From Parcubacteria group bacterium Gr01-1014_8 (lineage in GTDB: Bacteria > Patescibacteriota > Minisyncoccia > Phycocordibacterales > UBA2100): 64,000 nucleotides of DNA. Shown piece by piece: positions 1 to 64,000 of the stretch. The notes under the pieces are model-generated. The model did not search any database and was not told where the DNA came from. It was given only the letters and a program-made list of their open reading frames with translations. The translations under genes were made by a program, and so were the position numbers. Location of the stretch: contig VMGC01000001.1 in the NCBI GenBank assembly GCA_007376385.1, positions 288,001 to 352,000 on the forward strand. Direction: 5' to 3'. How positions within the stretch are numbered: the first letter of the stretch is position 1; each line of letters opens with the position of its first letter.

Positions 1-2
1 TG

Positions 3-164
3 CTTTCCATTCCTCCTCGAGTTGCACACGGATACCGCGTGAGGGGAGATGAACCCGTTGGGATGCTCTATCATGCGGGGGAGGCGTATGATGCGGGGCG
101 GAAGGACCAGATAGGCACTATTCCGTTTAACTCGCCGGATATTAATTTCGATTGGAATTCATAA
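3..164 (+). CDS. rmlC: dTDP-4-dehydrorhamnose 3,5-epimerase (RmlC), C-terminal fragment; 5' end lies outside the window
   Basis: Frame +3 is open from the window edge to TAA at 162-164. The translation ...IPPRVAHGYRVRGDEPVGMLYHAGEAYDAGRKDQIGTIPFNSPDINFDWNS has the conserved RmlC C-terminal pattern (PxxxAHGF..LY....Y.P..E.G..ndP.l.I.WP). It lies next to rmlA/rmlB. Confidence 0.5.
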   Translation, partial: LSIPPRVAHGYRVRGDEPVGMLYHAGEAYDAGRKDQIGTIPFNSPDINFDWNS

Positions 165-311
165 TATGCCCCGTAACGAAATGTGCCTTAGGCTTGGGCA
201 ACGTATGAAAGCAAATCACCAAAAAGAACAAATCAACAAAGTCGGACTTTACCCGACCACGCCGCGGCAGCCGACAGGCGTCTGCCGCAAAGGCACATTT
301 ACTAACGGGGT

Positions 312-743
312 ATGACAATTGAACTTCGAGTTAAAAATTCTGGTTTGGTGCCGCGCACTTATAAAGAAGAGGGGGAGAGAGGCTCTCTGTTCGCGGCAGA
401 AGACCCGCATATTCCTTTTTCCATTCGCAGGATGTATGTCATCAGCGGCGTCGATAAAGGTGTGACGCGGGGCGACCATGCACATAAAAAAACGGATCAA
501 GTGATGTTCGTCGTGCAAGGTGAACTCACGTTGCATTTAGATGATGGGGAGACGAAGCAATCCATCAGGCTTACGAGTCGGGATGAAGGCATCCGGCTTG
601 CGCCAATGCTCTGGCACTATATGAGCGACTTTACGCCGGATTGTATGGCGCTTGTCGCCGCGAGTTTGCCGTACAATGAATCGGATTACATTCGCGATTA
701 CGAGGAATTCAAAAAATATGCCCGCACACTAAATTTGCGCTAA
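312..743 (+). CDS. WxcM/FdtA/QdtA-like dTDP-4-keto-6-deoxyhexose 3,4-ketoisomerase (cupin)
   Basis: 143-aa ORF. His-rich cupin core (GVTRGDHAHKKTDQVMFVVQGELTLHLDDGE) typical of sugar 3,4-ketoisomerases. Embedded in the rmlABC module, directly upstream of a DegT aminotransferase. Confidence 0.55.
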   Translation: MTIELRVKNSGLVPRTYKEEGERGSLFAAEDPHIPFSIRRMYVISGVDKGVTRGDHAHKKTDQVMFVVQGELTLHLDDGETKQSIRLTSRDEGIRLAPMLWHYMSDFTPDCMALVAASLPYNESDYIRDYEEFKKYARTLNLR

Positions 744-749
744 GATTTT

Positions 750-1016
750 ATGCACTACGTTTACACTCTCCTCAGTACGAAAGATAAGAATCTTTATGTT
801 GGGTGTACGAATAATCTTCGACGAAGACTTGCCGAACATGATGAAGGCGAATCCTTTGCTACTGCACCGCGCAGACCATTTAAGCTCGCGTATTATGAAG
901 CTTACGTCGCTGAAGATGATGCATTGAGGCGAGAGAAAATGCTTAAGCTGCGCGGTCAAGCACGAAAACATCTTATGACTCGTTTAGTCGCAAGTCTTCG
1001 CCAAGCGCAGAATTAG
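750..1016 (+). CDS. stand-alone GIY-YIG nuclease-superfamily mini-protein
   Basis: 88 aa. YVYTLLS...LYVGCTNNLRRRLAEHDEG matches the GIY-YIG motif (GIY...YVG...R...E). Small solo GIY-YIG ORFs are common selfish or unknown-function genes. Confidence 0.6.
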   Translation: MHYVYTLLSTKDKNLYVGCTNNLRRRLAEHDEGESFATAPRRPFKLAYYEAYVAEDDALRREKMLKLRGQARKHLMTRLVASLRQAQN

Positions 1017-1025
1017 TGTGCGGGT

Positions 1026-2126
1026 ATGTCCATTCCATTTAACGACCTTTCCCGCGCGGCACTTGAATCCGCTGAAGATTTGAAGGCAATAGTTGAGCGC
1101 GTGATTCTTTCGGGGCGATATGTGCTCGATAGTGAAGTGGCGGCGTTCGAAAAAGCTTTTGCATCATTCGTCGGTGTTCCGTATGCGGTTGGCGTAAATT
1201 CCGGAACAGACGCGATTTTTTTGGGGCTGCGCGCGCTCGATATAAAAAGCGGGGATGAAGTTGTGACGGTCGCAAACACGGCGACTGCGACGATAGCAGC
1301 GATACGCATGACCGGTGCAACGCCCGTGTTCACTGACATTGATACGAGCTATACCATGGATCCGAATGATCTGGAGAGACGTATCACGCCAAAGACAAAA
1401 GCCATTCTTCCCGTGCATTTATACGGATTTCCTGCGGACATGCATCGCATATCGAGTATCGCAAAAAAGCGTGGACTTCCTATTCTTGAAGATGCTGCGC
1501 AGGCGCACGGCGCAACTATAGGAGAGAGAACGGTGGGACGGTGGGGGGATATAGCGGCGTATAGTTTTTATCCGACGAAGAATCTCGGCGCACTTGGCGA
1601 TGCCGGTGCTATTGCCACGAATAACGAACATCTTGCAGAGCGTATGCGACGCCTGCGCGCGTACGGCGAGAAGGCACGCTATGAATCAGTTGAAGAGGGG
1701 GTGAACAGCCGCCTTGATGAGCTGCAAGCTGCCATTCTCACGTACTCGTTATCCCGTCTTCCAGTGCGCAATGCACGCCGGCGTCAGATAGCCGAGCAGT
1801 ATCTTATGTCAATCGATAATCCGGCCGTGACGCTTCCAAAACAAACCGAGGGGGAGAGGAAGGGCGTGTGGCACCTATTCGTTGTTGAAGTTGATTACCG
1901 GGAACATTTCATCGAACACATGACACAGGAGAAAATAGGGACGGCCATCCACTATCCGATGCCTGCTTATCGGCAGAAAGCATATTCGTTTCTCAACGTG
2001 AACCCAGCAGACTATCCGGTCACGGAGCGTACTGCTCCGCGCATTGTTTCTATTCCGCTGTTTCCCGAGTTGAAGGACGAAGAGGTTGACGCGATCATTG
2101 CTGCGGTGAATTCGTACGTTCGTTAG
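1026..2126 (+). CDS. DegT/DnrJ/EryC1/StrS-family PLP-dependent sugar aminotransferase (FdtB/QdtB-like dTDP-3-keto-6-deoxyhexose 3-aminotransferase)
   Basis: 366 aa. DegT-family hallmarks (VGVPYAVGVNSGTDAIFLGLRAL; PLP lysine in SFYPTKNLGALGDAGAI). Sits next to the FdtA-like isomerase and rmlAB. Confidence 0.75.
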   Translation: MSIPFNDLSRAALESAEDLKAIVERVILSGRYVLDSEVAAFEKAFASFVGVPYAVGVNSGTDAIFLGLRALDIKSGDEVVTVANTATATIAAIRMTGATPVFTDIDTSYTMDPNDLERRITPKTKAILPVHLYGFPADMHRISSIAKKRGLPILEDAAQAHGATIGERTVGRWGDIAAYSFYPTKNLGALGDAGAIATNNEHLAERMRRLRAYGEKARYESVEEGVNSRLDELQAAILTYSLSRLPVRNARRRQIAEQYLMSIDNPAVTLPKQTEGERKGVWHLFVVEVDYREHFIEHMTQEKIGTAIHYPMPAYRQKAYSFLNVNPADYPVTERTAPRIVSIPLFPELKDEEVDAIIAAVNSYVR

Positions 2127-3091
2127 GAACCTCTGTAGAACTCGATGGTCTTTTTCAATCCTTCAGCAAAGGATGTGCGCGGCTTCCAGCCGAGCTGTTT
2201 TTTTGCCTTCGACGAATCGAGGGAGTAACGAACATCGTGTCCGGGTCTGTCAGTTACGTACGTTATCATACGCGAGGCTTTATGAAGCGCGCGAAGCAGT
2301 ATTGTAGTGAGTTTTATATTGGAAAGCTCTGTTGTTCCTCCGAGATTGTATATTTCTCCACTTTTGCCTTTGTGGAACGCGCTATTGATTCCCTCGACAT
2401 TATCTTCGACGTATATCCAATTGCGGATGTTTCTTCCGTTTCCGTAGAGCGGCACCTTTTTATTCGCTAACAGATGAGTGATAAAGAGCGGAATTATCTT
2501 TTCCTCATACTGAAAAGGCCCATAATTGTTCGAAGAGCGCGTGATAACAGTGTCAAGACCAAATGTTTTGTTGTACGCGCGCACGAGCATTTCCGCGCTC
2601 GCCTTTGATGCACTGTACGGACTATTCGGGAACAATCCGTCGTCCTCTTTCGATGAGCGGGCGTGTGGGGCGAGCGAGCCGTATACTTCATCAGTCGAAA
2701 TGTGATGAAAGCGCTTCAGTTGGTATTTTTTCGCCAGTATAAGCAGGTTGTGCGTGCCGATGACATTTGTTTCTATAAAAATGTCGGGGTTCGAAATGCT
2801 GACATCGACGTGGCTCTCGGCCGCAAAGTGAATGATGTGCGTTGGTCTGTATTTCTTGAAAATTCTTTCCATTGTTTTAAGGTCGCGGATGTCAGCTTTT
2901 TCGAACGTGTAATTCGATTCTGATTCGACCTGCACATTCTTAATTCTGCCGGCGTAGGTTAGGGCGTCGACATTGATGAAAAAATACTTCGGGTACTTTC
3001 GCACAGCCCAATTGAGATAATTACTGCCGATGAATCCCGCGCCACCGGTGACAAGAATGCGTTTTGCGAATTTATTTCTTGTGGCGGTCAT
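2123..3091 (-). CDS. rmlB: dTDP-glucose 4,6-dehydratase
   Basis: 322 aa. N-terminal ILVTGGAGFIGSNYL Rossmann motif and the extended-SDR YSASKAS catalytic Y-x3-K characteristic of RmlB/RfbB. Convergent 4-nt overlap with the aminotransferase gene. Confidence 0.85.
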   Translation of the reverse strand: MTATRNKFAKRILVTGGAGFIGSNYLNWAVRKYPKYFFINVDALTYAGRIKNVQVESESNYTFEKADIRDLKTMERIFKKYRPTHIIHFAAESHVDVSISNPDIFIETNVIGTHNLLILAKKYQLKRFHHISTDEVYGSLAPHARSSKEDDGLFPNSPYSASKASAEMLVRAYNKTFGLDTVITRSSNNYGPFQYEEKIIPLFITHLLANKKVPLYGNGRNIRNWIYVEDNVEGINSAFHKGKSGEIYNLGGTTELSNIKLTTILLRALHKASRMITYVTDRPGHDVRYSLDSSKAKKQLGWKPRTSFAEGLKKTIEFYRGS

Positions 3092-3839
3092 GTTTCTTTT
3101 TTATGTGATGGGATACGTCTATGAGACTATCTATCGTGCCGATGTCGCTCCACTTCTTTTTTAGGTGTGTAGCTCGCAACTTGCCTTCCTTGATGTATTT
3201 GTTGTTGACGTATGTTATTTCGTATTCACCACGTGCAGACGGTTTTTGGTCCCTCATCTTTTCAAAGACCGTGTTGTCGTATAGGTAGATGCCCGCGACA
3301 GCGAGATCACTCTTTGGTTTTTTCGGCTTTTCTTCGATGCTAAGCACTTCGCCTTCCTTTCCCAAAGTCGCGATGCCAAATCGATGAGGGTCTGGGACTT
3401 TCTTCAAGAAAACCATTGCTCCTTCTGTGAAGTCTCGGATATGCGCGCTAAGGTCGTCTTCAAAATAATTGTCGCCGAGGAAAAGAATGCATGGCTCATC
3501 GCCGACGTAGTCGCGCGCAATATACAGTCCTTGAGCGATTCCTCCTGGTTCGTTTTGGATACCGTAGGCAATTTGTATCTGCGATTCGTCCGTATTACGT
3601 GGCTTCCAATGCTGACCACTGCCAAGCGTGCGGACGAAACTGTCGATATGGTCTGGCGAAGTAACGACCATGATGCGACTGATACCTGCTTCAACCAATT
3701 TTTCTATGGCGTGGTATATGACCGGCTTATCGTACAGGGGGAGGAGATGCTTGTTAGTCGCAAGGGTGAGGGGGCGGAGTCTTGTACCTGAGCCGCCGGC
3801 GAGGATAATAGCCTTCCGTATCTTCATAAGTTTTGCCAT
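3072..3839 (-). CDS. rmlA: glucose-1-phosphate thymidylyltransferase
   Basis: 255 aa. KAIILAGGSGTRLRPLTLATNKHLLPLYDKPVIYH is the sugar-nucleotidyltransferase signature. Immediately upstream of rmlB on the same strand, with a 20-nt overlap. Confidence 0.75.
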   Translation of the reverse strand: MAKLMKIRKAIILAGGSGTRLRPLTLATNKHLLPLYDKPVIYHAIEKLVEAGISRIMVVTSPDHIDSFVRTLGSGQHWKPRNTDESQIQIAYGIQNEPGGIAQGLYIARDYVGDEPCILFLGDNYFEDDLSAHIRDFTEGAMVFLKKVPDPHRFGIATLGKEGEVLSIEEKPKKPKSDLAVAGIYLYDNTVFEKMRDQKPSARGEYEITYVNNKYIKEGKLRATHLKKKWSDIGTIDSLIDVSHHIKKKHDRHKK

Positions 3840-3880
3840 TCTTGCATAAATGTCGTGTAATGTAAAAGGAGGCTCGCTAG

Positions 3881-3982
3881 GGGCGAAACAGCGTTCTTCC
3901 GGGTACGTAATTTTTCTGCTGAAAAATTACTCGGGCTTCACGCCGTCGCGTTGCAGAGCCCCTACAGAACGCTGTTTCGCCC
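3881..3982. promoter_or_regulatory. structured divergent-promoter region: perfect 17-bp inverted repeat (GGGCGAAACAGCGTTCT at 3881-3897 / AGAACGCTGTTTCGCCC at 3966-3982) enclosing a nested 9-bp inverted repeat (GTAATTTTT/AAAAATTAC, about 3906-3930)
   Basis: Read directly in the 230-nt gap between divergently oriented rmlA (-) and the methyltransferase gene (+). Confidence 0.4.
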
Positions 3983-4068
3983 TACGCTCGCAGGGGTGGA
4001 GGAGGAGATTTTTTTGTGTGCGACGCGTTGAATGTTCCAACCATCGTATCCCTGTTATACTCGCAACG

Positions 4069-4620
4069 ATGAAATACACGGAGCCCGACATCGATACGGC
4101 GTACCATACGAGTACCATCGGGAAATCGCTCTACGACCAAGTTCTTCTGCATAAACCGAAGAAAATCGTGGAAATAGGCACCCTCCACGGATACACGACT
4201 GCCATTATGGCGATGGCGCTCGATGAGTTAGGCGGGGGGCATATCAATGCATACGATTTATTTGAGGAGTATCCGTACAAGCACCCGACGTATGATGGCA
4301 CGATGGCAAATATCGGGAAGTACGGACTCTCAAAATACGTCACTCTCGCAAAAAAGGGTCTCGACGAATGGCTTGCTGCGCCCGAAGATTTTGATCTCAT
4401 GTATGTAGACGTATCAAATACGGGCGACACGATTGATGCGGTATATGCTGGTGTGAAAGATAAAATTGAAAAAGGTGCCGTTGTGCTTTTTGAGGGCGGT
4501 TCGAATGACCGGGATAAAGTTGAGTGGATATCAAAGTACAATAAGAGGCCCATCGGAGATGCAAAGGCGCCATTCAAAGTTATTGATGAGAATTTTCCTT
4601 CGCTTTCGATGCTAGGATAA
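4069..4620 (+). CDS. class I SAM-dependent (O-)methyltransferase, family-3/CmcI-like
   Basis: Track ORF 3850..4620, trimmed to the internal ATG at 4069 because the upstream part is the hairpin region. KIVEIGTLHGYTTAIMA is the glycine-rich SAM-binding motif I. Confidence 0.5.
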   Translation: MKYTEPDIDTAYHTSTIGKSLYDQVLLHKPKKIVEIGTLHGYTTAIMAMALDELGGGHINAYDLFEEYPYKHPTYDGTMANIGKYGLSKYVTLAKKGLDEWLAAPEDFDLMYVDVSNTGDTIDAVYAGVKDKIEKGAVVLFEGGSNDRDKVEWISKYNKRPIGDAKAPFKVIDENFPSLSMLG

Positions 4621-4626
4621 AACGGT

Positions 4627-5454
4627 ATGACAAAACGGCTTGCGGTAGTTGCTGGCGGATGGCATTTCCCCTTAGGTTTTTATGAAGCGATGTCTCGTCA
4701 GCAAATACCTGAAGGCTGGGAAGTTGAGTTTTTTTGCGTCTCTCATCGCGACCCGAAGCATTCTAAAGAGGAGAAAGAAGAAATCCTAGCAAACCTCGGT
4801 TGGAGTCATCGCGAAGCACTCGACCGGGTTCTCTACAAGGATTTTGCAACTATCGAATCAATGAGCGCGCTTGGGTGGAAGTACAAGGAATATCCGAACA
4901 CGATAGGCGATTGGGGCATGTCGAATCAATGGCTCGGGGAACATGATTACAAAGGGTACGAAATGTTTCTTTTTACGCACGACGATAATTTGATACTTAC
5001 CGATAAAATGCTCGTGGAAGTTTTGCAGGATACAAAAGACTGGCTCGTACTCTCGAACTCAACAGGCAATTCTCAGCGTCGTTTGCGGCAATGGCTAAGG
5101 CTACCGAAGAAATTGCATTTGCGCGGGTCATTCGAATTCTTCAGACACGAGATGCTCGATAAGATGGGAGGGAAATTTGACCTTTCGGAAACGACGCTTA
5201 CGCGCGAGGGTACGGTAGATACGCCGGGAAAATTCACGGCTCTTTCTGATTGGGGAACTACTGTTTTTCCGCTCGAGAAACTTATTGCACGAGAAAATCT
5301 TCAATCACGAATTCATTTTCTTTCGCAGTATTATCGAATGAGTAAATACTGTCTTGAAGGCGAGCGCGGGTTCATTCACAGCACTCACTTCTCAAATACC
5401 GCAGAAGAGGAGAAGGGGCTTAGAAGCATCGCAGCAGGACAAAAAGCCGCATGA
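4627..5454 (+). CDS. hypothetical protein (no recognisable family; possible unrecognised transferase, contains an FTHDDN acidic motif)
   Basis: 275-aa ORF with ATGA 4-nt overlap to the downstream GT4 gene, tightly packed in an operon-like arrangement. Confidence 0.45.
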   Translation: MTKRLAVVAGGWHFPLGFYEAMSRQQIPEGWEVEFFCVSHRDPKHSKEEKEEILANLGWSHREALDRVLYKDFATIESMSALGWKYKEYPNTIGDWGMSNQWLGEHDYKGYEMFLFTHDDNLILTDKMLVEVLQDTKDWLVLSNSTGNSQRRLRQWLRLPKKLHLRGSFEFFRHEMLDKMGGKFDLSETTLTREGTVDTPGKFTALSDWGTTVFPLEKLIARENLQSRIHFLSQYYRMSKYCLEGERGFIHSTHFSNTAEEEKGLRSIAAGQKAA

Positions 5455-6581
5455 ACATTGTATACATCACAAGTGCGCGTATACCGTCAGAACGGGCCTA
5501 TGGCTATGCCATCACCAAACTCTGCGAAGAGTGGGGGAAGGCGGGGCATGATGTGAGGTTGATATTGCCGGAGAGGGAACATGGTCTGCAAGATGACCTG
5601 TTCGAATACTACAAACTCGAGAGGACATTCACCATAGAAAAGATTTCGGCAAGTGACTGGATTGGAAAAAGTCTGTCGACATCGCGCGTTCACTTTGCCC
5701 TCGATCTTCTTGCGTTCGTGATCTCGTTGCGAACAGTACGATTTGATGCGGACACAGCCATCTACACCCGTGAATATCTGCTTGCGCTCACACTTCCGGC
5801 ACGGAATCTTTTTTTGGAAGTGCACACGGTACACAGCAAAGGTTTTTTGTTTCGCCGTGCATTAGGACGGGTGCGCGGGATCGTTGCGATAAGTGAGGGC
5901 GTGAAAAAGGAACTGGTCGCTCTTGGTGTCGCAGAAGAAAAAATTAAGGTTGCTCATGACGGGGTCGATCTGGATCCATTTGCACAGGCTCCGGCGGACA
6001 GAAGCGTCTGGAGGCAGTTTGGTGTCGAGCCGTCACAAAATGTTGTGTTATACGCCGGTCATTTTTACGAGTGGAAAGGAGCCGATACCTTGGCGGTCGC
6101 TGGAAAAATGCTCCCATCTGATGTGCACACGGTCCTAGTAGGAGGTGTAGATAACGAGCTGCGCGACTTTAGAGAGAAATATGCCGCTTCAAATGTGCAC
6201 ATCGCGCCGCATCGATCACGCGCAACGATACCTGTCTTACTGAAAAGCGCGGATGTGCTCGTTCTTCCGAACAGCGCAAAGGCGGAAATCTCGCGCTCAC
6301 ACGCCTCGCCGCTGAAGCTGTTCGAATACATGGCCGCGGGCGTCGCAATTGTTGCGTCCGATGTGCCTAGTCTGCGTGAAGTACTTTCTGAGGATACAGC
6401 TTTTTTCTTTAAGGCCGATGACTCGAATAGTCTCGCGGAGGTTATCGGCCGCGTGCTCAAATTGCCGGACGACGCACATTCCAGAGCTGAACAGGCAAAG
6501 AAAAAGGCGGACACATACACATGGCGTGGTCGCGCTGCCGACATCGCACAATTTCTCGACAGACTGGGGAGCAAGGGATAG
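5451..6581 (+). CDS. glycosyltransferase family 4 (GT-B)
   Basis: 376 aa. C-terminal E-x7-E type motif (ASPLKLFEYMAAGVAIVASDVPSLREVL) typical of GT4/GT1 retaining transferases. Confidence 0.8.
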   Translation: MNIVYITSARIPSERAYGYAITKLCEEWGKAGHDVRLILPEREHGLQDDLFEYYKLERTFTIEKISASDWIGKSLSTSRVHFALDLLAFVISLRTVRFDADTAIYTREYLLALTLPARNLFLEVHTVHSKGFLFRRALGRVRGIVAISEGVKKELVALGVAEEKIKVAHDGVDLDPFAQAPADRSVWRQFGVEPSQNVVLYAGHFYEWKGADTLAVAGKMLPSDVHTVLVGGVDNELRDFREKYAASNVHIAPHRSRATIPVLLKSADVLVLPNSAKAEISRSHASPLKLFEYMAAGVAIVASDVPSLREVLSEDTAFFFKADDSNSLAEVIGRVLKLPDDAHSRAEQAKKKADTYTWRGRAADIAQFLDRLGSKG

Positions 6582-6591
6582 CATAGACTTT

Positions 6592-8403
6592 ATGCGGTTT
6601 TTTAGGCGCCTCGGGAATATGTTCCGCCTGCTTCGGCGGGCATATGGTGCATATTCGACGCAAATAGCGGCGCTTGCTGCCCTGGGCTTTTTGGGCGGAT
6701 TGCTTGAAGGCATCGGCATCAATGCGGTTGTCCCGCTTCTGACATTCATTTTTACGGAGTCCGCGCAGGCGTTTGACCCGATCTCGAATATTCTGCGGTC
6801 AGTGTTCACATTCATCGGCATTGATTTCGCCCCCAAATATTTGCTCGCGTTCATCGTGATCATGTTCCTTGCGCGCGCTGCGGTGATGTACGCGCTCTCG
6901 TATATTCAGACGGTCATATCATTCAACTATGAGCGAGATACGCGAGTACGCGTGTTCGAAACCCTCCTGCGTTCTTCGTGGTCGCATCATCTGGCAAGGA
7001 AATTCGGACATCTGGAGACTATCATCATGATAGACGCTCCGGCGAGCACGAATCTTCTCCGCAAGTTGAGCAATCTCATCACGCTCGCGACGGGGCTCAT
7101 AATGTATCTCATTGTGGCGTTCAATATTTCTCCTGCCGTTACATTTCTGACGTTCGCCGTCGGTGTATGCGGGCTCCTTTTCTTCAGATACTTTTTGACG
7201 ATGATTCACGCGAGAAGTTCGGAGCGTGTCGCGCTCAACAAAGAAGTCGCCCACTACATGGGGGAATACGCGGCGGGCGCGAAGGCGATAAAGGCATCCG
7301 GCACTGAGGAGGTTGTCGCGGAAAGCGGTGTGGATCTTTTTTCCCGTTTAAGGAATATTTCTGTAAGCATATCCCTTGTACAGCAGGTAGCCGTACTCAT
7401 TATTCCGCCGGCCGGGATTCTATATATCGCGCTCATATTCGGTGTTGCGTACCGTACTGATTTCATCCAGCTTGCCGCGCTTCCCGCTATTATTTACCTC
7501 ATTTACCGCATCTCGCTGTACGCTCAGCAAGGGCAGGACCACCTGCAGGGTATTCAGGAACTCGTCCCTCATTTGCAGAGCGTGCTCGCGTTCGAGGAGA
7601 AATCGCGACAGAAAGAAGAGCACATCGGCGGAGATAAATTATTCGCCTTCCACAAGGAACTTCGATTTGACGATGTTCATTTTTCCTACGACGACGGTCG
7701 CGAAGCGCTAAAAGGCGTGTCATTTACTGTTAAGGGGCGCTCAACGGTTGGTATTGTCGGTCCTTCCGGTGCAGGGAAGACGACATCGGTCGATTTGATG
7801 CTGAGGCTCTTGGAGCCGACGAACGGGGCGATCACACTCGATGGTGTAAATGTGCGCGATATTTCACTGCAATCATGGCGCGCAAAAACGGGGTATGTAC
7901 CACAAGAACCGTTCCTGTTGCACGATACGATACGGAACAACGTTCTTTTTCAATTTAAAGGAAACGGAGGACAAGACGCGCTTTCCGATGCAGATGTGTG
8001 GCACTTTCTCAAGATGGCGGATGCGGAAGATTTTGTTCGCGCGATGCCGGAGGGGCTCGATTCAATGGTCGGGGACAGAGGCGTAACACTTTCAGCAGGG
8101 CAGAGACAAAGGCTCGTCATTGCGCGTGAGCTTGCTCGAAAGCCGGAACTCCTCATTCTCGACGAGGCGACGAGCGCGCTCGATAGTGAATCAGAGGCGC
8201 GTTTGCAGAAGGTCATCCAGAAACTCAAGGGTTCGGTTACTATCGTCATTATTGCCCATCGTCTCTCGACTATCTTGGAGTCGGATAAGCTTGTTGTTCT
8301 AAAAGAAGGCACGGTAGCTGAGCCAATAGCCAGCCCTGAAGCGATGCTTCGTACCGCCGGCTCGTATTTAAGCCACATTTTCTCGCTGAATAAATCACTA
8401 TGA
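6592..8403 (+). CDS. ABC exporter, fused permease plus ATPase (MsbA/PglK-like; candidate lipid-linked glycan flippase)
   Basis: Track ORF 6349..8403 overlaps the GT4 gene, so it is trimmed to the ATG at 6592 (MRFFRRLGNMF...). Has an N-terminal 6-TM domain, Walker A GPSGAGKTT, signature LSAGQRQRLVIAREL, and Walker B LLILDEATSALD. Confidence 0.8.
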   Translation: MRFFRRLGNMFRLLRRAYGAYSTQIAALAALGFLGGLLEGIGINAVVPLLTFIFTESAQAFDPISNILRSVFTFIGIDFAPKYLLAFIVIMFLARAAVMYALSYIQTVISFNYERDTRVRVFETLLRSSWSHHLARKFGHLETIIMIDAPASTNLLRKLSNLITLATGLIMYLIVAFNISPAVTFLTFAVGVCGLLFFRYFLTMIHARSSERVALNKEVAHYMGEYAAGAKAIKASGTEEVVAESGVDLFSRLRNISVSISLVQQVAVLIIPPAGILYIALIFGVAYRTDFIQLAALPAIIYLIYRISLYAQQGQDHLQGIQELVPHLQSVLAFEEKSRQKEEHIGGDKLFAFHKELRFDDVHFSYDDGREALKGVSFTVKGRSTVGIVGPSGAGKTTSVDLMLRLLEPTNGAITLDGVNVRDISLQSWRAKTGYVPQEPFLLHDTIRNNVLFQFKGNGGQDALSDADVWHFLKMADAEDFVRAMPEGLDSMVGDRGVTLSAGQRQRLVIARELARKPELLILDEATSALDSESEARLQKVIQKLKGSVTIVIIAHRLSTILESDKLVVLKEGTVAEPIASPEAMLRTAGSYLSHIFSLNKSL

Positions 8404-9128
8404 AAAAGAGGATAGCTATCATTCAGGCGAGAATGAATTCCTCTAGAATGCCCGGGAAAATTCTGAAGGAGATCTCGGGAAAACCGGCGCTGTGGCATCT
8501 CATAGAGAATATCCGACCCTCGAAACAGCTCACCGATATTATCGTCGCGACCACAATGAATACGGCGGATGACGTGATAGCCGATTTTACGAAGGAGAAT
8601 GCTGTCACCTGTTTCCGCGGAAGCGAGGAAAACGTACTAGAGCGATTTTATGAGGCAGCGAAGTCTATCGGTGTCAAGGATTCTGACATCATCGTACGAA
8701 TTACCGCCGATGATATATTCATGGATCCGTATATCATTGATGCGCTCGTCACTTTTTTTGATTCCACGTATCCATACTATAGATTGGTGTCCAATAGCTT
8801 CAAGCCGGGTTTTCCGTATGGTCTTTATTTCGAGCTATTTGATTTCGCTTCTCTGAAAGATGCTTATCGTAATGCGACCACGGAATCCCAAAAAGAGCAT
8901 GTGACGCCGTACATCCGCGAACACGAGGAAACATTTCCTGCTATAGCAATCGAATCAAAAGGAGTCGATCTTTCGGATGTGTATCTTTCGATTGATACAG
9001 TGGAGGACCTCGAGCGAAATCGCCGCATCATCGAGCGGTTGGAGTCGCAGAATAAAAAACATCCGTATCTCTTTACAGATGTAGTCACCGCATATAAGGA
9101 TTTAAAATTGAGCAGGGCATCTGTATGA
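8400..9128 (+). CDS. acylneuraminate cytidylyltransferase-like (CMP-nonulosonic acid synthetase; SpsF/PtmB/PseF family)
   Basis: 242 aa. N-terminus RIAIIQARMNSSRMPGKILKEISGKPALWHLIEN is the CTP_transf_3 signature. Paralogous to the ORF at 17071-17835. Confidence 0.7.
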   Translation: MKKRIAIIQARMNSSRMPGKILKEISGKPALWHLIENIRPSKQLTDIIVATTMNTADDVIADFTKENAVTCFRGSEENVLERFYEAAKSIGVKDSDIIVRITADDIFMDPYIIDALVTFFDSTYPYYRLVSNSFKPGFPYGLYFELFDFASLKDAYRNATTESQKEHVTPYIREHEETFPAIAIESKGVDLSDVYLSIDTVEDLERNRRIIERLESQNKKHPYLFTDVVTAYKDLKLSRASV

Positions 9129-10183
9129 GCCCCATTAAAAATAACTCGCCCAAGCCCTCCGGGCGCGCTAGCGCGGGCGCTATTTCTAACGGGGCGAGAA
9201 TTGGCGTTGTGGGAAACGGTTCGATGGGGAGGCGGAGAATAAAACATTCTCAGATGTATGGATATACAGACATCACGGGTTGGGATATTAGGTCGGACAG
9301 GCGAAAGGAGGTCGAATCAAAGTTCGGAATACAAACGGTGAAGAGTCAGAAGGATTTTGAGAACTCAAAGTTCGATGCGCTATTCATTTGTGTGCCTCCG
9401 GCCGAACACTATTACTACATGAAGCTTGCGGTGAAGAACGGTTGGAATTTTATGGTGGAGAATCCAGTGTGGCATAAGGTGAAGGGACTCGATGTGCTTC
9501 AAAGGGAAGTGAAGAAGAAAAAACTGGTGGCGAACGTCAGTTGCAACGTCAGGTTCCTGAAAGCGACGCAGAGGATAAAGCAGCTTGTTCGAGATGATGT
9601 CATTGGACCGATATTGTCGGGCGTAGCCGAAGTCGGCGAATATTTGCCTGATTGGCATCCGTACGAACCGTATACCGATTACTATCCGTCCAAAAAAGAA
9701 ATGGGCGGCGGTATCGACGCGATGTGTGATCTCGACTGGCTTGTCGATATTTTCGGCGATATCCGCAGGATGAACTGTGTGTATTCGAAAAAGTCGAGCC
9801 TAAAAATCAATACCTATGACATCATTGATTTCATTCTAGAGTTCAAGTTAGGACCGCAGATAGTTCTGCATACCGACATGCTTCAATCGCCGTACGGCAG
9901 AGCGGTGAAGCTCATAAGTGAGCGCGGTGTTATCGTGTGGGAATACAAAGAACAGATAGTAAAATATTATGATCGTCGAACCAAGAAGTGGACAAAGTTC
10001 GACGAATCGGGTTCGAGAGTTAATTTCGACAATAACATCACGACGACATGGGCTGAGCAGATGTATATGGACGATTCATTTCACTTCTTCAAGTGTCTGA
10101 AAGGCGAGGCGAAGCCGCTTAACACTATAGAAAGCAATTCGAAACTTCTGAAACAGCTTCTCAAAGCCATCGACTACGCCTGA
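9125..10183 (+). CDS. Gfo/Idh/MocA-family NAD(P)-dependent oxidoreductase (PtmF-like)
   Basis: 352 aa. N-terminal Rossmann segment ARIGVVGNGSMG and ...DALFICVPPAEHYYYMKLAVKNGWNFMVENP pattern of the Gfo/Idh/MocA fold. Confidence 0.6.
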   Translation: MSPIKNNSPKPSGRASAGAISNGARIGVVGNGSMGRRRIKHSQMYGYTDITGWDIRSDRRKEVESKFGIQTVKSQKDFENSKFDALFICVPPAEHYYYMKLAVKNGWNFMVENPVWHKVKGLDVLQREVKKKKLVANVSCNVRFLKATQRIKQLVRDDVIGPILSGVAEVGEYLPDWHPYEPYTDYYPSKKEMGGGIDAMCDLDWLVDIFGDIRRMNCVYSKKSSLKINTYDIIDFILEFKLGPQIVLHTDMLQSPYGRAVKLISERGVIVWEYKEQIVKYYDRRTKKWTKFDESGSRVNFDNNITTTWAEQMYMDDSFHFFKCLKGEAKPLNTIESNSKLLKQLLKAIDYA

Positions 10184-10184
10184 T

Positions 10185-11606
10185 ATGAGGATACTTGTCG
10201 TATATCCGAGGGCAGTGCCGGAGATAGAGATATTTTTTAATGACCTCAAACAAGCGGGGCACGAAATCGTCTATTGGGTCGGGGAACATAGCGGAGAGAA
10301 GAACACCCCTAAAGGCGCGATATTTCACGATCACTATGATGCGTGGGACGGCAAATCGGCTGAAGTATTCAAGAACGTCACATTCCCGCCCGCTTCTTCA
10401 GAGTTGGTAGAAAGATTGTACCGTACAGAGTCAGTTGTGCTTTCTATGATGGATAAGCATTACGATTCGGCGCCCGTGAATGAGCGAAAGCATATCTATT
10501 ATTCGATGTTGTCCTACTGGTCGGGAGTGTTGGATATGCTCAAGCCCGATGCGGTCGTCTTCGCTATAGTTCCTCACACGGTATACAACTACATTCTTTA
10601 TGAGCTCGCGCGTCTGCGCGGCCTTTTTACGCCGTGCTTTGAAGATACGTATGTTGCGTCACGCCTTTTATTTTATAAGAATTTCTGGGAAGGAAGTGAG
10701 GAACTACGTGATGCGCTCGGGCGTGCGTCCGATGCGAAGCTATCCGACTTGTCCGGAGATTTAGCGGCATATTTGAAACGATTTAAAGAGACCGAGGCAC
10801 AGCCGGCGTATATGGCCCAGCAAAAAAGACTGGGCGCGGGTTGGGGGCTCTTTCGCCACAGAGTCAGGATAGCGCGCGCTGGTCTGCTTTCCGGGAGGAC
10901 GTTCGTACTCGCGTGGAGATTTTTCAAGCGGTTGTTTGTCAGAAATCTTGCACACGAATATAGAGGAGTCGTGTCTGCGCCGGACATGTCACGGCCATAT
11001 GTATATTTTCCTCTCAATATGCAGCCCGAGCGCTCAACCTCGCCGCAGGGCGGTGTTTTTCAGGATCAGATCCTCGTTGCGGAAACAGTTGCCGCATCGT
11101 TGCCTGATGGCTGGATGCTTGTGATAAAAGAACATCCTTCGCAGTGGTGGTTGCGTGGGAAAACGCGTTACTCGAGCGCACGCTACCGCGGCTATTATCA
11201 GCGTCTTGCGCGTATACCGAACACGGTTCTCGTAGATACATTCACCAACACGTTCGAGTTGACGCGCGGTGCGCGGGCTGTCGCCGTCGTAACCGGAACT
11301 CCGGGGTGGGAAGCGATTCTGCGCAGTATTCCCGTGATCGTGTTCGGATACCCGTGGTATCGGGATTGCCCCGGAACTCTGCGAGTAGAAAATGTGGATG
11401 AGTGCAGGGTAGCGCTTGCGAGAATCGAGTCCGGGGGTCTAAAGCTGACTACTGACGGCGTGATTGCTTTTTTGAAAGCGCTTGACGCTGTGTCAGTACG
11501 TGCTTTTATTCACGATCTGATCGGGCAGACCGAACATATGAGTGAAGCGGAATCCTTTCGAAATATTGCTCTGAAGCTGAACACAGAACTCCGCGCGAAT
11601 ACATAA
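10185..11606 (+). CDS. putative capsule-synthesis (KpsC/KpsS/LpsZ, PF05159-like) CMP-ulosonic-acid glycosyltransferase; paralog of 25971-27467
   Basis: 473 aa. C-terminal motif AVAVVTGTPGWEAILRSIPVIVFGYPWY is shared with the paralog (VTVISGTPGWEAALLKKPVITFGHVFY). It resembles the G(F/W)EAL...KPV..G...Y motif of Kdo-transferase-like capsule synthesis proteins, but family assignment is from memory only. Confidence 0.4.
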   Translation: MRILVVYPRAVPEIEIFFNDLKQAGHEIVYWVGEHSGEKNTPKGAIFHDHYDAWDGKSAEVFKNVTFPPASSELVERLYRTESVVLSMMDKHYDSAPVNERKHIYYSMLSYWSGVLDMLKPDAVVFAIVPHTVYNYILYELARLRGLFTPCFEDTYVASRLLFYKNFWEGSEELRDALGRASDAKLSDLSGDLAAYLKRFKETEAQPAYMAQQKRLGAGWGLFRHRVRIARAGLLSGRTFVLAWRFFKRLFVRNLAHEYRGVVSAPDMSRPYVYFPLNMQPERSTSPQGGVFQDQILVAETVAASLPDGWMLVIKEHPSQWWLRGKTRYSSARYRGYYQRLARIPNTVLVDTFTNTFELTRGARAVAVVTGTPGWEAILRSIPVIVFGYPWYRDCPGTLRVENVDECRVALARIESGGLKLTTDGVIAFLKALDAVSVRAFIHDLIGQTEHMSEAESFRNIALKLNTELRANT

Positions 11607-11608
11607 CT

Positions 11609-12589
11609 ATGCGGGCATCATCGAACAAACAATCAGCTGCGTTGGAAAAAGCAGCTCTTTCCAAAAAGAAGGCGAGACGATCGCCTGACAAGAAGGACAG
11701 GGAGATAGCGGAAGAAATTCTGCGAATTCACTCAAAACTCAAGAAGGTTTTTATGGCCGACGGCGAGTGGAAGTGGATCAATGAGAACAAAAAAAAGAAT
11801 TATATAAAAGCGTTGCGCGATAACAATCCGGATGCTCTCGCGGCGATACTCGCAAATCTTTTTCAGGAAGACGCTTCCTACGGATTTTACACATACGAGA
11901 CAGATTCATTACAGGCGGGTATACGTGCCGACCTTGCCGTATGGAACGAATTCGTGGAGCAGAATGACATATCCCCGCTCTCGATGCCTGATGTGGGGAA
12001 TCCGCACGGTATTGTGGTCGGGGGAGTGCTCGTTGCGCCTTTCCAGCCGCGCCATGATTATTGCGCTCAGAAGATACATTCTCTCGGTCCGAAAACCGTT
12101 CTCGAAATAGGAGGCGGATACGGCGGGCTGGCGCTTCAATTGTCACGACGTTCGAATGTTAAATATATAGACTGCGATTTGCCGGAAACTCTGTATGTCG
12201 CGTACTACTTTCTCAAAAAAGCGGGATTAAACGTGAAATGGGCCATAGATACATGGCCGGATGCCCCGATTGTTCTTGTTCCTGCGAATCGAAAGAAGTT
12301 AATTCAAAAGGCAGATCTGGTGTTTAACGGCCTTTCCTTTTCCGAGATGGGAAGAGAAACGGTCGACGGGTATTTCAAATTCATAAACAACGTATGGAAG
12401 CCCCGATATATTTTTCATCAGAACAGCAACATCCTTCTTTTTCCCAATTCACCGCGGCATATCGAAGTTCTCGCGAGGGATTTTCCCATAGGTAAAATCT
12501 ATCGCGAGATCTATCGTGCAATTTCTCCATGGCAGGGAGGCAGTGGCAGGTATCGTGAGTATCTCTACGAGAGGAATCTCGAACGTTGA
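11609..12589 (+). CDS. class I SAM-dependent methyltransferase (putative sugar O-methyltransferase)
   Basis: 326 aa. VLEIGGGYGGLALQL is the SAM motif I. Lies within the nonulosonic acid module. Confidence 0.55.
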   Translation: MRASSNKQSAALEKAALSKKKARRSPDKKDREIAEEILRIHSKLKKVFMADGEWKWINENKKKNYIKALRDNNPDALAAILANLFQEDASYGFYTYETDSLQAGIRADLAVWNEFVEQNDISPLSMPDVGNPHGIVVGGVLVAPFQPRHDYCAQKIHSLGPKTVLEIGGGYGGLALQLSRRSNVKYIDCDLPETLYVAYYFLKKAGLNVKWAIDTWPDAPIVLVPANRKKLIQKADLVFNGLSFSEMGRETVDGYFKFINNVWKPRYIFHQNSNILLFPNSPRHIEVLARDFPIGKIYREIYRAISPWQGGSGRYREYLYERNLER

Positions 12590-12616
12590 TTTTTTTATTG
12601 ACGACGTAGAGCGAGA

Positions 12617-12644
12617 GAAGTGAATGTGTACTCACATTCACTTC
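12617..12644. repeat. perfect 12-bp stem hairpin (GAAGTGAATGTG-TACT-CACATTCACTTC)
   Basis: Read directly in the sequence, about 28 nt after the methyltransferase stop codon. Confidence 0.5.
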
Positions 12645-12722
12645 CGGGCCGAGGAGTCAAAATAGGTTCAATACCGCACGGCTTGCCGCGCGTCAGAACG
12701 AGCGAAGCGAGTTCCAAAAATA

Positions 12723-12759
12723 CCTCGGGGCTTTGCCCCGAGGAACCTTTATTTTCCGA
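12723..12759 (+). terminator. candidate rho-independent terminator (CCTCGGGGC-TTT-GCCCCGAGG followed by AACCTTTATTTTCC)
   Basis: 9-bp GC-rich stem plus a U-rich tail downstream of the +strand operon. The tail overlaps a 21-mer that recurs at 48244-48264. Confidence 0.45.
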
Positions 12760-12858
12760 CGCAAACATATTTGCATTTGAGAGAGAGAGGGGGGAGTGGT
12801 GTGCCACTCGAAATGTCCTGCATTGACTGGTGAGCTTTTTTAATGTAAAAAATGACAA

Positions 12859-13632
12859 ATGTATCGTAAGAATTCGTATGCACTTACAGAGAGCGTAGCG
12901 TTCATTACAGGTGCTCTCGGCCAGATCGGACGGGAGATAGTCATGCGATTCTTGGAAGACGGCGCGTTTGTCTATATCGCCGACAAAGGGAAAAAGATCA
13001 GTGACGATCTCGCAAAAAAACTGAAGCGCGCGAAATTTGATAACTACCGGTACGTCACGATTGACGTGACGAGCGAGGAGTCGATACGAGCCGTGTATAG
13101 GAAACTGACGCGTCCCGTTGATGTACTTGTCAATTGTGCCGGCATTGGCGTATATACGTCGTTTGAGTCGCGAACTTCCGACGAACTCGATACCGTGTAC
13201 GCGGTAAACCTTAAGGGCACTATCCTGTGCTCCAAGATATTTTCAGCAGGCATGATGAAGAGGAAAGGGGGTCGGATCATCAATATCGGTTCTATATACG
13301 GGATTACAACGCCGGATTTTTCAATGTACGGCGATTCCGGTAGGAATTCTTCTGAGATCTACGGCGCGACGAAAGCCGGCATTATCCAGACGACGAAATA
13401 TCTTGCGGCATACCTTGCGCCGCACAATATTCTGGTGAACTGCGTAAGTCCAGGCGGCGTCTTTAATCGCCAGAAATCCTTTTTCGTCAGACGATATAAA
13501 AAGAGGACGCCGCTTCAGCGAATGGCGGCGCCAGACGATCTTACGGGTGTTATCGCGTTTCTCGCTTCGGATGAGGCGGCGTATATCACGGGACAGAATA
13601 TCGCGGTCGACGGAGGCTTTACGATATGGTGA
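12859..13632 (+). CDS. short-chain dehydrogenase/reductase (SDR; PtmA/FabG-like)
   Basis: 257 aa. TGALGQIGREI Rossmann motif, NCAGIG, and the catalytic YGATKAGI (Y-x3-K). Confidence 0.8.
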   Translation: MYRKNSYALTESVAFITGALGQIGREIVMRFLEDGAFVYIADKGKKISDDLAKKLKRAKFDNYRYVTIDVTSEESIRAVYRKLTRPVDVLVNCAGIGVYTSFESRTSDELDTVYAVNLKGTILCSKIFSAGMMKRKGGRIINIGSIYGITTPDFSMYGDSGRNSSEIYGATKAGIIQTTKYLAAYLAPHNILVNCVSPGGVFNRQKSFFVRRYKKRTPLQRMAAPDDLTGVIAFLASDEAAYITGQNIAVDGGFTIW

Positions 13633-16028
13633 AGAAAGCCCGTAAAAAAGTATATGTGCTTGGAGCGGGAATGAGCGGGCTTGCGACCGCACTTCGGCTT
13701 GCAGAGCTCGGCGTCGATACAACCCTCGTTGAAAAAGAAAAGAAGGTCGGCGGACTCGCGGGAAGTTTCAAATGGCGCGATTTCAAGAATCTTGATTACG
13801 GACCGCATATCTACCACACACCCGACAAGAAACTGGAAGAGATATGGAAGAAGGAGTACGGCGATCTGTTCCATCAAAATGAGTTCTGGGGAAAGAACGT
13901 TAAAGGTGAGAAGTTCGACCGGTATTTTGACTACCCACTGTCATTCGAATCACTAAAAAAATTTCCTTCTGACGTGAGAAAAAAGATCATGCATGAACTG
14001 TCTCATCTCGACGAGACAAAGCTCGCAAAGGCGAAAAGTTATGCCGATTACGTACGGGAACTCGTCGGTCCCACGCTGATGGAGTATTTTTTTATCCGTT
14101 ACCCTCAAAAATTATGGGGGGTTTCCATAGATAAGATGACGGCAAACTGGGCCCCCAAGCGTGTTACATTCAGGACGAAAGACGAACATTTTCATGCAGG
14201 TCAATGGAGCGCGGTCGGGAAATACGGGTCAGGCAGGATACTGGAGAGAATGGCCGATAGATTCAAAAAAAAAGGTGGCACACTTATGCTCGGGAGTCCC
14301 GTCATGGCGATCGAGCACTCAAACGGCATCATCAAGAACATCGTACTTGACGAAAAGAAAATCAGACTTTCGTCCGACGATGCGGTTGTTTCGACGATAC
14401 CGATACCTGTCATGGCCGAGTATCTTGGCGTTAGAAATACCTTGAAATATCGTGGAGCGAAAATTGTATTTGTCGCGCTCAACAAGGAAGAGGCAATCCC
14501 CGACAAGTTCAATTTTCTTTACTACGATGCACCGGAAATAATTTTTCATCGGGTGAGTGAGCAGAAGAAATTCTGCGCGCTTGGGTTTCCAAAGAACAAA
14601 ACTGTGCTTTCGTGTGAGATCGCATACACAAAAGGGGACACGCTGGATACAACCGACGAGAAAGAGATACTGGATCGAGCTGTGAGCAGTCTCATACGTG
14701 TCGGGCTCGCCAAAAAAAATGAGGTTGAGGATGCGATGATGGTCTCCCTTCCGTACGTGTACCCTCTCTTGGTTCGCGGAAGCGAACACGAACTCGTTGA
14801 TGTGCGCGGACGTCTCGGCGCATTCAAGCAGCTCTATTGCATCGGCACCGGGGGCGATTTCCGGTACGATGACCTGCAGATACTCAATTTACGAGGGTTT
14901 GATCTCGCTGAGCGGCTTGCGTCACCTGAACTGGACGAAGATGCGGGAGAAGCTGTCAAAAAAGATTTTACGACCGGCTTTAACAACACGTTCGCGCTCG
15001 GCCGCCATACAGTTTCTGAATCCGCGCCCGCGTTCATCATTGCCGAGATCGGGCTCAACCATAACGGGAGCATGAAGCTCGCTATGGAGCTTATCGATAG
15101 GGCGGTTGAGTGCGGTTGTTCGGCCGTGAAGTTTCAGACGTACAGCGCGGGGAACAGAGTGTCGAAGGAAGTGAAGGGCAATCGATACGCCGAGAAGCTT
15201 GTAGATATGGAAGAAACAACATTCGATATGCTCAAGCGTCTGGAATTCACTACGAAAGATCACGTGCGCCTGTTTGCGTACGCCAAGCAAAAAGGAATCG
15301 AGATCTTTTCAACACCGTTCGACTTTGAAAGCGTCGATCTTCTGGAATCCCTCGGGTGCGACTTCTATAAGATTTCGTCGATGGATCTTGTGAATCTGCC
15401 GTTGATACAAAAAGTCGCAAGGACAGGGAAGCCGATGATCGTTTCGACGGGAATGTCAACGCTCGGTCAGGTCGAGGATGCCGTCAATACCATCCGGGAA
15501 ACCGGCAATAAAAATCTTGTCCTCCTGCACTGCGTCTCAATGTATCCCGCGGCGGCACAGGACGTAAACATGGCAGTTATGGGAACTCTACGGCGGGCAT
15601 TCGGAACGCCAGTCGGTTTTTCCGATCACACTATCGGTCTTTCGGCCGCGACTGTTGCGCTCGCACTCGGCGCACGTGTCATCGAACGGCACTTTACTCT
15701 CGATAGATTTATGGAGGGGCCCGATCACATTCTGTCGTCTGACCCGGATGAAATGAGAGAGCTTGTGCGTCTCAGTCATCTTATTCCCGTCATCATGGGA
15801 AAGCCAGAGAAAGTAATTCTTCCGAGCGAAACGGAAACCGTCAATAGGTTCAAGAAATGTCTGTACGCACGGAAAGACATACGTCGGGGCCAGAAAATAA
15901 CAATGGATGCGCTTGCCATAAAGGGTCCGGGAGGAGGGATATTGCCGAAATATGCCAACGTTATTGTCGGGAGGACGGCTCGAAACAGTATCAAGAGGGA
16001 TCACCCCATCCAGTGGGGCGATGTATGA
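13626..16028 (+). CDS. fusion protein: N-terminal FAD-dependent oxidoreductase (UDP-galactopyranose-mutase/amine-oxidase-like) plus C-terminal NeuB-family nonulosonic-acid synthase with SAF domain
   Basis: 800 aa. N-terminus VYVLGAGMSGLATALRLAELGVDTTLVEKEKKVGGLAGSF dinucleotide-binding motif and DYGPHIYHT (compare Glf KYGAHIFHT). From about aa 455, PAFIIAEIGLNHNGSMKLAMELIDRAVECGCSAVKFQTY plus a C-terminal SAF-like tail form the NeuB/PseI/LegI signature. Confidence 0.7.
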   Translation: MVKKARKKVYVLGAGMSGLATALRLAELGVDTTLVEKEKKVGGLAGSFKWRDFKNLDYGPHIYHTPDKKLEEIWKKEYGDLFHQNEFWGKNVKGEKFDRYFDYPLSFESLKKFPSDVRKKIMHELSHLDETKLAKAKSYADYVRELVGPTLMEYFFIRYPQKLWGVSIDKMTANWAPKRVTFRTKDEHFHAGQWSAVGKYGSGRILERMADRFKKKGGTLMLGSPVMAIEHSNGIIKNIVLDEKKIRLSSDDAVVSTIPIPVMAEYLGVRNTLKYRGAKIVFVALNKEEAIPDKFNFLYYDAPEIIFHRVSEQKKFCALGFPKNKTVLSCEIAYTKGDTLDTTDEKEILDRAVSSLIRVGLAKKNEVEDAMMVSLPYVYPLLVRGSEHELVDVRGRLGAFKQLYCIGTGGDFRYDDLQILNLRGFDLAERLASPELDEDAGEAVKKDFTTGFNNTFALGRHTVSESAPAFIIAEIGLNHNGSMKLAMELIDRAVECGCSAVKFQTYSAGNRVSKEVKGNRYAEKLVDMEETTFDMLKRLEFTTKDHVRLFAYAKQKGIEIFSTPFDFESVDLLESLGCDFYKISSMDLVNLPLIQKVARTGKPMIVSTGMSTLGQVEDAVNTIRETGNKNLVLLHCVSMYPAAAQDVNMAVMGTLRRAFGTPVGFSDHTIGLSAATVALALGARVIERHFTLDRFMEGPDHILSSDPDEMRELVRLSHLIPVIMGKPEKVILPSETETVNRFKKCLYARKDIRRGQKITMDALAIKGPGGGILPKYANVIVGRTARNSIKRDHPIQWGDV

Positions 16029-17065
16029 AGAGTCCCGTCATAGAGAATATTTTACGAAAGATACGCGCCGGTTCCAAACGCCGCGCGACAGGCTTTGTCA
16101 TCGGAAACACCTCCGGAGTTTTCAAACAAGGCCGATTGTATCCGATTCCTATCCGGGAGACGGGTACACTCATTTACGGCGGTGTGATCGTTCGTGATGT
16201 CGCTACCGCCGGAGCTGTCGCGCGCATGATAGACGGCAAGACGGACTACGTATTTGTTGATGCGGAAAAGAAGATCGAGACAATGTATCATGGTAAAAAC
16301 GATGTCGGCAACATCGAGCGGATGGTTCGCGGCGTCATATTGAAATCGAAGATAATTACCTACAAAGGCAACGACCTGACAAAAGACGCAATCGACTTTC
16401 TTCTCGGTCAGCTTATCGTTGATATTGGCGGAACGACTGTCGCCGTGATCGGATGCGGGAATCTCGGTGCAAAAATAGCGCTTAAATTGGTGGAGCGAGG
16501 AGCTCATGTCCGTGCGTACCGGAGGGACAAAGGGAAGCTGCGGAAAATTGTGACGGGTCTCAATCAGATAAAATCAGAACACACGCTTTCGTCCATCTGG
16601 GCGGCGCGGAGTATAGCGGATGCGTGTAAAGGTGCGAGCGCAGTTATCGCAACAGCAGACAGCCAGGGCATTATCAAACACGATCATTTGAAATTCATGA
16701 ATATCGCCCGCCCGCCCATCCTGATCGATGCGGGAAAAGGCTGTTTTTCGGATGATGTAGTGAGAAGTGATGCATACGCCATATACCGTGCCGATGTGTC
16801 CATCGCGCAAAAGCATATTTTTTCGGCGCTTCTTGAGACGAAATTACACTATGGGCGATCGATAGGACGGCGCGTGCTCGAGGATGGCAATGTGGGCCTC
16901 GTGTCGCTCGGGCTCCTTGGAAAAAAAGGGGAGGTCATCGTGGATGATATTGATTCCCCGCGGCGCATTATCGGTGTCGCTGACGGGAGGGGCAAGTTGA
17001 TGAAGAATGTCGGGAGTCAGAAGAAAGTTGTTGAGAAAATACGGCGCATGTTTAATGCATCATAA
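16025..17065 (+). CDS. NAD(P)-binding Rossmann-fold protein (putative dehydrogenase; family unclear)
   Basis: Track ORF 15857..17065 trimmed to the ATG at 16025 (ATGA overlap with the upstream stop). Contains a TVAVIGCGNLGAKIALKL dinucleotide-binding motif. Confidence 0.4.
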   Translation: MKSPVIENILRKIRAGSKRRATGFVIGNTSGVFKQGRLYPIPIRETGTLIYGGVIVRDVATAGAVARMIDGKTDYVFVDAEKKIETMYHGKNDVGNIERMVRGVILKSKIITYKGNDLTKDAIDFLLGQLIVDIGGTTVAVIGCGNLGAKIALKLVERGAHVRAYRRDKGKLRKIVTGLNQIKSEHTLSSIWAARSIADACKGASAVIATADSQGIIKHDHLKFMNIARPPILIDAGKGCFSDDVVRSDAYAIYRADVSIAQKHIFSALLETKLHYGRSIGRRVLEDGNVGLVSLGLLGKKGEVIVDDIDSPRRIIGVADGRGKLMKNVGSQKKVVEKIRRMFNAS

Positions 17066-17070
17066 TTTCT

Positions 17071-17835
17071 ATGTCTCGGCACCCTCGCGTTATCGCAATC
17101 ATTCAGGCACGCATGTCCTCAACACGCATGCCGGGCAAAGTGCTGCTTGACCTTTTACCCGGCGTATCAGTCGTGGAATACATGCTTCGGCGTGTTTCAG
17201 CAAGTACAGAAGTCGATACGAGCATTGTTGCGACCACTGATAATCCAAGGGATGCCGTGCTGGTCGAGAACATGAAGGCGATAGGGCAGTCTTTCTTTGT
17301 AGGCAGTGAAGGGGATGTGCTAGACCGATACTACAATGCAGCAAAAAAATACGGAGCCAAGGCAGGAGACATGATAGTGCGCTTAACCTCTGATTGTCCA
17401 GTCATCGATCCCAAAGAAATCGATGCGACGGTCAGATTTTATCGTCAACATGATTTTGACTACGCCTCAAACAATCTTGAGCCATACTCATTCCCTGACG
17501 GCATGGATACTGAAGTATTTTCTTTCGAGGCCCTGGAAAAGGCGTGGAACGATGCGACCAGTCAGTCGCATCGCGAGCACGTCACTTTTTATTTCTGGAA
17601 AAATCCGCAGATCTTCAAGATAGGACAGTATGTGAATCCCAAACGAAATCAGGACGAGTATCGGCTTACACTCGATTACCCATCTGACTACGTGTTACTG
17701 AAAAAAGTTGCGGAATATTTCTCGCCGCGCATGGATTACTCCATGCAGGAAATCATTGATTTTCTGGATTCTCATCTTGACGTGAAGGCTCTGAATGCGG
17801 ATGTTGCGCGCAATGTGCACTTCAAGACGGCATGA
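17071..17835 (+). CDS. acylneuraminate cytidylyltransferase-like (candidate CMP-pseudaminic acid synthetase, PseF-like)
   Basis: 254 aa. VIAIIQARMSSTRMPGKVLLDL... is paralogous to 8400-9128. Lies upstream of the pseB/pseC/pseI-like genes. Confidence 0.65.
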   Translation: MSRHPRVIAIIQARMSSTRMPGKVLLDLLPGVSVVEYMLRRVSASTEVDTSIVATTDNPRDAVLVENMKAIGQSFFVGSEGDVLDRYYNAAKKYGAKAGDMIVRLTSDCPVIDPKEIDATVRFYRQHDFDYASNNLEPYSFPDGMDTEVFSFEALEKAWNDATSQSHREHVTFYFWKNPQIFKIGQYVNPKRNQDEYRLTLDYPSDYVLLKKVAEYFSPRMDYSMQEIIDFLDSHLDVKALNADVARNVHFKTA

Positions 17836-17874
17836 CGCGACGAACAAGAAAGTTGGTGATATGCTCGGATAATT

Positions 17875-19221
17875 ATGACGATGAAAAAGACTCCGGCTGA
17901 CAGATTGCAGGGGAAGGGGCAGAAGCTCTGGAAGAAGGCCAAGACGCTCATACCTGGCGGGAACCAACTTCTTTCCAAGCGGGCGGAGATGTTTCTGCCG
18001 GATAACTGGCCCGCGTACTATTCGAAAGCGAGCGGTCCGTACGTTTGGGATCTCGATGGCCGCCGGTACATGGATGTCGGCAGTATGGCCGTCGGTAGCT
18101 GCCTTCTCGGCTATGCTGACAAAGATGTGAATAAGGCAGTGAAAGAAGCAGTTGATCGCGGTTCGATGTCCACTCTGAACGCACCCGAAGAAGTTGAGCT
18201 GGCGGAACTGCTCTGCAAGATCCATCCGTGGGCGGACATGGTGCGCTACGCGAGAGGGGGAGGCGAGAGCATGGCAATAGCTGAGCGTATCGCGCGCGCT
18301 TACACAGGACGCGACATTATTCTGTTCTGCGGATATCACGGCTGGTCGGACTGGTATCTGGCCGCGAATCTCTCATCGGATAAGGCGCTCGACGGGCACT
18401 TATTGCCGGGACTCGAGCCACGCGGCGTTCCGCGGGGGCTTGCGGGCACAATAGTACCGTTCCACTATAACAACATTGATGAGCTCGAAGCTCTTGCAAA
18501 GAAATACGGAAAGAAAGTAGCCGCAATCGTTATGGAGCCCGTGCGCAGCGAACCGCCGGAAAATAATTTTCTAAAGAAAGTGCGAAGGATGGCCGACAGG
18601 CTCGGTGCCGTTCTTGTATTCGACGAGATATCCATCGGGTGGAAACTGACATACGGAGGGGCGCATCTCCTGTATGGAGTCAACCCCGACATTGCGGTAT
18701 TCAGCAAGGCGATGAGTAATGGTTTTCCTATGGCGGCAGTGATTGGCCGAAGGGAAGTGATGCAGGCGGCGCAAAGCTCGTTCATCTCAAGTACCTATTG
18801 GACCGACAGAACAGGCCCAAGTGCGGCGCTCGCGACGCTGAAGAAAATGAAACGAGTAAATGTCACACAGCATATCAGCCGCATAGCGCGTATCACGCGT
18901 GCCGGGTGGGTGCGCCTGGCAAAGAAGCACGGACTTTCTATCGCCATCGGGTGGTCCCTGCCGTACAGTTCGTTCACGTTTACTGACCAGAAAGATACTC
19001 TTGCCCTCAAGACGCTTTTTAATCAGGAGATGCTGCGGCGTGGTTTTCTCGCTACAACGGCGTTCACTCCGTCAGCGACACATACACCGCAACACATTCG
19101 GCAGTATCTAAAAGCGGTGGACGAAGTTTTCGGCATACTTGCGGACGCGCTCAAAAAGGGGGACGTGAAGAAGCGTCTCCAAGGCCCTCCGGTCCATTCG
19201 CATTTTCAGCGTCTGAACTGA
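17875..19221 (+). CDS. class-III PLP aminotransferase (glutamate-1-semialdehyde aminomutase-like)
   Basis: 448 aa. HGWSDWYLAANL..., VFDEISIGWKLTYGG and AVFSKAMSNGFPMAAVIG (PLP-Lys region) resemble HemL-like class III transaminases. The context is glycan biosynthesis, not haem. Confidence 0.65.
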   Translation: MTMKKTPADRLQGKGQKLWKKAKTLIPGGNQLLSKRAEMFLPDNWPAYYSKASGPYVWDLDGRRYMDVGSMAVGSCLLGYADKDVNKAVKEAVDRGSMSTLNAPEEVELAELLCKIHPWADMVRYARGGGESMAIAERIARAYTGRDIILFCGYHGWSDWYLAANLSSDKALDGHLLPGLEPRGVPRGLAGTIVPFHYNNIDELEALAKKYGKKVAAIVMEPVRSEPPENNFLKKVRRMADRLGAVLVFDEISIGWKLTYGGAHLLYGVNPDIAVFSKAMSNGFPMAAVIGRREVMQAAQSSFISSTYWTDRTGPSAALATLKKMKRVNVTQHISRIARITRAGWVRLAKKHGLSIAIGWSLPYSSFTFTDQKDTLALKTLFNQEMLRRGFLATTAFTPSATHTPQHIRQYLKAVDEVFGILADALKKGDVKKRLQGPPVHSHFQRLN

Positions 19222-19303
19222 TAGCGTGCGTTGTTTTTTCGGTGTCGACTCCCAACTTGTTTTCGTTGACCCGCCGGCGAAGAGGCGTTACAGTGGGGCG
19301 CTC

Positions 19304-20287
19304 ATGTCTGCAAGCTATCTCCGCGGCAAGACAATTCTCATAACTGGCGGGACCGGTACGTTCGGGCGTGCAATGGTACAGCACCTGCTTGCGATGCCCA
19401 AGGTAAAGCGTGTCATTGTGTTCAGCCGGGACGAGTATAAGCAGAGTGTCATGGAGAGTGAATTTCATGACCCTCGTCTCCATTTTTTTATAGGTGATGT
19501 ACGCGACCGTAACCGGCTCGAGCGTGCGTTTAATCATGTAGATGTTGTTATACATGCGGCCGCTCTCAAACAGGTTCCTGCTCTCGAATACAATCCATCG
19601 GAGGCGATTGAGACCAATATAATCGGGACTCGCAATGTGATAGATGCCGCGCATGAGCGTAACGTAGAGCGAGTTTTGATCATTTCGTCTGACAAAGCGG
19701 TCCAGCCGATAAACCTCTACGGCGCCACAAAATTGTGCGCCGAACGTCTGGCGGTTGCCGCAAATTCCTATCGCGGGAAGCATGGCAAGACGCGCATCAG
19801 TGTTGTTCGATACGGCAATGTTATCGGAAGCCGCGGTTCTCTGGTTGAGATCATCGGAAAGCAGCGTCAAAGCGGTACATTGATGCTGACCGACGAGGGG
19901 ATGACTCGTTTCTGGCTGCATATCGATGAGATCATGAAGCTCGTAACGAACATTATCGGTTTGATGCAGGGTGGCGAGATATTCATTCCAAAGATGTCCA
20001 GTCTTCGTATAGAAGATGTCATGCGTGAGCTTGCACCTGAGTGCATCATAAAGATAGTCGGTATGCGGCCCGGTGAAAAAATGCATGAGACGTTGATGAC
20101 GGAGCATGAGGCGCCACGCGCGAAAGATCTCGGCAATATGTATGTCATTGTGCCGGAATTCCACCCGTGGACCGCAAAAAAAATGTATGCAAACAAAAAG
20201 TCGTTTCCAAAAGATCTGGTATATGTCAGCAATCATCCGAAATATCTTCTTTCACGTTCCCACGTAAAGAAAGTGCTAAAGGTATGA
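19304..20287 (+). CDS. pseB: UDP-N-acetylglucosamine 4,6-dehydratase (inverting), PseB/FlaA1/CapD-like
   Basis: Track ORF trimmed to the ATG at 19304 (MSASYLRGKTILITGGTGTFGRAMV...). Short CapD-type extended SDR with YGATKLCAE catalytic motif, immediately followed by a PseC-like transaminase. Confidence 0.75.
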   Translation: MSASYLRGKTILITGGTGTFGRAMVQHLLAMPKVKRVIVFSRDEYKQSVMESEFHDPRLHFFIGDVRDRNRLERAFNHVDVVIHAAALKQVPALEYNPSEAIETNIIGTRNVIDAAHERNVERVLIISSDKAVQPINLYGATKLCAERLAVAANSYRGKHGKTRISVVRYGNVIGSRGSLVEIIGKQRQSGTLMLTDEGMTRFWLHIDEIMKLVTNIIGLMQGGEIFIPKMSSLRIEDVMRELAPECIIKIVGMRPGEKMHETLMTEHEAPRAKDLGNMYVIVPEFHPWTAKKMYANKKSFPKDLVYVSNHPKYLLSRSHVKKVLKV

Positions 20288-21423
20288 AATTGCCGTACTC
20301 GCGGCAAACAATCGGCGAGGATGATATCCGTGAGGTCATACGGACGCTAAAATCTCCTTTTATCACACAGGGGCCAAAGATAGCGGAATTCGAGAAGGCA
20401 TTAGCGCGTTTTTGTCGTGCAAAGTATGCTGTTGTTTTTTCGAGCGGTACTGCAGCGCTTCATAGTGCGTACGCGGCGGCCGGTATTGGGGAAGGAGACG
20501 AGGTTATCATGCCGGCGCTTACCTTTGCCGCGACGGCAAATGCCGCGCTGTATCTCGGAGCCACGCCTGTGTTCGTAGATATTGATAAGTCCACGGCGAA
20601 TATGGATATGCGGGATGCTAAAAAAAAGATAACAAAGCACACGAAAGCTATCGTACCCGTCGATTACGCGGGGCTGCCAGCCGACCTTACAGTATGTCGC
20701 GCGCTTGCAAAAAAGCATAAACTCATTCTTATTGAGGACGGAGCACAGAGCCTCGGAGCCATATACAAAGGGAAGCCGGTTGGCACACAGGCTGACATGA
20801 CCATGTTCAGTTTCCATCCCGTGAAGACCATCACGACGGGAGAAGGTGGCGCTGTCGTAACGAACAGCAAAAAATTCTACGATTACTTGTTAATGTATCG
20901 CACGCACGGCATGACGAAGGATCCTAGGAAGTTAACAGATACAACGAAGGCCGCATGGCATCAAGAAATGCACATGCTCGGGAATAATTATCGGATGACC
21001 GATATTCAGGCGGCACTCGGAGTGAGTCAGATGAAAAAAATACGAACATTTCTTGCGAAACGACATGCGGCCGCCCGCCGGTACTTTTCTCTGCTTAAAC
21101 ATATTGAGGGACTCACGCTGCCTCCGCGCTCTTCGCTCGCGTCGTCCGCATGGCACCTTTTTGTGGTGCGCGTCGATAAAACTGTGCGTGACATGGTATT
21201 CGAAACACTTCGGGCAAAGGGGATAGGTGTACAGGTCCACTACCTGCCCGTCTATACGCATCCGTATTACAAGTCTCTGGGATATCGTGGAACGCAATGC
21301 CCGACGACGGAAGAATTCTCAGCTTCGGCGCTGTCTATTCCGCTTTTTCCGAATATTACATATCGTGAGCAGTCATATGTCGCGACTGAACTCGAGAAGG
21401 CGCTCAGGAAAGCTCGGTTTTAA
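20284..21423 (+). CDS. pseC: UDP-4-amino-4,6-dideoxy-N-acetyl-beta-L-altrosamine transaminase-like (DegT family)
   Basis: Trimmed to the ATG at 20284 (MKLPYSRQTIGEDDIREVIRTLKSPFITQGPKIAEFEKAL, compare the PseC N-terminus). PLP lysine in FSFHPVKTITTGEGG. ATGA overlap with pseB. Confidence 0.75.
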   Translation: MKLPYSRQTIGEDDIREVIRTLKSPFITQGPKIAEFEKALARFCRAKYAVVFSSGTAALHSAYAAAGIGEGDEVIMPALTFAATANAALYLGATPVFVDIDKSTANMDMRDAKKKITKHTKAIVPVDYAGLPADLTVCRALAKKHKLILIEDGAQSLGAIYKGKPVGTQADMTMFSFHPVKTITTGEGGAVVTNSKKFYDYLLMYRTHGMTKDPRKLTDTTKAAWHQEMHMLGNNYRMTDIQAALGVSQMKKIRTFLAKRHAAARRYFSLLKHIEGLTLPPRSSLASSAWHLFVVRVDKTVRDMVFETLRAKGIGVQVHYLPVYTHPYYKSLGYRGTQCPTTEEFSASALSIPLFPNITYREQSYVATELEKALRKARF

Positions 21424-21479
21424 TTACTCATGGGAGCGGGCTATAGTGGGGTGATAATGTGTGGAAGGGACACAATCGT

Positions 21480-22391
21480 ATGACTAAATCACGCCTCGTT
21501 CTCGGCACGACGCAGCTTGGCATGCGTTACGGCTTAAACAACAGCATAGGTCAGCCGTCGAAGGAGCAGGCCTTCGAAATACTCGATGCCGCTCTGGAGG
21601 GAGGTATCGACACGTTTGATATTGCCTATGCATACGGCACTGCCGAAGATGTTATGGGGGAATGGATCGAGAGCAGGAATGTGAGGGATCGTATTTTCGT
21701 CATCTCAAAAATGAAGCCGCATGTTTTGAATGATTATCCCGACGGTACAAAGGCGGTAGACATTGTCCTTGCGGAGATTGAAAAGTCTCTTAAGCGGTTG
21801 CGGCTCAAAAAACTTGACGGATATCTTCTGCACACCCCGTCGTATGTGTATCTTGCGCACGTCATTGCGGGTCTGCATAAAGCGAAGGAGCAGGGACTCG
21901 TCGGCAATATCGGCGTATCCGTCTACGACGAACACGAGGCCCTGCAGGGCGCAGAACTCGCGCTCGACTATATCCAGATTCCGTCTAACGTGCTCGATCA
22001 GCGCATGGAAAAGACAGTTTTTTGGGAACTCGTGCGGAAAAATAATGTGACGGTATTCGCGCGTAGCCCGTTTCTTCAGGGACTTCTATTGATGGAACCC
22101 GAACACATACCGCCGCACCTTGCATATGCCCGTCCGCATGTCGAAAAACTCCGTAGCATTGCGGGAGAGAATAACCTTTCGCCGGCTCAAGCAGCGTTGT
22201 TGTTCTCGTATATTCGGTCGAAAGCCAAGCACATAGTCTTTGGTGCTGAGAGTGTCACACAGCTTGCGGAAAATATCGCGACGACGAAACACGCCAAGGA
22301 GAGCGCATGGATGGAAGAAATTGACAAAAGTTTCAGCAACATCGAACGTGCGGTAGTGAACCCGAGTCTATGGAGCACCATCAGACAATAG
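21480..22391 (+). CDS. aldo/keto reductase family oxidoreductase
   Basis: Start set at MTKSRLVLGTTQLGMRYG. FDIAYAYGTAEDVMGEW and the (alpha/beta)8 AKR pattern. Confidence 0.7.
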   Translation: MTKSRLVLGTTQLGMRYGLNNSIGQPSKEQAFEILDAALEGGIDTFDIAYAYGTAEDVMGEWIESRNVRDRIFVISKMKPHVLNDYPDGTKAVDIVLAEIEKSLKRLRLKKLDGYLLHTPSYVYLAHVIAGLHKAKEQGLVGNIGVSVYDEHEALQGAELALDYIQIPSNVLDQRMEKTVFWELVRKNNVTVFARSPFLQGLLLMEPEHIPPHLAYARPHVEKLRSIAGENNLSPAQAALLFSYIRSKAKHIVFGAESVTQLAENIATTKHAKESAWMEEIDKSFSNIERAVVNPSLWSTIRQ

Positions 22392-22396
22392 GTGAG

Positions 22397-22849
22397 ATGC
22401 GATATCGGCGTGCCACAATGGGCGATAGCGCACAGCTTTTCATATGGCGCAACGACCCTGTAACCCGGGAAAATTCGCGGAACGGGAAGCTGCTCGAATT
22501 TACAGAACATACTCAATGGCTGGAAACGGCATTGCAGAATTCGGATCGTCAGATATACATCGCGGAATTTGAAAACGAGCAGATTGGTGTTGTTCGCACT
22601 GATCGGATTGGCGACGTATTGGAACTATCGTGGACAGTAGTACCCGAGTGTCGCGGAAAGGGGTTGGGAAAAAAGATGGTCGTCGGCTTCGTGATGGAAG
22701 TTCTCGGCAGTCCGTCGAAATTACGTGCCTCAATACGCAAAGGAAACATCGCGTCGGAGAAAATTGCGCTAGCGCTCGGCCTGCGCTCTGTTCGGGAAGA
22801 ATCTGGCGCTGATGGACCGCCGATGGTCGTCTGGGAGACCCGAATATGA
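22397..22849 (+). CDS. GNAT-family N-acetyltransferase (PseH-like)
   Basis: About 150 aa. The acetyl-CoA binding segment VVPECRGKGLGKKMV has the R/Q-x-x-G-x-G/A motif. Located between the pseC-like and pseI-like genes. Confidence 0.55.
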   Translation: MRYRRATMGDSAQLFIWRNDPVTRENSRNGKLLEFTEHTQWLETALQNSDRQIYIAEFENEQIGVVRTDRIGDVLELSWTVVPECRGKGLGKKMVVGFVMEVLGSPSKLRASIRKGNIASEKIALALGLRSVREESGADGPPMVVWETRI

Positions 22850-23565
22850 TCGTGAGTGTTTACACCGCAATTTCTTCTTGGAATTCAGGTAGAATCATGT
22901 GGCCGAAGATGGTACAAATGACCAATCTGTCAGTAGGGTATATGCTAAAAAAGACTCTTCGTTCGTCGTTTCCATCGATCTACCATGCGCTTTGGCGTAT
23001 CAAAGAATTTATGAGGACAGGTCATTTCACTAAGCGATGGGAGCACTACTATGAAGCAAATACAGGAAAAAGTCCGTGGATCACGGATGCGATACCTGAA
23101 CTCTCGAACATACAGTTGCCGGCTCATGTTGATACCATTCTCGACGTTGGTTGTGCATCGGGCCGTAGCTTCATACCGTTTGACCGGAAGCTTAAGTTGT
23201 GGGGCATCGATATCGTTCCGTATGGGCGCATAAAATGGGTTCGGCCATTCTCAAACCTGACCTATGAGCAGATTACTGTCGAAAAATTAACCGAGAGGTT
23301 TGAGCGCGAGGAAATCGATCTCTCGCATACATTTGTCTTTGAATGCGGAACTCTGATGTACATTGGGGCGGACTATCAGAACCGCTTCTTTAATGCCTGC
23401 CAGAAGCGGGGCTGCCGAAATTTCATGTTTCTTGATTATCCGCCAGGTACGGTAGGGTATGAGGATGAACATCTGAAGATATCGGAGGATCTTTTCAAAA
23501 AATCCGATAGTTCGATGAATGAAAAGTTGAAAGTCTACACCCTGATGGAATCTTCTCGCGACTGA
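22846..23565 (+). CDS. putative class I SAM-dependent methyltransferase
   Basis: 239 aa. ILDVGCASGRS resembles SAM motif I. Otherwise no close family recognised. Confidence 0.4.
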   Translation: MIVSVYTAISSWNSGRIMWPKMVQMTNLSVGYMLKKTLRSSFPSIYHALWRIKEFMRTGHFTKRWEHYYEANTGKSPWITDAIPELSNIQLPAHVDTILDVGCASGRSFIPFDRKLKLWGIDIVPYGRIKWVRPFSNLTYEQITVEKLTERFEREEIDLSHTFVFECGTLMYIGADYQNRFFNACQKRGCRNFMFLDYPPGTVGYEDEHLKISEDLFKKSDSSMNEKLKVYTLMESSRD

Positions 23566-23591
23566 AAGGAAGCCGTGATAGCATCGCCATA

Positions 23592-24641
23592 ATGTTCAAA
23601 ATAGGGCAAAGGGACATAGGCAGGGGAGCGCCGGTGTTTATTGTTGCGGAAGTGTCGGGCAATCATAATGGCGACATCAAGCGTGCACTCGATATCATCG
23701 ACGCGGCGGCAGATGCGGGCGCAGACGCCGTGAAGCTGCAGACATACACGCCGGATACGATGACCATCGACTCCGACCTCCCGTATTTCAAGGTTCATTC
23801 GAAGAACAGCAAATGGGACGGGAAGACGCTTTACGAACTGTATGCATGGGCGCAAACGCCGTGGGAATGGCATGAGAAACTTTTTGCACGCGCAAAAAGA
23901 CGAGGACTCATATGCTTTTCAACGCCTTTCGATGAAACGGCTGTCGATTTTCTGGAAAAACTTAGCCAGCCCGTCTACAAAGTCGCTTCGTTCGAAGTGG
24001 TTGATATTCCTCTTCTCGAGCGGATCGGAAAGACCAAGAAGCCTGTCATCATGTCACGAGGCATGGCCACAACTTCTGAACTTTCTCTTGCATTGAAAAC
24101 ATTAAAAAAAGCGGGTGCTCCAAGCGTTGCAGTGCTCCAATGTGTGAGTGAATATCCCGCCAAGCCAGAAGACATGCATCTTTCGAATATTCCGGATATC
24201 GAAAAAAGATTTAAAGTAGTCGCTGGCCTTTCCGACCACACCCTTTCCAATGATACCGTTGTCGCGGCCGTTGCTCTCGGTGCATGCATTATCGAGAAGC
24301 ATCTTACTCTGCGGCGTGCCGATGGGGGACCTGACGCATCATTCTCTCTTGAGCCGCACGAATTCAAAGAACTCGTTGCCTCTGTGCGCGAAGTTGAGCG
24401 GGCAATAGGAAAGCCATCCTTCGAGCGCTCAAAAGGAGAGGTTGCGAATCTTGCGTTCCGCCGCTCGTTGTTTGCTGTTAAAGATATCGCGAAAGGAGAA
24501 CGATTCACCAGTCAAAATGTCCGCTCTATTCGGCCGGGGCATGGTCTTGCGCCGAAAGAGCTAACGCGCGTTCTCAAAAAGCGAGCTGCAAAAAACATCA
24601 AACGTGGAGAACCCTTGTCACTTCGGCTCTTGAGATATTGA
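23592..24641 (+). CDS. pseI: pseudaminic acid synthase-like NeuB-family enzyme
   Basis: 349 aa. APVFIVAEVSGNHNGDIKRALDIIDAAADAGADAVKLQTY and a C-terminal SAF-like domain (KGERFTSQNVRSIRPGHGL). Second NeuB homolog in the window. Confidence 0.8.
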   Translation: MFKIGQRDIGRGAPVFIVAEVSGNHNGDIKRALDIIDAAADAGADAVKLQTYTPDTMTIDSDLPYFKVHSKNSKWDGKTLYELYAWAQTPWEWHEKLFARAKRRGLICFSTPFDETAVDFLEKLSQPVYKVASFEVVDIPLLERIGKTKKPVIMSRGMATTSELSLALKTLKKAGAPSVAVLQCVSEYPAKPEDMHLSNIPDIEKRFKVVAGLSDHTLSNDTVVAAVALGACIIEKHLTLRRADGGPDASFSLEPHEFKELVASVREVERAIGKPSFERSKGEVANLAFRRSLFAVKDIAKGERFTSQNVRSIRPGHGLAPKELTRVLKKRAAKNIKRGEPLSLRLLRY

Positions 24642-25963
24642 GACAACAGCATATGAGTCTTGATAATGTATCAATGCGTCTCCGCTCTCCCGAGGAAATC
24701 GAGGCGTTAGAAACCAACATTCTCACCTATGAGAACCCAGATGCGGATCCGAAATCGAAACGTGTTCTAGTGTCAGCGGATAACCCCGGGGCGTTCAATG
24801 CGATGCAACATATTGTTCGCGCGCTTATGCACGATTCTCGTTGCAGTGGGGTAGTTGCTCTTATGTCCGGCAAAGCAATGGAGAACTTCGACAAAGAATG
24901 TCCGGGATTTACTCATGTGCGCGATGAAGAAACGAGACCCGATGGTTCAAAGCGACTGAAGGGCATCTTTGAAGAGTTAGGCGATCTTTCAGAAAAACAC
25001 CCATTCGATGTGGCGCTTGTGTCCATTTCTGCGAAAGACGGTCCAGAAACATCGCTGCTCTTCGCAGGCAAAGGAGTGTTCGGTAAAAAGGGTTTTCTTG
25101 GGTTCGGAAGAATGAAAACGTATATGTACGTTGATGCGTGGGGAGGTCCAGGAGGCGCATTCAAACTACCGACCGATCAAATGGAAAAGATGGATGGTAT
25201 CTTTTGTAACGATAATCTCGCAAAGGGCATTATCCATCGTGCATATCCTAACTTTCCAGAGCAACGTATACAGGCACTCGGTTCCCCTGTTGCAGAGCAT
25301 ATCGACCCCTCTCGTGTGAAAGAGAATCGGGAAAAGGCTCGACAAGAGCTTAAGATATCGAGCGACAGTTTTGTCGTATTTTATATTGGTGATCGAGCGC
25401 GCGACTATGAAGGCCACTCGATATATAACCCTAATTCGAACATCGAGACATTTGAAAAAACGACTGATGTCCTGAAAACATGGGCGCAGAAGGAGAAGAA
25501 CCGCAATCGGAAAATTGCCTTCATTACGCGGCCGCACCCTCGCGATGAAGAAAAGGCTCGTTTCGAGAGAGTGGTGAGAGCCACCGCGAATGATATGCCT
25601 CCAAATATTCAGATTGTGTTTGCAACCGATACTGACGGAGAGCGCGATCGTCGCTTGTTTGGGCTTTGTGCAGATGCAGCAAATGTGGTGGCTGGTATTA
25701 TTCCCACAGATGTGCAGATGGCGCCTTTGAGAGGCAGTAACGGCATATACCTCGCCTTTCCAGAGCGGGGGCTGGGGAAAGACATTCAGTTGCAGATTTG
25801 GGGGCCGCTTGTAGGTTCTGTGGAAACGGAGAGGATAAAAATTGTATCCTCGGCAGGTGGGCTGGAGCGTGCTTTCGACGCATTTCTACAGGAGACTTCA
25901 TATGGATCCTCGGCATCGTCGGCAGGGGCAACGGCAGGAATAGTTGAAACAATACTTCGGTAA
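24638..25963 (+). CDS. hypothetical protein; possible GT-B-fold enzyme (candidate PseG-like UDP-sugar hydrolase or transferase)
   Basis: 441 aa. Two Rossmann-like halves (KRVLVSADNPGAFNAMQHIVRAL... / ...KIAFITRPHP...ANVVAGIIPTD). Its position after pseI, where PseG is otherwise missing, prompts the suggestion. Weak. Confidence 0.3.
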   Translation: MRQQHMSLDNVSMRLRSPEEIEALETNILTYENPDADPKSKRVLVSADNPGAFNAMQHIVRALMHDSRCSGVVALMSGKAMENFDKECPGFTHVRDEETRPDGSKRLKGIFEELGDLSEKHPFDVALVSISAKDGPETSLLFAGKGVFGKKGFLGFGRMKTYMYVDAWGGPGGAFKLPTDQMEKMDGIFCNDNLAKGIIHRAYPNFPEQRIQALGSPVAEHIDPSRVKENREKARQELKISSDSFVVFYIGDRARDYEGHSIYNPNSNIETFEKTTDVLKTWAQKEKNRNRKIAFITRPHPRDEEKARFERVVRATANDMPPNIQIVFATDTDGERDRRLFGLCADAANVVAGIIPTDVQMAPLRGSNGIYLAFPERGLGKDIQLQIWGPLVGSVETERIKIVSSAGGLERAFDAFLQETSYGSSASSAGATAGIVETILR

Positions 25964-25970
25964 TGTTTGT

Positions 25971-27467
25971 ATGAAAGGCCTATTTATATTGCAGCGACGA
26001 TTTGCGTACATCGGCCATGAGATGGCGAAATTCCTTAAAGCGGACGGTGTTGCCGATGAATTTTGCGGGTACGTGCAAGTACGCGACGGCTATAGATTTC
26101 TGAAGGGCCAGAGCGATATCCGTTATACCGGATTAATTCTTGATGAGGACATACAGAAACAGTACAGAGATGAAAAACTTGATATCGCATATCTTGCGAA
26201 ACTTGAAGAAGAGTACGGCACGCTTTGGAAATATATCAATGTGGATCGCGTCATCAGTCACGGACAACTTGTGCGTGAGTACCCTTTTGACCGCTCGCCA
26301 TATACGCACGAAGAAATGCTCCGCATGGTGCAAGTGTATGCAAAGAACATCGAAGCGTTTCTTGATAGAGAGAAGCCGGATTTTGTCTTTGGCTACATAT
26401 TCGGCAGTCTCGGCATGCTTCTTCTCCATGACATGGCACAGAAACGCGGTATTCCAATTCTTACGACAATAGTTCCCTCGACGCGCGATCTTGTCTCGGT
26501 AACCGGTTCGTACGAGCGTATCACCGGAGTCGAAGAAAGGTTCCGCGACAATCTAAAGAAACCGTTAGAGCAGATAGAATCATACAGCGAAGCGCGGGAT
26601 TTTCTTGAAGAATTCCGCAGAAAACCCTTTGTCTATACGAAAGTCGTTGTTTCTCGGGTGAAGGGAGGACGCTTTGCGCAATTCTCGTTCTTAAGACCTC
26701 GGCAGGTGTTGTGGACTCTGTACTTCAATTTTTTCCACATTTTTATCGAATGGATGCGCGATAGCGAACGCCGCACAGACTACTCGACTGTGAACCCGTT
26801 TTTTCATGTGTATGACCATGTAAAGAGAAAATTACGCAACCTCGTCGGACTCAATGATCTCTATGATGTATTCGATACGTCGAAGTCGTACGCGTTTTTT
26901 CCCTTACAGTACGAGCCTGAAACGACGCTGCTTCTCCTCGCTCCGAACGAGACAGATCAAGTGCAGACGATTACTCGCACCGCCTGTTCGCTTCCTGCAG
27001 GCATGCTTCTGTATGTGAAAGAGCACCCTGGCATGACCCCGTACCGTCCGCGCGCGTTCTATCGCAGACTAAAAAAAATACCGAACGTCCGTCTCATGAA
27101 TCCCGCGCTTTCGAGTTTCGAGATCATCAAACACTGCAGATTGGTGACTGTTATCAGCGGTACGCCGGGCTGGGAGGCCGCCCTTCTCAAAAAACCAGTC
27201 ATCACGTTCGGCCACGTTTTTTACAATGCCTTGTCATTCATTGGAAAATACCGTGTGCCTGAAGAATTGCCGGAACTTGTCCGGAAGCAACTTAGCGTGC
27301 AAACAGATGATAAGGAATTGCTTGCATTCCTTGCTGCTCTTTTTGCGGATTGTGCGTCGCTTGACTTGATGTATTTGTGGGAGATAGAAGAAAACGAAGA
27401 AAAGCGCCGCGTAGGTTTCAAGAAGTTTGCGGATGTGCTCGCTGCGAAGATACGTTTGATAGAATGA
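25971..27467 (+). CDS. putative capsule-synthesis (KpsC/KpsS-like) ulosonic-acid transferase; paralog of 10185-11606
   Basis: Track ORF 25944 trimmed to the ATG at 25971. Shares the xxTGTPGWEAxLxxxPVIxFG motif and overall length with 10185-11606. Confidence 0.4.
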   Translation: MKGLFILQRRFAYIGHEMAKFLKADGVADEFCGYVQVRDGYRFLKGQSDIRYTGLILDEDIQKQYRDEKLDIAYLAKLEEEYGTLWKYINVDRVISHGQLVREYPFDRSPYTHEEMLRMVQVYAKNIEAFLDREKPDFVFGYIFGSLGMLLLHDMAQKRGIPILTTIVPSTRDLVSVTGSYERITGVEERFRDNLKKPLEQIESYSEARDFLEEFRRKPFVYTKVVVSRVKGGRFAQFSFLRPRQVLWTLYFNFFHIFIEWMRDSERRTDYSTVNPFFHVYDHVKRKLRNLVGLNDLYDVFDTSKSYAFFPLQYEPETTLLLLAPNETDQVQTITRTACSLPAGMLLYVKEHPGMTPYRPRAFYRRLKKIPNVRLMNPALSSFEIIKHCRLVTVISGTPGWEAALLKKPVITFGHVFYNALSFIGKYRVPEELPELVRKQLSVQTDDKELLAFLAALFADCASLDLMYLWEIEENEEKRRVGFKKFADVLAAKIRLIE

Positions 27468-27471
27468 CCGT

Positions 27472-28464
27472 ATGAAGATTTTGATTACAGGAGGAGCCGG
27501 CTTTATCGGGTATCATCTGGCGAAAAGACTTTCATCAGAGGGACACAATATAACGATTGCGGACAATTTCTTCCGCGGAAAGCGGGATGCTGAACTGGGG
27601 GCGCTATTAAAAAATCCGAACGTTCATCTCGTAGAGGCTGATCTATCGCAAAAAGACGCATGGAACGCCCTTGGGAAGGGATACGATCAGGTGTACCATC
27701 TCGTCGGTATCAACGGCACAAACCTGTTCTATGAAATTCCTCATGAAGTACTCCGTATTGGTGTTGCAAGTACGATGCATGCACTGGACTGGTTTCGGGG
27801 AGTGAACGGCGTGCCGGATGCAAAAATCCTATATACCTCAAGCAATGAGGCGTATGCGTCCGCACTTGAGGCGTATGGCTCGCTTCCGCTTCCCACACCG
27901 GAGAATGTGCCGCTTGTTATCGCGGACACGTACAACCCACGTTGGTCGTATGGAGGACAGAAGCTGATAGGGGAGCTGTTCTTTATTCATTACGCCAAGG
28001 CATATAACTTCCGGATGGTGATAGTGCGGCCGCACAATTTTTACGGACCTCGGTCAGGTTATGGACATGTTATTCCGGGGACGTTGGAAAAGATCAGAGT
28101 GAAGACGGATCCATTCCCGCTTCCCGGCGCAGACGAGACGCGTTCTTTTTGTTACATCGACGATGCGGTGGAAGCGATGCAGGTAGTTATGGGATCGCGC
28201 GCGACGGATGGAGGAACATACCACATCGGCAATCCGAACGAATTAAGCATGGAAGCGCTGGTTCAGGAAATATTCAATATTGCAAAGTGGCACCCGAAGA
28301 CACTTGAGAAAAAATTGTCTCCTGCGGGGAGCGTGAAGCGACGGCTCCCTGATGTGTCAAAGTTAAAGCGCGATACCGGTTGGGAGGCGAAAACTACTCT
28401 TGAGGAAGGTCTTAGGAAGACTGTGGAATGGTACCTTCTGAATCCGAAAGGAGATTCTCGCTAG
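27472..28464 (+). CDS. NAD-dependent epimerase/dehydratase (extended SDR; UDP-glucuronate decarboxylase/UXS-like)
   Basis: 330 aa. MKILITGGAGFIGYHLAKRL and catalytic YGGQKLIGE (Y-x3-K). Confidence 0.75.
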   Translation: MKILITGGAGFIGYHLAKRLSSEGHNITIADNFFRGKRDAELGALLKNPNVHLVEADLSQKDAWNALGKGYDQVYHLVGINGTNLFYEIPHEVLRIGVASTMHALDWFRGVNGVPDAKILYTSSNEAYASALEAYGSLPLPTPENVPLVIADTYNPRWSYGGQKLIGELFFIHYAKAYNFRMVIVRPHNFYGPRSGYGHVIPGTLEKIRVKTDPFPLPGADETRSFCYIDDAVEAMQVVMGSRATDGGTYHIGNPNELSMEALVQEIFNIAKWHPKTLEKKLSPAGSVKRRLPDVSKLKRDTGWEAKTTLEEGLRKTVEWYLLNPKGDSR

Positions 28465-29744
28465 AGATACGCATCAAAAAAAGATGCAAAGACCTTGATA
28501 ACATGGACTACGTGCGCTTTTGTTAATGCGGGGTGACAGCCGATGAAAACGCTCTGGTCCCGAATTGTGCGGGCGACGGGCAGTTCTCCCACTATACGCT
28601 GCGGTTCGTCTCGGAATGCCGGCTGGTCGGGGAGACATCCGCCAAAAAAAGGCCTTGTTTCTATACCCTTTGATTCGAGGCATTGGACGAATTCAAGACG
28701 AGAGAACGGGGCAGTTTTTTTTACTACGAACGGATACCCGTAATAGCTGTGGAATGCTCCCTTCGCTACTTTTGGGAGCTCGAGAAATTGTTCATATTTC
28801 TGGAATTTGTTGTTGTAGATCTGTATTGTTGCTATACGTTTTGCGTTCAACGCATCAAGTTTTTTTATTTGTTCGATACCGAGGGAAGCGGCTATGTCGG
28901 TCATACGGACGTTGTAGCCGATACGGGTGAAGATATAGCGCGCGTCAAATCCTGAAAGGACCTTGTCTTTATACGTGAACCGATTCGCATTCGCGATACT
29001 AGGAGGGAGTCTGCCAAATTCACGCAGCGATTGCAGCAGGTCGCGCATGGATTCATCGTTGGTAAATATCATGCCGCCTTCGCCTGTGGTTATGTTATGC
29101 GCCACAAAAAAACTGAGTGTCGCGATATCACCGAACGAGCCGACTTTTTTTCCGCCGATAGCCGCGCCATGCGCCTCGCAGCAATCTTCAAGGACGAGCA
29201 GGTCGTGTTTCTTTGCGATGCTCATGATGGCACCCATGTCCGCGGGATTACCGAAGGTATGCACCGGCATGATGACGCGCGTCTTCGGCGAGATCGCCTT
29301 TTCGACCCCTTTCGGGTCGATGTTCCACGAGGTCGGATCGATATCGACATAGACGGGGATGAGTCCGACTTGGATGATGGGGGAAGCGACAGTGGCGAAT
29401 GTCGTCGCAGGAAGAATGACCTCAGAACCCTTGGGGACAATTCCCGATGCGACAAGCGCCGAGAGAGCGAGCAGGTTAGCTGAAGAACCGGAATTTACGG
29501 CAACAGCGTACTTCACGCCAACATATTTCGCGCATGCATCCTCGAATTGCCTGACTTTTGGGCCCTGTGAGATCCTGAGGTCAATGAGCGACTGAAGCGC
29601 ATTTGTTATCTCCTTATGGTCAAAAACGGGCCAGCTGATGGTGACAATGCCGGGGGCGGGAACATTGTCATGCTTTTTCTCCTGCATGATCGTTTTAACC
29701 AGCGCGTTCAGTTTTGTGCGGGAGTTATTTTTTGTCTTTTTCAT
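28461..29744 (-). CDS. DegT-family PMP-dependent sugar 3-dehydrase (E1/RfbH/ColD-like; PLP-lysine replaced by His)
   Basis: 427 aa. DegT fold (VGVKYAVAVNSGSSANLLAL), but the active-site segment is SFFVAHNITTGEGG, with His where aminotransferases have Lys. This is the hallmark of CDP/GDP-4-keto-6-deoxyhexose 3-dehydrases. Confidence 0.55.
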   Translation of the reverse strand: MKKTKNNSRTKLNALVKTIMQEKKHDNVPAPGIVTISWPVFDHKEITNALQSLIDLRISQGPKVRQFEDACAKYVGVKYAVAVNSGSSANLLALSALVASGIVPKGSEVILPATTFATVASPIIQVGLIPVYVDIDPTSWNIDPKGVEKAISPKTRVIMPVHTFGNPADMGAIMSIAKKHDLLVLEDCCEAHGAAIGGKKVGSFGDIATLSFFVAHNITTGEGGMIFTNDESMRDLLQSLREFGRLPPSIANANRFTYKDKVLSGFDARYIFTRIGYNVRMTDIAASLGIEQIKKLDALNAKRIATIQIYNNKFQKYEQFLELPKVAKGAFHSYYGYPFVVKKTAPFSRLEFVQCLESKGIETRPFFGGCLPDQPAFRDEPQRIVGELPVARTIRDQSVFIGCHPALTKAHVVHVIKVFASFFDAYL

Positions 29745-30663
29745 TGTGCGTAAGAAAGTGAGTAATCGTCTTTTCCAGGCCGTCTTTCAGCGATGTGCGC
29801 GGCTTCCATGATAGAAACTTATTTGCTTTGGCAGTCGAGAGTCTGAATGGGGAAACCTCAATGCGTGCCGGGCGGGTGTCGGCATGCGAGGATACTATCG
29901 TAATTGTTTTTCCCAGTCGATGTTCCAATAGATTTTTTACGGTCTGGGCTATCTGTTTGAGAGCAATGGATCGGCCGCCTATGTTATATACCGCGTTCTG
30001 AACCTTTTGCGGTGCCCTCATGGCACAGAGGAATGCATCGGCAACATCTTCAACGTAAATGAAATTCTTTCGTATGGTGAGCGCGCCGACTGTAATTGTA
30101 TCGCTGGATATCATTTTTTGAATGACATCTGAAATGAACATCGAACGTGGCTGACCCGGCCCATAGACGCTGTCGAGTCGAAGAATAATGTACGGAATAT
30201 CGTACAGGCGTTGATAGGTTTCAAGCAGTGTCTCGCACATAATCTTTGCCGCTGTATAGGGTTCTATAGGGACAGGCCGTTTCTTTTCTGTGACTGTTCC
30301 GCTGTATGTTCCGTAGAGTCGATCTGTAGATGCAAAGATAATAAGCGGCTTCATTTCTTTTTTGCGGAATGTCTCAAGCACGTTCATCAGTATCGAGGTG
30401 TTGTGTTCTATTCTCTGTCGGGGTGCTTCCAAAGAAGCATTGATATCGATACTGCCGGCCAGATGGATGAACACATCGCAATTCTCTATCGCTTTCTCGA
30501 CCGATGCAGCATCGAGCAGGTTCGTCCGTATGTTTTTTACAGAAGGGATGGTCGCAGTCTCGTGTAAGAGCGCGGTGACGTTGAGTCCTTCGGCAGAGAG
30601 CTTTCTGCACACGTGAGAGCCGATAAAGCCGGCGGCGCCTGATACGACAACGTGAGTACTCAT
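29725..30663 (-). CDS. NAD-dependent epimerase/reductase (extended SDR; candidate 3,6-dideoxyhexose reductase/epimerase)
   Basis: 312 aa. VVVSGAAGFIGSHVCRKL and the YTAAKIMCE catalytic motif. Overlaps the upstream 3-dehydrase-like gene. Confidence 0.7.
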   Translation of the reverse strand: MSTHVVVSGAAGFIGSHVCRKLSAEGLNVTALLHETATIPSVKNIRTNLLDAASVEKAIENCDVFIHLAGSIDINASLEAPRQRIEHNTSILMNVLETFRKKEMKPLIIFASTDRLYGTYSGTVTEKKRPVPIEPYTAAKIMCETLLETYQRLYDIPYIILRLDSVYGPGQPRSMFISDVIQKMISSDTITVGALTIRKNFIYVEDVADAFLCAMRAPQKVQNAVYNIGGRSIALKQIAQTVKNLLEHRLGKTITIVSSHADTRPARIEVSPFRLSTAKANKFLSWKPRTSLKDGLEKTITHFLTHNEKDKK

Positions 30664-31778
30664 ATTTCCGCTGCCGTCTGCAGTATTTTTCGTAATCTTA
30701 CCGCGAGGGTGCGATGGTCAAATTCAGATATTCGCTTGGCCGCGGCATGACTAAGTGTTTCGCGCATGTTCGGTGATTCTACGAGTTTTTCTATCGCTTT
30801 AGCAAGCGACACGGCGTCGTTGTCTTTGAACGTAAGAGTCGCCTCGCCTGCGAGCCATTCGAGTCCTCCTCCTTCGGGGACGACGACGGGACGGTGCACG
30901 GCAAGTGCTTCAAGGAGGAGTACCGATGAAAGTTCTTTGTGGAAGCGCGGATAGATGAATATGTCGCAATTGGCGAGTGTTGCATGCATTTCATGTTTTG
31001 ACACCCACCCTGGAAAATGAACAGTGTTCCCGATGCCGCGCGCCCTCGCTTGTTCTTGAAGTGCTTCACGTTCTGGGCCGTCGCCACTTAAGGTAACCGC
31101 TATCATTTCACGCTGCTGCTTCGGAAGAAGCGCAAGCGCATCTACGAGAAGGTTGAATCCCTTATCTTGGATCATGCGTCCCGATGCGAAGATACGCACG
31201 ACATTATCCTTTTTTTCGTGCGGCAATTTCTGCAATAGAGTGTTGTCGACAAAATCAGGCATCACGGAATGGTTCGACGAGGGGATGCGGATGCCGAATG
31301 CGCGGTAGCGTGCGGCGAGTTGTGGAGTGGTAAAGATAAAGTGGTCTATATGAGGTGCGAGGAACTTGTTTAAAAATCGTTCTATGTATTGACGTATGCG
31401 TGCGCGGAATGTGCTTGCGTTCCATGCGAGAGATTCGCGATTGTAAAATGCGACGACCGGCTTGCCGCCGAGTATGCGGTAGAGTGCGCCTCCGTAGGCA
31501 AATTGTCCTTCAATATGAAATACGTCCGTACTCTGCTGATGTTTACGGAGGATTTGAAGTATCTTCCAATGGATCTTGTGAAGCGTTTTTGGGGAAGAGA
31601 TGGATTCCTCGATGACTGTGTATGGCAGGTTCTCCAGTTTATTTAGCTCCGAAAAGACCGTAACTACTTGTACGTCCTCGCCAAGAGCTTGCATATCGCG
31701 GACTTTTAGGTCGAGGTCCGGTACAGAGCCGCCCGCGGATTCAAGATTGATTTTTGATGTAACGAACGTGACGCGCAT
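30660..31778 (-). CDS. glycosyltransferase family 4 (GT-B)
   Basis: 372 aa. ...GWVSKHEMHATLANCDIFIYPRFHKELSSVLLLEALAVHRPVVVPEGGG is a GT4 C-terminal motif. Confidence 0.75.
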   Translation of the reverse strand: MRVTFVTSKINLESAGGSVPDLDLKVRDMQALGEDVQVVTVFSELNKLENLPYTVIEESISSPKTLHKIHWKILQILRKHQQSTDVFHIEGQFAYGGALYRILGGKPVVAFYNRESLAWNASTFRARIRQYIERFLNKFLAPHIDHFIFTTPQLAARYRAFGIRIPSSNHSVMPDFVDNTLLQKLPHEKKDNVVRIFASGRMIQDKGFNLLVDALALLPKQQREMIAVTLSGDGPEREALQEQARARGIGNTVHFPGWVSKHEMHATLANCDIFIYPRFHKELSSVLLLEALAVHRPVVVPEGGGLEWLAGEATLTFKDNDAVSLAKAIEKLVESPNMRETLSHAAAKRISEFDHRTLAVRLRKILQTAAEI

Positions 31779-31789
31779 ATCGATAGCGT

Positions 31790-32770
31790 CTATCCGCGTT
31801 TCGTAAATCGTTTAGCAATGAGTGCCGGGTTCAAAACATATTTGAGGAGCGAATGACGCAGCTCTCTCAGCGCATGCCAACCGGAAATATGAGGGTCAGG
31901 CCAGTTTGAGTACCACTCTGGCATAAGAGGATATTTTTCTTCGAGCGCACGATGCTGATCATTCGATACATACATAGCTTTTAAAAGAAGGGGTTTTACA
32001 TCGCCTTTGCCGTACCACGCCGCGAATGCGCGGGAATCTTTGGGGAGGCAGTGCCCTCCGAATGAACGGCCATACCGAAGGTAACTGCGGCCGTCAAAAA
32101 GAAAGTCGATGACACCTGCAATGCTCGCAAGCTCTTCTTTTGTCGAGGGTCTGCCTATCATATCGCCGAATTCGTTGACGAACGCGATGCGGGTCGCGTT
32201 CCACAGATTGGAAAGGTATTTTATGAGCGATGCGTCATGTGGTGTACCCTCGAATGTTTTTCTGGATTTAGAACGCCACATATTGAATATCGATGGTTCG
32301 GGTCGTGGATGTGGAAGAGAGCCGATTACAAGAAGATAGGGGTTGACGCACTCATCGACAGCCATTTTCTCGTGCAGAAATTCCGGCACATAGTAATCGA
32401 ACTTCAGATTTTTCAATAAATCCGGAAGAATTGTCGAGCGGAGCATCACACCTCCCCGTACACCCGAAAGGGAATTGAGCGCTTTTTGGATGTTGGAGAT
32501 ATCCTGGGTGCCGTCTTCGGAAACGCGATCACCAACGCACACTATGTACCACGTGTGTTCGGAATCTTTTTCTTTCAACTCCGGTAATCGCGGAATTGCA
32601 TCGTATAGCGCAGTATGTCCGGTGTAATGTCGCGGCGGATTTCCCGGATCGAAATATGACACCTCATATCCGAGTATTTTCATAGCAAGAGCGTTCGCCT
32701 GTCCCACCCAGCCGAAACCAACGATGACCATTTTTTCGCTCGTTGACATAGATAAAGACGAATATAGCAC
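31790..32770 (-). CDS. UDP-glucose/GDP-mannose dehydrogenase-family protein, short form
   Basis: 326 aa. N-terminal VIVGFGWVGQANA NAD-binding motif and the catalytic-cysteine motif GGHCLPKD (compare GGSCFPKD). Shorter than canonical Ugd at its C-terminus. Confidence 0.55.
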   Translation of the reverse strand: MLYSSLSMSTSEKMVIVGFGWVGQANALAMKILGYEVSYFDPGNPPRHYTGHTALYDAIPRLPELKEKDSEHTWYIVCVGDRVSEDGTQDISNIQKALNSLSGVRGGVMLRSTILPDLLKNLKFDYYVPEFLHEKMAVDECVNPYLLVIGSLPHPRPEPSIFNMWRSKSRKTFEGTPHDASLIKYLSNLWNATRIAFVNEFGDMIGRPSTKEELASIAGVIDFLFDGRSYLRYGRSFGGHCLPKDSRAFAAWYGKGDVKPLLLKAMYVSNDQHRALEEKYPLMPEWYSNWPDPHISGWHALRELRHSLLKYVLNPALIAKRFTKRG

Positions 32771-32796
32771 GGAAGCCCAATCGACTGTATATTGCC

Positions 32797-33618
32797 ATGG
32801 TCATGAAAAACAAACGGAAGAAGCGCGTTGTTGCGGTCTCTGGCGGATTCGACCCTTTGCACATCGGCCACGTGCGAATGTTTGAGGCGGCGCGAAAGCT
32901 CGGCGACAAGCTCGTTGTGATCCTCAACAACGACAATTGGCTGAAGGATAAAAAAGGGTTTGCGTTCATGCCGGAAAAAGAGCGCAAAGAACTCATCGAG
33001 GCGTTGCCGTTTGTCGATCAGGTCGTGGTTACAGACCACAAGAAGGGAGATCCTGATCGTTCTGTCGTGCGTGCGCTCCGACACGTGAAGCCCCATATAT
33101 TCGCCAACGGCGGGGATCGTGACACAAGAGATGCGAAGAAAAAGACATCCTCACTGAACGCGGATCAGAATTTTTGCATACAGCATGGCACACGGGTGGT
33201 CTTCAATGTTGGTCGCGGAGGCAAGGTGCAATCGTCTTCGTGGATGATACAAGACGCGGCGAGGCACACGGCGCGTAGCGTTCGCCCATGGGGTGAATTT
33301 TATGGTTGGGATGCCGGGGGAAACTGGTATGTGAAGACGATCTATGTGCGTCCGAACAAAAGACTAAGTCTCCAGTATCATAACAAGCGCAGTGAATCAT
33401 GGATGCTTGTTTCAGGGGATGCAACCGCGACAATCGGCAAGAAAGGCGAAAAATTAACCCGTGTGAAGCTGAAGAGGGGCGAGGCGTTCACTGTTCCGAA
33501 GGGTTACGTTCATCGACTCGAATCAAAAAAAGGCGGTACGCTCGTTGAGATAGCGCTTGGAAGTTCGTTCAATGAGAAGGATATCGTGCGATTGCAGGAC
33601 GATTTTAAGCGTTTCTAG
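32797..33618 (+). CDS. bifunctional-looking fusion: HxGH cytidylyl/adenylyl-transferase-like domain (HldE domain II/TagD-like) plus mannose-6-phosphate-isomerase-type cupin
   Basis: 273 aa. N-terminus VVAVSGGFDPLHIGHVRMFEAARKLGDKLVVILNND (compare HldE-II CFDILHAGHVSYL). C-terminus ...YVRPNKRLSLQYHNKRSESWMLVSGDA...GYVHRLESK is a ManC-type cupin. Confidence 0.55.
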   Translation: MVMKNKRKKRVVAVSGGFDPLHIGHVRMFEAARKLGDKLVVILNNDNWLKDKKGFAFMPEKERKELIEALPFVDQVVVTDHKKGDPDRSVVRALRHVKPHIFANGGDRDTRDAKKKTSSLNADQNFCIQHGTRVVFNVGRGGKVQSSSWMIQDAARHTARSVRPWGEFYGWDAGGNWYVKTIYVRPNKRLSLQYHNKRSESWMLVSGDATATIGKKGEKLTRVKLKRGEAFTVPKGYVHRLESKKGGTLVEIALGSSFNEKDIVRLQDDFKRF

Positions 33619-33627
33619 CGTGCTACG

Positions 33628-34059
33628 ATGCGCGAGAGTATGCAGTCACTCGTTGATTTCGTTCGCCAGCTCTACGCATCGCACGGCCGTATTGTTCGTT
33701 TTTTAGTGTCGGGCGGAACAGGGGCGACTACCAATTTTCTGACGCTCTTCATTCTGACAGAATATGCGGGAGTGTGGTATTTGCTTTCAGCCAGTATCGC
33801 GCTTGCAGTTGGATTTACCATGAGTTTTATCCTGCAGAAATTCTGGACGTTTGAGAACAGCTCGCTCGCGAGAGTGCACATTCAGGTGCCATTACACGTT
33901 ACACTCGGGCTTACTAACCTCGTTCTGAACACCATTGCTCTGTATATCCTCGTTGAATGGTTTGGACTCTGGTATATGCTGGGCCAACTTATTGCGGGCG
34001 TATTTCTCGCGTGCCTCAATTACTATACGTACCGGACGCATATTTTTAAGCCCGAATGA
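33628..34059 (+). CDS. GtrA-family small membrane protein (polyprenyl-phosphate-sugar flippase-like)
   Basis: 143 aa, 4 predicted TM segments. RFLVSGGTGATTNFLTLFIL...FILQKFWTF is typical GtrA. Confidence 0.75.
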   Translation: MRESMQSLVDFVRQLYASHGRIVRFLVSGGTGATTNFLTLFILTEYAGVWYLLSASIALAVGFTMSFILQKFWTFENSSLARVHIQVPLHVTLGLTNLVLNTIALYILVEWFGLWYMLGQLIAGVFLACLNYYTYRTHIFKPE

Positions 34060-34739
34060 GATTATCCATTATCATACCGGCGTATAACGAGGCGAGAACA
34101 ATCGGCACGCTTATTGAGCGCGTACAGAGTGTTCAATTGGAAGGATACGAAAAGGAAATCATCGTCGTGGATGATGGCTCTAAGGATGAGACGAGTGCTA
34201 TTGCAAAACGCTCAGGCGTTATTGTTGTTGTCCATCCGAAAAATCGCGGCAAAGGTGCGGCTGTGCGGACAGGCTTTGAAAAAGCGACAGGGAAGTATGT
34301 TGTCGTTCAGGACGCAGACTTAGAGTATGACCCGAATGATTTTCGAGCGATGCTCCGGTGTGCGAAGGAAAAGGGGGCGCAGGTGATATACGGCTCAAGG
34401 CGTTTGCCGCGAGCCAACGAGAAACCAAATCGAGGAGCCTGGTATTTTTATGCAGGTGGACTTCTTCTCACGATTCTCACGAACATTCTCTATCGAACGC
34501 GAATCACCGATGAGCCGACATGTTACAAAATGATCCACCGAGATGTTTTAAAAAAGATCCGGCTTACTGCTGAAGGGTTCGAATTTTGTCCCGAAATTAC
34601 GGCGAAAATCGCACGACTCGGAATCCCTATTTATGAGGTGCCCATCAGCTACGCTCCTCGCTCGGTCGCTGAAGGAAAAAAGATCCGATTACGCGATTGG
34701 TTCATCGCGGTCTGGACGCTTTTGAAAAATAGACTGTAG
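34056..34739 (+). CDS. GT2 polyprenyl-phosphate glycosyltransferase (GtrB/DPM1-like)
   Basis: 227 aa. MRLSIIIPAYNEARTIG...IIVVDDGSKDET...VQDADLEYDP is a GT-A fold with DxD. Confidence 0.8.
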   Translation: MRLSIIIPAYNEARTIGTLIERVQSVQLEGYEKEIIVVDDGSKDETSAIAKRSGVIVVVHPKNRGKGAAVRTGFEKATGKYVVVQDADLEYDPNDFRAMLRCAKEKGAQVIYGSRRLPRANEKPNRGAWYFYAGGLLLTILTNILYRTRITDEPTCYKMIHRDVLKKIRLTAEGFEFCPEITAKIARLGIPIYEVPISYAPRSVAEGKKIRLRDWFIAVWTLLKNRL

Positions 34740-36053
34740 CGCGAATATCGTGAACACGAATATGAACGGGTCAATGGGCACGCGAAAGCGACCGTTTACC
34801 GCAAGTCCTATCACGATAGTTGTGGCGGCAAAGTATCCAACGAGTCCCGCGACAAACAGTAACTTAGGGGAAATACCGTTGATGAAGGTGTAACGAGTGA
34901 CTCCATAGGCAGAGAGGAGTGCTGTGATTATCCAAAACAATCTTCCGATGAGCACGAACGCCTCCGGTCTTTGCATGAGTGTGAGCGCGAAGCGCATAGC
35001 CTCGATGGGTCTGGTGAGCAGTGTTGAGATTGGCGGATGTTCAAAAGACATACGGATATCAGATCTATCCAGAATCGTTGCGTACGTGTCGTGCGTAAAG
35101 AATGCAAATATCGTCATGCCTGCCGACATCGCAAAACCTTTTTTGTGTTTTTTTAGTTCAGCAACCGCACGTTCTTTGAACACAACCGCGTTCCCGAGGT
35201 TGATGTCTTCTATGCTCCCTACATTCTCGCGCTCGAAGAATTCTTCAGCCGCCTCTTCATAGGTAATTCCTTTTTCGAAAGCTATCGTGGAGGGTACAAG
35301 ATATGCATACAGGTTGCTCACCGGCTGTACGACAAGGCTTGTTGTTCCAAACGTCGTGTAATTTCTATACATCCACGGGGAGAGAATGAGCACAAAGATT
35401 GAGGCAAAAAGAGCAGATTGAAACACGAGCGGCTTCCAGTTCTTGCCGTGTATGAGGATGAGAAGAGGGATCAAGAGAATAGGCGCGTATTGCATGGTTG
35501 GCTTGATGAGCGTTGCAATGCCCAGAAGAAGCGATGCCGTTGCAAGAGTCCAGAGCTTTTGCTGGTCGAAAAAACGAATAAGCAGCCACACGGAGGGAAA
35601 AAATAGGAACAGGAACAGTGTTTCAGTCATGACTGTGCCGGTCAAATATGCAGTAAGCGGCTCAACAGCAGAGAGGACGCCAACGATGATGCTTGCGCGC
35701 GGTGTTAAGAATTCCCGTGCGATACGCCACGCGAATATCGTGCTGATGCTTCCTAAGAGTATTTGGAGAAAGAAGATCGGTTCATAATTTCCGAATAACA
35801 GTGCGATGCCTGCGAGCAGGTATGGGTACAGAGGTGTTCGTACTGAGTCTGGAACAAAAGGAGCCTCACTGCTCCTGGTAAAACCGTTACCAGCGAGAAT
35901 GTTTTCGCTGAGTTCATAGTAACCGTCAAATGCAACAGCTTCAGGGGAAAAATGTCCTTCATCGAATATGGAAAAAGGGAGGAATGAGATGCGCACTGCA
36001 AGTGCGATCAAGAATATGATGAGAGGAATTTTCCAGTTGCCGGCAAATTGCAC
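34689..36053 (-). CDS. GT-C fold integral membrane glycosyltransferase (PMT/ArnT-like, family 39/83-type)
   Basis: 454 aa, about 11 hydrophobic segments. Opposite-strand partner of the GtrA/GtrB pair, in the classic three-component arrangement. Confidence 0.55.
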   Translation of the reverse strand: MQFAGNWKIPLIIFLIALAVRISFLPFSIFDEGHFSPEAVAFDGYYELSENILAGNGFTRSSEAPFVPDSVRTPLYPYLLAGIALLFGNYEPIFFLQILLGSISTIFAWRIAREFLTPRASIIVGVLSAVEPLTAYLTGTVMTETLFLFLFFPSVWLLIRFFDQQKLWTLATASLLLGIATLIKPTMQYAPILLIPLLILIHGKNWKPLVFQSALFASIFVLILSPWMYRNYTTFGTTSLVVQPVSNLYAYLVPSTIAFEKGITYEEAAEEFFERENVGSIEDINLGNAVVFKERAVAELKKHKKGFAMSAGMTIFAFFTHDTYATILDRSDIRMSFEHPPISTLLTRPIEAMRFALTLMQRPEAFVLIGRLFWIITALLSAYGVTRYTFINGISPKLLFVAGLVGYFAATTIVIGLAVNGRFRVPIDPFIFVFTIFALQSIFQKRPDRDEPIA

Positions 36054-36096
36054 ACCGCAATCGTAGCATAGCCGCTAAGGGTGCTAGCATGGGGCA

Positions 36097-36510
36097 ATGT
36101 CTTGGCTCATGTCATATATACGAACACATTTTCTTCAGCTTGTTCGTTTCGGCATATCCGGCAGTGTAGCCGCTCTTTCGGGCATCATAAGTTTGTATGT
36201 GCTCACGGACATCGTTGGAATCTGGTATGTAGCCTCCAGCGTTTTAGCGTTCTTCATAACGTTCATTATTGTATTCATTCTTCAAAAATTCTGGACGTTC
36301 AAGGAGACAAGCGTGAGTACGATTCCTCGGCAAACAGCTCAAAATTTTGCGCTCAGTATTTTCAATCTGTTTTTCAACACTGCGCTTATCTATGTGCTCG
36401 TGGATATAGCTGACCTCAACCATATACTCGCACAAGCACTCATTTACGGTCTCATTGGTGCGATAGATTTTTTCGTGTATAAGTATTGGATATTCCGCTT
36501 TGCGGACTAA
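36097..36510 (+). CDS. GtrA-family small membrane protein (second copy)
   Basis: 137 aa. VRFGISGSVAALSGIISLYVL...FILQKFWTF. Confidence 0.75.
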   Translation: MSWLMSYIRTHFLQLVRFGISGSVAALSGIISLYVLTDIVGIWYVASSVLAFFITFIIVFILQKFWTFKETSVSTIPRQTAQNFALSIFNLFFNTALIYVLVDIADLNHILAQALIYGLIGAIDFFVYKYWIFRFAD

Positions 36511-36514
36511 CTGT

Positions 36515-37465
36515 ATGGGCAAACCGAGAGTCTCCCTCATTGTTCCCGTGTATAACGAAGCCCTTTCGCTGCCATTGGTACATGCAGCAATTAAGGAATT
36601 GTACAAAGACTATGAAGATATGGAGACCATCTTCGTAAACGATGGTTCCAGAGACAATAGTATTGAGGTTCTGAAGAAGATTGCCGAGGGAGACAAGCGT
36701 GTCAAAGTTGTGTCGTTTTCGACGAACTATGGGCAGACTGCCGCCATCCTCGGCGGAATAGATCACGCACTGGGGGATATCATCATCCCGATGGATAGCG
36801 ATTTGGAAAATGACCCGCGAGATATTCCCAAGCTCGTTGCAGAGTTGGAAAAGGGATATGACGTTGTTTCGGGGTGGCGGCAAGATCGCTGGGGCGGCAG
36901 TTTCTTTTCGCGCAAATTGCCTTCAATCGCTGCCAACTGGCTCATTTCAGTGATAACCGGCGTCCATCTGCACGATTACGGCTGTACCTTAAAGGCATAC
37001 AGAAAAGAGGTCATCAAAGGAGTGCCGCTGTATGGCGAAATGCATCGATTCATTCCGGCATACGCCTCCTGGCAAGGAGCAAAAGTAACGGAAGTGCCTG
37101 TCCGGTATTCACCGCGCAAATTCGGCAAAAGCAATTATGGTTTCTCGCGCATACTGCGGGTTCTCCTCGACCTTCTATTGGTTCGCTTTCTCGATAGATA
37201 CATGGATAGACCGATACACTTTTTTGGAGGTCTAGGCATTTTTCTCTTCCTGCTGGGAGGGCTTGCAGGCTCGGCGGCCATCTTTTTGCGTATCTTTTAC
37301 GATTTACACATGGTACAGACGCCGCTTCCGACGCTCACAGCACTTCTTCTCATTATGGGTATGAATCTCATCATGATGGGAGTTCTCAGTGAAATGCAGA
37401 TGCGCACCTACTATGAGGCAAAAAAAGAGCGACCATATCGCATTCGAGAAACTATGAATATCTAA
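36515..37465 (+). CDS. GT2 polyprenyl-phosphate glycosyltransferase (second GtrB/CsbB-like copy, with C-terminal TM segments)
   Basis: Start at MGKPRVSLIVPVYNEALSLPL. ...FVNDGSRDNS...PMDSDLEND is GT-A fold. The C-terminal membrane helices are typical of GtrB. Confidence 0.8.
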   Translation: MGKPRVSLIVPVYNEALSLPLVHAAIKELYKDYEDMETIFVNDGSRDNSIEVLKKIAEGDKRVKVVSFSTNYGQTAAILGGIDHALGDIIIPMDSDLENDPRDIPKLVAELEKGYDVVSGWRQDRWGGSFFSRKLPSIAANWLISVITGVHLHDYGCTLKAYRKEVIKGVPLYGEMHRFIPAYASWQGAKVTEVPVRYSPRKFGKSNYGFSRILRVLLDLLLVRFLDRYMDRPIHFFGGLGIFLFLLGGLAGSAAIFLRIFYDLHMVQTPLPTLTALLLIMGMNLIMMGVLSEMQMRTYYEAKKERPYRIRETMNI

Positions 37466-37466
37466 C

Positions 37467-39320
37467 ATGTGCGGCATCGCGGGGTACGTGGGGAATGGGA
37501 CGCGAAAAGAACTCGATGCGATGTTGAAGGCGCTCGAGCATCGGGGTCCGGATGATTCCGGCATTCATATACGGGAAGATGTAGGATTTGGGCACAGGCG
37601 CCTCTCTATTATCGATACCAGTATGCGCGGTCACCAGCCCATGCTCTCGGCTGATAAGCGCGTCGTCATAATTCTGAATGGAGAGATATATAACTATCGA
37701 GAGCTGCAGAGGTCTATCAAGAACGCAGGAAGGCAGTTGATGAGCGATTCGGATACGGAAGTTCTTCTCCATTTATATGCGATGCACGGTGAGGATATGC
37801 TTCGCGACGTCGTGGGCATGTTCGCGTTCGCGCTCTATGACGAGAAGAATAAAAAGCTTATTCTTGCGAGGGACAGGATGGGTGAGAAGCCTCTTTACTG
37901 GAAACAAGACAAAGGTTGTTTGCGTTTTGCGTCTGAATTAAAAGGTCTGCTTGCTTCCGGTATAGAGAAGCGATTGAATGTAGAAGCACTGCAGCAGTAC
38001 CTATTATTTGATTTCGTGCCGACCCCGCTGTGCATAATAGAAGGTGTCAACAAACTTGAGGCCGGGACGATGCTCATTCTTGAACGAGGCACGGTATTCA
38101 TGCGTCCATTTTGGCAGCCGAAGGGGGAGAGCGATATCAGCGAAGACGATGCAGTAAAAAGACTTGATGTGCTTCTCCAAAAAAGCGTATCGCGCCAGCT
38201 CGTCGCAGATGTTCCGCTCGGGGTCTTTTTAAGCGGTGGATTGGACAGTTCGACAGTCGCGTACTATGCAAAACATGCCGTGCATTCGATTGACACTTTT
38301 TCAATCGGCTTTGATGACCCATCGTTCGATGAATCCGAGTATGCGAGAGAAGTTGCGAAGTTTCTTGGTACGAGACATCACGATAGAATAGTTTCCAGCG
38401 CTGATGCACTTGAGCTTGTGTCGAGCATAGCGGATGTATTCAGCGAGCCGGTGGCGGATGCCTCCGTGATTCCCACGATGCTTCTCTCGAAATTTGCACG
38501 TAGGTCAGTGACCGTCGCTCTCGGTGGGGATGGCAGCGATGAGTTATTCGCCGGGTACGTTACGTTTCAGGCGGATACGTTCTCGAAAATATACAGAATG
38601 ATGCCTGATGTTGTGAAAGACATCGTGGTAAGCGTGCTTGGAAGGATCCCTGCGTCGCACAAGAACTTTCCTCTTTCTTACAACCTCAAGAAATTTGTGG
38701 GCAGCACATCCGAGAACAGCGTGCACAGGCATCTTGAGTGGCTCGGCACATTTGGGAAGGACGCTCGGCGGAAAGTATCCGGCCCGCTTCTTCTCCCTCT
38801 TGTCGAAGATTCCAACGAATTCGCCATTCCCGACAGCCACGCAGACAACTTTGACGGGAGTGAACACAATAAGTTGCTCTTTACATATATGCGCATGTAT
38901 CTCATGGACCAGGTGTTGGTGAAAGTAGATAGAGCAAGCATGCACTATGCACTCGAGACGAGGGCTCCGTTTCTGGATCACACGCTTGTAGATTTTGTTT
39001 TGTCTCTGCCGTACAGCCTTAAGTACCATCGCGGAACGACGAAATATATTCTCAAGCAGCTCATGCGGGACAAATTGCCGCCCTCTATCGTGAATCGAAA
39101 AAAGAAGGGATTTGGCATACCTCTCGCGCGCTGGCTAGCTGGACCGCTTAGGCCCCTCTGCGAAGAACTGCTCTCCAAGCAATCGCTCAAAGAACATGGT
39201 CTTTTCGACGAGCGATACGTCGGTGTTCTGAAAGACATGCATATGCAGGGAAAGAGAGATAATCGCAAAGAGCTCTGGAACCTCATGGTCTTTCAGATGT
39301 GGTATCAGCGCTACATGTGA
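37467..39320 (+). CDS. asparagine synthase (glutamine-hydrolysing)-family amidotransferase; in this context likely a glycan-modifying amidotransferase (PseA/WbpS-like)
   Basis: 617 aa. N-terminal MCGIAGYVGN (Ntn Cys2) glutaminase domain and the SGGLDSS PP-loop synthetase motif. Confidence 0.8.
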   Translation: MCGIAGYVGNGTRKELDAMLKALEHRGPDDSGIHIREDVGFGHRRLSIIDTSMRGHQPMLSADKRVVIILNGEIYNYRELQRSIKNAGRQLMSDSDTEVLLHLYAMHGEDMLRDVVGMFAFALYDEKNKKLILARDRMGEKPLYWKQDKGCLRFASELKGLLASGIEKRLNVEALQQYLLFDFVPTPLCIIEGVNKLEAGTMLILERGTVFMRPFWQPKGESDISEDDAVKRLDVLLQKSVSRQLVADVPLGVFLSGGLDSSTVAYYAKHAVHSIDTFSIGFDDPSFDESEYAREVAKFLGTRHHDRIVSSADALELVSSIADVFSEPVADASVIPTMLLSKFARRSVTVALGGDGSDELFAGYVTFQADTFSKIYRMMPDVVKDIVVSVLGRIPASHKNFPLSYNLKKFVGSTSENSVHRHLEWLGTFGKDARRKVSGPLLLPLVEDSNEFAIPDSHADNFDGSEHNKLLFTYMRMYLMDQVLVKVDRASMHYALETRAPFLDHTLVDFVLSLPYSLKYHRGTTKYILKQLMRDKLPPSIVNRKKKGFGIPLARWLAGPLRPLCEELLSKQSLKEHGLFDERYVGVLKDMHMQGKRDNRKELWNLMVFQMWYQRYM

Positions 39321-39401
39321 CCAAGCGGTGTAGAGGGGAAGTACTGAGCGCAGCAGCGTGAATGTGAGGTCAGTAGGCCGAATGTGAGGTAGAATGCCGC
39401 C

Positions 39402-39968
39402 ATGCCAAGAAAGCTTAATGTGGGTTGCGGCGGCGATAAGAAAGAGGGGTATGTAAATTTGGACTGGTTGGAGTTATTAAAACCGGATGTCGTCCACGAC
39501 TTGAATGCATTTCCGTATCCATTTAAGGATGGCTCGTTTGACTTGATCGAGGCGTATCACGCTCTCGAGCATCTAGAAAAACCATTCATGGTCATGAAAG
39601 AGATGCACAGGTTGCTAGCGAAGGGAGGCGTACTCCACGTAAAAGTCCCTCATTTTAGCCGAGGGTTTACACATGCGGAACATGAGCACGGTTTCGATGT
39701 CACATTTCCTCTCTATTTTGACAAGAAGTTTTCAGCACACGGATACTATGGCGTAGATTTTGCACTGCGATCAATGCGTCTTTCATGGCTTGCGTTCTTT
39801 CATTTGATGCCATTCATGGGATATGGTCCGATCCTCATACGGATCCTGCGAGGGGTAAATTCTGTTGTGTCAGGTCTCGCAAACCTATCGCCTGCCCTCG
39901 CGAGCCGCATCTGGTGTTTCTGGGTCGGCGGCTTTGATGAGATCGAATTCAAATTCATTAAGATATGA
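39402..39968 (+). CDS. class I SAM-dependent methyltransferase (Methyltransf_11-like)
   Basis: 188 aa. KLNVGCGGDKKEGYVNLD...GSFDLIEAYHALEHL. Confidence 0.65.
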   Translation: MPRKLNVGCGGDKKEGYVNLDWLELLKPDVVHDLNAFPYPFKDGSFDLIEAYHALEHLEKPFMVMKEMHRLLAKGGVLHVKVPHFSRGFTHAEHEHGFDVTFPLYFDKKFSAHGYYGVDFALRSMRLSWLAFFHLMPFMGYGPILIRILRGVNSVVSGLANLSPALASRIWCFWVGGFDEIEFKFIKI

Positions 39969-40663
39969 GTGAAAAGGCTGCACTCTTTGATGTGCGGTAT
40001 TTTTTCAAACGGTGGCCGAATTTCTATTACGCCGTTGCGTACGTGTTCGGTCCGGTTCTCTTTACTGGTCTTGGTGCAAAAAAATTCTTGCGGAGATATC
40101 CGACCACTGGCTCCATTCTGAATCTAGGCAGCGGTCCGCGTATTCTGGGGAGTGGAGTAACGAACGTCGATATTGAATCGTACCCCGGTGTTTCTATACT
40201 AGCCGACGTCTGCGCGGTACCTTTGCCTGATGGAAGCGTATCGAGAATTGTCTCCGATAATGTCCTCGAACATGTTAAAGACCCGATCGCTGCCGTAAAG
40301 GAGATGGAACGATTATTAGAGTCCAACGGTCTTGCATACGTGTGCATCCCTTTCTTGTATCCGTTCCATTTTTCGCCGTATGATTATCAGCGGTGGACTG
40401 TGGGAGGATATCGAGAGCTATTCAAAAACTTTGAGATCATTGAGGTGGGCGTTCGCTCAGGTCCTTTTTCGGCGCTGTGTGCATTCCTTTGTCATTTTAC
40501 CGGCACTCTTTTTTCCTTCGGTACACCCACACTCAATTCTCTCATTACGAATGTGAGTATGTTCATCTTCTTTCCAATAAAGTATCTCGACATCGTGTTC
40601 GCGCATATACCCGAGGCGCACGCCGTTGCCGCCGTTCTGTACTGCGTTGTTCGCAAACGTTAG
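39965..40663 (+). CDS. class I SAM-dependent methyltransferase (Methyltransf_11-like), second copy
   Basis: 232 aa. ILNLGSGPRILGSGVTNVD...VSRIVSDNVLEHV. Confidence 0.6.
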   Translation: MSEKAALFDVRYFFKRWPNFYYAVAYVFGPVLFTGLGAKKFLRRYPTTGSILNLGSGPRILGSGVTNVDIESYPGVSILADVCAVPLPDGSVSRIVSDNVLEHVKDPIAAVKEMERLLESNGLAYVCIPFLYPFHFSPYDYQRWTVGGYRELFKNFEIIEVGVRSGPFSALCAFLCHFTGTLFSFGTPTLNSLITNVSMFIFFPIKYLDIVFAHIPEAHAVAAVLYCVVRKR

Positions 40664-40667
40664 GCAT

Positions 40668-42398
40668 ATGAAAGAGTATTTGCATTCTCACGCTCTCGCG
40701 CTCGGGCTTGCGATCGTGGTTGGCATTGTGACGGTCATGCCGATGATTCTGGCGCCGATCTCCCTTGGCGCTGATTACAAGGGCATTCATTATCTTCCTC
40801 TGAATGACGAGGACATTTATCTTGCCCGCATTCACGAGATCCTCGACGGGCACTATAGCGTTACGTCACCGTTTCTGTATGACTATAAGGATGCTGCAAT
40901 GTTATGGCCTCCCATCAACGAATGGCTCTATGCTCTTCCAGCGTTCTTATTCGGGCTCTCAGCCGTCGTTGTCGCGAGCAAGTTTCTGCTCCCCGCTGGG
41001 TTGTTTTTCTTGATATACCTTTTGAGCCGGAAGCTCCTTGGTGAAGAAGACAAGTTAGCTGAAGTATGTGCGATCGCAGCGGGGCTTGTCGCAACGCTCG
41101 GTATTGTATTTGTCGATTACACATACATGGCGTGGTTTTTTGCCGGGAAAGAACACGCCCCGGTCATGTGGACGCGCCTTGTGAATCCCATAACGGGCGG
41201 TGTTGAACTCTTTGCGTTCGTCACGTTACTCTGGTTTATCTGGGAAAGAAAGCGTCCGTATGCATTCGTCGCAGCTGGTTTTCTCCTCGCGCTCATGATC
41301 GGTTACTATTTCGCGTTCGGTATGGGCCTCGCGACCCTTGGCGTGCTGTTTTTTATCGCTCTTCTTCGCAAGGAATTTGCGGTAGCGCGTGAATTTGCAT
41401 ATGTCGGGGTCATTTCCTTACTTCTTGATGCGTGGATATGGTATAACGTTCTCTTTTCGATCGGCGGCGAGGAAGGGAAGGCGCTGGCGATGCGCAACGG
41501 CATGTTTTTTACCCACGAACTTGTCCTCAACAAGGCGCTTTTTCTTGCGACTACCTTCGTCGCGCTTTGTTATCTGTACACTTACGTATATAAGAACAAT
41601 AAGCAGTTTCTGCGCAGCTGGCTCTTTATATTCGCGCTTCTTGGGGCGTCGTGGCTTGCGTTCAATCAACAAGTGATAACGGGTCGGCAGATATGGTATC
41701 ACCACTTCGTGCAATACACCGTGCCCTTATCAATGCTCTCTGTTATTGCGGCGTCATACTTTACGTTGCGCTTCAGCATGCCTCGGCTTTTGCGTTTCGG
41801 CATGCTCGGTATCATCGTTGTGAGTCTCGCCTATGGAGTCTCGTGCATAGGAAGTTATGTCAGGGATATACCGCTATGGTTTGCTGGAGACCAGCGGTAC
41901 GGGGACCTGATGGCATGGCTGAACGAGAATGCGCCGGAGGATTGCGTCGTGCTGGACGTGCAGAACGAAGAGTTTCTCGCTCGCGCAATTCCGGCGTATA
42001 CCGCGTGCAATACATATTTTTCGGCGGTAACGTATGCCGGCATCCCCGAGGAACGCCTTGTGCATAATTTTCTTCTTCGTATGGTCTTGGATGGCACACA
42101 TAAGACGCAGGCCCTCGAATACCTACGTATGCATTCCGAAGATGTGCGAGCAGATTTCTATCCGGATTGGAACGCCATGTTCGGTCACGATGCAACTCCA
42201 TGGATCGAAGGTCGCATGCAAGCGCTCGAGAGTGAATATCAAACATTTGCCGAGGTGCCGCTTAAAGAACAGATGCAAAAATATCGTGTTGACTACGTAA
42301 TTTCAACAGAGGAATTAACCCCGAAGTTGATAGGATCTCTGAATGCAACAAAGCTCGATTCAGCGGGAGTATATCGGATCTATACGCTCGAGAAATGA
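40668..42398 (+). CDS. polytopic membrane protein with a C-terminal soluble domain (possible GT-C/YfhO-like transferase)
   Basis: Track ORF trimmed to the ATG at 40668 (MKEYLHSHALALGLAIVVGIV...). About 12 or more hydrophobic segments over roughly 400 aa, then a roughly 170-aa hydrophilic tail. Confidence 0.45.
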   Translation: MKEYLHSHALALGLAIVVGIVTVMPMILAPISLGADYKGIHYLPLNDEDIYLARIHEILDGHYSVTSPFLYDYKDAAMLWPPINEWLYALPAFLFGLSAVVVASKFLLPAGLFFLIYLLSRKLLGEEDKLAEVCAIAAGLVATLGIVFVDYTYMAWFFAGKEHAPVMWTRLVNPITGGVELFAFVTLLWFIWERKRPYAFVAAGFLLALMIGYYFAFGMGLATLGVLFFIALLRKEFAVAREFAYVGVISLLLDAWIWYNVLFSIGGEEGKALAMRNGMFFTHELVLNKALFLATTFVALCYLYTYVYKNNKQFLRSWLFIFALLGASWLAFNQQVITGRQIWYHHFVQYTVPLSMLSVIAASYFTLRFSMPRLLRFGMLGIIVVSLAYGVSCIGSYVRDIPLWFAGDQRYGDLMAWLNENAPEDCVVLDVQNEEFLARAIPAYTACNTYFSAVTYAGIPEERLVHNFLLRMVLDGTHKTQALEYLRMHSEDVRADFYPDWNAMFGHDATPWIEGRMQALESEYQTFAEVPLKEQMQKYRVDYVISTEELTPKLIGSLNATKLDSAGVYRIYTLEK

Positions 42399-44614
42399 CA
42401 GTGTTACAATGGGCGACACCTATGACTCTCGAGAAAGTGCTACGCTGGATCGCGATCATCGGGATTTTCGCGCTACCGTTCATTGTTCTCATCGTCTCGC
42501 GCTCGCTCTTTTTTCCGTTCATCACCGGAAAAAACTTTGCATTCCGCATTATTGTCGAGATAGTCGGCGGGGCGTGGGTGGCGCTCGCGCTCGTAAACCC
42601 GCTCTATAGGCCGAGGCGCTCATGGGTCTTGCTGGCGTTTACGCTGTTTGTCGTGTTGATAGGGATCTCAGATGCATTTGGCGTCAATCCGTTCAAGAGC
42701 TTTTGGAGCAATTATGAGCGCATGGAAGGATGGGTAACGCTTGCTCATCTCCTGGTGTATCTTGTTGCGGCCGTATCAATTCTAAACACGGAGCAATTAT
42801 GGAAACGGTGGTGGCATACATCGCTCGGCGTTTCAGTTCTTGTCGCATTTCACGGACTTTTTCAGCTTTTGGGATTCATAACTATCAATCAGGGGGGTGT
42901 TCGGCTCGATGCAACTTTTGGCAATGCGACATATCTCGGCGTGTACATGCTTTTCAATGTCTTTGTTGCGGCGCTCTTTCTTTCGCGTGCATGGAACGAG
43001 CATCCCCGCGAGCGCTTCATGTACTCGTCGCTCTACGGCGCACTGATCATTCTTGATACGTTCATACTGTTTTTCACCTCGACACGCGGTGCCATCCTCG
43101 GTCTCATCGGGGGCGTCTTATTCTCAGCAGCGCTGCTTATTGTGCTTTCGCCGAAATCACGCACGGCGTGGTATGCGGGGGCAGCTATCGCGGGGCTTGT
43201 CGTCCTTGCCGGCATGTTTTTACTCGTGAAAGATCAGGCATGGGTGCAAGGGATCGAGCCGTTGCACCGCCTGGCGTCCATCGCTGACGAGGGTGTTCCC
43301 GGTGCGCGGGTCATGAACTGGGGGATGGCGATGCAGGGATTTAAAGAGAGGCCTATCTTAGGTTGGGGCCAAGAGAATTATGCGGTCGTGTTCGACAAAT
43401 ACTATGACCCGCAGATGTTCGGGCAGGAGCCATGGTTTGACCGCGTACACAATATCATTTTCGACTGGCTCATTGCTGGCGGCCTGCTTGGCCTACTTCT
43501 GTATCTTGGCATATATGTCTTCGCGCTTCTTGCCATTTGGCGTTCGGGAGGATTCGCGCAATACGAACGCGCCATTCTTACGGGGCTTTTTGCCGGGTAC
43601 TTTTTCTATCTTATTTTTACATTCGATAACATTACAAGTTATCTTATGTTTGTTTCCCTTCTCGCGTACATCACGATGCGTTCTTCTTTTGACGCGAGGC
43701 CGATCTTTGATCAGATACTTCCCAAAAACACGCTTCCTTTCTTCGCGGTGCTTGCAGTTTTTCTTGTATCAGGTCTTTCATGGTCTGTGAACGCACATGC
43801 GCTCTTGGCGAACAAGCTCATCATTCTTGCTCTCTCGCCGCATTCGGAGGGCGCTTCAAAAAATTTGGAATATTTCAAAGCATCTATCGCGTACGGAACA
43901 TATGGGACGCAAGAAGCGAGAGAGCATTTATCGCAGACAGCAGCTCAGGCCATTCAGAGCACGGGGGTTCCTCTCGATGTACGCAGGGGATTTTTAGAGA
44001 CGGCAGCAAAGGAGATGAGCACGCAGGCCGAGGACTCGCCCCTCAATGCGCGTTTTCCATTTTTTCTAGGCGTACTTCTGGACTCAGCGGGGGACTATAA
44101 CAATGCAAAGCTGGCGCTCGAAAGAGCGAGAGAACTCTCTCCCAATAAACAAGCGATACTATTTGAGCTGGGCCTCAATGCACTCGCTCGGGGTGATAAT
44201 GCGGCAGCACTCAGCATTTTTGAGAGCGCATACAAACTAGCATCGAATTTTGCGGAAGCGCGAACATTCTACACTGCTGTTGCTATCCACACGGATGATC
44301 AAGCAGTTGAAGATCAGATGATACGCGTCATGGTTGAGAATGATCAGGCATTGGAGCCGCGTATTCTCTCGGCCTATGCTTCAAAAAACAGATACGATAA
44401 GATCGCAGCGCTTGCAGCCGCCCAGATACAAATGCATCCAGACGATGTTCAAGCGCATGTGACGTACTCCGCTGCGCTTTATAAAATAGGGAATGTGGAA
44501 GACGCTGTTCGCTCCCTGGAAGAGCTGAAACGCGTCATACCAGGTGCTGCCGCACAGGCAGATTCGTTGATAGCAGATATGTTGAACGGGACGTTAAAGG
44601 TTGGTCAGCAGTAG
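42395..44614 (+). CDS. Wzy_C-domain protein (O-antigen ligase/WaaL- or PglL-type oligosaccharyltransferase-like) with C-terminal TPR repeats
   Basis: 739 aa. Multi-TM N-terminal region with WFDRVHNIIFDWLIAGGLLGLLLYLG (Wzy_C-like H-N-x-x-L...G motif). The C-terminal roughly 280 aa are alanine-rich TPR-like repeats. Confidence 0.55.
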   Translation: MTVLQWATPMTLEKVLRWIAIIGIFALPFIVLIVSRSLFFPFITGKNFAFRIIVEIVGGAWVALALVNPLYRPRRSWVLLAFTLFVVLIGISDAFGVNPFKSFWSNYERMEGWVTLAHLLVYLVAAVSILNTEQLWKRWWHTSLGVSVLVAFHGLFQLLGFITINQGGVRLDATFGNATYLGVYMLFNVFVAALFLSRAWNEHPRERFMYSSLYGALIILDTFILFFTSTRGAILGLIGGVLFSAALLIVLSPKSRTAWYAGAAIAGLVVLAGMFLLVKDQAWVQGIEPLHRLASIADEGVPGARVMNWGMAMQGFKERPILGWGQENYAVVFDKYYDPQMFGQEPWFDRVHNIIFDWLIAGGLLGLLLYLGIYVFALLAIWRSGGFAQYERAILTGLFAGYFFYLIFTFDNITSYLMFVSLLAYITMRSSFDARPIFDQILPKNTLPFFAVLAVFLVSGLSWSVNAHALLANKLIILALSPHSEGASKNLEYFKASIAYGTYGTQEAREHLSQTAAQAIQSTGVPLDVRRGFLETAAKEMSTQAEDSPLNARFPFFLGVLLDSAGDYNNAKLALERARELSPNKQAILFELGLNALARGDNAAALSIFESAYKLASNFAEARTFYTAVAIHTDDQAVEDQMIRVMVENDQALEPRILSAYASKNRYDKIAALAAAQIQMHPDDVQAHVTYSAALYKIGNVEDAVRSLEELKRVIPGAAAQADSLIADMLNGTLKVGQQ

Positions 44615-44718
44615 ACAAAGATAGAAAGATGATATAATTGCGCGGTGAGTGCCATTGCCTGTCTGCGTGCAGTACGCACAGGCAGAAAAGATGGCGTCTC
44701 TCTAGAAAGTCGCGTAGA

Positions 44719-44747
44719 TTCCCCCTCCGGGGGGATTTACGTTTTTG
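44719..44747 (+). terminator. candidate rho-independent terminator (TTCCCCC-TCC-GGGGGGA followed by TTTACGTTTTTG)
   Basis: GC hairpin plus T-tract about 105 nt downstream of the Wzy_C gene stop. The 14-mer GATTTACGTTTTTG recurs at 44953-44966. Confidence 0.4.
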
Positions 44748-44975
44748 TACATTGCCCGAACATTGTTCGAGTGAGGCAGTACAAAAAGGTAGATCCGGCC
44801 GCAGCTGGGATCCCCGCGTGCGGGGAGGCGAGGCGTGCCTACGAGCGACCTAGTTTTCTTATGAGCATAGCGAATTAGAAAACTGGAAGTACTCGTAGTG
44901 GTGCACATAGTATTTTGAAGCGGCATCGCGACAAAATACTTAGTGACTCGGAGATTTACGTTTTTGGATGATACA

Positions 44976-45070
44976 CCCCGTGAGATACAACATATATACA
45001 TTTTGCTCGTGGGTGGTTTTGTTGCTAACACCTGATTACATCGACAGTTCTAATGCGCTATCTCATGGGG
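44976..45070 (+). repeat. 95-nt element with 12-bp terminal inverted repeats CCCCGTGAGATA ... TATCTCATGGGG (copy A)
   Basis: Read directly. A second copy with the same termini lies at 48282-48375. Confidence 0.55.
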
Positions 45071-45400
45071 TACACTATTTGCATAAGGACCCAGTGTGGA
45101 GGGCGGCGGCACTCACATAGACTTTCACTTTGGAGCTCGCACCCGCCTTCCGCATTGGGTCTTTGCAAGTTAGACATTAGATAATGGAAATTAGACAAAA
45201 GAAATTTACAAAATAATTTTTTGCTTATTAAATCTAATTTCTAACTTCCACTTTCTATATATAAAGTTATCCACAGTATCGTCGAATAAAACATATTAAT
45301 CACGCAATGAGTGCAATAATAAAAAAAACGCATCTCGCGTAACTTGAATCTGCGAATGGTGCGGGTCGAATGTTTAGTCGCAGGGGCATCTAAAAAATCT

Positions 45401-45454
45401 ATGGCAAAGAAAAAGAAAGCAAAGAAAAAGGCAAAGCGATCGAAGAGACGCTAG
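45401..45454 (+). other. 17-codon poly-lysine micro-ORF (MAKKKKAKKKAKRSKRR*), about 100 nt upstream of secA
   Basis: ATG GCA AAG AAA AAG AAA GCA AAG AAA AAG GCA AAG CGA TCG AAG AGA CGC TAG read directly. No evidence of expression. Confidence 0.2.
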
Positions 45455-45556
45455 TCAGGCGTGCTTCGAAAGAAAAGACCCTCCATTGCGGAGGGTCTTT
45501 TCGTGCGCGACCAGAGACTGCGAAAATCAGTCATTAGTGTTAGGATGTGCCTCTGT

Positions 45557-48094
45557 ATGGCATTCTGGAAAGGGTTGTTTGGCGATACGAGTACCGCCGC
45601 TCTAAAAAGCGCGATGCCCATTGTCGCAAGTACAAATGCCCTTGAGGACGGTATTCGCGCGCTCTCTGACGATGCGCTGCGGGGTAAGACCGCAGAATTC
45701 AAATTGCGTATAGAAAAGGGCGAAACGTTGGAGGTCTTGGCGCCGGAGGCGTTTGCGGTCGTTCGTGAAGCTGCGCGCCGCACTCTCGGGCAGCGTCATT
45801 TTGATGTTCAGCTTGTGGGAGGCATGGTGTTGCACACTGGCGGCATCGCAGAGATGCGCACGGGCGAAGGAAAAACCCTAGTCGCTACATTGCCCGCATA
45901 TCTGAACGCGCTTACGGGGAGCGGTGTGCACGTCGTGACAGTCAACGATTATCTCTCCCGCCGAGACGGAGTATGGATGGGGGAGATCTATTATGCGCTC
46001 GGGATGTCAGTTGGTATTTTGAATCATGAAGCATCATACCGATACGATCCTGCACACGTGTCCAAAGATTTGATAGAGGAAGAGGATAAGGAACGTGACC
46101 AGCTAGGGAGTTTTAAAGTGATGCATGATTTTTTAGCGCCATGCACGCGTACCGAAGCGTACGCATCCGATATCACCTACGGAACCAACAACGAGTTTGG
46201 TTTCGACTATCTTCGGGACAACTTGGAATACGAGCCGGAAAAACTCCGCCAGCGGCTTCCCGATAAAGGAGGCTACAACTTCGCCATTGTCGACGAAATA
46301 GACTCCATTCTCATCGATGAAGCGCGAACACCTCTTATTATTTCTGCGCCAGTCTCGGATGCGGAGCGGCTCTATGACAGATTTGCGGCGATAGCGCGAG
46401 GGCTTGCGGCCGAAGAGGATTACACGGTTGATGAAAAACACCGCCAGATAGCTCTTACCGATGCAGGCATCGAGAAAGCCGAAAAGGCGCTCGGCGTCGA
46501 GAATATCTACACGGACGCCGGAATAAAGTTGGTGCATCACTTGGAAACAGCAGTGCGTGCTAAGGCCCTCTTCCAAAAAGATCAGGAGTATGTGGTTCGT
46601 GATGGTGAAGTCATCATTGTCGATGAATCAACTGGACGCATGCAGCCCGGCAGAAGGTGGAGTGAAGGCCTGCACCAGGCGATAGAAGCAAAGGAGGGGG
46701 TTGCAATTCAGCAAGAGTCCCGAACATTCGCTTCCATCACATTCCAAAACTACTTTCGGTTATATAAGAAGCTTGCGGGAATGACCGGAACTGCAGCAAC
46801 CTCATCGGAGGAATTCTATAAAGTATATGGTCTGAATACTGTTGCGGTGCCGACCAATGTGCCGCCAAAAAGGGAAGATCACGAGGACCTTATCGTGCAA
46901 ACCGAGAACGGCAAGATGAAAGCAATCGCCAGGCGAGTGAAAGAATTGCACGAAAAGGGCCAGCCGGTCCTTGTAGGCACTGTCTCTGTGGAAAAGAACG
47001 AGCTTCTTTCTGTTCACTTTAGGCAGGAAGGCATCCCGCACGAGCTATTGAATGCCAAGAATCACGAGAGGGAGGGAGAAATAATAGCCCAGGCCGGGCG
47101 ACGTGGTGCGGTAACCATTGCGACAAACATGGCAGGTCGAGGTGTTGACATAAAGCTCGGGGGGAATCCTGCCACGAATGAAGAGTACGAAGCCGTGAAA
47201 GAGCTTGGAGGATTGTTTGTCCTTGGAACCGAACGGCACGAGGCGCGCCGCATCGACAATCAGCTTCGGGGTCGTGCGGGGCGTCAGGGGGACCCCGGTG
47301 GGACACAGTTTTTTGTATCTTTAGAAGATTCACTCATGCGCATATTCGCCTCCGATGTCATCAAACGGGTGATGGGCACGTTCAAGATCCCTGAAGATGA
47401 ACCCATCTTCAATTCCATGATAACGAGGTCGCTTGAAAAGGCCCAGACTCGCATCGAAGAGTTGAACTTTGACGCTCGAAAGCATGTTTTGTCGTACGAT
47501 GATGTGTTGAATATTCAGCGCCAGTCGATCTACGCACGTCGTAGAGCGCTTCTGACGGGAGGGAATGACGCAGTTGACGATGAACTCGCGCGCATTGTCG
47601 AGCCCGATTCCGATGTTATGCGCGCATTGGATGAGCGGAAAAAAGAAATGGGGGAGATGTTCTACAGAGTCTCGAGGCGATTTCTCTTACAAACGGTAGA
47701 CTTTTTGTGGGTGGAGCATCTTGAAGCAATGGAGTACTTGCGCTCAAGTGTGAACTTGCGCGCATATGGGCAGCGAGATCCGCTTGTCGAATATAAGAAG
47801 GAAGGCTTGAAATTGTTCCAGACCATGGAAGGTTCCTACGACGCCAATGTTGTCCAGTCGCTCCCGAACGTCCTACAGGCACAGAAAGATGGTGCTGTGC
47901 GTCCCGCAGCTTCCAAAAGTTTCTTTGCTAAGAGTGTAAGCGCAATTACAAACACCAAGAAAGGCCATGATGAGAAGAAATACGAGCGAAACGAAAAAGT
48001 AACGATCACAAATGGTACAGAAACAAAAGAGATGAAATTTAAGAAAGCAGAGCCGCTTCTGGCAGGAGGGGAGTGGAAGATCGTACAGAAATAG
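45557..48094 (+). CDS. secA: preprotein translocase ATPase SecA
   Basis: Track ORF 45461..48094 trimmed to the ATG at 45557 (MAFWKGLFGD..., typical SecA N-terminus). Walker A MRTGEGKT, DEAD-like IVDEIDSILIDEARTPLIIS, and the full DEAD motor, preprotein cross-linking and helical scaffold regions. Confidence 0.9.
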   Translation: MAFWKGLFGDTSTAALKSAMPIVASTNALEDGIRALSDDALRGKTAEFKLRIEKGETLEVLAPEAFAVVREAARRTLGQRHFDVQLVGGMVLHTGGIAEMRTGEGKTLVATLPAYLNALTGSGVHVVTVNDYLSRRDGVWMGEIYYALGMSVGILNHEASYRYDPAHVSKDLIEEEDKERDQLGSFKVMHDFLAPCTRTEAYASDITYGTNNEFGFDYLRDNLEYEPEKLRQRLPDKGGYNFAIVDEIDSILIDEARTPLIISAPVSDAERLYDRFAAIARGLAAEEDYTVDEKHRQIALTDAGIEKAEKALGVENIYTDAGIKLVHHLETAVRAKALFQKDQEYVVRDGEVIIVDESTGRMQPGRRWSEGLHQAIEAKEGVAIQQESRTFASITFQNYFRLYKKLAGMTGTAATSSEEFYKVYGLNTVAVPTNVPPKREDHEDLIVQTENGKMKAIARRVKELHEKGQPVLVGTVSVEKNELLSVHFRQEGIPHELLNAKNHEREGEIIAQAGRRGAVTIATNMAGRGVDIKLGGNPATNEEYEAVKELGGLFVLGTERHEARRIDNQLRGRAGRQGDPGGTQFFVSLEDSLMRIFASDVIKRVMGTFKIPEDEPIFNSMITRSLEKAQTRIEELNFDARKHVLSYDDVLNIQRQSIYARRRALLTGGNDAVDDELARIVEPDSDVMRALDERKKEMGEMFYRVSRRFLLQTVDFLWVEHLEAMEYLRSSVNLRAYGQRDPLVEYKKEGLKLFQTMEGSYDANVVQSLPNVLQAQKDGAVRPAASKSFFAKSVSAITNTKKGHDEKKYERNEKVTITNGTETKEMKFKKAEPLLAGGEWKIVQK

Positions 48095-48131
48095 TCCCGC
48101 CGCTTAAATTTATCTGTCGAGGATAGCAAGC

Positions 48132-48160
48132 GAAATGCGAAAGCGCAGGTTTCGCATTTC
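48132..48160. repeat. perfect 11-bp stem hairpin (GAAATGCGAAA-GCGCAGG-TTTCGCATTTC), about 38 nt after the secA stop, with no U-tract
   Basis: Read directly in the sequence. Confidence 0.45.
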
Positions 48161-48281
48161 CGAGCGACACAGACAGCAAAGGTTCAAAGCCCCGCGGCTT
48201 GCCTGCCTGTGCGATGCACGCAGACAGGCCGCGGAATTTGGGACCGAGGAACCTTTATATTCCGTAAGAAAATAGTGTATG

Positions 48282-48375
48282 CCCCATGAGATAGATCATC
48301 TAGATCGGTGATGCATATAGTTCAGTAGTAACATATGAGATTCCTGAAAAAGTGGCGTGAATTTATCTCACGGGG
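48282..48375 (+). repeat. 94-nt element with 12-bp terminal inverted repeats CCCCATGAGATA ... TATCTCACGGGG (copy B), ending 12 nt before gatB
   Basis: Read directly. Same termini and length as the copy at 44976-45070, but the internal sequence diverges. Confidence 0.55.
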
Positions 48376-48387
48376 TATGCTTCCGGC

Positions 48388-49833
48388 ATGTCATACAAGG
48401 CAACGATAGGGCTTGAAATTCATGCAGAATTGAAGACAAGTACAAAAATGTTTTGCTCGTCTCAGAACAACGCCGACGAAACAAGAGCGAATGTCCACGT
48501 CTGCCCCATTTGTTTGGCGCATCCGGGTACGCTGCCTGTCATCAATAGGGAAGCGGTGCGGCAGGTGCTCCGCGTCGGGGTTGCGCTTAAAGGTACGTTG
48601 GCAGATTACACGGAATTTGACCGCAAGAATTATTTTTATCCAGATCTGCCTAAGGGCTACCAATTATCACAGTATGAATTTCCCCTTGTGTCAGGCGGAA
48701 GTTTAAATGGAGTAGACATCACGCGAGTTCACTTAGAAGAGGACACAGCGAGTTCAATTCATGACGAGATGACAGGGGAAACCCTTATTGATTACAATCG
48801 CGCGGGGGTGCCTTTGATGGAACTCGTTACGGAGCCAGTGATCCATAGCGCAAAGGAAGCAGGTGATTTTGGCCGAGAATTACAATTGCTCTTACGTTAT
48901 CTAGGTGCATCAGACGCTGACATGGAAAAAGGGCGCATGCGACTTGAAGCAAATATTTCTGTCTCAAATTCCGACGAACTAGGCACGAAGGTCGAAATAA
49001 AGAATATTAACTCTTTCCGGGCTATGGAGCGCGCGGTTGAACACGAGATAGCTAGGCAGACAGATATCCTCGATATGGGGCAAAAAATAGCTCAAGAGAC
49101 TCGCGGATGGGATGACTCTAAACAAGCGACGTTCAGCCAGCGTGTGAAGGAGGGTAGTGCGGATTATCGTTACTTTCCAGATCCAGATCTGCCGAGCCTC
49201 AAACTTTCGCAGATCGAGGAATTCTCAGAAGATGCGCTTAAAAAGACCCTTCCCGAGTTGCCCAGTGAGAGACGCCAGCGGTATATACATGCAGGCATTA
49301 AAGCTGCGGATGCTGAGCAATTTGCTGCATACCCACGCCTGGCAGACTTTATGGACAAAGTGATAGTTGGGAACATCAAGGATGAGGCATTTATACAACG
49401 TGCGACTAACTACATAGTGAACGACCTCGTGAGCATTATCCGAGACATCAATAAACGAGATACGGATTTGCGAGGCGAGATACCTATCTCCTCTATGAAC
49501 TTTACAAAGATTATGCGTATGCTCGGTGATAGAAGGATCTCGTCGAGGGGTGCGAAGGACCTGCTATCCTTGGTCATAAAGGAAGGCCGCGATCCGGAAA
49601 CGGTTGCGTCGGAGCGCGGTCTTCTTATAGATGCGGCCGGACTGGACGTCGAATCTGCGGTTCACAATGTTCTCACAAGGAATAAAGAAGTAGTTGCGGA
49701 CTATTTGTCCGGGAAGCAGAATGCGCTTCAATATTTGATCGGACAATGCATGAAAGAGCTCAAAGGTGCAGTTGAACCGACGGAGCTAAGAGTGATATTG
49801 ATGCAAACAATCTCATCTCGTAGCGCTACTTAA
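48388..49833 (+). CDS. gatB: aspartyl/glutamyl-tRNA(Asn/Gln) amidotransferase subunit B
   Basis: 481 aa. MSYKATIGLEIHAELKTSTKMFC...CPICLAHPGTLPV and the C-terminal YqeY-like tail have the canonical GatB signature. Confidence 0.9.
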   Translation: MSYKATIGLEIHAELKTSTKMFCSSQNNADETRANVHVCPICLAHPGTLPVINREAVRQVLRVGVALKGTLADYTEFDRKNYFYPDLPKGYQLSQYEFPLVSGGSLNGVDITRVHLEEDTASSIHDEMTGETLIDYNRAGVPLMELVTEPVIHSAKEAGDFGRELQLLLRYLGASDADMEKGRMRLEANISVSNSDELGTKVEIKNINSFRAMERAVEHEIARQTDILDMGQKIAQETRGWDDSKQATFSQRVKEGSADYRYFPDPDLPSLKLSQIEEFSEDALKKTLPELPSERRQRYIHAGIKAADAEQFAAYPRLADFMDKVIVGNIKDEAFIQRATNYIVNDLVSIIRDINKRDTDLRGEIPISSMNFTKIMRMLGDRRISSRGAKDLLSLVIKEGRDPETVASERGLLIDAAGLDVESAVHNVLTRNKEVVADYLSGKQNALQYLIGQCMKELKGAVEPTELRVILMQTISSRSAT

Positions 49834-50404
49834 CTTCTTATAGCTCGTTGACCGTCCGTGCTGTTGTTGCACCAATGTTTGTTTGTGTATGTATCTTCCC
49901 AACGCTGAATAAATGAATTGCCTTGATTCGTGCAACTAAGTTAGCGGCTTCTCGAACCTTGGCCGACATGAAAGACATAAGAGATAATGTGGGCCCACAC
50001 AATTCCATCACTTCACCACGCAGAAATATTCACTCTCCGTGTTTATATGTACTTATGGGGGTACATGTTGAATTGTTGGCCATGCACGAATACGGCAATA
50101 CACTTATAGCTCGCATAATTGCACTGGGGGCTTACTTAATAATATTCATGTGTAAGTCTCGTTTATCTCTGAGTTTTTCTGACGTGTTACTCGAAGCTTA
50201 AATGAATTCGGCAGGGACGTCTTTGATGCGTATTTATTCGGGCCTGGTCCATGTGCATATACGTTCTTGAAAGTCATGAAAAAGGCTGCAAAATTTACTG
50301 AAATCCTGTCATTTTGGTCGAAAATACAGCCATTTTTGACTTTTTTGACTAATTATTGCGACCCAAGGCGGGGGGAAACAGCGCTAACATAGCAAGGTCG
50401 GCGG

Positions 50405-51130
50405 TTGTCCACGCAAGGTCGGACCTTGCTTATATCTGCGTATTATACTGATTTGGTGGCAAAACGACGAAAAGTCGCCTATATAGCACCCTTTGATAGT
50501 GATAAGTACTATCACGTGCATAACGACGGAATTGATAGGCGAATACTATTCAGCTCCAAGCAGGATTTTGACCGCTTTGAAGCATATTTGTATCTGCTGA
50601 ATTCCACTGAAAGCCCGCGTGCGGCTAATTTTTTTACAGGCAATCGCCAGAACGAAATATTTCAAACGGGGAGAGGCGATAAATTAATAGCACTCGGAGC
50701 TTATTCGATCACGCCGCATGAATTTCACTTGCTTGCTGTGCCTCTGGTCGATGGGGGGATGGGGAAATTCATGCAGAAGCTTCAGACTGGATACACGATG
50801 TACTTCAATAGCAAGTACCAGCGTATGGGACGCATATTCCAGTCCTCATATAAGGCGGAATCAGCTCGATCAGCCGAGCATCTAAAATATATGTTCTGTT
50901 ATATTCATTTAAATCCTGCGCAGATCTTTGACAAAGAATGGGATTCGACAAACGAGAGGAGCGGACTTGCAACACACATATTGAGGGCAATGAATTATCG
51001 CTACTCGAGCGCAAATGAATATACCTCTCAAAAATTTATCATCACGACGCCGCATGAATTTCCGCCCTACATCAGAAGGGTGAGAGATGCGCGCGCGTAC
51101 TTGAAACTTTGGTCAAAGTTTAAAGAATAG
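50405..51130 (+). CDS. REP-associated/IS200-like Y1 (HuH) tyrosine transposase (PF01797-type, RayT-like); start codon uncertain
   Basis: Motifs YHVHNDGIDRRILF..., ...SITPHEFHLLAVP (HuH-like) and ...YFNSKYQRMGRIFQSSYKAES...YIHLNP (catalytic Tyr region) match the REP-tyrosine-transposase/IS200 pattern. The track uses a TTG start, and a perfect palindrome GCAAGGTC-G-GACCTTGC lies within the first about 25 nt, so the true start may be further downstream. No tnpB is present. Confidence 0.6.
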   Translation: MSTQGRTLLISAYYTDLVAKRRKVAYIAPFDSDKYYHVHNDGIDRRILFSSKQDFDRFEAYLYLLNSTESPRAANFFTGNRQNEIFQTGRGDKLIALGAYSITPHEFHLLAVPLVDGGMGKFMQKLQTGYTMYFNSKYQRMGRIFQSSYKAESARSAEHLKYMFCYIHLNPAQIFDKEWDSTNERSGLATHILRAMNYRYSSANEYTSQKFIITTPHEFPPYIRRVRDARAYLKLWSKFKE

Positions 51131-51320
51131 ACGCACATGCTCATAAAATCTATGCCGGAGTGAATCTGGTACAGTAGCGTCTTGACGTATTTAGAAAGCG
51201 TTGTGTAAGACTCTGTAGGTAAAGCCGGTCGCCTTCACGGCAGTAGACTCTGAGGATATCTCCACAGAGTACGCCAGATATGGAAGACAGTAGCCGTCAG
51301 GGCTAGTATAATCTCGGCAT

Positions 51321-52274
51321 ATGGCTCATGAGATAGTTCTCGGCGATACGACATACATTTCTTCAAAGCGCGCAGCCGAGATTACTGGATATGCCCAAGA
51401 TTATATTGGCCAACTCGCGCGTGCGGGGAAGATAATTGCACGAAGAATTGGAGGCCTTTGGTATGTTCTCGAAGAGTCTTTAAACAACTATAAGGCTGTG
51501 GCAGAACTTTATGTAGCGACTCCACCTCGGATGGATGATTCATACGCTTCTGCCTCTAAGGTTGCTGACACCCTTATTTCATTTGATGGAAAAGAGTATG
51601 TTTCAGCATCAGAAGCGGCTAGGCAGACTGCATATCACCAAGACTATATCGGGCAGCTAGCACGTACCGGCAGGATTTTGTCTAAGCAAGTCGGAGCGCG
51701 TTGGTTCGTCGAATTAAAAGGTCTAAGGGCTCACAAAGCCGAAAAAGATGCTCTCTTGGCTGCGGTGCAGCGTGAATCAGTGGGCCTTGTCCGCCCTGCA
51801 AAGAGCGGTCCCGATGCCGACAACTACAAGGTGCATTTCACATATACAGCTGATGAGAGGGAACTCCTGCCGTCTCTCCTTCGCAAAGATGCCTCAGGCA
51901 GCAATATTCAGCAGGATGCGGCCGAGTTAGAGCACGTAATACCGATTCGTATTGTGCGTGTTCCTCAAAATCCGGCAACAAGCAGCTATTCAGCTCGATC
52001 TGCTACTCGCTCCGTGCGGTTGCGAGTAAGAAAACCCTTATATTATGGTAGCTTATCCGCCGTGCTGGTGACTGTAGTGATTGTCATCGCATTTCATATA
52101 AATATACTAAACGCTGTCCCGATATTCGCGAATACCAACAAGTCGGGCGTTTTAAAAAACACGGCTCTTGCGGGAATAATTATGAACGTCGCAGCGGACT
52201 TTGCGGATCTCGCTCATGAATTGTTAGGGAATAAAGTCATTTACAATCGAGGTTCATACAAGCCCGATTTCTAG
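51321..52274 (+). CDS. membrane-anchored protein with two tandem HTH_17/excisionase-like motifs
   Basis: 317 aa. Two about 45-aa repeats (TYISSKRAAEITGYAQDYIGQLARAGKIIARRIGGLWYV / EYVSASEAARQTAYHQDYIGQLARTGRILSKQVGARWFV), each matching the EAAxxLGxSxxxIxRLxxxGxIxxxxIGxxWxV excisionase/MerR-like HTH pattern. A C-terminal TM helix (LSAVLVTVVIVIAFHINIL) follows. The same motif opens the downstream giant ORF. Confidence 0.5.
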   Translation: MAHEIVLGDTTYISSKRAAEITGYAQDYIGQLARAGKIIARRIGGLWYVLEESLNNYKAVAELYVATPPRMDDSYASASKVADTLISFDGKEYVSASEAARQTAYHQDYIGQLARTGRILSKQVGARWFVELKGLRAHKAEKDALLAAVQRESVGLVRPAKSGPDADNYKVHFTYTADERELLPSLLRKDASGSNIQQDAAELEHVIPIRIVRVPQNPATSSYSARSATRSVRLRVRKPLYYGSLSAVLVTVVIVIAFHINILNAVPIFANTNKSGVLKNTALAGIIMNVAADFADLAHELLGNKVIYNRGSYKPDF

Positions 52275-52324
52275 ATTACTGAGCCATAACCAGCGCAAAT
52301 TCCCCAAAATAGGCTGTGAACACG

Positions 52325-52350
52325 GATTATCTCGGATGTCCGAGATAATC
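52325..52350. repeat. perfect 12-bp inverted repeat GATTATCTCGGA-TG-TCCGAGATAATC between the HTH-repeat gene and the giant ORF
   Basis: Read directly. The GAGATA/TATCTC core resembles the termini of the 95-nt elements. Confidence 0.45.
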
Positions 52351-52597
52351 GCGACATTTAAGATATTGGTTATACGATGAGTCTAAAGCAATTGAATTCA
52401 TCTAAAAATACGAATTTCTGCAGCAATTAAGTGCATAAAATGCGATGTAAAGCCATGAGAGTTAGCGCAAATACAGCCGTCGCATAAGTTCGGATCACCA
52501 AAATCGTTCGATTTTATCCCCATGGATAGTGGATATGGGTGTCTGGGTGCCCGACATCGCTATTAAAATCTAGATAAGTCGTGCGGGATGATACTCC

Positions 52598-55500
52598 ATG
52601 TCTGATGAAATCTTTTTTGATGGTGTTCGATATATTTCGGCGCAGGAAGCTGCGACGTCGTTAGGTTTTTCGCGAGATTACATTGCGAGGCTTGCTCGAA
52701 TAGGCAAAGTCAAAGGCCGACAAATAGGAAAGAATTGGTACGTCGAATTTCGCTCAGTTCAAACGTTTGTCCTTGAGCAGGAGTACTTGCAGGGAAAGCG
52801 TAGAAAGGAGCTTGCGGAGAAGCGAGTCTTCGAATACCGCAAGCAGGTTGGCAGTACGGACGAGAGATCGAGCGATATTGTTGCCCCAGTTATTTTTGCC
52901 GATGCTGTATCAGTTTCTGCAAAGCAAAACAAGAGACATGCGGCTATTAAGGCGATGCTCGCGCGTGCAATGTCTCGCCGCGCCGACTTGAAGGTTCTGG
53001 CGCATGCGAACCGCGTTCATACGCCCTCGTTTTTTTCTGTGACGCCTGCCGTTGAGTTTCTGCACAAACTCACTGCTCTCATTACAGCGTTTGTACTGAC
53101 TTTTGGCGCGTATGCTTTTGTTAATGCGGACTACGCTCATTTTGCACTCGATTCTATACGCTCTGCTTCACGGAGTGTTGTTGCTGTCCCGAAATTGGTC
53201 TGGGGAGGTGATGCAGCACGTTGGGGTTCAGATACAGGTGCGCAACTCGCAGCTGTTGCATTGCAGACAGCTCAGTCGGCAAACCAAGCTGAATCATCCA
53301 TTACTTCATTCATGTCATCTGCCGCAAGAAATTTCAACCTTCACGTTAATGACTTATTGTACGGAGTTATTTATCCGAACATTCCTGGCATGGGTTCTTT
53401 CGCGTTCTCATCTGCGCGTGGCCGCGTCGATATTCAAATTGTTCCGTATCGCAGCGATGCGCCTGCAGCAAGATCGGCACCTGCTCCCTTGATCCGAACA
53501 GCAGTGTCAGCTCCAACAACTGTCATCAATCAACCGATAGTGGAACGCATCAGAGAGACGAAGAGCGTTGTCACGCTCGGCGGGATCAGTGAAGAGCTCC
53601 TAGCATCCAAGTTGCTTGAGCTCGACACCAAACTTTCTTCTCGCATGTTGTCGCTCACCTCTTCTAACGCAACGAGCATTACCCAGGTATATAACACCGT
53701 CGGCCAAATGGGTCGTATTGAACATTTAGATGATCTTGATCTTACAAACCCAACGATTACGAGAGGCACGTTGACGAACGTGAGGATCTCATCTCTTTCA
53801 GCCCCTCTCACAATCTCTGACGGCGGCACTGGAACCTCTAGCGCTCCTACGTATGGAAAAGTTCTCTTAGGAAATTCGAGCGGTGCGTATGATCTCGTCG
53901 CGACCTCATCGCTGGGTGTCGGCGGAACACCCGGCGGCTCGAGCACGCAGGTGCAATTTAACGATAGCGGTGCTTTCGGTGCGGATTCCACATTTACTTT
54001 CAACAGCACCAGCAATCTTCTTTCTTTCTCGAGCGCGTCATCTTCGTTGCAGTCTATTTTTGATCGCCTGTATGTCGGCGGAACGGCGACGACGACCATC
54101 TTCGGCTCCGCGACTTCCACCTTCGGGGCTGGTATCGAGACAACTGCCTTGAACGTTACTTCGAATAGCGCGAGCAGCACATTCGCAAACGGTATCTCGC
54201 TCTCTGCCGGGTGTTTCCGCGACGCGAGCGGGGCATGTCTGCAGAGCGCGACATTTGCGTATCTCTTCCCATCGGACGCAACCACAACCAAACTCACGTT
54301 CTCTGGCGGTTTGATCTCGCTCGCTTCAACGACGATCGGCAATGGCACACAAGCGGGAGGACTCACGATCTCCGGCGGCGCGACGACGACAGGGAATCTC
54401 TTGGTGCAGGGCAATGCGACGACGACAAACTTGGCAGTGTCTGGCACCGCATCGTCATCTGCCCTCGTCGCATCAAATTCATTTACGTTCTCGAATATAA
54501 CAGGCTTCCTCAAGGCGACCGCCGGCGTTGTCGCAACGGCCGCCATCAATCTCGCCTCCGACATCACCGGCATTCTTCCTGCTGGAAATGGCGGCACGGG
54601 ATGGGGCAATATCGCAGCGAACACGATCGTGCTTGGGAACGGCACGGGAGCTATCGCAACGACGAGCGCCGGCACCAACGGCCAGATGCTCGCGCTTGTT
54701 TCGGGAGTGCCGACGTGGACCGCGACGACCACATTCTCAGCCCCACTTGTATTTTTCGCAGGCAATGTCTCGATCGCAGCCTCGAATGGCAGCACAGACG
54801 GCTATCTCACTTCCGCTGACTGGACGCTCTTCAACAACAAAGTCTCTTCTTCTTCGCTCTCGACATTCACGGCAGCCTTCAAAGACTGGAACATTACGAC
54901 AAACACATTCGGCCAGTCCTCTCTCGCTCCAACAACAACGCAAAACATCGCAGTCACAGGCGTCGGCACATCCACATTCGCCGGAGGATTAGAAGCGTGG
55001 AGACAAATAGGCGCTCCATACTTCAACGCTACAAGTTCATCCGCAACGTCAACCTTCGCTGGTGGATTAAATGTGCTCGCCATTAACCAAACTGGTTCTG
55101 CGACATCGACGTTTGCGAATGGTTTGCAGCTTTCGAATGGTTGTATCCGATTACCCTCAGGGAGCTGCTTGGCATCTGTCGCAAATTCTTCGATTGATGA
55201 TCTTAGCGACGTCACTATCACCGCCGCCGCATACGGCGACCTTTTGATGCACAACGGGACTGCATGGGTTGATACTGCCACTAGTTCGCTTGGAATATTC
55301 ATTTCAGACACCGTTGGGACACTTGCCGTGGGGAGAGGAGGCACGGGGCTATCATCGACACCAACGTACGGCCAACTGCTCGTCGGAAATGCTTCGAGCG
55401 GCTACACGCTTTCCGCGACATCAACGCTCGGCATCGCGCTCTCTGACACCATAGGAACGCTGGCGGCGACACGGGGTGGTACAGGACTCTCATCCATCAC

Positions 55501-58500
55501 CAACAACCAACTTCTTCTTGGCGGCGCAGGAAACACGGTCACACAGATCGCCACTTCTTCGCTAAACCTTCTCACGACCGACATAATCGAAGGTTCAAGG
55601 CTTTTCTATACGGACAACCGTGTAGACACATACATACATGGGTCAACCACAATTCCAAAGACATACACAGCAAACACGTTCACGGGGGCGAACACATTCA
55701 ACAGTACTTTTACTCTCGGCACGCTCAATGGTCCCTTGCACGCAAACGCCGGCGTCGTCGGTGCGACGACATCTGTTCTCGCGATCTACGGCGGAACCGG
55801 GCAGACCTCGTATTCAACGGGTGACATTCTCTACGCATCCGGCGCAGCCGCACTCTCGAAACTCGGGATCGGCGGTGCGGGAGAGGTTCTAAAAATATCG
55901 GGAGGTGTCCCGACGTGGGGAACTGATTTGACTTCCGGAGGTGGCGCGGATGGCACATGGTCGACGACTACCTCACAAGTCTCTGGCACGTTGATCAATT
56001 ACCCTAACAATGCATCCGACATCGTTGCCATCGGCTCCACGGCGACGACATCTGCGGAGTACTGGTTTGACCCGAATACGACGATTGCCTATCTTTCAGG
56101 AAAAGTTGGCATCAGCACCACCTCCCCCTACTCAAAGTTAACGTTGTGGGGGAGCGCCTCACTATTTGAGGCAGTGAACACATCTTCGACAACGATCTTT
56201 TCAATAGGCCAATCAGGCGCGACAACAACGAATCTCGGAATTTCGGGAATAGCAAGTTCCCTGCTCAAAACAACATCTACCGGAGGAGTGGTTGCTGCGA
56301 TACCCGACACCGATTACCTCAATACCGCAAGTTCGATCGAATTACTTGGCGACGTCGCCGCGATGACGGAGAATTACGGCGATCTCTTGTATTGGAATGG
56401 CTCCGCGTGGGCTGATCTTGCGACGTCATCGCTTGGGATTGCGATCAGTGACACCACGGGAACACTTGCAGTTGCACGAGGCGGCACTGGTCAAACCACA
56501 TTCTCCTCCTCGCAACTTCTCTACGGAAACGGAACCAACGCGCTTTCGTCTGTCGCAACCTCCTCACTCTCCGCAGGAACCGGTGTCACGTTCTCTGGAA
56601 CTGCCGGCTCTCTCGTTGGAGGCACTGCACTCACCATCAATACACCGTGGACCATCTCCGGAAACAACATCTACAACAACAACATTGCAAATGCCGCCAT
56701 CGGCACATCAACTCCCTACGCCACCACCACGATCTGGGGTAACACTGCTTCAAAGATATTTGAAGTCGTTGCAAACGCTTCATCCACCGTATTCTCTGTT
56801 GCACAAAGTGGAGCTACTACAACCAACCTCGGCATTACTGGCGTCACCAATTCGCTCTTGAAGACCACATCAACCGGTGGAGTCGTTGCAGCGGTCGCAG
56901 GCACGGATTACGCGACACTGTCACAAACATTTGGAAAAGCGTGGGAGATCGACGGTAACGGCTTTACCGGATTCCTTGCACCGACAACAACGCAGAAAGT
57001 GTGGATCGGGCAGGCGTCGTCGACGCTTCTATCGGTGAATGGCCCTGCATACTTTGGCTCAACCGCAACCTCCTCATTCTCAACCGCCGGCGTCCTCACG
57101 CTTGCCACCGATCTCGCAGTCACCGAAGGAGGCACCGGAGCTTCCACGCTCACCGGCCTTCTCCAAGGAAACGGCACGTCGGCGTTCACCGCCATCACTG
57201 ATTCATCCACGGTGGGACAGATACTCCGTGTGACTGGTGCATCAACATACGCCTGGGGAGCACTGAACCTTGCAGACACTGACGCCATCACCGGAACGCT
57301 TCCCATCTCCAACGGAGGCACCAACAACACCACCTACTCCACCAACGCGCTCCTCTACTTTGACGGAACATCCATCACTGCTACTTCCACCAGACCCCTC
57401 TACGTCGGCGCTATCAATGCCACCACAACAGCCACCTCCACTTTTGCAGGAGGCATCTCTGTTCTCAACTTCGCACAGACAGGAACAGCAACAAGCACGC
57501 TCGCAAACGGGCTCACCTTAACCGGTGGCTGTGTCATGGTGAACGGAAACTGCATCTCACCCGTTGGGAACTCCTCCATCGAAGATTTGAACGACGTTGC
57601 TGCGATGACGGAGAACTATGGAGACCTTCTTGGATGGAACGGCAGCACGTGGACTGACTTTGCCACCACCTCACTCTTCACCGGTTCCAACGGGCAGATG
57701 CTTGCATACGCGAATGGCGGGTGGACGGGAGTTGCAACAACAACAGCCGGCACTGGTCTCACATACACCGGCTCTGCGTTCAATGTTGACCTTGGTACCT
57801 CTATTAGCGCAGCTGAGATCGCAGACGGCGATCACGGCGACTTCACATACACCAGCGGTGTTGCAGCCATCGATGCAAACGCCGTCACCCTCGGCACCGA
57901 CACAACAGGGAACTACGTTGCAACACTCGCAGATTCAGGCGGAGGAACACTCACCATCTCCAACTCAGGCAGCGAGACAGCGGCAGTGACAGCCTCCCTC
58001 AACCTTGGCAACGCCAACATCTGGACTGGCAAGCAGAACTTCTTTGGTTCTGCATCGTCGACGCTGTTCTCAGCGAACTGGCTCAAAGTCGGTCAAACAG
58101 CATCAACCACATTCGATTCCGCTGGCAACGCAACCATCGGCGGCACCTTGAACGTCACCGGTCAAACTACACTTGCCACTTCACTCACTGGATTACTCAA
58201 AGCAACCGCAGGAGTTGTCTCCTCTGCAACAGAAGGCACTGACTACCTCTCCAATGCACTCCGCGATTGGTCAGTACAAGGCAACGGATACCTTGCACCA
58301 ACGACAACGAGAGGAATCATCGTTGTTGCATCATCCACCATCGGCGCGGGAGGACAAGCGACGGGGCTCACCATTTCAGGAGGCGCGACGACGACGGGGA
58401 ATGCGTATTTTGCAGGGAATGTGGGTGTTGGGACAGCTGCACCAAGTCAAAAATTGCAAGTTGTTAACGGCGCTATTGATATCAACACCGACGACCAGTT

Positions 58501-61500
58501 CTTGTACTTCGGTAGCGGGGACGCCGGCATCAGGGAAAGCGGTGCCAATTTGAAATTTGAGACGTATACGGGCGCTGCACTCACCGAAAAAATGAGAATT
58601 ACTGGCGCAGGCAACGTCGGCATCGGGACCACCACTCCCGCAACCCTCCTCTCCATCGCCGGCACGAGCGGCCTCTTTGCCTCCACGACCGCCACCTCCA
58701 CCTTCCAAGGCGGCGGGATTAACTTGCTCACGGCGGCGGGGAATACGGGATGCTTTGCGGTGAATGGGACGTGTCTTTCCAATACCGCTTCCGGCATCGT
58801 CGGAAGCGGCACCACCGGACAATTTCCGTACTATGCCGCCAACGGCACGACTTTGACGGCGACCTCGACACTTTTCGTCTCGACCGCGAGCAATGTTGGG
58901 ATCGGTGCCACCTCTCCCGCAGCAAAGTTAGACGTCGAAGGTTCCGGTGCGGTCTTGACCGACATCATGGTAGGCAACTCACAGGCCAATGCAAACTTCG
59001 GTATTTCCGCGGCAGGAGTTCCCCACCTTTGGACGAACAATGCCTCGTGGCCGCTTGTGCTCGGTGTCGGTGGCGCAGAGAAAATGAGAGTGCACACGGA
59101 TGGAAACGTAGGGATCGGAGCAGGTGCAACGGGTCCCGGGGCACTCCTCACGGTTGACTCTGGTGCAGCGTCTCTCACGGACATCTTGGTCGGCAACTCG
59201 CAAGCGAACGCGAATTTCGGAATCTCCGCAGCGGGCGTAGCCCATCTGTGGTCAAATAATTCAAGTTGGCCTCTTGCGTTCGGCATTGGAGCCGCGGAAA
59301 ATATGCGAATCCACACGAACGGCAACGTGGGGCTCGGGAACACCTCCCCCTCCTACAAACTCGACGTCGCAGGGTTCATCAACACCGACCAATTCTCCGG
59401 CTACAAGCAGAACGGCACGACCATTCTCTATTCATCTTCGACGCTTGCCACGATGTTCGGCGGCTACCAGGCCGGCAATGGTCAAGTGCAATCAGGAACC
59501 GGACTCTACAATACCGCGTTTGGCTATCAGGCGCTCTTGAGCGCCACGTCGTCTAGCAGAAGCACAGCGGTCGGCTTTTCAGCGCTCGCAAGTCAGGCGA
59601 ATGCCAATGGCAACGATGCGCGTAATACCGCAGTTGGTTCCCAAGCGCTCGGCGGCACAACGTACGGTTACTACAACACAGCTGTCGGCTCTGATGCTCT
59701 CGCTGCCAACACGACCGGATACTTCAACAGCGCATTTGGCCAGGGCGCGCTCACTGGCAATACGACCGGCCGCGATAACATTGCAATTGGCTACAATTCC
59801 GTGAGTCAAAGTACAGCCGCCCTCGAAAATATAGGTATCGGCAACTCCTCGCTTTCAGGAGCGTCGCTCACGGGGGCAGACAACATCGCTATCGGTCGGC
59901 AGGCTGGGAGCGCCATGTCGAGCGGGAGTTACAACATACTGATTGGCCAATATCTCTACAACAGCGGCACCGTCTTTACTGGCTCAAACAACATCATCAT
60001 CGGGCGCGACATCGGCTCGACCGCATCTCCCTTGGTTTCGACGACAACAAGCAACGCGCTCAACATCGGCAACTTGATTTTCGCGACCAGTCTCGGCACG
60101 GCGGACACTCTTTCGACGGGTAATGTGGGTATTGGAACAGCGGCACCGAATTATCAACTTTCAAACAACTCCGCGAGTAATAACCTGGATTCGGGTTCCA
60201 CGGGGCTCTCGACCGCAAGTAGTTTCAACTGGGCGAACAACGGCTCCGGCTACGGTGCAGGATTGTATAACGCAAGCGCCAATTCGGATGCAAACGGGCT
60301 GTTGGTAAAAATTCGCGGTACGGCCTCTACCAACAAAATTCTCTCGCTCGACACGGGCACGACGCAAGCCGGCGCGGGAACAAATGTGCTGACGGTATTA
60401 GGAAGCGGCAACGTCGGCATTGGGACGACGAGTCCGCGCAGCGCCCTCTATTTCCAGGCGAACAGTAGCGATCCATCGTTAACATCATGGACAGGCATAG
60501 GGACGATGCGCGCTAGTACTGGTGTAGAACTTGCGATGGGTGCAGACGATACGACACCTTTCGGCGCGTGGCTGCAAACGAAAGACAGCACAAATGGCGG
60601 TACATCCTATCCACTGCTCCTCAATCCTCTCGGCGGCAACGTTGGCATCGGGACGACTACGCCTCAAACGGCGTTGCATGTAAACGGTATTCTCGCGGCA
60701 ACGCCAAGCTACGGCTTTTACTGGTACAACGGGGCAACATTCAAAGGCGCACTCAAGCATAACTCATCCAACGATAACCTTGAGATATACACCGCCTCTG
60801 ATGGCAGCACGCCGCGGCTCACAGTCCAAAGTTCTTCCGGCAACGTCGGTATCGGGACGACCAGTCCCGTGTCGATACTTGCTGTTGCTGGTGCCAATCC
60901 TGTACTTACCCTCAATCAAACGAGTAGCGGTAATGTTTCTGGCTTAAAGATAACGAATGGAGTAAATACGCTAGGCACATTTACAGTAGCAATAGATACA
61001 GGCGAGGTCAGGATAGGTGGTACGTCTAGCGGCGGTTATTATGATACTTTCTACGCCGATGGTTCGGAAAGGATGAGGATTACAGCAGCAGGCAACGTCG
61101 GCATCGGGACGACGACGCCGCAGTGGCTTTTGAATCCGACTTCGGCAAGCGCATCACAACTTGCCCTTTCGGCGGGGGCGGGCATCGCGCAATGGACGTT
61201 TAGGAATGCAGGCGGGAATTTGTATCTCTCAACAACTACCGTTGCAGGAACCGCAACGACATCGATAAGCGCGCTTGAGATTGCGGGCGGAGGATTAGGA
61301 ACGACAACCGTGAGAGGGCTAAACATCAGCGCTGGCGCAACATCAACGTCTAATGTGGGCTTCTCACTCACGAGCGGATGCTTTGCAACGCCCGCGGGCT
61401 GTATCTCGGGCGTTGGCGATTCTTCCATCGAAGCATTGAACGACGTTGCTGCGATGACGAAAAACTTCGGTGACTTACTGTATTGGAATGGCACAACATG

Positions 61501-64000
61501 GACTGATCTAGCAACGTCGTCGCTTGCGGTAAATTTCTCCGACCTCATTGGTTCAGCGACAGATGCACAGGTTACGAATGCGCTCACAATTTCCGGCGGC
61601 GTGATTTCGGGGACGAACACGGTGTCGGGTACGTGGAATACGACAAACACGCTTACCATCGGGAACGGCGGCGACCGCATCGACGTCAATTCGAGCGGAT
61701 GGGATGTGACGGACAGCGTGATTTCAGGCGCAACCTATCAAGGCAACACGATTGGCACCACCTACGGAGGCACAAATGCGACAGGTTTCAGCAGCCATGC
61801 GCTTCTTGCATTTAACGGTACGAGCATCGTCGCAACGTCTACTATCGGCTTTCAGTCATTTAATGCGACATCAACCACTGCGACGTCGACCATTGCTGGC
61901 GGCCTTGCAGTCGAGACCTCCGGCCTCGTGTACGACTACTCGACCAACCGCGTCGGCATTGGGACGGCGAGCCCTTCCAACAAATTACATATTGCATCAT
62001 CCGCGAATGACTCAACGCTTTTCATACAGCAAACGTCTGGCACACAGCGAGCTGATATCCGGATCGACAACGACGGCGGCTATATGCTTATCGGCCGCGA
62101 AAACAGTGCTGGCGGATCACTTGCGGTCGGTTCGACCGGCTATTTTGGCGTCATGAATGTCAACAATGCCTACGGTCTGCAATTTGGTACCAACAACACC
62201 GTCCGAGCGACGATCGACTCCTCCGGCAACGTCGGCATCGGGACGACGAGTCCAGCGACTTCGCTTTCAGTATCGGGAAGCGGGTACCTCACTGGCGCGC
62301 TTGGCGTAGGCGCGGTCGCGACGGGCTTCACCAACCTTCTCGTCAATGACAACTCAAACACTGCGCACAATAACGATGAGGGTATTGTTGTGAAAAATAC
62401 AAACACTGGCAGTTCTGCCGGCGCTAGCATCAATCTTCGAAACGACGGCACATATCATGGATTCATGCAGATGAATTCTGGGGCAAACACATCATTGGCG
62501 GGAGCAAATAGTTTCAACATCGGTGCTGAGCACAACATTAATTTCGGATTCATCACCAATGATGCGCTTCAGATGACATTGAATACCACCGGTCTCGGCA
62601 TCGGGAACACCTCCCCCTCCTACAAACTCGATGTCGCGGGGTTCATCAACACCGACCAATTCTCCGGCTACAAGCAGGCGGGGAATACTATACTGTATGC
62701 GTCGAGCACGAATGCCACGGTATTTGGTGGACAAGGCGCAGGAAGCGCGATGCAAACGTCTGGAACCGGTGCGTACAACACCGCGTTTGGGTACGGTGCC
62801 CTTACTACAGCGACATCGTCTAGTAGAAGCACTGCAATTGGATTTAATGCACTCGCCAACCAAGCGAACAGTAACGGCAACGACGCACGCAACACGGCCG
62901 TCGGTTCCGACTCTTTGGCGGCAACTACGTACGGCTACTACAACGTCGGCGTCGGCGCCTCGGCGCTCACCGCCAACACGACAGGCGCTTTCAACGTGGC
63001 ACTTGGTGTCGGGGCTTTGCAGACGGCAACATCCACGAACAACGTGACTGCCATCGGCTACAACGCGCTCGGCGCTATGATTTGTTGCGGCCCGGCAGGG
63101 ACGACGCCGGCAAATGTCGTGGTAGGCCACCAAGTCGCTCGTCAAGCGACGACTGCCTACGGTATTACAGGAATCGGGTATGGCGCCTTGGATTCGCTCA
63201 CGACCGGACACGACATCGTGGCACTTGGATCGCAGGCAGGGCATATGGTCACGACTGGCACTAACAGTATATTCCTTGGCGATCTCTCCGGCTTCAAAGA
63301 CAGTGCCGGTGCGAACACCGCCATCACGGGCGACAACAATATCATCATCGGCAATAACCAGCTCATGATCCCGAACGCCGCCGGCTCCAATCAACTCAAC
63401 ATCGGCAACCTCATCTTCGGCACCAGCCTCTCAACCGGCGCGACAGTTTCGACCGGCAACGTCGGCATTGGGACGACGAGCCCACGTTCGATTCTCCACG
63501 CTGTGGCCGGTGCTTCGGGAGTTTTGCCCAACGCAGGCACGACCTTCACTATGGAGAGCAACACGGCCAACTACTTGAGCATGCTCACAGCGAGCAACGC
63601 CGCAAACGGAATTCTCTTTGGTACGCCGACGAGCGCAATCGATGCCGGCATTCTCTACAACAGCAACGGTTCGGCACGAGATTTGCAGTTCCGCACCGGC
63701 GTCAACAACACGCGGATGACGATTGATTCTACCGGCAACGTCGGCATCGGGACGACGACGCCGTTTCGCAAACTTTCTATCACGGATGCAGTATCGACCG
63801 CACAGCAAGCGATCGCGTACGACTCGACGCGCTGGACTGACCTCCTTACAGACTCTGTTGGGGATCTCACCATCAATCCGCAAGGCGACGATGTGTTCTT
63901 GAATGCGGACAATCTTTGGGTGTGTACCGGCGGCTCGTGTCCGAGCGGGACGCCAGCAGGGACGGGTAATTTGATCGTTGAAACGAAATTGGGCGTGGCC
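52598..64000 (+). CDS. giant (more than 3,800 aa, 3'-truncated by window end) membrane-anchored repeat surface protein; tail-fibre-like/beta-helical Gly-Thr-Ser-rich repeats with Cys-loop modules
   Basis: The frame phased to the ATG at 52598 was hand-translated from there to about 60,700 with no stop. No track ORF on the + strand in 52598-64000 uses this frame, as expected if it never terminates inside the window. It begins MSDEIFFDGVRYISAQEAATSLGFSRDYIARLARIGKVKGRQIGKNWYVEF (HTH_17-like), then a TM helix LTALITAFVLTFGAYAFV. Recurring modules then follow: GGTGxS...YG(Q/K)LLxGN, TFANGxxLSxGCxxxxxGxCLxS, IEDLNDVAAMTENYGDLLYWNGSxWxDLATSSLGI, ...KMRITGAGNVGIGTTTP..., and Hep_Hag-like 7/14-residue repeats (NTAVGSQAL..NTAVGSDAL..NSAFGQGAL). 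All long minus-strand ORFs here are shadow ORFs. Confidence 0.75.
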   Translation, partial: MSDEIFFDGVRYISAQEAATSLGFSRDYIARLARIGKVKGRQIGKNWYVEFRSVQTFVLEQEYLQGKRRKELAEKRVFEYRKQVGSTDERSSDIVAPVIFADAVSVSAKQNKRHAAIKAMLARAMSRRADLKVLAHANRVHTPSFFSVTPAVEFLHKLTALITAFVLTFGAYAFVNADYAHFALDSIRSASRSVVAVPKLVWGGDAARWGSDTGAQLAAVALQTAQSANQAESSITSFMSSAARNFNLHVNDLLYGVIYPNIPGMGSFAFSSARGRVDIQIVPYRSDAPAARSAPAPLIRTAVSAPTTVINQPIVERIRETKSVVTLGGISEELLASKLLELDTKLSSRMLSLTSSNATSITQVYNTVGQMGRIEHLDDLDLTNPTITRGTLTNVRISSLSAPLTISDGGTGTSSAPTYGKVLLGNSSGAYDLVATSSLGVGGTPGGSSTQVQFNDSGAFGADSTFTFNSTSNLLSFSSASSSLQSIFDRLYVGGTATTTIFGSATSTFGAGIETTALNVTSNSASSTFANGISLSAGCFRDASGACLQSATFAYLFPSDATTTKLTFSGGLISLASTTIGNGTQAGGLTISGGATTTGNLLVQGNATTTNLAVSGTASSSALVASNSFTFSNITGFLKATAGVVATAAINLASDITGILPAGNGGTGWGNIAANTIVLGNGTGAIATTSAGTNGQMLALVSGVPTWTATTTFSAPLVFFAGNVSIAASNGSTDGYLTSADWTLFNNKVSSSSLSTFTAAFKDWNITTNTFGQSSLAPTTTQNIAVTGVGTSTFAGGLEAWRQIGAPYFNATSSSATSTFAGGLNVLAINQTGSATSTFANGLQLSNGCIRLPSGSCLASVANSSIDDLSDVTITAAAYGDLLMHNGTAWVDTATSSLGIFISDTVGTLAVGRGGTGLSSTPTYGQLLVGNASSGYTLSATSTLGIALSDTIGTLAATRGGTGLSSITNNQLLLGGAGNTVTQIATSSLNLLTTDIIEGSRLFYTDNRVDTYIHGSTTIPKTYTANTFTGANTFNSTFTLGTLNGPLHANAGVVGATTSVLAIYGGTGQTSYSTGDILYASGAAALSKLGIGGAGEVLKISGGVPTWGTDLTSGGGADGTWSTTTSQVSGTLINYPNNASDIVAIGSTATTSAEYWFDPNTTIAYLSGKVGISTTSPYSKLTLWGSASLFEAVNTSSTTIFSIGQSGATTTNLGISGIASSLLKTTSTGGVVAAIPDTDYLNTASSIELLGDVAAMTENYGDLLYWNGSAWADLATSSLGIAISDTTGTLAVARGGTGQTTFSSSQLLYGNGTNALSSVATSSLSAGTGVTFSGTAGSLVGGTALTINTPWTISGNNIYNNNIANAAIGTSTPYATTTIWGNTASKIFEVVANASSTVFSVAQSGATTTNLGITGVTNSLLKTTSTGGVVAAVAGTDYATLSQTFGKAWEIDGNGFTGFLAPTTTQKVWIGQASSTLLSVNGPAYFGSTATSSFSTAGVLTLATDLAVTEGGTGASTLTGLLQGNGTSAFTAITDSSTVGQILRVTGASTYAWGALNLADTDAITGTLPISNGGTNNTTYSTNALLYFDGTSITATSTRPLYVGAINATTTATSTFAGGISVLNFAQTGTATSTLANGLTLTGGCVMVNGNCISPVGNSSIEDLNDVAAMTENYGDLLGWNGSTWTDFATTSLFTGSNGQMLAYANGGWTGVATTTAGTGLTYTGSAFNVDLGTSISAAEIADGDHGDFTYTSGVAAIDANAVTLGTDTTGNYVATLADSGGGTLTISNSGSETAAVTASLNLGNANIWTGKQNFFGSASSTLFSANWLKVGQTASTTFDSAGNATIGGTLNVTGQTTLATSLTGLLKATAGVVSSATEGTDYLSNALRDWSVQGNGYLAPTTTRGIIVVASSTIGAGGQATGLTISGGATTTGNAYFAGNVGVGTAAPSQKLQVVNGAIDINTDDQFLYFGSGDAGIRESGANLKFETYTGAALTEKMRITGAGNVGIGTTTPATLLSIAGTSGLFASTTATSTFQGGGINLLTAAGNTGCFAVNGTCLSNTASGIVGSGTTGQFPYYAANGTTLTATSTLFVSTASNVGIGATSPAAKLDVEGSGAVLTDIMVGNSQANANFGISAAGVPHLWTNNASWPLVLGVGGAEKMRVHTDGNVGIGAGATGPGALLTVDSGAASLTDILVGNSQANANFGISAAGVAHLWSNNSSWPLAFGIGAAENMRIHTNGNVGLGNTSPSYKLDVAGFINTDQFSGYKQNGTTILYSSSTLATMFGGYQAGNGQVQSGTGLYNTAFGYQALLSATSSSRSTAVGFSALASQANANGNDARNTAVGSQALGGTTYGYYNTAVGSDALAANTTGYFNSAFGQGALTGNTTGRDNIAIGYNSVSQSTAALENIGIGNSSLSGASLTGADNIAIGRQAGSAMSSGSYNILIGQYLYNSGTVFTGSNNIIIGRDIGSTASPLVSTTTSNALNIGNLIFATSLGTADTLSTGNVGIGTAAPNYQLSNNSASNNLDSGSTGLSTASSFNWANNGSGYGAGLYNASANSDANGLLVKIRGTASTNKILSLDTGTTQAGAGTNVLTVLGSGNVGIGTTSPRSALYFQANSSDPSLTSWTGIGTMRASTGVELAMGADDTTPFGAWLQTKDSTNGGTSYPLLLNPLGGNVGIGTTTPQTALHVNGILAATPSYGFYWYNGATFKGALKHNSSNDNLEIYTASDGSTPRLTVQSSSGNVGIGTTSPVSILAVAGANPVLTLNQTSSGNVSGLKITNGVNTLGTFTVAIDTGEVRIGGTSSGGYYDTFYADGSERMRITAAGNVGIGTTTPQWLLNPTSASASQLALSAGAGIAQWTFRNAGGNLYLSTTTVAGTATTSISALEIAGGGLGTTTVRGLNISAGATSTSNVGFSLTSGCFATPAGCISGVGDSSIEALNDVAAMTKNFGDLLYWNGTTWTDLATSSLAVNFSDLIGSATDAQVTNALTISGGVISGTNTVSGTWNTTNTLTIGNGGDRIDVNSSGWDVTDSVISGATYQGNTIGTTYGGTNATGFSSHALLAFNGTSIVATSTIGFQSFNATSTTATSTIAGGLAVETSGLVYDYSTNRVGIGTASPSNKLHIASSANDSTLFIQQTSGTQRADIRIDNDGGYMLIGRENSAGGSLAVGSTGYFGVMNVNNAYGLQFGTNNTVRATIDSSGNVGIGTTSPATSLSVSGSGYLTGALGVGAVATGFTNLLVNDNSNTAHNNDEGIVVKNTNTGSSAGASINLRNDGTYHGFMQMNSGANTSLAGANSFNIGAEHNINFGFITNDALQMTLNTTGLGIGNTSPSYKLDVAGFINTDQFSGYKQAGNTILYASSTNATVFGGQGAGSAMQTSGTGAYNTAFGYGALTTATSSSRSTAIGFNALANQANSNGNDARNTAVGSDSLAATTYGYYNVGVGASALTANTTGAFNVALGVGALQTATSTNNVTAIGYNALGAMICCGPAGTTPANVVVGHQVARQATTAYGITGIGYGALDSLTTGHDIVALGSQAGHMVTTGTNSIFLGDLSGFKDSAGANTAITGDNNIIIGNNQLMIPNAAGSNQLNIGNLIFGTSLSTGATVSTGNVGIGTTSPRSILHAVAGASGVLPNAGTTFTMESNTANYLSMLTASNAANGILFGTPTSAIDAGILYNSNGSARDLQFRTGVNNTRMTIDSTGNVGIGTTTPFRKLSITDAVSTAQQAIAYDSTRWTDLLTDSVGDLTINPQGDDVFLNADNLWVCTGGSCPSGTPAGTGNLIVETKLGVA

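Follow-up and report, generated by a model that had tools for sequence, protein, structure and literature searches.

The intergenic region upstream of secA

The window, by which we mean the whole 64 kb stretch of DNA analysed here, belongs to the genome of an uncultured groundwater bacterium (Kaiserbacteria), and its secA gene is preceded by a gap of 942 nt (44615-45556). A Wzy_C/TPR gene, a long gap (641-2282 nt), secA and gatB followed one another in the same order in all relatives fetched, and the nearest relatives, as judged by SecA, carried the label Kaiserbacteria. An earlier note on this DNA had listed six features in the gap, namely a terminator-like hairpin with a repeated 14-mer, a second hairpin, an inverted-repeat element, an extended imperfect stem, an AT-rich tract and a short lysine-rich open reading frame (ORF), and all six were indeed found in place. 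We dissected the gap by comparison with about 200 related loci (Table 1). HMMs were built for three segments, i.e. the candidate small RNAs sRNA-1 and sRNA-2 and the stretch between the TTATCCACA box and the ATG of the micro-ORF; the window was left out of each model, and each model yielded a single match in the window. The comparison shows how the gap is built, how far it is conserved, that sRNA-2 has an RNA structure and that the micro-ORF evolves in a coding-type manner. Promoters, start sites, terminators and translation as described below rest on sequence and comparison, from which we also infer DnaA binding and all functions. Since a generic promoter scan detected no -35/-10 pair in the gap, all proposed promoters would be of the -10-only or extended -10 type.

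Table 1 Positions of genes, signals and repeats in and around the gap upstream of secA
Feature	Position	Strand	Remarks
Extended -10 box TGATATAAT of sRNA-1	44630..44638	+	TGnTAnnnT; followed by GTGAG after 6-7 nt in virtually all 64 aligned homologues; putative promoter element
sRNA-1 candidate	44645..44747	+	5' GUGAGUGCC, hairpin P1, single-stranded CUCUCUAGAAAGUC, long intrinsic terminator
Palindrome GCCTGTCTGCGTGCA..CGCACAGGCAG	44657..44686	+	Insertion at the tip of sRNA-1 hairpin P1
Accessory hairpin block (unit X)	44748..44966	+	Contains the second hairpin
Element A, REP/MITE-like palindrome	44976..45070	+	CCCCGTGAGATA, 71 nt, TATCTCATGGGG; TACA on both sides
Putative -10 box TACACT of sRNA-2	45071..45076	+	34 nt before the ACTCACA motif in the window
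sRNA-2 candidate	45080..45172	+	Interrupted 30-bp hairpin, ~95 nt; the extended imperfect stem of the earlier note
AT-rich spacer	45173..45266	.	TTAGA-type repeats, imperfect inverted repeat
TTATCCACA, perfect match to the DnaA-box consensus	45267..45275	+	Only perfect copy in 64 kb
Putative extended -10 box TGCAATAAT of the micro-gene	45312..45320	+	~40 nt 3' of the TTATCCACA box
Conserved 5' UTR element	45328..45369	+	Stem ACGCAUC..GGUGCG around a variable hairpin, then invariant GGGUCGA
Micro-ORF MAKKKKAKKKAKRSKRR	45401..45454	+	ATG 45401 to TAG 45454, 17 aa plus stop
Terminator-like hairpin AAAAGACCCTCC-attgc-GGAGGGTCTTTT	45467..45507	+	After the micro-ORF
Putative extended -10 box TGTTAGGAT of secA	45538..45546	+	10 nt before the ATG
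secA	45557..48094	+	SecA Pfam domains; 100% identical to SecA of Parcubacteria group bacterium Gr01-1014_8
Second copy of palindrome GCCTGTCTGCGTGCA..CGCACAGGCAG	48200..48229	-	Just downstream of secA
Second copy of element A	48270..48376	-	Ends 12 nt before the gatB ATG

Folding of the region 44615-45180 gave -225 kcal/mol for the + strand, compared with -172 +/- 7 kcal/mol for shuffled sequences (z = -7.8), and -187 kcal/mol for the - strand (z = -5.0). Known RNAs did not turn up: the Rfam 15 covariance models (including SRP RNA, 6S RNA, RNase P RNA, tmRNA, riboswitches and ribozymes) matched nothing in the whole 64 kb at gathering thresholds, and at E values up to 10 the gap and the homologous gap of locus L010 yielded only chance-level fragments of miRNAs, snoRNAs and sRNAs. 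ARAGORN detected neither tRNA nor tmRNA, and a literature search that included full texts retrieved no paper on the small RNAs, the micro-ORF or the repeats of the gap. The earlier statement that the gap holds no credible ORF proved right for all of it bar the micro-ORF, and a hidden protein gene was discarded as a candidate. ORFs of 46-109 aa in the gap matched no Pfam family above threshold (ApeC, at E = 0.015, was sub-threshold), tblastn with the Y1 transposase and IVP proteins that reside in the gap in relatives revealed no remnant there, and the ORFs of 25-26 aa within 45080-45172 are broken by 1-nt indels in relatives, which rules out coding.

Two conserved candidate RNA genes

The long imperfect hairpin at 45080-45172 folds as the earlier note had described and exhibits a conserved apical motif (GC-ACUCACA..loop..UUGGAG-CUCGCAC). 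The HMM of this segment, sRNA-2, matched 45079-45176 with E = 4.7e-27 as the sole significant match. Homologues were recovered from at least 120 metagenome stretches, one per contig, at least 115 of them being distinct. Because they were gathered with a pattern that fixes the apical motif, the invariance of this motif in the large alignment arises partly by construction; the motif was also present in three loci found by the HMM (L010, L011 and L016) and, as a variant, in L014. In an alignment of 85 sequences 93.3% of the cells were paired. Shuffling lowered the paired fraction to 75%, with no shuffle out of 500 attaining the observed value, and sliding the partners lowered it to 40-51%. The covariation score was 0.488 vs 0.161, and 23 of the 30 pairs showed compensatory changes on both sides. 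The sense of the RNA corresponds to the + strand of the window, as indicated by the energy of the consensus fold (-43.6 vs -20.3 kcal/mol) and by many G.U pairs. Furthermore, a TAnnnT box ends 28-47 nt (mode 35-36) before ACTCACA in 100 of 115 distinct homologues, compared with 19% of controls; 54 homologues possess a TGn extension of this box, and a U run follows the hairpin on the 3' side in 53/115. sRNA-2 hence combines compensatory pairs on one strand with transcription signals of its own, the latter as read from sequence, and would represent an RNA of ~95 nt, folded into a single long hairpin that is interrupted and conserved in its apical motif, and expressed from its own -10 box. It matched no Rfam family and was not found in viral contigs. 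A disguised RNase P or SRP RNA was considered, since RNase P RNAs of CPR bacteria are known to be divergent (PMC8172020), but was dismissed, as no covariance-model signal appeared even at E = 10.

The terminator-like hairpin of the earlier note (44712-44742, followed by a T run) was picked up by a terminator scan and forms, with its U run, the 3' end of a second candidate, sRNA-1. The corresponding HMM matched 44628-44754 with E = 5e-16, the sole match in 64 kb. The unit was present in 8/8 Kaiserbacteria loci, where it occurs on either strand together with its putative promoter, a box that reads TGnTATAAT in the homologues. Hairpin P1 and the terminator stem showed compensatory changes and G.U pairs on the + strand. 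sRNA-1 would be an RNA of ~100 nt that is expressed from an extended -10 box, begins with GUGAGUGCC and continues through a single hairpin and an unpaired AGAAAGUC stretch to an intrinsic terminator. It adjoins sRNA-2 in about 56 of 78 metagenome loci. As the orientation of sRNA-2 relative to sRNA-1 varies between genomes, the two do not form one RNA. The earlier reading of the region as non-coding RNA space is thereby borne out for two of the structured segments, which appear to be conserved RNA genes with a promoter-like -10 box and a hairpin terminator.

A trans-acting role is probable for both sRNAs, and they may target one another: sRNA-1 has two conserved unpaired segments, and these are antisense to the apical strand and loop conserved in sRNA-2. 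An sRNA-1:sRNA-2 duplex was kept only as a hypothesis: the heterodimer predicted by RNAcofold offered no energy gain over two monomers, energies of full-length duplexes in the window were not better than those of shuffles, and covariation of the flanking base was weak. A pairing of the sRNA-1 seed with the 5' UTR of the micro-gene was likewise dropped. The seed-test hexamer CACUCA was enriched in micro-gene 5' UTRs (10/65, 0.7 expected), but it is absent from the window, and matches of the seed to other targets within the window stayed at chance level.

Repeats inserted between and within the candidate RNA genes

Several of the remaining features could be assigned to repeats. The palindrome at the tip of P1 occurs in the window and in L005, while six other loci (L004, L007 and L089-L092) have the same loop without it. 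The 14-mer GATTTACGTTTTTG, which the earlier note had placed at 44734-44747 and 44953-44966, is present at both sites and can be extended to a 17-mer (94% identical). Its second copy lies at the end of unit X, where 44950-44966 repeats the tail of the sRNA-1 terminator (44731-44747); the arms of the second hairpin (44904-44922 and 44927-44945) are found inside the same block. Unit X is missing from four related loci (L004, L005, L007 and L089). One part of it (44903-44965) recurs between sRNA-1 and sRNA-2 in L159, L170 and L189, and another (44782-44847) recurs 3' of sRNA-1 in L197, there also with a 35-nt tail repeat. The 17-nt direct repeat was consequently rejected as a target-site duplication, since its second copy is the tail of this recurrent hairpin block. 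From the sequence, unit X may be either an insertion or a partial tandem copy of the 3' end of sRNA-1.

Element A has the arms 44976-44987 and 45059-45070 described before (12-13 bp with one G.U pair). In the copy at 48270-48376 the arms are conserved and the interior has diverged, and both copies retain the G.U pair on their own strand. Shorter versions with loops of 9-34 nt were detected in intergenic DNA of L007 (two sites), L144 and L154. Element A is thus a short imperfect extragenic palindrome that exists in several copies and orientations, as REP elements do. When it is excised in silico together with one TACA, the resulting junction TGATACACTATTT equals the sRNA-2 promoter sequence of locus L165. 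A Y1_Tnp homologue is encoded in the window (50405-51130), with no element A arm near it, and the Y1_Tnp gene of L005 is flanked by a different palindrome. In our reading, this genome gained the accessory hairpin block and element A between sRNA-1 and sRNA-2, and element A landed in the putative sRNA-2 promoter.

These repeats raise the question whether the entire gap is an insertion hot spot that holds mere debris of mobile elements (REP/RAYT or IS200-like ends) and lacks a function of its own. In relatives both flanks of secA harbour Y1 transposase, IVP or PaaX_M genes, both element A and the 30-nt palindrome occur more than once and differ from genome to genome, and public assemblies break adjoining one of the repeats. 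However, debris accounts only for 44657-44686 and 44976-45070, perhaps also for 44748-44966; the gap contains no transposase pseudogene, and sRNA-1, sRNA-2 and the micro-gene are single-copy and clade-wide, with promoter and terminator signals and covariation. We therefore regard this explanation as very unlikely for the gap as a whole. The 14-mer repeat and the first three hairpin features do not belong to a single long leader RNA; they correspond to terminator tails, the accessory hairpin block and palindromic repeat insertions.

A conserved oligo-lysine micro-ORF

Downstream of sRNA-2, the ORF noticed earlier encodes MAKKKKAKKKAKRSKRR and ends ahead of the secA ATG at 45557. Intact in-frame homologues of 10-81 aa were identified upstream of secA in 62 of 95 distinct related loci, so that the conservation in position and composition among relatives, which the earlier note had proposed to check, could be confirmed. 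In contrast, none of about 65 loci outside the clade (other phyla) possessed a homologue; these came from a scan of genome contigs for SecA, which returned mostly distant phyla, used as negative control, and supplied about nine Paceibacteria loci. The peptides have a median length of 18.5 aa (12-23 aa in Kaiserbacteria), consist of 48% lysine, 21% alanine and 14% arginine, and lack any hydrophobic stretch. Conserved are this composition, the N terminus MA(A)KK and the basic C terminus (..KRR). Among the 62 intact ORFs all indels were multiples of three, and between the window and L004 four of five codon changes were synonymous, including double and triple changes such as AGA -> CGC. By sequence comparison, the micro-ORF keeps its frame and evolves with coding-type substitutions. 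Codon choice is biased as well: AAG makes up 75% of the lysine codons of the micro-ORFs and 51% of those in secA (p = 1.7e-32), and the longest A run comprises 5-6 residues in 54/62 micro-ORFs. Longer homologues gave no significant match to Pfam, NCBIfam, or PDB sequences and structures, and an exact look-up of seven homologues in 15 billion predicted proteins found none of them. In locus L017 the Lys-ORF adjoins hpf, the gene of a ribosome hibernation factor.

The micro-ORF is embedded in a set of conserved signals. The AT-rich tract of the earlier note has 21-30% GC, TTAGACA-type direct repeats and an inverted repeat, as reported; TTAGA repeats are confined to the closest relatives (L005, L007), and an AT-rich stretch precedes the TTATCCACA box in all loci. 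The box itself was found on the same strand in 8/8 Kaiserbacteria loci and in 56 of the 62 Lys-ORF loci, mostly 119-155 nt before the ATG. For the putative -10 box, GCAATAAT was at least 90% conserved in 65 aligned sequences, and the stem of the 5' UTR element showed a few compensatory variants, spotted by eye (CGCUCC/GGGGCG and CGCAUC/GAUGCG). The HMM from box to ATG matched 45267-45412 with E = 8e-20. A hairpin with a T run separates the micro-ORF from secA in 61/62 loci, starting 4-60 nt (median 21 nt) after the stop codon, and a Shine-Dalgarno-like motif precedes only 2/62 micro-ORFs. On these grounds, the micro-gene would be transcribed from an extended -10 promoter ~40 nt downstream of the perfect DnaA-box-like TTATCCACA, carry a conserved 5' UTR hairpin, yield on translation, with no Shine-Dalgarno sequence involved, an oligo-lysine/arginine peptide of 17 residues and end at its own terminator, with the peptide as the functional product.

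Could the ORF instead be untranslated, its purine-rich tract serving as an RNA element, for instance one that is targeted by the U-rich loop of sRNA-2 or acts as a sponge for it? The loop (GACUUUCACUUU) is complementary to AAAG/GAAAG repeats, 60/62 loci have no Shine-Dalgarno motif, and the ORF does not figure among the predicted proteins searched. Yet ATG and in-frame stop are kept in 62 loci through length changes from 10 to 81 codons, synonymous codons differ by two or three exchanges, both termini of the peptide are conserved, and the lysine codon choice is shifted, relative to secA, towards accurate translation. An untranslated element therefore has only a slight probability, and we continue with the peptide as the predicted product.

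A clade-conserved perfect DnaA-box consensus adjoining a tract of 21-30% GC and structured RNAs might also mark a chromosomal replication origin, of which the region would be the whole or a part. The data speak against oriC in several ways: GC skew is positive on both sides in the window and in 20/28 related loci, the genes on either side share their direction, and the perfect box is single, with one-mismatch boxes at chance frequency in the window instead of a cluster. Moreover, the box keeps a fixed distance to the -10 box and ATG of the micro-ORF, as expected of a promoter element. We rejected oriC, which is extremely improbable, on GC skew and gene orientation. Expression of the micro-gene may be tied to DnaA.

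The start of secA and the leader-peptide question

The earlier note had proposed that the poly-lysine ORF acts on secA as a ribosome-stalling leader peptide with the logic of SecM, i.e. that a ribosome stalled on it would remodel the mRNA such that secA is translated. Its position fits this proposal, since the small ORF lies just upstream of secA in the 62 loci (median gap 111 nt), at most 160 nt away in 46 of them, and polybasic nascent chains are known to slow elongation. However, the start of secA itself points elsewhere. Of 88 distinct loci, 71 have a TAnnnT box whose end lies 4-13 nt (mode 6-8) upstream of the secA start, compared with 10% of controls. With a -10 box this close to the ATG, the secA mRNA is probably leaderless, which by sequence appears to hold across the clade, and a leaderless mRNA offers no upstream ribosome-binding site to unmask. 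The terminator between ORF and secA (61/62 loci) also argues against SecM-like stalling, as do the conserved putative promoter region that the ORF has for itself, whole genes that intervene in five loci (L090, L091, L144, L153 and L157) and the divergent orientation of micro-ORF and secA in a sixth (L161). The peptide itself has neither signal sequence nor transmembrane segment, varies from 10 to 81 aa without a fixed arrest motif and in Kaiserbacteria, with 12-23 aa, would not reach out of the ribosomal exit tunnel, which is spanned by ~30-40 residues. The lysine codons favour AAG and are biased away from A runs, the opposite of what stalling on poly(A) needs. None of the hallmarks of a SecM-type system (co-transcription with unmasking of the ribosome-binding site, a signal or transmembrane segment, an arrest motif at a fixed distance) was thus observed, and we consider a secretion monitor of this type highly improbable. 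The SecM analogy is attractive, but very probably wrong here.

Alternatively, the arrangement might constitute a transcription attenuator, in which translation of a Lys/Arg-rich leader would control read-through of the terminator into secA and so sense translation capacity or the charging of Lys-tRNA. The order of leader-like ORF, hairpin with U run and gene is the classical one in 61/62 loci, the terminator begins close to the stop codon (median 21 nt), and the linkage to secA is tight. Against it, the putative promoter of secA lies downstream of the terminator, the distance from stop codon to terminator is variable (4-60 nt), and several genomes have other genes between ORF and secA. In place of a run of codons for an amino acid supplied by the downstream operon, lysine (48%) and arginine (14%) are mixed, so that charge rather than one codon is conserved, and secA is unrelated to lysine supply. 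Attenuation is unlikely in our view, although the linkage of micro-ORF and secA is tighter than chance and leaves room for some coupling, e.g. by terminator read-through.

Interpretation and significance

With a probability of roughly three in four, judged from sequence conservation, we read the gap as a conserved small-gene island of Paceibacteria (CPR) that contains three seemingly autonomous transcription units and repeat padding, rather than as a leader of secA. What the island does is a far more tentative matter: it is possible, if doubtful, that the oligo-lysine micro-protein of Paceibacteria is a dedicated, encoded polycation (a part of the ribosome or nucleoid, or a substitute for polyamines) by which nucleic acid is neutralised or compacted, that it is switched by DnaA, and that the two adjacent, hitherto undescribed sRNAs are a regulatory pair within the same conserved module.

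Much of bacterial diversity belongs to the CPR bacteria, whose genome annotation rests almost entirely on homology and therefore leaves small RNAs and micro-proteins nearly invisible. The locus presents three conserved small genes that searches of Rfam, Pfam, NCBIfam, PDB and the literature did not recognise. With a well-supported structure and homologues numbering more than 100, sRNA-2 could be put forward as a new RNA family. If real, the oligo-lysine peptide would be among the shortest conserved bacterial gene products, equipped with a testable regulatory motif in the form of the DnaA box. Should the reading as a DnaA-switched polycation be true, a major uncultured lineage would be credited with one small protein family and two RNA families, all of them new and specific to it, and the supply of the peptide would be tied to the replication cycle in metabolically reduced cells.

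Comparison with known systems

sRNA-2 resembles 4.5S or small SRP RNA in being a single long hairpin of ~100 nt with conserved internal loops near its tip, and it adjoins secA. It differs in that no Rfam SRP model matches it even at E = 10 and in that its terminal loop is variable and AU-rich instead of a GNRA tetraloop; it also lacks the conserved domain IV motifs of SRP RNA. Classical trans-acting bacterial sRNAs have a 5' seed and a Rho-independent terminator. sRNA-1 is comparable to these and to members of sRNA/sponge pairs in its conserved 5' end, one hairpin, single-stranded stretch and terminator, and two conserved segments of it are antisense to conserved parts of sRNA-2, as in sRNA/sponge-RNA pairs; unlike such pairs, sRNA-1 and sRNA-2 belong to no Rfam family and their predicted heterodimer is unfavourable.

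Element A shares with REP/RAYT systems and MITEs the form of an extragenic imperfect palindrome that lies in either orientation and recurs in related genomes, the flanking 4-nt direct repeats, and Y1_Tnp genes nearby, here and in relatives. It departs from them by its few copies in the DNA examined and the 70-nt loops of the window copies, and no copy of element A was seen on either side of the local Y1_Tnp gene.

SecM-secA of E. coli, MifM-yidC2 and VemP-secDF2 also have a small ORF immediately upstream of a Sec-pathway gene, in conserved position, as has the micro-ORF. SecM, MifM and VemP are far longer, contain a signal or transmembrane segment and a specific arrest motif, are co-transcribed with their target and unmask its ribosome-binding site. 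In contrast, the micro-ORF peptide is short in Kaiserbacteria (12-23 aa), purely basic and provided with its own terminator, next to a secA that seemingly has its own promoter and is leaderless. At the level of the promoter, the micro-gene is similar to DnaA-regulated genes in that a perfect TTATCCACA occupies a fixed spot ~40 nt upstream of the -10 box, and dissimilar in that there is one box only, a putative site from sequence; to our knowledge, no oligo-lysine peptide is among the described DnaA-controlled genes.

For the peptide, two groups of basic proteins offer themselves. The lysine/alanine-rich, histone H1-like Chlamydia Hc2 (PF07382) and Burkholderia H1-like protein (NF038053) have a similar AKK-type low-complexity composition, although the peptide of the window is about ten times shorter. 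Matches to H1-like families were weak and limited to the 76-aa homologue of the micro-ORF (E 0.25-0.65), with a best score for Hc2 (PF07382 / NF038052) of 11.7 bits compared with a Pfam cut-off of 40, and with 10-11 bits for the NCBIfam H1-like models, whose cut-offs are 80-135. The polybasic ribosomal proteins bL37 and bS22 (mycobacteria), Thx (Thermus) and eL41 share no demonstrable sequence relationship with the peptide, and its length differs at least five-fold between relatives (10-81 aa); variation of this extent is unusual in proteins that bind the ribosome at a fixed site. They do resemble it in their extreme positive charge, in their stand-alone genes and in a size range of 17-37 aa. 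The most likely role of the peptide is that of a free polycation working on nucleic acids, at the ribosome or the nucleoid, in the way of such tiny basic ribosomal or H1-like proteins.

A long, structured region upstream of secA

The SecA protein encoded in the window was 100% identical to SecA of 'Parcubacteria group bacterium Gr01-1014_8', and its nearest other homologues (75–83% identity) were labelled Candidatus Kaiserbacteria. The comparison covered seven further Kaiserbacteria loci (L004, L005, L007 and L089–L092), about nine more distant Paceibacteria loci, about 65 control loci from other phyla and at least 120 metagenome stretches retrieved with a pattern for the small RNA candidate sRNA-2. 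In all Kaiserbacteria the Wzy_C/TPR gene, a long gap, secA and gatB followed one another in this order; the gap was always long (641–2282 nt) and often held cargo genes, namely a Y1 transposase (L005), a 23S-rRNA-IVP family protein (L007) and PaaX_M-domain proteins (L091, L092).

All six features that the earlier note had listed in the 942-nt gap were recovered: a terminator-like hairpin together with a repeated 14-mer, which extends as a 14/17-mer repeat; a second hairpin; the inverted-repeat element A; a long imperfect stem; an AT-rich tract holding both direct repeats and an inverted repeat; and a 17-codon, lysine-rich micro-ORF (Lys-ORF). The proposal of a region rich in non-coding RNA held, and the micro-ORF proved conserved, but the reading of the ensemble as a secA leader did not hold. 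We interpret the gap as several small genes that are independent of one another and of secA.

The + strand of 44615–45180 folded at –225 kcal/mol, compared with –172 ± 7 for shuffled sequences (z = –7.8), and the – strand at –187. The much better folding of the + strand suggests G·U pairs and, with them, RNA made from this strand. The gap belonged to no Rfam family, a search for tRNA or tmRNA returned none, and in the literature we found no description of any of its elements. Its interpretation as a replication origin was rejected, as was that as a decayed protein gene (remnant search and ORF family search).

Positions of features in the window
Feature	Position	Strand	Remark
Wzy_C/TPR membrane protein gene	42395–44614		739 aa; 5′ of gap
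Hairpin CTGCCGCACAGGCAG	44547–44561		inside Wzy_C/TPR coding sequence
Gap	44615–45556		
sRNA-1	44645–44747		
Palindrome in sRNA-1	44657–44686		
Terminator-like hairpin	44712–44742		
Accessory hairpin block	44748–44966		
Element A	44976–45070		arms 44976–44987 and 45059–45070
sRNA-2	45080–45172		long imperfect stem
AT-rich hairpin	45170–45260		TTAGA(A/G)-type repeat arrays
DnaA-box consensus TTATCCACA	45267–45275	+	perfect; single perfect copy in the 64-kb window
Putative extended –10 box (TG)CAATAAT	45312–45320	+	≥90% conserved; ~40 nt 3′ of DnaA-box motif
Micro-ORF	45401–45454		
Hairpin + T run	45467–45507		after micro-ORF
Putative secA –10 box TGTTAGGAT	45538–45546		10 nt 5′ of ATG
secA start	45557		ATG; 3′ border of gap
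Palindrome	48200–48229		
Contig joint	48243/48244		14 nt from preceding palindrome
Y1-transposase-like ORF	50405–51130	+	

Two candidate small RNA genes

The sRNA-2 hairpin shared 85–91% identity with relatives in which it was oriented oppositely (L004, L005, L007); in L089, L090 and L092 its orientation was that of the window. An HMM search also detected it in the distant Paceibacteria L010, L011, L014 and L016, where the stem sequences were completely different and pairing was retained. The consensus fold reached –43.6 kcal/mol on the window + strand, with 19 of 29 pairs compensatory, against –20.3 on the other strand. In an alignment of 85 sequences, 93.3% of cells could pair (75% when shuffled, 40–51% with slid partners), both sides changed in 23 of 30 pairs, and the covariation score was 0.488 versus 0.161. 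The pattern used to gather the metagenome sequences fixed the apical motif, so part of the constancy of this motif in the large set reflects how the set was built; no such bias attaches to the outer 25-pair helix. A –10 hexamer lay 28–47 nt (mode 35–36) upstream of ACTCACA in 100 of 115 distinct sequences, compared with 19% of controls, and a U run followed the hairpin in 53 of the 115. We found one copy per contig, no copy in viral contigs and no match in Rfam. We take the long imperfect stem to be a conserved small RNA gene.

Partial second copies were seen at 2973–3017 of L090 and 1731–1767 of L091, and 3′ of sRNA-2 in L107, L118, L133, L155, L160 and L167. They keep the outer stem (GCGGAGGRCGGGTGCGAGC..) and carry a longer, different insert in place of the apical part; in several loci they follow sRNA-2 directly in opposite orientation.

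The start of the gap is best explained as a second small RNA gene, sRNA-1, which occurred in all Kaiserbacteria loci on either strand and was detectable in the distant L010. TGnTATAAT is followed after 6–7 nt by GUGAGUGYC and a hairpin; next come (A/U)(A/U)GAAAGUC and then a terminator in the form of a long hairpin. The first hairpin covaries among 70 unique sequences (GUGCCAC/GUGUGGC, GCGCCC/GGGCUC, GUGUCAC/GUGUGAU, GUGCUAC/GUGUAGC), and on the sense strand the terminator stem includes G·U pairs. The distance between sRNA-1 and sRNA-2 was a few hundred nt or less in about 56 of 78 metagenome loci, the two lying usually in tandem with sRNA-1 first and sometimes convergently. With its 5′ end, GUGAGUGCC, sRNA-1 exactly complements GGCACUCAC of sRNA-2, and its single-stranded CUCCAAAGAAAGUC is nearly complementary to the loop and 3′ strand of sRNA-2, GACUUUC(AC)UUUGGAG. 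Interaction of the two RNAs, with a putative contact of the sRNA-2 loop GACUUUC and sRNA-1 (AGAAAGUC), is offered as a hypothesis only, because the complementary segments stand in permuted order, cofolding brought no energetic gain and covariation of the flanking base was weak. We infer that both RNAs would act in trans.

Repeats and insertions

The palindrome is inserted into the tip of the hairpin of sRNA-1 in the window and in L005 only, and it is repeated downstream of secA. Parts of the accessory hairpin block recur after sRNA-1 in L159, L170, L189 and L197; its 3′ end repeats the terminator tail of sRNA-1, which accounts for the duplicated 14-mer. Element A is a REP/MITE-like palindrome with TACA at either border; it lies within the putative promoter of sRNA-2, where the –10 hexamer is preserved. 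Short forms were found in L007, L144 and L154, and a second long copy lies 5′ of gatB in the window. These three elements appear to be padding. The hairpin inside the Wzy_C/TPR coding sequence has the 12-mer CGCACAGGCAGA in common with the palindrome inserted in sRNA-1 and gave a sub-threshold CRISPR-DR4 match. TTAGA(A/G)-type arrays like those of the AT-rich hairpin bracket the inserted IVP gene in L007 (4975–5085 and 5556–5690) and recur there just 5′ of secA, pointing to another short-repeat family.

The product of the Y1-transposase-like ORF was 32–34% identical (E ~1e-36) to Y1_Tnp proteins flanking secA in L004 and L005; when the IVP and PaaX_M cargo genes of relatives are added, both secA flanks stand out as an insertion hot spot. 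A public contig of the same strain is identical to the window through 48243 and then continues with other genes (cupredoxin and others), and the gatB contigs begin at window position 48244 (joint at 12687/12688 in L003 and 44/45 in L001). At the joint, either the assembly breaks at a repeat or the strain is rearranged there; the order secA–gatB in the window is probably correct, since relatives keep it. Between ~54000 and 64000 GC skew becomes negative while the GC content climbs from ~0.47 to 0.55; this part may be an island, mark a strand switch or lie towards the chromosome terminus.

A conserved lysine-rich micro-ORF

A homologue of the micro-ORF was present in every Kaiserbacteria locus compared, and more distant Paceibacteria carried versions of 16–76 aa.

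Micro-ORF peptides
Locus	Peptide
Window	MAKKKKAKKKAKRSKRR
L004	MAKKKKAKKKAKKSKRR
L005	MAKKKKKAKKSKRR
L007	MAKKKKGKKKRR
L089	MAKKKKAKAKAKKRR
L090	MAKKKKKASKKKRR
L091	MAKKKKAKAKKRR
L092	MAKKKKAKKTAKKKKATKRKKRA
L012	MAAKKRKAAKRKPAKKRKATKKKRA
L016	65-aa AKK/APK repeat protein

Of the 95 distinct related secA loci whose upstream DNA was long enough, 62 encoded it on the same strand as secA and no more than 1.2 kb away, compared with none of about 65 from other phyla. The 62 peptides measure 10–81 aa (median 18.5) and consist of 48% K, 21% A and 14% R. Between the window and L004, codons changed synonymously (GCA>GCC, AAA>AAG, AGA>CGC, CGC>CGA), and the lone amino-acid change was CGA>AAG (Arg to Lys). 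AAG made up 75% of lysine codons in the micro-ORFs versus 51% in the adjacent secA genes (Fisher p = 1.7e-32), and the longest A run was 5–6 in 54 of 62. Such codon choice would be expected of a peptide that has to be translated accurately; a poly(A) device for slippage or stalling would show the reverse. A collection of 15 billion protein sequences contained none of the seven homologues looked up (23–76 aa); Pfam, NCBIfam and PDB sequences gave only sub-threshold compositional matches to H1-like proteins. On these comparative grounds we consider the micro-ORF a real, conserved gene.

Its signals indicate a transcription unit of its own. All 8 Kaiserbacteria loci have the DnaA-box consensus motif on the same strand, as do 56 of the 62 loci with a micro-ORF, in which it nearly always lies 119–155 nt 5′ of the ATG. 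Downstream of the –10 box, the 5′ UTR contains ACGCAUC, a variable hairpin, GRUGCG and an invariant GGGUCGA; the A/U-rich stretch that follows lacks a Shine-Dalgarno motif. In 61 of 62 loci a hairpin with T run begins 4–60 nt past the stop codon. The product most likely acts on nucleic acids as a free polycation and is possibly controlled by DnaA.

The motif (G)CACUCA, a complement of the sRNA-1 5′ end, was noticed 17–30 nt 5′ of the Lys-ORF ATG in 10–21 of 65 UTRs (e.g., L093, L117, L171, L201), where chance predicts 0.7 occurrences of CACTCA; it is absent from the UTR in the window. The Lys-ORF is missing in L010, L014, L094, L098, L099, L101, L112, L121, L146, L147 and L162, whose sRNA-2 is of the subtype with a AUUAAAUUUAAACAUUUUAUUU loop, not GACUUUCAC, so that loop type and Lys-ORF presence seem to go together. 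In L010 and L014, murB lies immediately 5′ of secA. In L017 (3283–4001), from a more distant CPR genome, a Lys-rich ORF of 37 aa is followed by a gene that, from its translation, was read as an hpf-like ribosome hibernation factor, and then by secA, which hints at a link between peptide and ribosome.

Probable independence of secA from the micro-ORF

A TAnnnT hexamer, typically TAGGAT in Kaiserbacteria, ended 4–13 nt (mode 6–8) 5′ of the secA start in 71 of 88 distinct loci, compared with 10% at random positions. Judged by this hexamer, secA appears to have its own promoter, and its mRNA is probably leaderless across Paceibacteria. The micro-ORF lies within 160 nt of secA in 46 of 62 loci, and this usual close linkage would leave some room for read-through coupling. 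Elsewhere a 99-aa ORF (L090) or a PaaX_M gene (L091) intervenes, the distance grows to 0.9–3.4 kb (L144, L153, L157), or the two genes are divergent (L161). The earlier note had compared the micro-ORF to SecM, as a ribosome-stalling leader peptide for secA; given the predicted secA promoter and the lack of adjacency in some loci, we regard a SecM-type mechanism as excluded and a classical attenuator as unlikely.

What the first reader, a model, noticed from the sequence alone, without database searches (positions are those of the whole stretch)
44976..48375. Two copies of a ~95-nt element with 12-bp terminal inverted repeats bracket secA
Element A (44976-45070) is CCCCGTGAGATA...TATCTCATGGGG and element B (48282-48375) is CCCCATGAGATA...TATCTCACGGGG. 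They have the same orientation, nearly the same length (95 and 94 nt), and identical termini apart from R/Y variation that preserves pairing as G-U. Their internal sequences differ. This is how MITE/REP-like elements or a family of small structured RNAs appear, with terminal helix conservation and variable interior. Element B ends 12 nt before the gatB start. A RayT-like REP-associated tyrosine transposase gene lies 2 kb downstream (50405-51130), a plausible mobilising enzyme.
Basis: seen in the sequence. Interest (0 to 1): 0.6.

Follow-up and report, generated by a model that had tools for sequence, protein, structure and literature searches.

The report
Non-coding copies of GIY-YIG nuclease cassette
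The two 95-base elements are gene-less copies of a widespread, previously undescribed mobile DNA family; its roughly 280-base full version carries only a tiny GIY-YIG nuclease gene, and in this genome both copies landed inside promoter -10 boxes without destroying them.

Summary
A (44976-45070) and B (48282-48375) end in CCCCRTGAGATA...TATCTCAYGGGG and share nothing inside. By their one asymmetric position and by their flanks they lie in opposite orientation, not the same.

The same arm pair at the same spacing (mode 95-96 nt) occurs in more than 115 species genomes: CPR/Patescibacteria, Planctomycetota, Verrucomicrobiota, Omnitrophota, Ignavibacteria, KSB1. About 0.3 matches are expected by chance.

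A form of about 280 nt with identical arms occurs more than 120 times in metagenomes. It almost always encodes an ~86-aa single-domain GIY-YIG nuclease. In the commonest type the right arm encodes its last four residues (Y-L-T-G).

In CPR genomes the copies carry 4-nt direct repeats. A syntenic relative (L240) has both window sites empty. Each insertion duplicated the first four bases of a -10 hexamer, TACA(CT) and TATG(CT), and so rebuilt it; gatB starts 12 nt after B.

The RayT idea is not supported, and there is no evidence for a structured RNA.

The closest known system is the Ssn GIY-YIG ssDNA nucleases with their flanking NTS/SRM hairpin repeats (Chenal 2025), but the repeat sequence and layout differ. 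Verdict: a new variant of a known kind. The mobilisation mechanism is inferred, not shown.

The parts
44972..44975 (.). TACA, left copy of the 4-nt target-site duplication of element A
   Evidence: Direct repeat with 45071-45074. The relative L240 has a single TATGCT hexamer at the homologous place.
44976..44987 (+). Left arm of A, CCCCGTGAGATA (G-type half-site)
   Evidence: It is the same 12-mer that ends more than 115 genomic and more than 120 metagenomic elements.
44988..45058 (.). Interior of A, 71 nt. No coding remnant and no conserved structure.
45059..45070 (+). Right arm of A, TATCTCATGGGG (T-type half-site; gives a G-T wobble with the left arm on the + strand)
45071..45076 (+). TACACT, a -10-like hexamer rebuilt by the duplication. 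Its first four bases are the right copy of the duplication. It is followed by a conserved non-coding block (about 45083-45160).
   Evidence: The block is nearly identical in L240 (about 765-840).
48278..48281 (.). TATG, left copy of the 4-nt target-site duplication of element B
   Evidence: Direct repeat with 48376-48379. In L240 the secA stop and the gatB ATG are only 24 nt apart, with a single TAGAGT hexamer between them.
48282..48293 (+). Left arm of B, CCCCATGAGATA (T-type half-site read on the - strand)
48294..48363 (.). Interior of B, 70 nt, unrelated to the interior of A
48364..48375 (+). Right arm of B, TATCTCACGGGG
48376..48390 (+). TATGCT (-10 hexamer, first four bases = right copy of the duplication) + tccggc + ATG of gatB: a leaderless-type promoter and start
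   Evidence: The same TAnnnT + 6-8 nt + ATG layout, without a Shine-Dalgarno sequence, precedes many genes in the window. Across the family, the distance from an element end to an outward ORF start peaks at 12 nt.
750..1016 (+). 88-aa single-domain GIY-YIG gene without arms, in a sugar-biosynthesis cluster. It is a paralogue of the cassette-encoded nuclease and a candidate trans-acting partner (inferred only).
   Evidence: (45% identity to the L069 cassette protein), (PF01541, E 1.9e-15; 48% identity to a CPR-type cassette protein).

Best explanation
A and B are non-coding, MITE-like members of a widespread family of small palindrome-ended DNA elements. The coding version of the family is a cassette of about 280 nt holding nothing but an ~86-aa single-domain GIY-YIG nuclease gene between the same two 12-nt inverted arms.

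What is shown for the window:
- Each element is an insertion into the 5' half of a TAnnnT -10 hexamer.
- Each insertion duplicated four bases (TACA for A, TATG for B). An intact -10 box therefore still sits next to the element's outer end.
- gatB keeps its -10 + 6 nt + ATG leaderless arrangement. A keeps a TACACT box in front of a conserved non-coding block upstream of secA.

What is inferred, by analogy with the Ssn GIY-YIG enzymes:
- The two arms pair in single-stranded DNA to form a 12-16-bp stem. In CPR copies this stem carries a strand-specific G-T wobble at position 5.
- A family nuclease, supplied in trans, recognises that stem and nicks beside it. The armless paralogue at 750-1016 is a candidate.
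- Host repair or ligation completes movement.

The interior is a length-constrained but sequence-free spacer. The ends are kept intact over long evolutionary times, either by the need to stay recognisable to the nuclease or by a host-level role.
For: Family is real.
- More than 115 exact matches in species genomes of at least six phyla. Total length peaks at 95-96 nt although 79-109 was allowed.

Link to GIY-YIG.
- In L069, a 281-nt element with the same arms sits in tandem with three ~95-nt copies and encodes an 86-aa GIY-YIG protein.
- A metagenome scan for arms 245-275 nt apart gave more than 120 hits with a mode of 278 nt. About 95 of them contain an ORF reading through the right arm: ~80 show a recognisable GIY-YIG protein ending ...REKYLKTAWGKRYIKNRLRxYLTG (about 70 intact, the rest frameshifted or truncated), and about 15 retain only the C-terminal part. 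The left arm lies 2-13 nt before the ATG.
- Nine further hits inspected by eye (three or four with TATA flanks) carry the same gene on either strand, apparently disrupted in L212. Two hits (L184, L173) are tandem arrays of short non-coding copies. Six to eight were not resolved.
- 95 of the 120 nearest protein clusters end in YLTG. Pfam GIY-YIG E 5e-17.
- Gene remnants sit at arms in L065 and L097. Genes abut arms in L008, L015, L051, L064 and L112.
- L102 has a variant arm with the same 2-nt insertion on both sides.

Mobility.
- 22 non-palindromic 4-nt direct repeats against 1.3 expected, plus 29 palindromic ones.
- The syntenic relative L240 lacks both A and B and has single hexamers at those places.
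- Near-identical copies occur within genomes.

Promoter context.
- Sharp peak of ORF starts 12 nt from element ends.
- The window genome is largely leaderless.
- Only weak TT enrichment at the -35 position.

Constraint on the ends.
- In orthologous copies from three species the arms plus 4 nt are 100% identical. Their interiors are about 50% identical (z about 2) and the coding flanks 70-80%.
- The state A..T at position 5 was never seen (0 of 130, about 12 expected).

Analogy.
- Ssn enzymes are ~94-aa single-domain GIY-YIG ssDNA-specific nucleases whose genes are flanked by their own hairpin repeats (PMC11893778).
- A bona fide SRM-flanked homologue is 36% identical to the cassette protein.
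Against: - No experiment or polymorphism shows that the GIY-YIG protein moves or cuts these elements.
- GIY-YIG nucleases are hydrolytic and cannot carry out strand transfer alone.
- The window's own GIY-YIG gene has no arms and a different C-terminus. No arm-flanked cassette was seen in the 64 kb.
- The empty sites come from a relative whose GatB is only 71% identical. The intergenic alignment at the junctions was read by eye because MAFFT misplaced the gaps.
- All family members were collected with an exact-arm pattern.
- The soil/PVC-type copies show no clean 4-nt duplication, so the insertion chemistry may differ between subtypes.
- Strict conservation of both arms at orthologous loci fits a host function at least as well as it fits selfish mobility.
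Confidence: 0.68

Rival explanations
1. Host regulatory module. The arm pair is a conserved two-site operator or promoter-upstream element. A DNA-binding protein, possibly a domesticated GIY-YIG, binds the two sites about 83 bp apart and controls adjacent leaderless promoters such as gatB. This reading is compatible with a mobile origin.
For: - Both arms plus 4 nt are 100% conserved at orthologous loci while the interiors are randomised.
- ORF starts peak 12 nt from the element ends.
- The interior has a tight length with free sequence.
- There is weak TT enrichment at the -35 position.
Against: - Only 78 of 130 copies have an ORF start within 60 nt on either side, which is the same rate as at random positions (95 of 260 element sides against 1600 of 4360 control sides).
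- Copies also sit inside a 23S rRNA gene, next to or in RNase P RNA, and inside integrase ORFs.
- The length spread of 93-99 nt would put the two sites out of helical phase.
- Only one of roughly 60 genes in the window is served this way.
- Single half-sites are absent from the window.
Confidence: 0.2
2. REPIN/BIME-type doublet mobilised by the nearby RayT-like HUH tyrosine transposase (50405-51130).
For: - The layout (two inverted short repeats with a spacer of about 71 nt) resembles REPINs.
- The ORF shows HEFH and YIHLNP motifs by eye and weak hits to Y1_Tnp and REP_Tyr_transpos.
- It lies 2 kb from B.
Against: - The hits are below both curated cut-offs (18.3 against 23 bits; 21.9 against 80 bits).
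- No 12-mer arm flanks the gene.
- The arms lack the 5' GTAG and are not themselves palindromes.
- The gene is syntenic in L238, L240 and L241, which have no arms within about 9 kb. The L240 copy has lost the HUH histidines and the Tyr.
- Only 1 of 115 element loci holds a homologue, about what chance predicts.
- Of more than 120 long forms, none in which an ORF could be read carries a Y1 gene.
Confidence: 0.04
3. Gene for a small structured RNA with a conserved 12-bp closing stem and a variable loop.
For: - The arms pair perfectly or with a G-U wobble.
- Copies tolerated inside rRNA and RNase P RNA genes suggest that the stem does form in RNA.
Against: - Rfam gives no match.
- The interiors fold no better than shuffled sequence.
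- The stem is conserved in sequence, not through covariation.
- At promoters the element lies upstream of the inferred start site.
- B pairs as A-C on the gene strand.
- Long forms carry a protein gene in the 'loop'.
Confidence: 0.04
4. Classical MITE of a DDE transposon of the IS1380/piggyBac type. Those elements have CCC... termini and a 4-bp duplication; the piggyBac arm is CCCTAGAAAGATA.
For: - The termini begin CCCC and the duplication is 4 nt at TNNA sites.
- Native junctions in soil copies look like TT^AA.
- The resemblance to the piggyBac arm is recalled from memory and was not tested.
Against: - No DDE transposase was found between or beside the arms in 235 loci. The most recurrent neighbouring family occurs in 7 loci and is housekeeping.
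- The coding relatives carry GIY-YIG instead.
Confidence: 0.04

Closest known systems
Ssn nucleases with NTS/SRM hairpin repeats (Chenal et al. 2025, Nat Commun, PMC11893778)
   Same: - The protein is a single-domain GIY-YIG of about 90 aa.
- Its gene is bounded on both sides by its own short inverted-repeat motif, which gives an IS-like layout.
- The same motif is scattered as gene-less copies near other genes.
- Copies are mostly intergenic.
- The motif has a strand-specific asymmetry.
- The cassette protein is 36% identical over 70 aa to an SRM-flanked homologue from Azospirillum.
   Different: - The repeat sequence is unrelated. The published SRM search pattern has 0 hits in the window against 4 in the control locus.
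- Here each gene end carries one arm, and the two arms pair with each other across 70 or 255 nt. In the Ssn system each end carries a compact 20-50-nt hairpin.
- In the commonest type the right arm is coding sequence (Y-L-T-G).
- The C-terminal third of the protein differs (...KYLKTAWGKRYIKNRL.. against ..KRLKKWNRDWKIRLIEEHNPDW..).
- The hosts are CPR, PVC and soil phyla not discussed in that paper.
- The 4-nt target duplications, empty sites and -10-box targets reported here have no counterpart there.
REP/BIME/REPIN elements with RAYT (HUH Y1) transposases
   Same: - Doublets of inverted short repeats with a spacer of about 70 nt.
- Gene-less copies far outnumber a small gene flanked by the same repeats.
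- Long vertical persistence at fixed loci.
- Presumed single-strand hairpin recognition.
   Different: - The associated enzyme is a hydrolytic GIY-YIG nuclease, not an HUH tyrosine enzyme.
- The arms are not palindromes and have no GTAG.
- The element interiors are not self-complementary.
Bacterial MITEs (e.g. Correia/NEMIS, RUP, ERIC)
   Same: - About 100 nt long with terminal inverted repeats.
- Short AT-rich target duplication.
- Insertion next to promoters.
- Some tandem arrays.
   Different: - Copies within one genome share only the arms, not the interior.
- No DDE-transposase parent was found.
- The same arms are kept across phyla.
Intervening sequences (IVS) of 23S rRNA and the rRNA insertions of CPR bacteria
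   Same: One 95-nt copy extends a helix in the helix-25 region of a 23S rRNA gene, with its arms forming the stem. From memory, this is a classical IVS site.
   Different: This is the context of one family member only. Most copies, including A and B, are not in RNA genes.

Membership tests
Ssn / SRM (NTS) system | Single-domain GIY-YIG protein of about 90 aa | tested here: met
   Cassette proteins are 85-90 aa and match PF01541 over residues 4-71 with no other domain. The window paralogue is 88 aa.
Ssn / SRM (NTS) system | [quoted passage not shown] | tested here: inconclusive
   No CDD model was available. The protein is 36% identical (E 2e-14 pairwise) to an SRM-flanked Azospirillum homologue over the N-terminal 70 aa only. 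The nearest PDB entries are the UPF0213 proteins 1ywl and 1zg2, at E about 1e-6.
Ssn / SRM (NTS) system | Nuclease gene flanked on both sides by its cognate repeat | tested here: met
   Most of the more than 120 long forms, and L069 and L112, have the arms immediately 5' and 3' of the ORF. This does not hold for the window's own GIY-YIG gene.
Ssn / SRM (NTS) system | Repeat matches the SRM consensus HGTCWY..hairpin..RNCYNB and is a compact 20-50-nt hairpin | tested here: not met
   The regex gives 0 hits in the window on both strands and 4 hits in the Azospirillum control. The arms of A and B are 71 and 70 nt apart. Compact versions of about 35 and about 50-60 nt exist elsewhere, e.g. in L008.
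Ssn / SRM (NTS) system | Site-specific cleavage of single-stranded DNA next to the repeat | not testable with these tools
   Needs biochemistry.
REP/REPIN-RAYT | Repeat unit is an imperfect palindrome of 20-40 nt preceded by GTAG | tested here: not met
   The 12-mer CCCCRTGAGATA is not a palindrome and has no GTAG.
REP/REPIN-RAYT | A RAYT (HUH Y1) gene flanked by the repeats and co-occurring with them | tested here: not met
   The ORF at 50405-51130 scores below both cut-offs and has no arms beside it. It is syntenic in relatives whose loci lack arms. Only 1 of 115 loci holds a homologue.
MITE (non-autonomous DNA transposon) | Terminal inverted repeats, small size, no coding capacity | tested here: met
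MITE (non-autonomous DNA transposon) | Target-site duplication and empty sites in relatives | tested here: met
   A is flanked by TACA/TACA and B by TATG/TATG. There are 22 non-palindromic direct repeats against 1.3 expected. L240 is empty at both sites. Caveat: the relative is distant.
MITE (non-autonomous DNA transposon) | An autonomous partner with the same ends that encodes a transposase | tested here: inconclusive
   A coding partner with the same ends exists, but it encodes a GIY-YIG nuclease, which is not a known transposase class. No DDE, HUH or serine/tyrosine recombinase was found inside the arms.
Rfam RNA families | Match to a curated covariance model | tested here: not met
   No hit at gathering score in the window. 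Only chance-level hits at E up to 1 in 44600-45560.

The most novel reading that the evidence does not exclude
The cassette of about 280 nt (two 12-16-nt arms plus one 86-aa GIY-YIG gene) is an autonomous mobile element, which would make it the smallest known. It would define a new class of prokaryotic DNA transposon or homing element driven by a hydrolytic, ssDNA-specific nuclease, and the 95-nt copies such as A and B would be its MITEs. It would preferentially enter DNA that is transiently single-stranded or hairpin-prone: -10 hexamers of leaderless promoters in CPR bacteria, helix tips of 23S rRNA and RNase P RNA genes, and conserved motifs of integron-integrase genes in soil bacteria. It would survive there because its arms re-form a helix or rebuild the -10 box.
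Probability: 0.3. Interest if true: 0.85.

Novelty: new variant of a known kind. Interest (0 to 1): 0.68.

Why it matters
- **Mobility evidence for the Ssn-type pairing.** The 2025 Ssn paper could only speculate that the pairing of a tiny GIY-YIG nuclease with its own repeat is IS-like. This family supplies target duplications, empty sites, matched coding and non-coding forms, and variant arms changed on both sides.
- **New hosts.** It extends the pairing to CPR/Patescibacteria, PVC and soil phyla, with a completely different repeat.
- **A safe landing site.** It shows how an insertion can be harmless in leaderless, -35-independent genomes: splitting a -10 box and rebuilding it through the duplication.
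- **Annotation.** It explains recurrent ~95-nt 'palindromes', contig breaks and long intergenic regions next to housekeeping genes in CPR MAGs.
- **Enzyme resource.** More than 2,700 protein clusters have a defined candidate DNA target (the arms). They could be screened as sequence-specific ssDNA nucleases.
- **Integrons.** The interruption of integron-integrase genes hints at conflict between two systems that both act on folded single-stranded DNA.

Tried and rejected
- **Rfam and tRNA scans.** Rfam at gathering score on the whole window and at E up to 1 on 44600-45560 gave nothing meaningful. The tRNA/tmRNA scan found none.
- **Literature search for the four 12-mers.** It returned only unrelated eukaryotic primers.
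- **Recurrent neighbouring protein in 115 loci.** An all-against-all BLAST found a maximum of 7 loci sharing a family, all orthologous housekeeping genes, and no transposase.
- **RayT as partner.** Rejected.
- **Interiors as decayed GIY-YIG genes.** Only L065 keeps a remnant. A and B have none.
- **Conserved interior structure.** Median z was -0.06.
- **Half-site type against the side of the adjacent gene.** By eye, 15 T-type against 11 C-type, so no clear bias.
- **Phage carriage.** No match in viral contigs.
- **Further degenerate copies in the window.** The only candidate is a doubtful 65-nt pair inside an ORF at 9130-9194.
- **Empty sites by joining flanks and searching all loci.** This mostly recovered paralogous integrase genes and the 23S rRNA case, not clean empty sites.
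- **Walking beyond the window to count copies in the 408-kb source contig.** Not possible: the other assemblies end at or near the element.
- **Plasmid collection.** Only 5 distant hits, but they gave a useful Ssn/SRM control.
- **Second repeat family.** The hairpin GCCTGTCTGCGTGCA (44657 on +, 48215 on -) also flanks secA. It has only two copies in the window and was not pursued.

Full report
**1. The observation**

Element A is at 44976-45070 (95 nt, CCCCGTGAGATA...TATCTCATGGGG). Element B is at 48282-48375 (94 nt, CCCCATGAGATA...TATCTCACGGGG).

- The exact 12-mer occurs four times in the window, and all four are the arms of A and B.
- The interiors are unrelated.
- B ends 12 nt before the gatB ATG.

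A is G..T and B is A..C at the single variable position. The 19 nt beyond A's right arm (TACACTATTTGCATAAGGA) form an inverted repeat with the 19 nt before B's left arm (I2 and I8). The two elements are therefore inverted relative to each other.

'Bracketing secA' is incidental. A lies in an 850-nt intergenic region. The likely secA start is ATG 45545, downstream of a terminator-like hairpin. B sits on the gatB promoter.

**2. A large family**

I estimate about 0.3 matches by chance in 596 Gb.

- Hosts are Kaiser-, Nomura-, Yonath- and Saccharibacteria, other Paceibacterota, Omnitrophota, Verrucomicrobiia, Pirellulales/Planctomycetaceae/Phycisphaerales, Ignavibacteria/Melioribacteraceae, Bacteroidota, KSB1 and an alphaproteobacterial bin.
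- Total length peaks at 95-96 nt (93-99 for most) although 79-109 was allowed.
- Interiors are unrelated between genomes, but near-identical copies occur within some genomes.
- States at position 5: G..C 52, G..T 42, A..C 36, A..T 0. About 12 A..T would be expected under independence.
- CPR-type copies are mostly of the asymmetric kind. This gives a G-T wobble on one strand and an A-C mismatch on the other.
- Other size classes (about 34, about 60 and about 280-295 nt) and tandem arrays joined by 3-4 nt also occur.

**3. No linked transposase, no RNA family**

- No protein family recurs next to the elements across loci.
- Rfam and tRNA scans are empty.
- The interiors fold no better than shuffled sequence (median z -0.06).

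**4. The associated gene**

In L069 (KSB1) a 281-nt element with the same arms lies in tandem with three ~95-nt copies. It encodes an 86-aa GIY-YIG protein whose last codons, TAT CTC ACG GGG, are the right arm. Homologues or remnants abut arms in L008, L015, L051, L064, L065, L097 and L112.

- About 95 contain an ORF reading through the right arm, with the left arm 2-13 nt before the ATG. Of these, ~80 show a recognisable GIY-YIG protein ending ...REKYLKTAWGKRYIKNRLRxYLTG (about 70 intact, the rest frameshifted or truncated), and about 15 retain only the C-terminal part.
- Nine further hits inspected by eye carry the same gene on either strand with the stop just inside the arm. Three or four of them have CPR-like TATA flanks, and the gene looks disrupted in L212.
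- Two hits (L184, L173) are tandem arrays of short non-coding copies. Six to eight hits were not resolved.
- The protein is a plain PF01541 domain, nearest in the PDB to UPF0213 proteins.
- The family has more than 2,700 clusters, named only 'GIY-YIG nuclease family protein' or 'putative endonuclease'. 95 of the nearest 120 end in YLTG.
- L102, a locus with the gene between pheS and pheT, has a variant arm (GCCCGTTAGAGAT...) carrying the same 2-nt insertion on both sides.
- Most ~95-nt copies, including A and B, hold no trace of the gene.

**5. Evidence that A and B are insertions**

In CPR-type copies the four bases outside the arms are direct repeats: TATA, TACA, TAGA, TGTA, TCTA. There are 22 non-palindromic cases against 1.3 expected from shuffling, plus 29 palindromic cases. 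A is flanked by TACA/TACA and B by TATG/TATG.

L240 is a syntenic contig from a relative whose GatB is 71% identical. Its gene order is Wzy_C/TPR - secA - gatB - RayT-like - HTH. It contains no arm within 9.4 kb.

- **Site B.** In L240 the secA stop and the gatB ATG are 24 nt apart (...gtgcTAGAGTagcgacATG). The window has ...gtgTATG[B]TATGCTtccggcATG.
- **Site A.** L240 reads ...gccgTATGCTatatttttATAAGGA...AGGGCGGCGGCACTCACATATGATTTTCACTTTGGAGCTCGCACCCG. The window reads ...gatgaTACA[A]TACACTatttgcATAAGGA...AGGGCGGCGGCACTCACATAGACTTTCACTTTGGAGCTCGCACCCG (junctions read by eye).

Each insertion therefore split a TAnnnT hexamer after its fourth base and duplicated those four bases.

**6. Promoter context**

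- The window genome has almost no Shine-Dalgarno sequences. Many genes are preceded by TAnnnT + 6-8 nt + ATG, the leaderless arrangement.
- Across the family, the distance from an element end to an outward ORF start has a sharp peak at 12 nt: 19 cases at 12, and 6 each at 13 and 14. That spacing equals hexamer + 6 nt + ATG.
- Only a weak TT signal appears at the -35 position inside the element.

The duplication thus preserves the -10 box and the start site. Inserting there looks harmless in promoters that do not depend on a -35 element. This last point is an inference.

**7. Constraint on the ends**

At orthologous loci in different species the element is kept at the same site. In L019, L002 and L093 the arms plus the adjacent 4 nt are identical. 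Their interiors are about 50-54% identical (z about 2), and the coding flanks are 69-81% identical (z 8-15). Either the ends are under purifying selection at a fixed locus, or the same target has been hit repeatedly. I cannot separate the two.

**8. RayT**

- The ORF at 50405-51130 scores below the curated cut-offs of Y1_Tnp and REP_Tyr_transpos.
- No arms lie beside it.
- It is conserved in synteny in L238, L240 and L241. The L240 copy is 46% identical and lacks the HUH histidines and the tyrosine.
- Only one other element locus holds a homologue.

It is not a credible partner.

**9. Comparison with what is known**

Chenal et al. 2025 (PMC11893778) describe Ssn. These are single-domain GIY-YIG proteins of about 94 aa (cd10448) that bind and cut only single-stranded DNA next to a hairpin repeat (NTS/SRM, 20-50 nt). 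The repeat flanks the ssn gene and is scattered in up to hundreds of copies. The authors note that the layout looks IS-like and compare it with REP/RAYT.

I recovered a textbook example from an Azospirillum plasmid: a gene flanked by doublets of CGTCATCCCCGCGAAGGCGGGGATCCAG. Its protein is 36% identical to the cassette protein over the N-terminal 70 aa.

The published SRM pattern has 0 hits in the window and 4 in that control. The present family therefore works like an Ssn/SRM pair in layout, but it fails the repeat-sequence criterion. Its membership of the Ssn protein clade is untested. I call it a new variant of a known kind.

**10. Mechanism**

| Status | Point |
|---|---|
| Shown | The family exists. 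|
| Shown | Coding and non-coding forms share the same arms. |
| Shown | CPR-type copies have 4-nt duplications. |
| Shown | Both window sites are empty in a relative. |
| Shown | The -10 box is rebuilt by the duplication. |
| Inferred | The arms pair in ssDNA. |
| Inferred | A family nuclease acts in trans. The armless paralogue at 750-1016, 48% identical to a CPR-type cassette protein, is a candidate. |
| Inferred | Host functions finish the reaction, since GIY-YIG enzymes are hydrolytic. |
| Inferred | Melted promoter DNA is the preferred target. |

The soil/PVC subtype shows 16-nt arms (TTYA...TRAA) and no clean duplication, so details may differ between subtypes.

**11. Verdict**

The MITE-like reading is right in outline. 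The RNA and RayT readings are not supported. The finding leads to an undescribed GIY-YIG cassette family.

Noticed in passing
L116, L120, L124, L125, L126, L131, L136, L141, L145, L153, L159, L162, L168, L169 and others (31 of 120 metagenome loci): The ~280-nt GIY-YIG cassettes frequently interrupt integron-integrase genes. They do so at four different conserved positions: after ELLGH, inside GYDI|RTVQ, inside CHTF|(K/R)HSFATH, and inside GIGV|(K/R)SPLD. Removing the insert from L125 rebuilds a full integron integrase (TIGR02249, 456 bits against a cut-off of 265). The native junctions look like TT^AA or AT^AA. Control rate at random positions in the same loci: 11 of 515.
   Followed up: partly
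L026 2815-2909 (inside the 23S rRNA gene, 2173-3135): A 95-nt copy replaces the tip of a helix in domain I/II of a 23S rRNA gene (helix-25 region). The relative L109 has a short helix there. The arms would extend the rRNA helix, as in an intervening sequence.
   Followed up: partly
L204 4768-5045; L212 1420-1698; L147 4257-4534: GIY-YIG cassettes are followed directly by AGGAAAGTCCG, the P4 strand of RNase P RNA. They therefore appear to sit in the P3 hairpin of rnpB. Rfam RNaseP_bact_a matches L204 5115-5540 at 57.6 bits (E 8e-17), which is below the gathering score.
   Followed up: partly
window 45083-45160 (L240 about 765-840): A non-coding block directly downstream of A (AGGGCGGCGGCACTCACATAGACTTTCACTTTGGAGCTCGCACCCGCC, enclosed by a long stem) is almost identical in a relative whose GatB is only 71% identical. 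There is no Rfam match. It may be an unknown small RNA or the secA leader, transcribed from the TACACT box.
   Followed up: partly
window 45401-45454 (L240 about 1258-1311): A conserved 17-codon lysine/arginine-rich micro-ORF (MAKKKKAKKKAKRSKRR) is followed by a terminator-like hairpin (45467-45507) just upstream of secA. It is present in both genomes and may be a regulatory leader peptide.
   Followed up: no
window 44650-44695 and 48190-48235: A second, GC-rich hairpin repeat (core GCCTGTCTGCGTGCA and CTGCCTGTGCG) occurs once on each side of secA in inverted orientation. The 190 nt between secA and B are absent from L240 and differ in another assembly of the same strain (L236).
   Followed up: no
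L236 and L237 (other assemblies carrying the identical gatB): Both contigs begin 160-190 nt upstream of gatB, just outside element B. Assemblies seem to break in this repeat-rich spacer.
   Followed up: no
window 50405-51130; L240 6041-6781: The Y1/RayT-like gene is a conserved syntenic neighbour of gatB in this lineage. One relative's copy lacks the HUH and Tyr motifs, which suggests a domesticated, possibly non-catalytic role.
   Followed up: partly
window 1-64000: The genome is largely leaderless. Most ORFs have TAnnnT 6-8 nt before the ATG and no Shine-Dalgarno sequence. GC content rises and GC skew reverses after about 53 kb.
   Followed up: no
L242 (Azospirillum lipoferum 4B plasmid AZO_p3, 255106-256145): A textbook Ssn-type gene sits between sufB and sufC. 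On each side it is flanked by a doublet of inverted SRM hairpins with spacers of 26-29 nt, so REPIN-like doublets exist in the canonical system too.
   Followed up: partly
window 9130-9194: A 65-nt pair of degenerate arms (CCCCATTAAAAA...TTTCTAACGGGG) lies inside the 5' end of an ORF. It resembles the L102 arm variant but is probably chance.
   Followed up: no

Follow-up and report, generated by a model that had tools for sequence, protein, structure and literature searches.

RAYTs are treated in the literature as domesticated transposases that copy REPINs (PMC6006769; bioRxiv 10.1101/2021.07.10.451892). In the survey of Quentin et al. 2018 (PMC6006769), the motif Y-x-x-x-N-P around the catalytic tyrosine is the signature of class 2 TnpA-Y1 proteins. 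Their genes are enriched in large genomes, the subclasses 2.1 and 2.3 exist without REPs, and sequences without the HuH motif or the tyrosine were set aside as probably non-functional. Patescibacteria are not covered by that survey, with 0 mentions. REPINs decay once RAYT function is lost (bioRxiv 10.1101/2021.07.10.451892). The gene described here lies in the window, meaning the whole 64-kb stretch of DNA that was analysed, which represents ~16% of a 407,897-bp contig. Its product is a member of the domesticated RAYT/TnpA-REP (class 2 TnpA-Y1) lineage, and the locus comprises the following features.

49834..50390, no strand: non-coding, non-conserved spacer from gatB to the hairpin/promoter module, from comparison with syntenic relatives
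50391..50406, no strand: decayed left unit AGCAAGGTCGGCGGTT (AGCAAGGTYSRACCTT in orthologues), inverted partner of the right unit
50407..50411, no strand: asymmetric inter-unit spacer GTCCA, part of the centre TGTCCACG, from ortholog comparison
50412..50430, no strand: intact REP-like hairpin CGCAAGGTCGGACCTTGCT with an AGG-N5-CCT apex, right unit of the doublet
50444..50449, + strand: -10 box TATACT, 13 nt past CCTTGCT, with the GTG start 6 nt further on
50456..51130, + strand: coding sequence, from the GTG start to a TAG stop, for the 224-aa RAYT-like protein with a Y1/HUH fold
50720..50728, + strand: E89-F90-H91, degenerate HUH motif from alignments, H-F-H in relatives
50903..50920, + strand: Y150-I-H-L-N154-P155, catalytic-tyrosine motif Y-x-x-x-N-P, intact here, class 2 signature

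The peptide motifs from which the initial annotation recognised a RayT-like protein are present in the translation, and the fold, the signature and the family all confirm a class 2 TnpA-Y1 protein. The window protein adopts the HUH-nuclease/Y1 transposase fold according to fold comparison, in which the Foldseek matches include 2f4f and 2ec2. This comparison was the only route to TnpA/RayT among known structures, as neither the protein sequence nor a 30-sequence profile matched a transposase among the PDB sequences. The proposed search with PF01797 (Y1_Tnp) does yield a match, but at 18 bits (E = 0.003) it falls below the cut-off of 23, and the 21.7 bits obtained with NCBIfam NF047646 (REP_Tyr_transpos) lie under the equivalog cut-off of 80. 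Among 30 aligned family members, 21 match PF01797 with E-values of 0.01 or lower, down to 6e-9; the 30 sequences share 26 invariant columns at 38–61% identity. The family is known from Patescibacteria only, in at least 309 species. The catalytic tyrosine stands in the class 2 context, with Y150 followed by N154 and P155.

The open reading frame on which the initial annotation was based is present (50405–51130, + strand, 241 aa), but its TTG is not the start. As that annotation suspected, the true start lies further downstream, at the GTG at position 50456, on the grounds of the 224-aa GenBank product P0001 and of nine orthologous loci in which an ATG or GTG follows the TATACT box by exactly 6 nt. 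The resulting frame is intact and has a length typical for the family. The gatB gene ends at 49833, leaving 571 nt to the TTG, in agreement with the non-coding stretch of about 570 nt originally described, and 622 nt to the GTG; the equivalent spacer in syntenic relatives measures 620–830 nt. Comparison of 49834–50455 with these relatives by blastn, tblastx and ORF-versus-ORF blastp revealed no conserved ORF. Nucleotide likeness is confined to the last ~65 nt, comprising the hairpin and the promoter, and the remainder is unalignable. No Rfam family was detected in 49700–51450 at E <= 1, nor in the whole window at the gathering score. The gene is flanked by gatB and an HTH_17 gene, and the order secA–gatB–spacer–gene–HTH17 is common to the window and the loci L002, L004 and L007. 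Among 22 loci with degenerate catalytic residues, the window included, gatB adjoins in 16 and HTH17 in 19. With 80 loci distributed over 78 assemblies, a genome has essentially a single copy, and together with the synteny this indicates a single-copy, chromosomal, vertically inherited gene.

The catalytic site differs from that of catalytically intact relatives. The HUH site reads PHEFH in the window protein and PNHFH in catalytically intact members according to the alignments; the first histidine is replaced by Glu, and H88 lies one codon upstream of E89-F90-H91. The His-hydrophobic-His metal-binding motif is absent in this form, while Tyr150, His91 and Asn154 are retained (four-residue state -HYN). 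The HuH motif had been called slightly atypical; atypical it is, not as a quirk of one protein but as part of a clade-wide drift of all four catalytic residues. At least one of these residues is missing in 94 sequences, which group together in an NJ tree; all four are lost in 28, and the tyrosine is kept in 19. In this derived clade, substitutions occur freely at both histidines of the HUH motif, at the metal-binding asparagine and at the tyrosine, the last being replaced by L, F, R, S, A and others, and two members keep all four residues. Our preferred reading, to which we assign an even chance, is that the gene encodes a retired, vertically inherited protein of the RAYT lineage with a host role that involves binding hairpins and not cutting them.

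The relatives with intact catalytic residues (n = 136) show the arrangement from which such a protein would have descended. A hairpin is present on the 5' side in 106/132 of these loci, on the 3' side in 94/134 and within the gene in 38/136. These hairpins share an AGG-N5-CCT apex on covarying stems: the fractions of paired stem flanks are 0.81, 0.77, 0.80, 0.67 and 0.61, as compared with 0.25 by chance, with no preselection. The hairpins used for this test contain 60 different stem 4-mers, and the covariation extends to 25 bp. The apex is the consistently conserved part. Some units begin with (G)TAGC, as in L047 and L007, and the left unit of the window begins with ATAGC. The paired terminal hairpins are ~750 bp apart, and the flanking hairpins constitute one family with additional solo copies. 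Within the span searched (+/-3–6 kb), 28 of 114 intact loci contain further copies of the cognate hairpin at a distance of >300 nt, and a random-stem control gave 0.

At the window locus, the gene is not flanked on both sides in the manner of a REPtron; it has a 5' doublet of one intact and one decayed unit, and a cognate hairpin is absent both 3' of the gene and inside it. The degenerate loci likewise lack the 3' hairpin (0/20) and the internal hairpin (0/21), although they represent mostly one clade plus L015, L122 and L136 and are phylogenetically non-independent. The absence of these hairpins together with catalytic decay fits the rule of REPIN decay (bioRxiv 10.1101/2021.07.10.451892). 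The right unit is the sole AGG-N5-CCT hairpin in the 64 kb (0.07 expected). Its 17-nt core GCAAGGTCGGACCTTGC (50413–50429) is unique in the window, where chance would provide 0.14 matches at <=3 mismatches. The only candidate for a decayed copy of the unit in the 64 kb, at 53467–53485, has 4 mismatches and is at chance level, and allowing 4–5 mismatches gave no further copies above chance. The window contains no repeated hairpin family; its 15 perfect hairpins are each unique. The initial annotation had tied the maintenance of REP populations by domesticated RayT genes to the palindromes around secA. This idea is not borne out: no other copy of the hairpin occurs in the 64 kb, and the secA-region palindromes, a two-copy bulged element at 44657–44686 and 48203–48230, have an unrelated sequence and were ruled out as relatives of the gene's hairpin. 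Elsewhere in the window, the GC skew turns at ~54 kb, coinciding with a giant repeat-rich ORF on the + strand.

These observations bear on whether the window protein is a still-active RAYT, for which Glu-x-His together with the tyrosine and asparagine would suffice and whose REP or REPIN population would lie beyond the 64-kb window. Glu is able to ligate Mg/Mn, and Glu-x-His may therefore keep some activity. Tyr150, His91 and Asn154 are intact, one intact hairpin adjoins the gene, dispersed copies exist in relatives with intact catalytic residues, and a population elsewhere in the genome could still exist, given that only ~16% of the contig was scanned. In contrast, the 64 kb hold no additional copies beyond chance even with 4–5 mismatches, neither a 3' nor an internal hairpin is present, and one unit of the doublet, the left, is decayed. 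Furthermore, the nearest relatives are conserved even though they lack the tyrosine or the second histidine, indicating that the function in this clade does not need catalysis. We consider continued activity unlikely, and the lost activity of the window copy is what we infer from these comparisons.

The doublet upstream of the gene is the element retained at the window locus. The right unit contains the palindrome GCAAGGTC-G-GACCTTGC at 50413–50429, with 8-bp perfect arms around a single central G. The palindrome reported by the initial annotation is real, but it matches its reverse strand with 1 mismatch and lies upstream of the GTG start, outside the codons of the gene. The half-copy noted just upstream is AGCAAGGTCGG at 50391–50401, which falls in the left unit. 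The interpretation of the palindrome as a REP-like hairpin holds as well: the same element, with the AGG-N5-CCT apex, recurs upstream of orthologues. DNA folding pairs the outer arms of the doublet (50391–50399 with 50422–50430) at -10.2 kcal/mol (z = -3.55). The inter-unit spacer in orthologues reads ATCC(A/C)CA or its reverse complement, and this occurrence of the centre in either orientation is as expected of a REPIN-like inverted doublet. The doublet forms, with N13, TATACT, N6 and the start codon, a module that is conserved in nine orthologous loci at ~50% protein identity. The N13 (N12 once) and N6 spacings match in the window, L081, L082, L083/L001, L084, L085, L087, L090 and L094/L095. 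No canonical -35 box was found, with TTGCTT merely 12 nt from the -10 box, and for want of a -35 match a consensus promoter scan missed the TATACT promoter. Since the TATACT box lies 6 nt before the start codon, the mRNA is predicted to be leaderless, with a putative transcription start site placed solely by this spacing. Leaderless mRNAs do not usually begin with GTG.

Alternatively, the palindrome may be unconnected with the protein and serve as an operator for another factor, such as the HTH_17 product, or as a terminator or insulator against read-through from gatB. The left-end hairpin of IS200 blocks read-through. A scan flagged 50413–50429 followed by TTATATCT as terminator-like, HTH_17 genes are frequent neighbours, and the 13-bp palindrome AAGGTYSRACCTT would suit a dimeric binder of duplex DNA. 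However, the hairpin accompanies the RAYT-like gene in many contexts. In intact relatives it is found on either side of the gene as well as within it, and the majority of these relatives have no nearby HTH_17 or gatB gene. The stems covary up to 25 bp, far beyond the needs of an operator, and the U-tract of the hairpin is weak. A palindrome unconnected with the protein is quite unlikely, although the doublet could serve RNA polymerase, function as a terminator or be bound by a protein other than the RAYT-like product.

The clade proteins are under strong purifying selection. The dN/dS ratio is 0.037 for the tyrosine-less pair L091/L092 and 0.08 for the pair L122/L015, in which the first HUH histidine is lost and the tyrosine kept. 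Pairs that include the window gene show pN of 0.27–0.50 versus pS of 0.75–0.95; as pairwise dS is saturated, the window copy is given no numeric dN/dS. This selection weighs against a non-functional relic, i.e. a dying transposase gene drifting towards pseudogenisation. The degenerate HUH motif, the absent partner hairpins with the decayed left unit and the sub-threshold Pfam score would all agree with such a fate. Nevertheless, the reading frame is unbroken at a length usual for the family, 30 sequences with 38–61% identity have 26 invariant columns in common, pN is far below pS with dN/dS of 0.04–0.08 where one or more catalytic residues have been lost, and the position and the promoter module are conserved across genomes. 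We regard the relic explanation as improbable.

Considering these results, a retired RAYT that binds its hairpin could have arisen as follows. The ancestral gene would have had cognate hairpins on either side, with an AGG-N5-CCT apex on lineage-specific stems, and its protein probably nicked and rejoined single-stranded hairpins, thereby sustaining a small REP-like population. In the clade of the window, this activity may have been abandoned or crippled, leaving no dispersed hairpin copies. What was kept would be the conserved protein and one REPIN-like doublet at a fixed spacing to the -10 box and a leaderless start. The protein may still recognise its own hairpin, either in an extruded cruciform or in exposed single strands. 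Through the doublet, it might control its own transcription, or the doublet might shield the gene against transcription continuing from gatB. Conserved surfaces outside the catalytic site, RFEAYLYLLN, KFMQKLQTAYTMYFN and YRYSS..E, would serve a host function by DNA binding and not by strand transfer. Doublet binding and autoregulation, like leaderless transcription, are predictions. With somewhat less confidence than an even chance, we tentatively extend this reading to a REP/RAYT system of Patescibacteria (Paceibacteria) in its own right, with a new kind of REP whose conservation lies at the apex (AGG-N5-CCT) and not at a GTAG foot. A large RAYT clade within it would have lost the HUH, Tyr and Asn catalytic centre yet persisted for long under purifying selection at one fixed chromosomal site, as non-catalytic hairpin-binding proteins derived from a transposase and accompanied by a REPIN fused to a leaderless promoter.

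A clade that discards the catalytic residues while keeping the protein, its location and one cognate hairpin doublet would provide a separation of functions made by nature. Should the protein do no more than bind, selection retains binding and not REP propagation; if this is true, the long-sought benefit of RAYTs to the host is separable from DNA cleavage. A REP/RAYT-like system in the ultra-small genomes of Patescibacteria also runs contrary to the large-genome trend (PMC6006769). For annotation purposes, the product should not be named an active "transposase", and the start should be set at the GTG at 50456.

A mobile IS200-type element consisting of tnpA only, or a part of IS200/IS605, which a small single gene with a 5' hairpin and relatives with hairpins at both ends ~750 bp apart could bring to mind, is highly improbable, because no tnpB-sized ORF lies between gatB and the HTH_17 gene that flank it (as the initial annotation held), the chromosomal position is common to genomes with only ~50% protein identity, the gene is essentially single-copy in each genome (80 loci, 78 assemblies), the flanking hairpins of relatives are REPtron-like, one family with solo copies instead of LE/RE ends, and the signature is Y-x-x-x-N-P and not Y-x-x-x-Q. 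Neither distinct LE/RE ends nor the suggested TTAC-like target was seen.

Compared with known systems, the window gene shares with IS200 the Y1/HUH fold, the small single gene and the upstream hairpin. In contrast, IS200 carries the class 1 signature Y-x-x-x-Q, is mobile, multi-copy and often found on plasmids, and has LE and RE hairpins that differ from each other; none of this applies to the window gene. The closer counterpart is E. coli TnpA-REP/RayT (YafM; PDB 4ER8; Ton-Hoang 2012, Messing 2012), with which the protein has the Y-x-x-x-N-P motif in common and which is likewise encoded by a single-copy chromosomal gene tied to cognate hairpins. As in the E. coli REPtron, the relatives of the window gene are flanked on both sides by one hairpin family with extra copies nearby. 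Unlike E. coli RayT, the family protein is ~60 aa longer, with a similarity near the detection limit (21.7 bits in NCBIfam against a cut-off of 80; no PDB sequence match, profile included), and conservation in the hairpin appears to centre on the apex AGG-N5-CCT and not on a GT[AG]G foot. Further differences of the window copy are Glu for the first HUH histidine, hairpins confined to the 5' side and the lack of a REP population in the 64 kb of the window. Like the class 2 TnpA-Y1 proteins of Quentin et al. 2018 (PMC6006769), it is a domesticated Y1 protein with extra conserved C-terminal regions containing Ser motifs, and the in-frame intragenic hairpins in 38/136 intact relatives resemble subclass 2.4, with REPs inside the gene (PMC6006769). 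In contrast to that survey, the family lives in very small genomes, and sequences without HuH/Y make up a conserved clade of large size. The frameshifted RAYT of Neisseria gonorrhoeae (bioRxiv 10.1101/2021.07.10.451892) offers a parallel in which RAYT loss accompanies the disappearance of repeats; whereas that gene (Bertels & Rainey) is a pseudogene, the ORF, its position and one promoter-linked doublet are kept here, with purifying selection continuing after loss of the catalytic residues.

Between gatB and an HTH_17 gene lies the RAYT-like gene (RAYT, REP-associated tyrosine transposase), whose surroundings comprise the following features.

44657–44686 (−) and 48203–48230 (+): two-copy bulged palindrome CTGCCTGTGCG..CACGCAGACAGG, in inverted orientation, flanking the secA region
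48388–49833: gatB, upstream neighbour of the RAYT-like ORF
50391–50401: half-copy AGCAAGGTCGG
50405–51130 (+): ORF as listed, TTG start, 241 aa
50412–50430: intact right unit of the doublet, a REPIN-like inverted hairpin pair
50413–50429: palindrome GCAAGGTC-G-GACCTTGC, 8-bp perfect arms around a single central base
50444–50449: TATACT, −10 box of the RAYT-like gene, 6 nt before GTG 50456
51321–52274: HTH_17/excisionase-type domain gene, 317 aa, downstream neighbour

The ORF, palindrome, half-copy, and non-coding stretch described in the initial annotation are confirmed at the coordinates given above. Its proposal of a start later than TTG is borne out by the GenBank product P0001 ('MAG: transposase [Parcubacteria group bacterium Gr01-1014_8]', contig of 407,897 bp), which is identical to the window protein and, at 224 aa, places the start at GTG 50456. 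The same start is supported by an upstream module that recurs in fixed order in nine distinct orthologous loci: TAGCAAGGTYSRACCTT and AAGGTYSRACCTTGCT enclose a small asymmetric centre, which reads ATCC(A/C)CA on one strand or the other, and are followed after 13 nt (12 nt once) by TATACT and, exactly 6 nt later, by ATG/GTG. Given this start and the −10 box, the palindrome, previously placed in the first codons, is upstream DNA rather than coding sequence. The spacing of only 6 nt implies a putatively leaderless mRNA. The promoter scan found no −35 match for this gene, and the right hairpin unit takes up the zone where a −35 would fall. The HTH_17 gene further on is preceded by a well-matching promoter, AAGACA-17-TATAAT (10/12; 51284–51323), whose TATAAT ends just 8 nt ahead of ATG 51321; this organism may commonly make leaderless or near-leaderless transcripts.

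The RayT-like family assignment was right, with weaker database support than implied: PF01797 matches below threshold, with 18 bits where the gathering score is 23, and NCBIfam REP_Tyr_transpos gives 21.7 bits against 80. Sequence searches of PDB chains, including profile searches, returned no match. The AlphaFold model, built from a 30-sequence alignment (pLDDT 86.5, pTM 0.81), resembles Y1 transposases, in agreement with Foldseek. The tyrosine motif, Y150-I-H-L-N154-P155, fits Y-x-x-x-N-P, the class-2 (TnpA-REP) signature in which Asn is the third metal ligand (Quentin et al. 2018, PMC6006769).

A homology search yielded 810 proteins with 40–62% identity; all organism-named matches belong to Parcubacteria or Patescibacteria, and most clusters were each found on just one contig. 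Scanning one genome per species detected a relative in at least 309 species, from which 80 loci were kept (all Patescibacteria MAGs, 78 assemblies), and a metagenome scan provided 80 further loci. Directly 5' of almost every homologue is a hairpin with the apex AGG-N5-CCT, often AAGGTTTAACCTT, GAGGCTAAACCTC, or AAGGTCGAACCTT, while the lower stem varies by lineage with complementarity kept, up to 25 bp. When upstream AGG-N5-CCT cores were taken without requiring paired flanks, Watson–Crick pairing at positions 1–6 beside them was 81, 77, 80, 67, 61, and 51% (25% by chance), with 60 different stem 4-mers. In the intact set (136 loci whose protein retains His-x-His, Tyr, and Asn), the hairpin precedes the gene on the 5' side in 106 of 132 loci, directly follows the stop codon in 94 of 134, and sits in frame inside the coding sequence, around +180 nt, in 38 of 136. 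In 28 of 114 intact loci, the locus's own hairpin recurs at distances above 300 nt (40 further copies, some in adjacent inverted pairs; random-stem control, 0). Internal copies, found in the homologue loci L014, L016, L019, L020, L022, L029, L034, L039, L044, L046, L059, L062, L068, L073, and others, lie about +175 to +210 nt from the start codon, 5' of the HUH strand. Their AGG codon lies close to the invariant Arg in the RxxN region, so part of this protein motif may be constrained at the DNA level.

The window's clade departs from this pattern. Of 197 aligned family members, 103 have all four catalytic residues and 94 do not, and the latter group together in a neighbour-joining tree. Among these 94, Glu is the commonest residue at the first HUH His position (31), ahead of His (22) and Arg (12); 59 retain the second His, 21 the Asn/Gln, and just 19 the Tyr, which elsewhere gives way to Leu, Phe, Arg, Ser, Ala, and others; all four are gone in 28. 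The closest tree neighbours of the window protein are '--YN' and '-H-N'. Degenerate loci show no 3' hairpin (0 of 20 testable, of 21) and no internal copy (0 of 21). A strictly perfect 5' hairpin is left in 7 of 21, and the imperfect doublet and promoter module, judged by eye, persist in most. L015, L122, and L136, degenerate proteins placed among intact relatives, likewise lack the 3' hairpin. These absences are consistent with the published rule that REPINs decay after RAYT function is lost (bioRxiv 10.1101/2021.07.10.451892). In that published case the RAYT turns into a pseudogene, whereas the RAYT-like protein of the window's clade is under purifying selection.

The best-supported reading, held with roughly even confidence overall, is a 'retired' RAYT. 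The gene is inherited vertically and under selection, in a clade whose function would no longer depend on HUH/Tyr chemistry, and one REPIN-like doublet is kept at fixed phasing with its putatively leaderless promoter. The protein may still bind the doublet hairpin, thereby regulating its own gene, and may have taken on a binding-based host role.

It is unlikely that the enzyme is still active and maintains a REP population beyond the window. The window protein is '-HYN' (E89-F-H91, Y150, N154), so three catalytic residues remain; its locus has no 3' or internal hairpin copy, and no other copy occurs within 64 kb, where the loosest scan gave a single 4-mismatch match, within chance. Current REP maintenance, as implied initially, is thus not supported, nor is the suggested tie to palindromes near secA, since the sequence of the two-copy element there bears no relation to that of the RAYT hairpin. 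Separately, in the region 45402–45507, a 13-bp-stem hairpin, GAAAAGACCCTCC..GGAGGGTCTTTTC (45472–45502), lies inside the listed GTG-started secA ORF, so the true secA start is probably further downstream; a tiny, strongly basic ORF, MAKKKKAKKKAKRSKRR (45402–45455), directly precedes this hairpin.

That the hairpin serves another factor or acts as a terminator is likewise unlikely, given that it accompanies the family's genes across lineages. As for the window locus itself, the palindrome occurs once in the window (0.14 matches expected by chance at ≤3 mismatches), where all 15 perfect hairpins differ from one another. Folded as single-stranded DNA, the outer arms of the doublet pair (−10.2 kcal/mol, z = −3.55).

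A drifting relic is quite improbable. The left doublet unit has decayed (AGCAAGGTCGGCGGTT versus ...GGACCTT in orthologues), which would fit a relic, but RFEAYLYLLN, KFMQKLQTAYTMYFN, and YRYSS..E are invariant in both intact and degenerate groups. Window pairs show pN of 0.27–0.50 against a saturated pS of 0.75–0.95, and dN/dS is 0.037 for the Tyr-less pair L091/L092 and 0.08 for L122/L015 (Tyr kept, first HUH His missing). Within the gene, a 16-nt exact direct repeat, ACGCCGCATGAATTTC (50711–50726 and 51047–51062), encodes T-P-H-E-F each time, one copy at the degenerate HUH motif; an inverted 11–12-nt copy, GGAAATTCATGC (50763–50774), encodes the invariant G-K-F-M-Q. These repeats may stem from conversion over a short tract, or may be coincidental and imposed by conservation of the peptides.

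A mobile IS200-type element is highly improbable: as initially noted, the locus has no tnpB, and nothing at it points to an IS200/IS605 element. The order secA-gatB-spacer (620–830 nt)-gene-HTH17 is common to the window and its relatives L002, L004, and L007; gatB and secA are about 70% identical between them, and the RAYT-like protein about 50%. Counting the window, a gatB-like neighbour occurs in 16 and an HTH17-like neighbour in 19 of 22 degenerate loci; neighbourhoods of intact relatives are more varied, which may stem from mobility or from deeper divergence alone. In the more distant L013, L030, and L033, the gene lies on the opposite strand between the same neighbours (window 48388–52274), which suggests that the hairpin-flanked gene was inverted in situ. 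The spacer (window 49834–50390; L002 5243–6000; L004 5274–5890; L007 5257–5840) is non-coding, 0.6–0.8 kb, and low in GC (0.40–0.46). Its presence and rough length are kept but not its sequence, except for the terminal module, and the 571 nt from gatB to TTG, noted earlier as non-coding, contain no Rfam match and no ORF common to syntenic relatives. Such a long spacer is odd in streamlined genomes. Further downstream, a very long + strand ORF runs from ATG 52599 past the window end (52599–64000, >3,800 codons), with an HTH_17-like N-terminus, MSDEIFFDGVRYISAQEAATSLGFSRDYIARLARIGKVKGRQIGKNWYVE, and seven occurrences of GCAACGTCGG at 58.6–63.7 kb; the 421-aa minus-strand ORF at 53530–54795 is therefore probably spurious. 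From about 54 kb onward, GC rises to 0.55 and GC skew turns negative.

A literature search found no paper tying RAYTs or REPINs to Patescibacteria. The element belongs to a RAYT family so far seen in Patescibacteria only, in which the REPs are conserved at the apex and a derivative has decayed catalytically and is linked to its promoter. Its intact members share the arrangement of the RAYT REPtron; in contrast to that system, conservation falls on the hairpin apex instead of a GT[AG]G foot, and the host genomes are very small.
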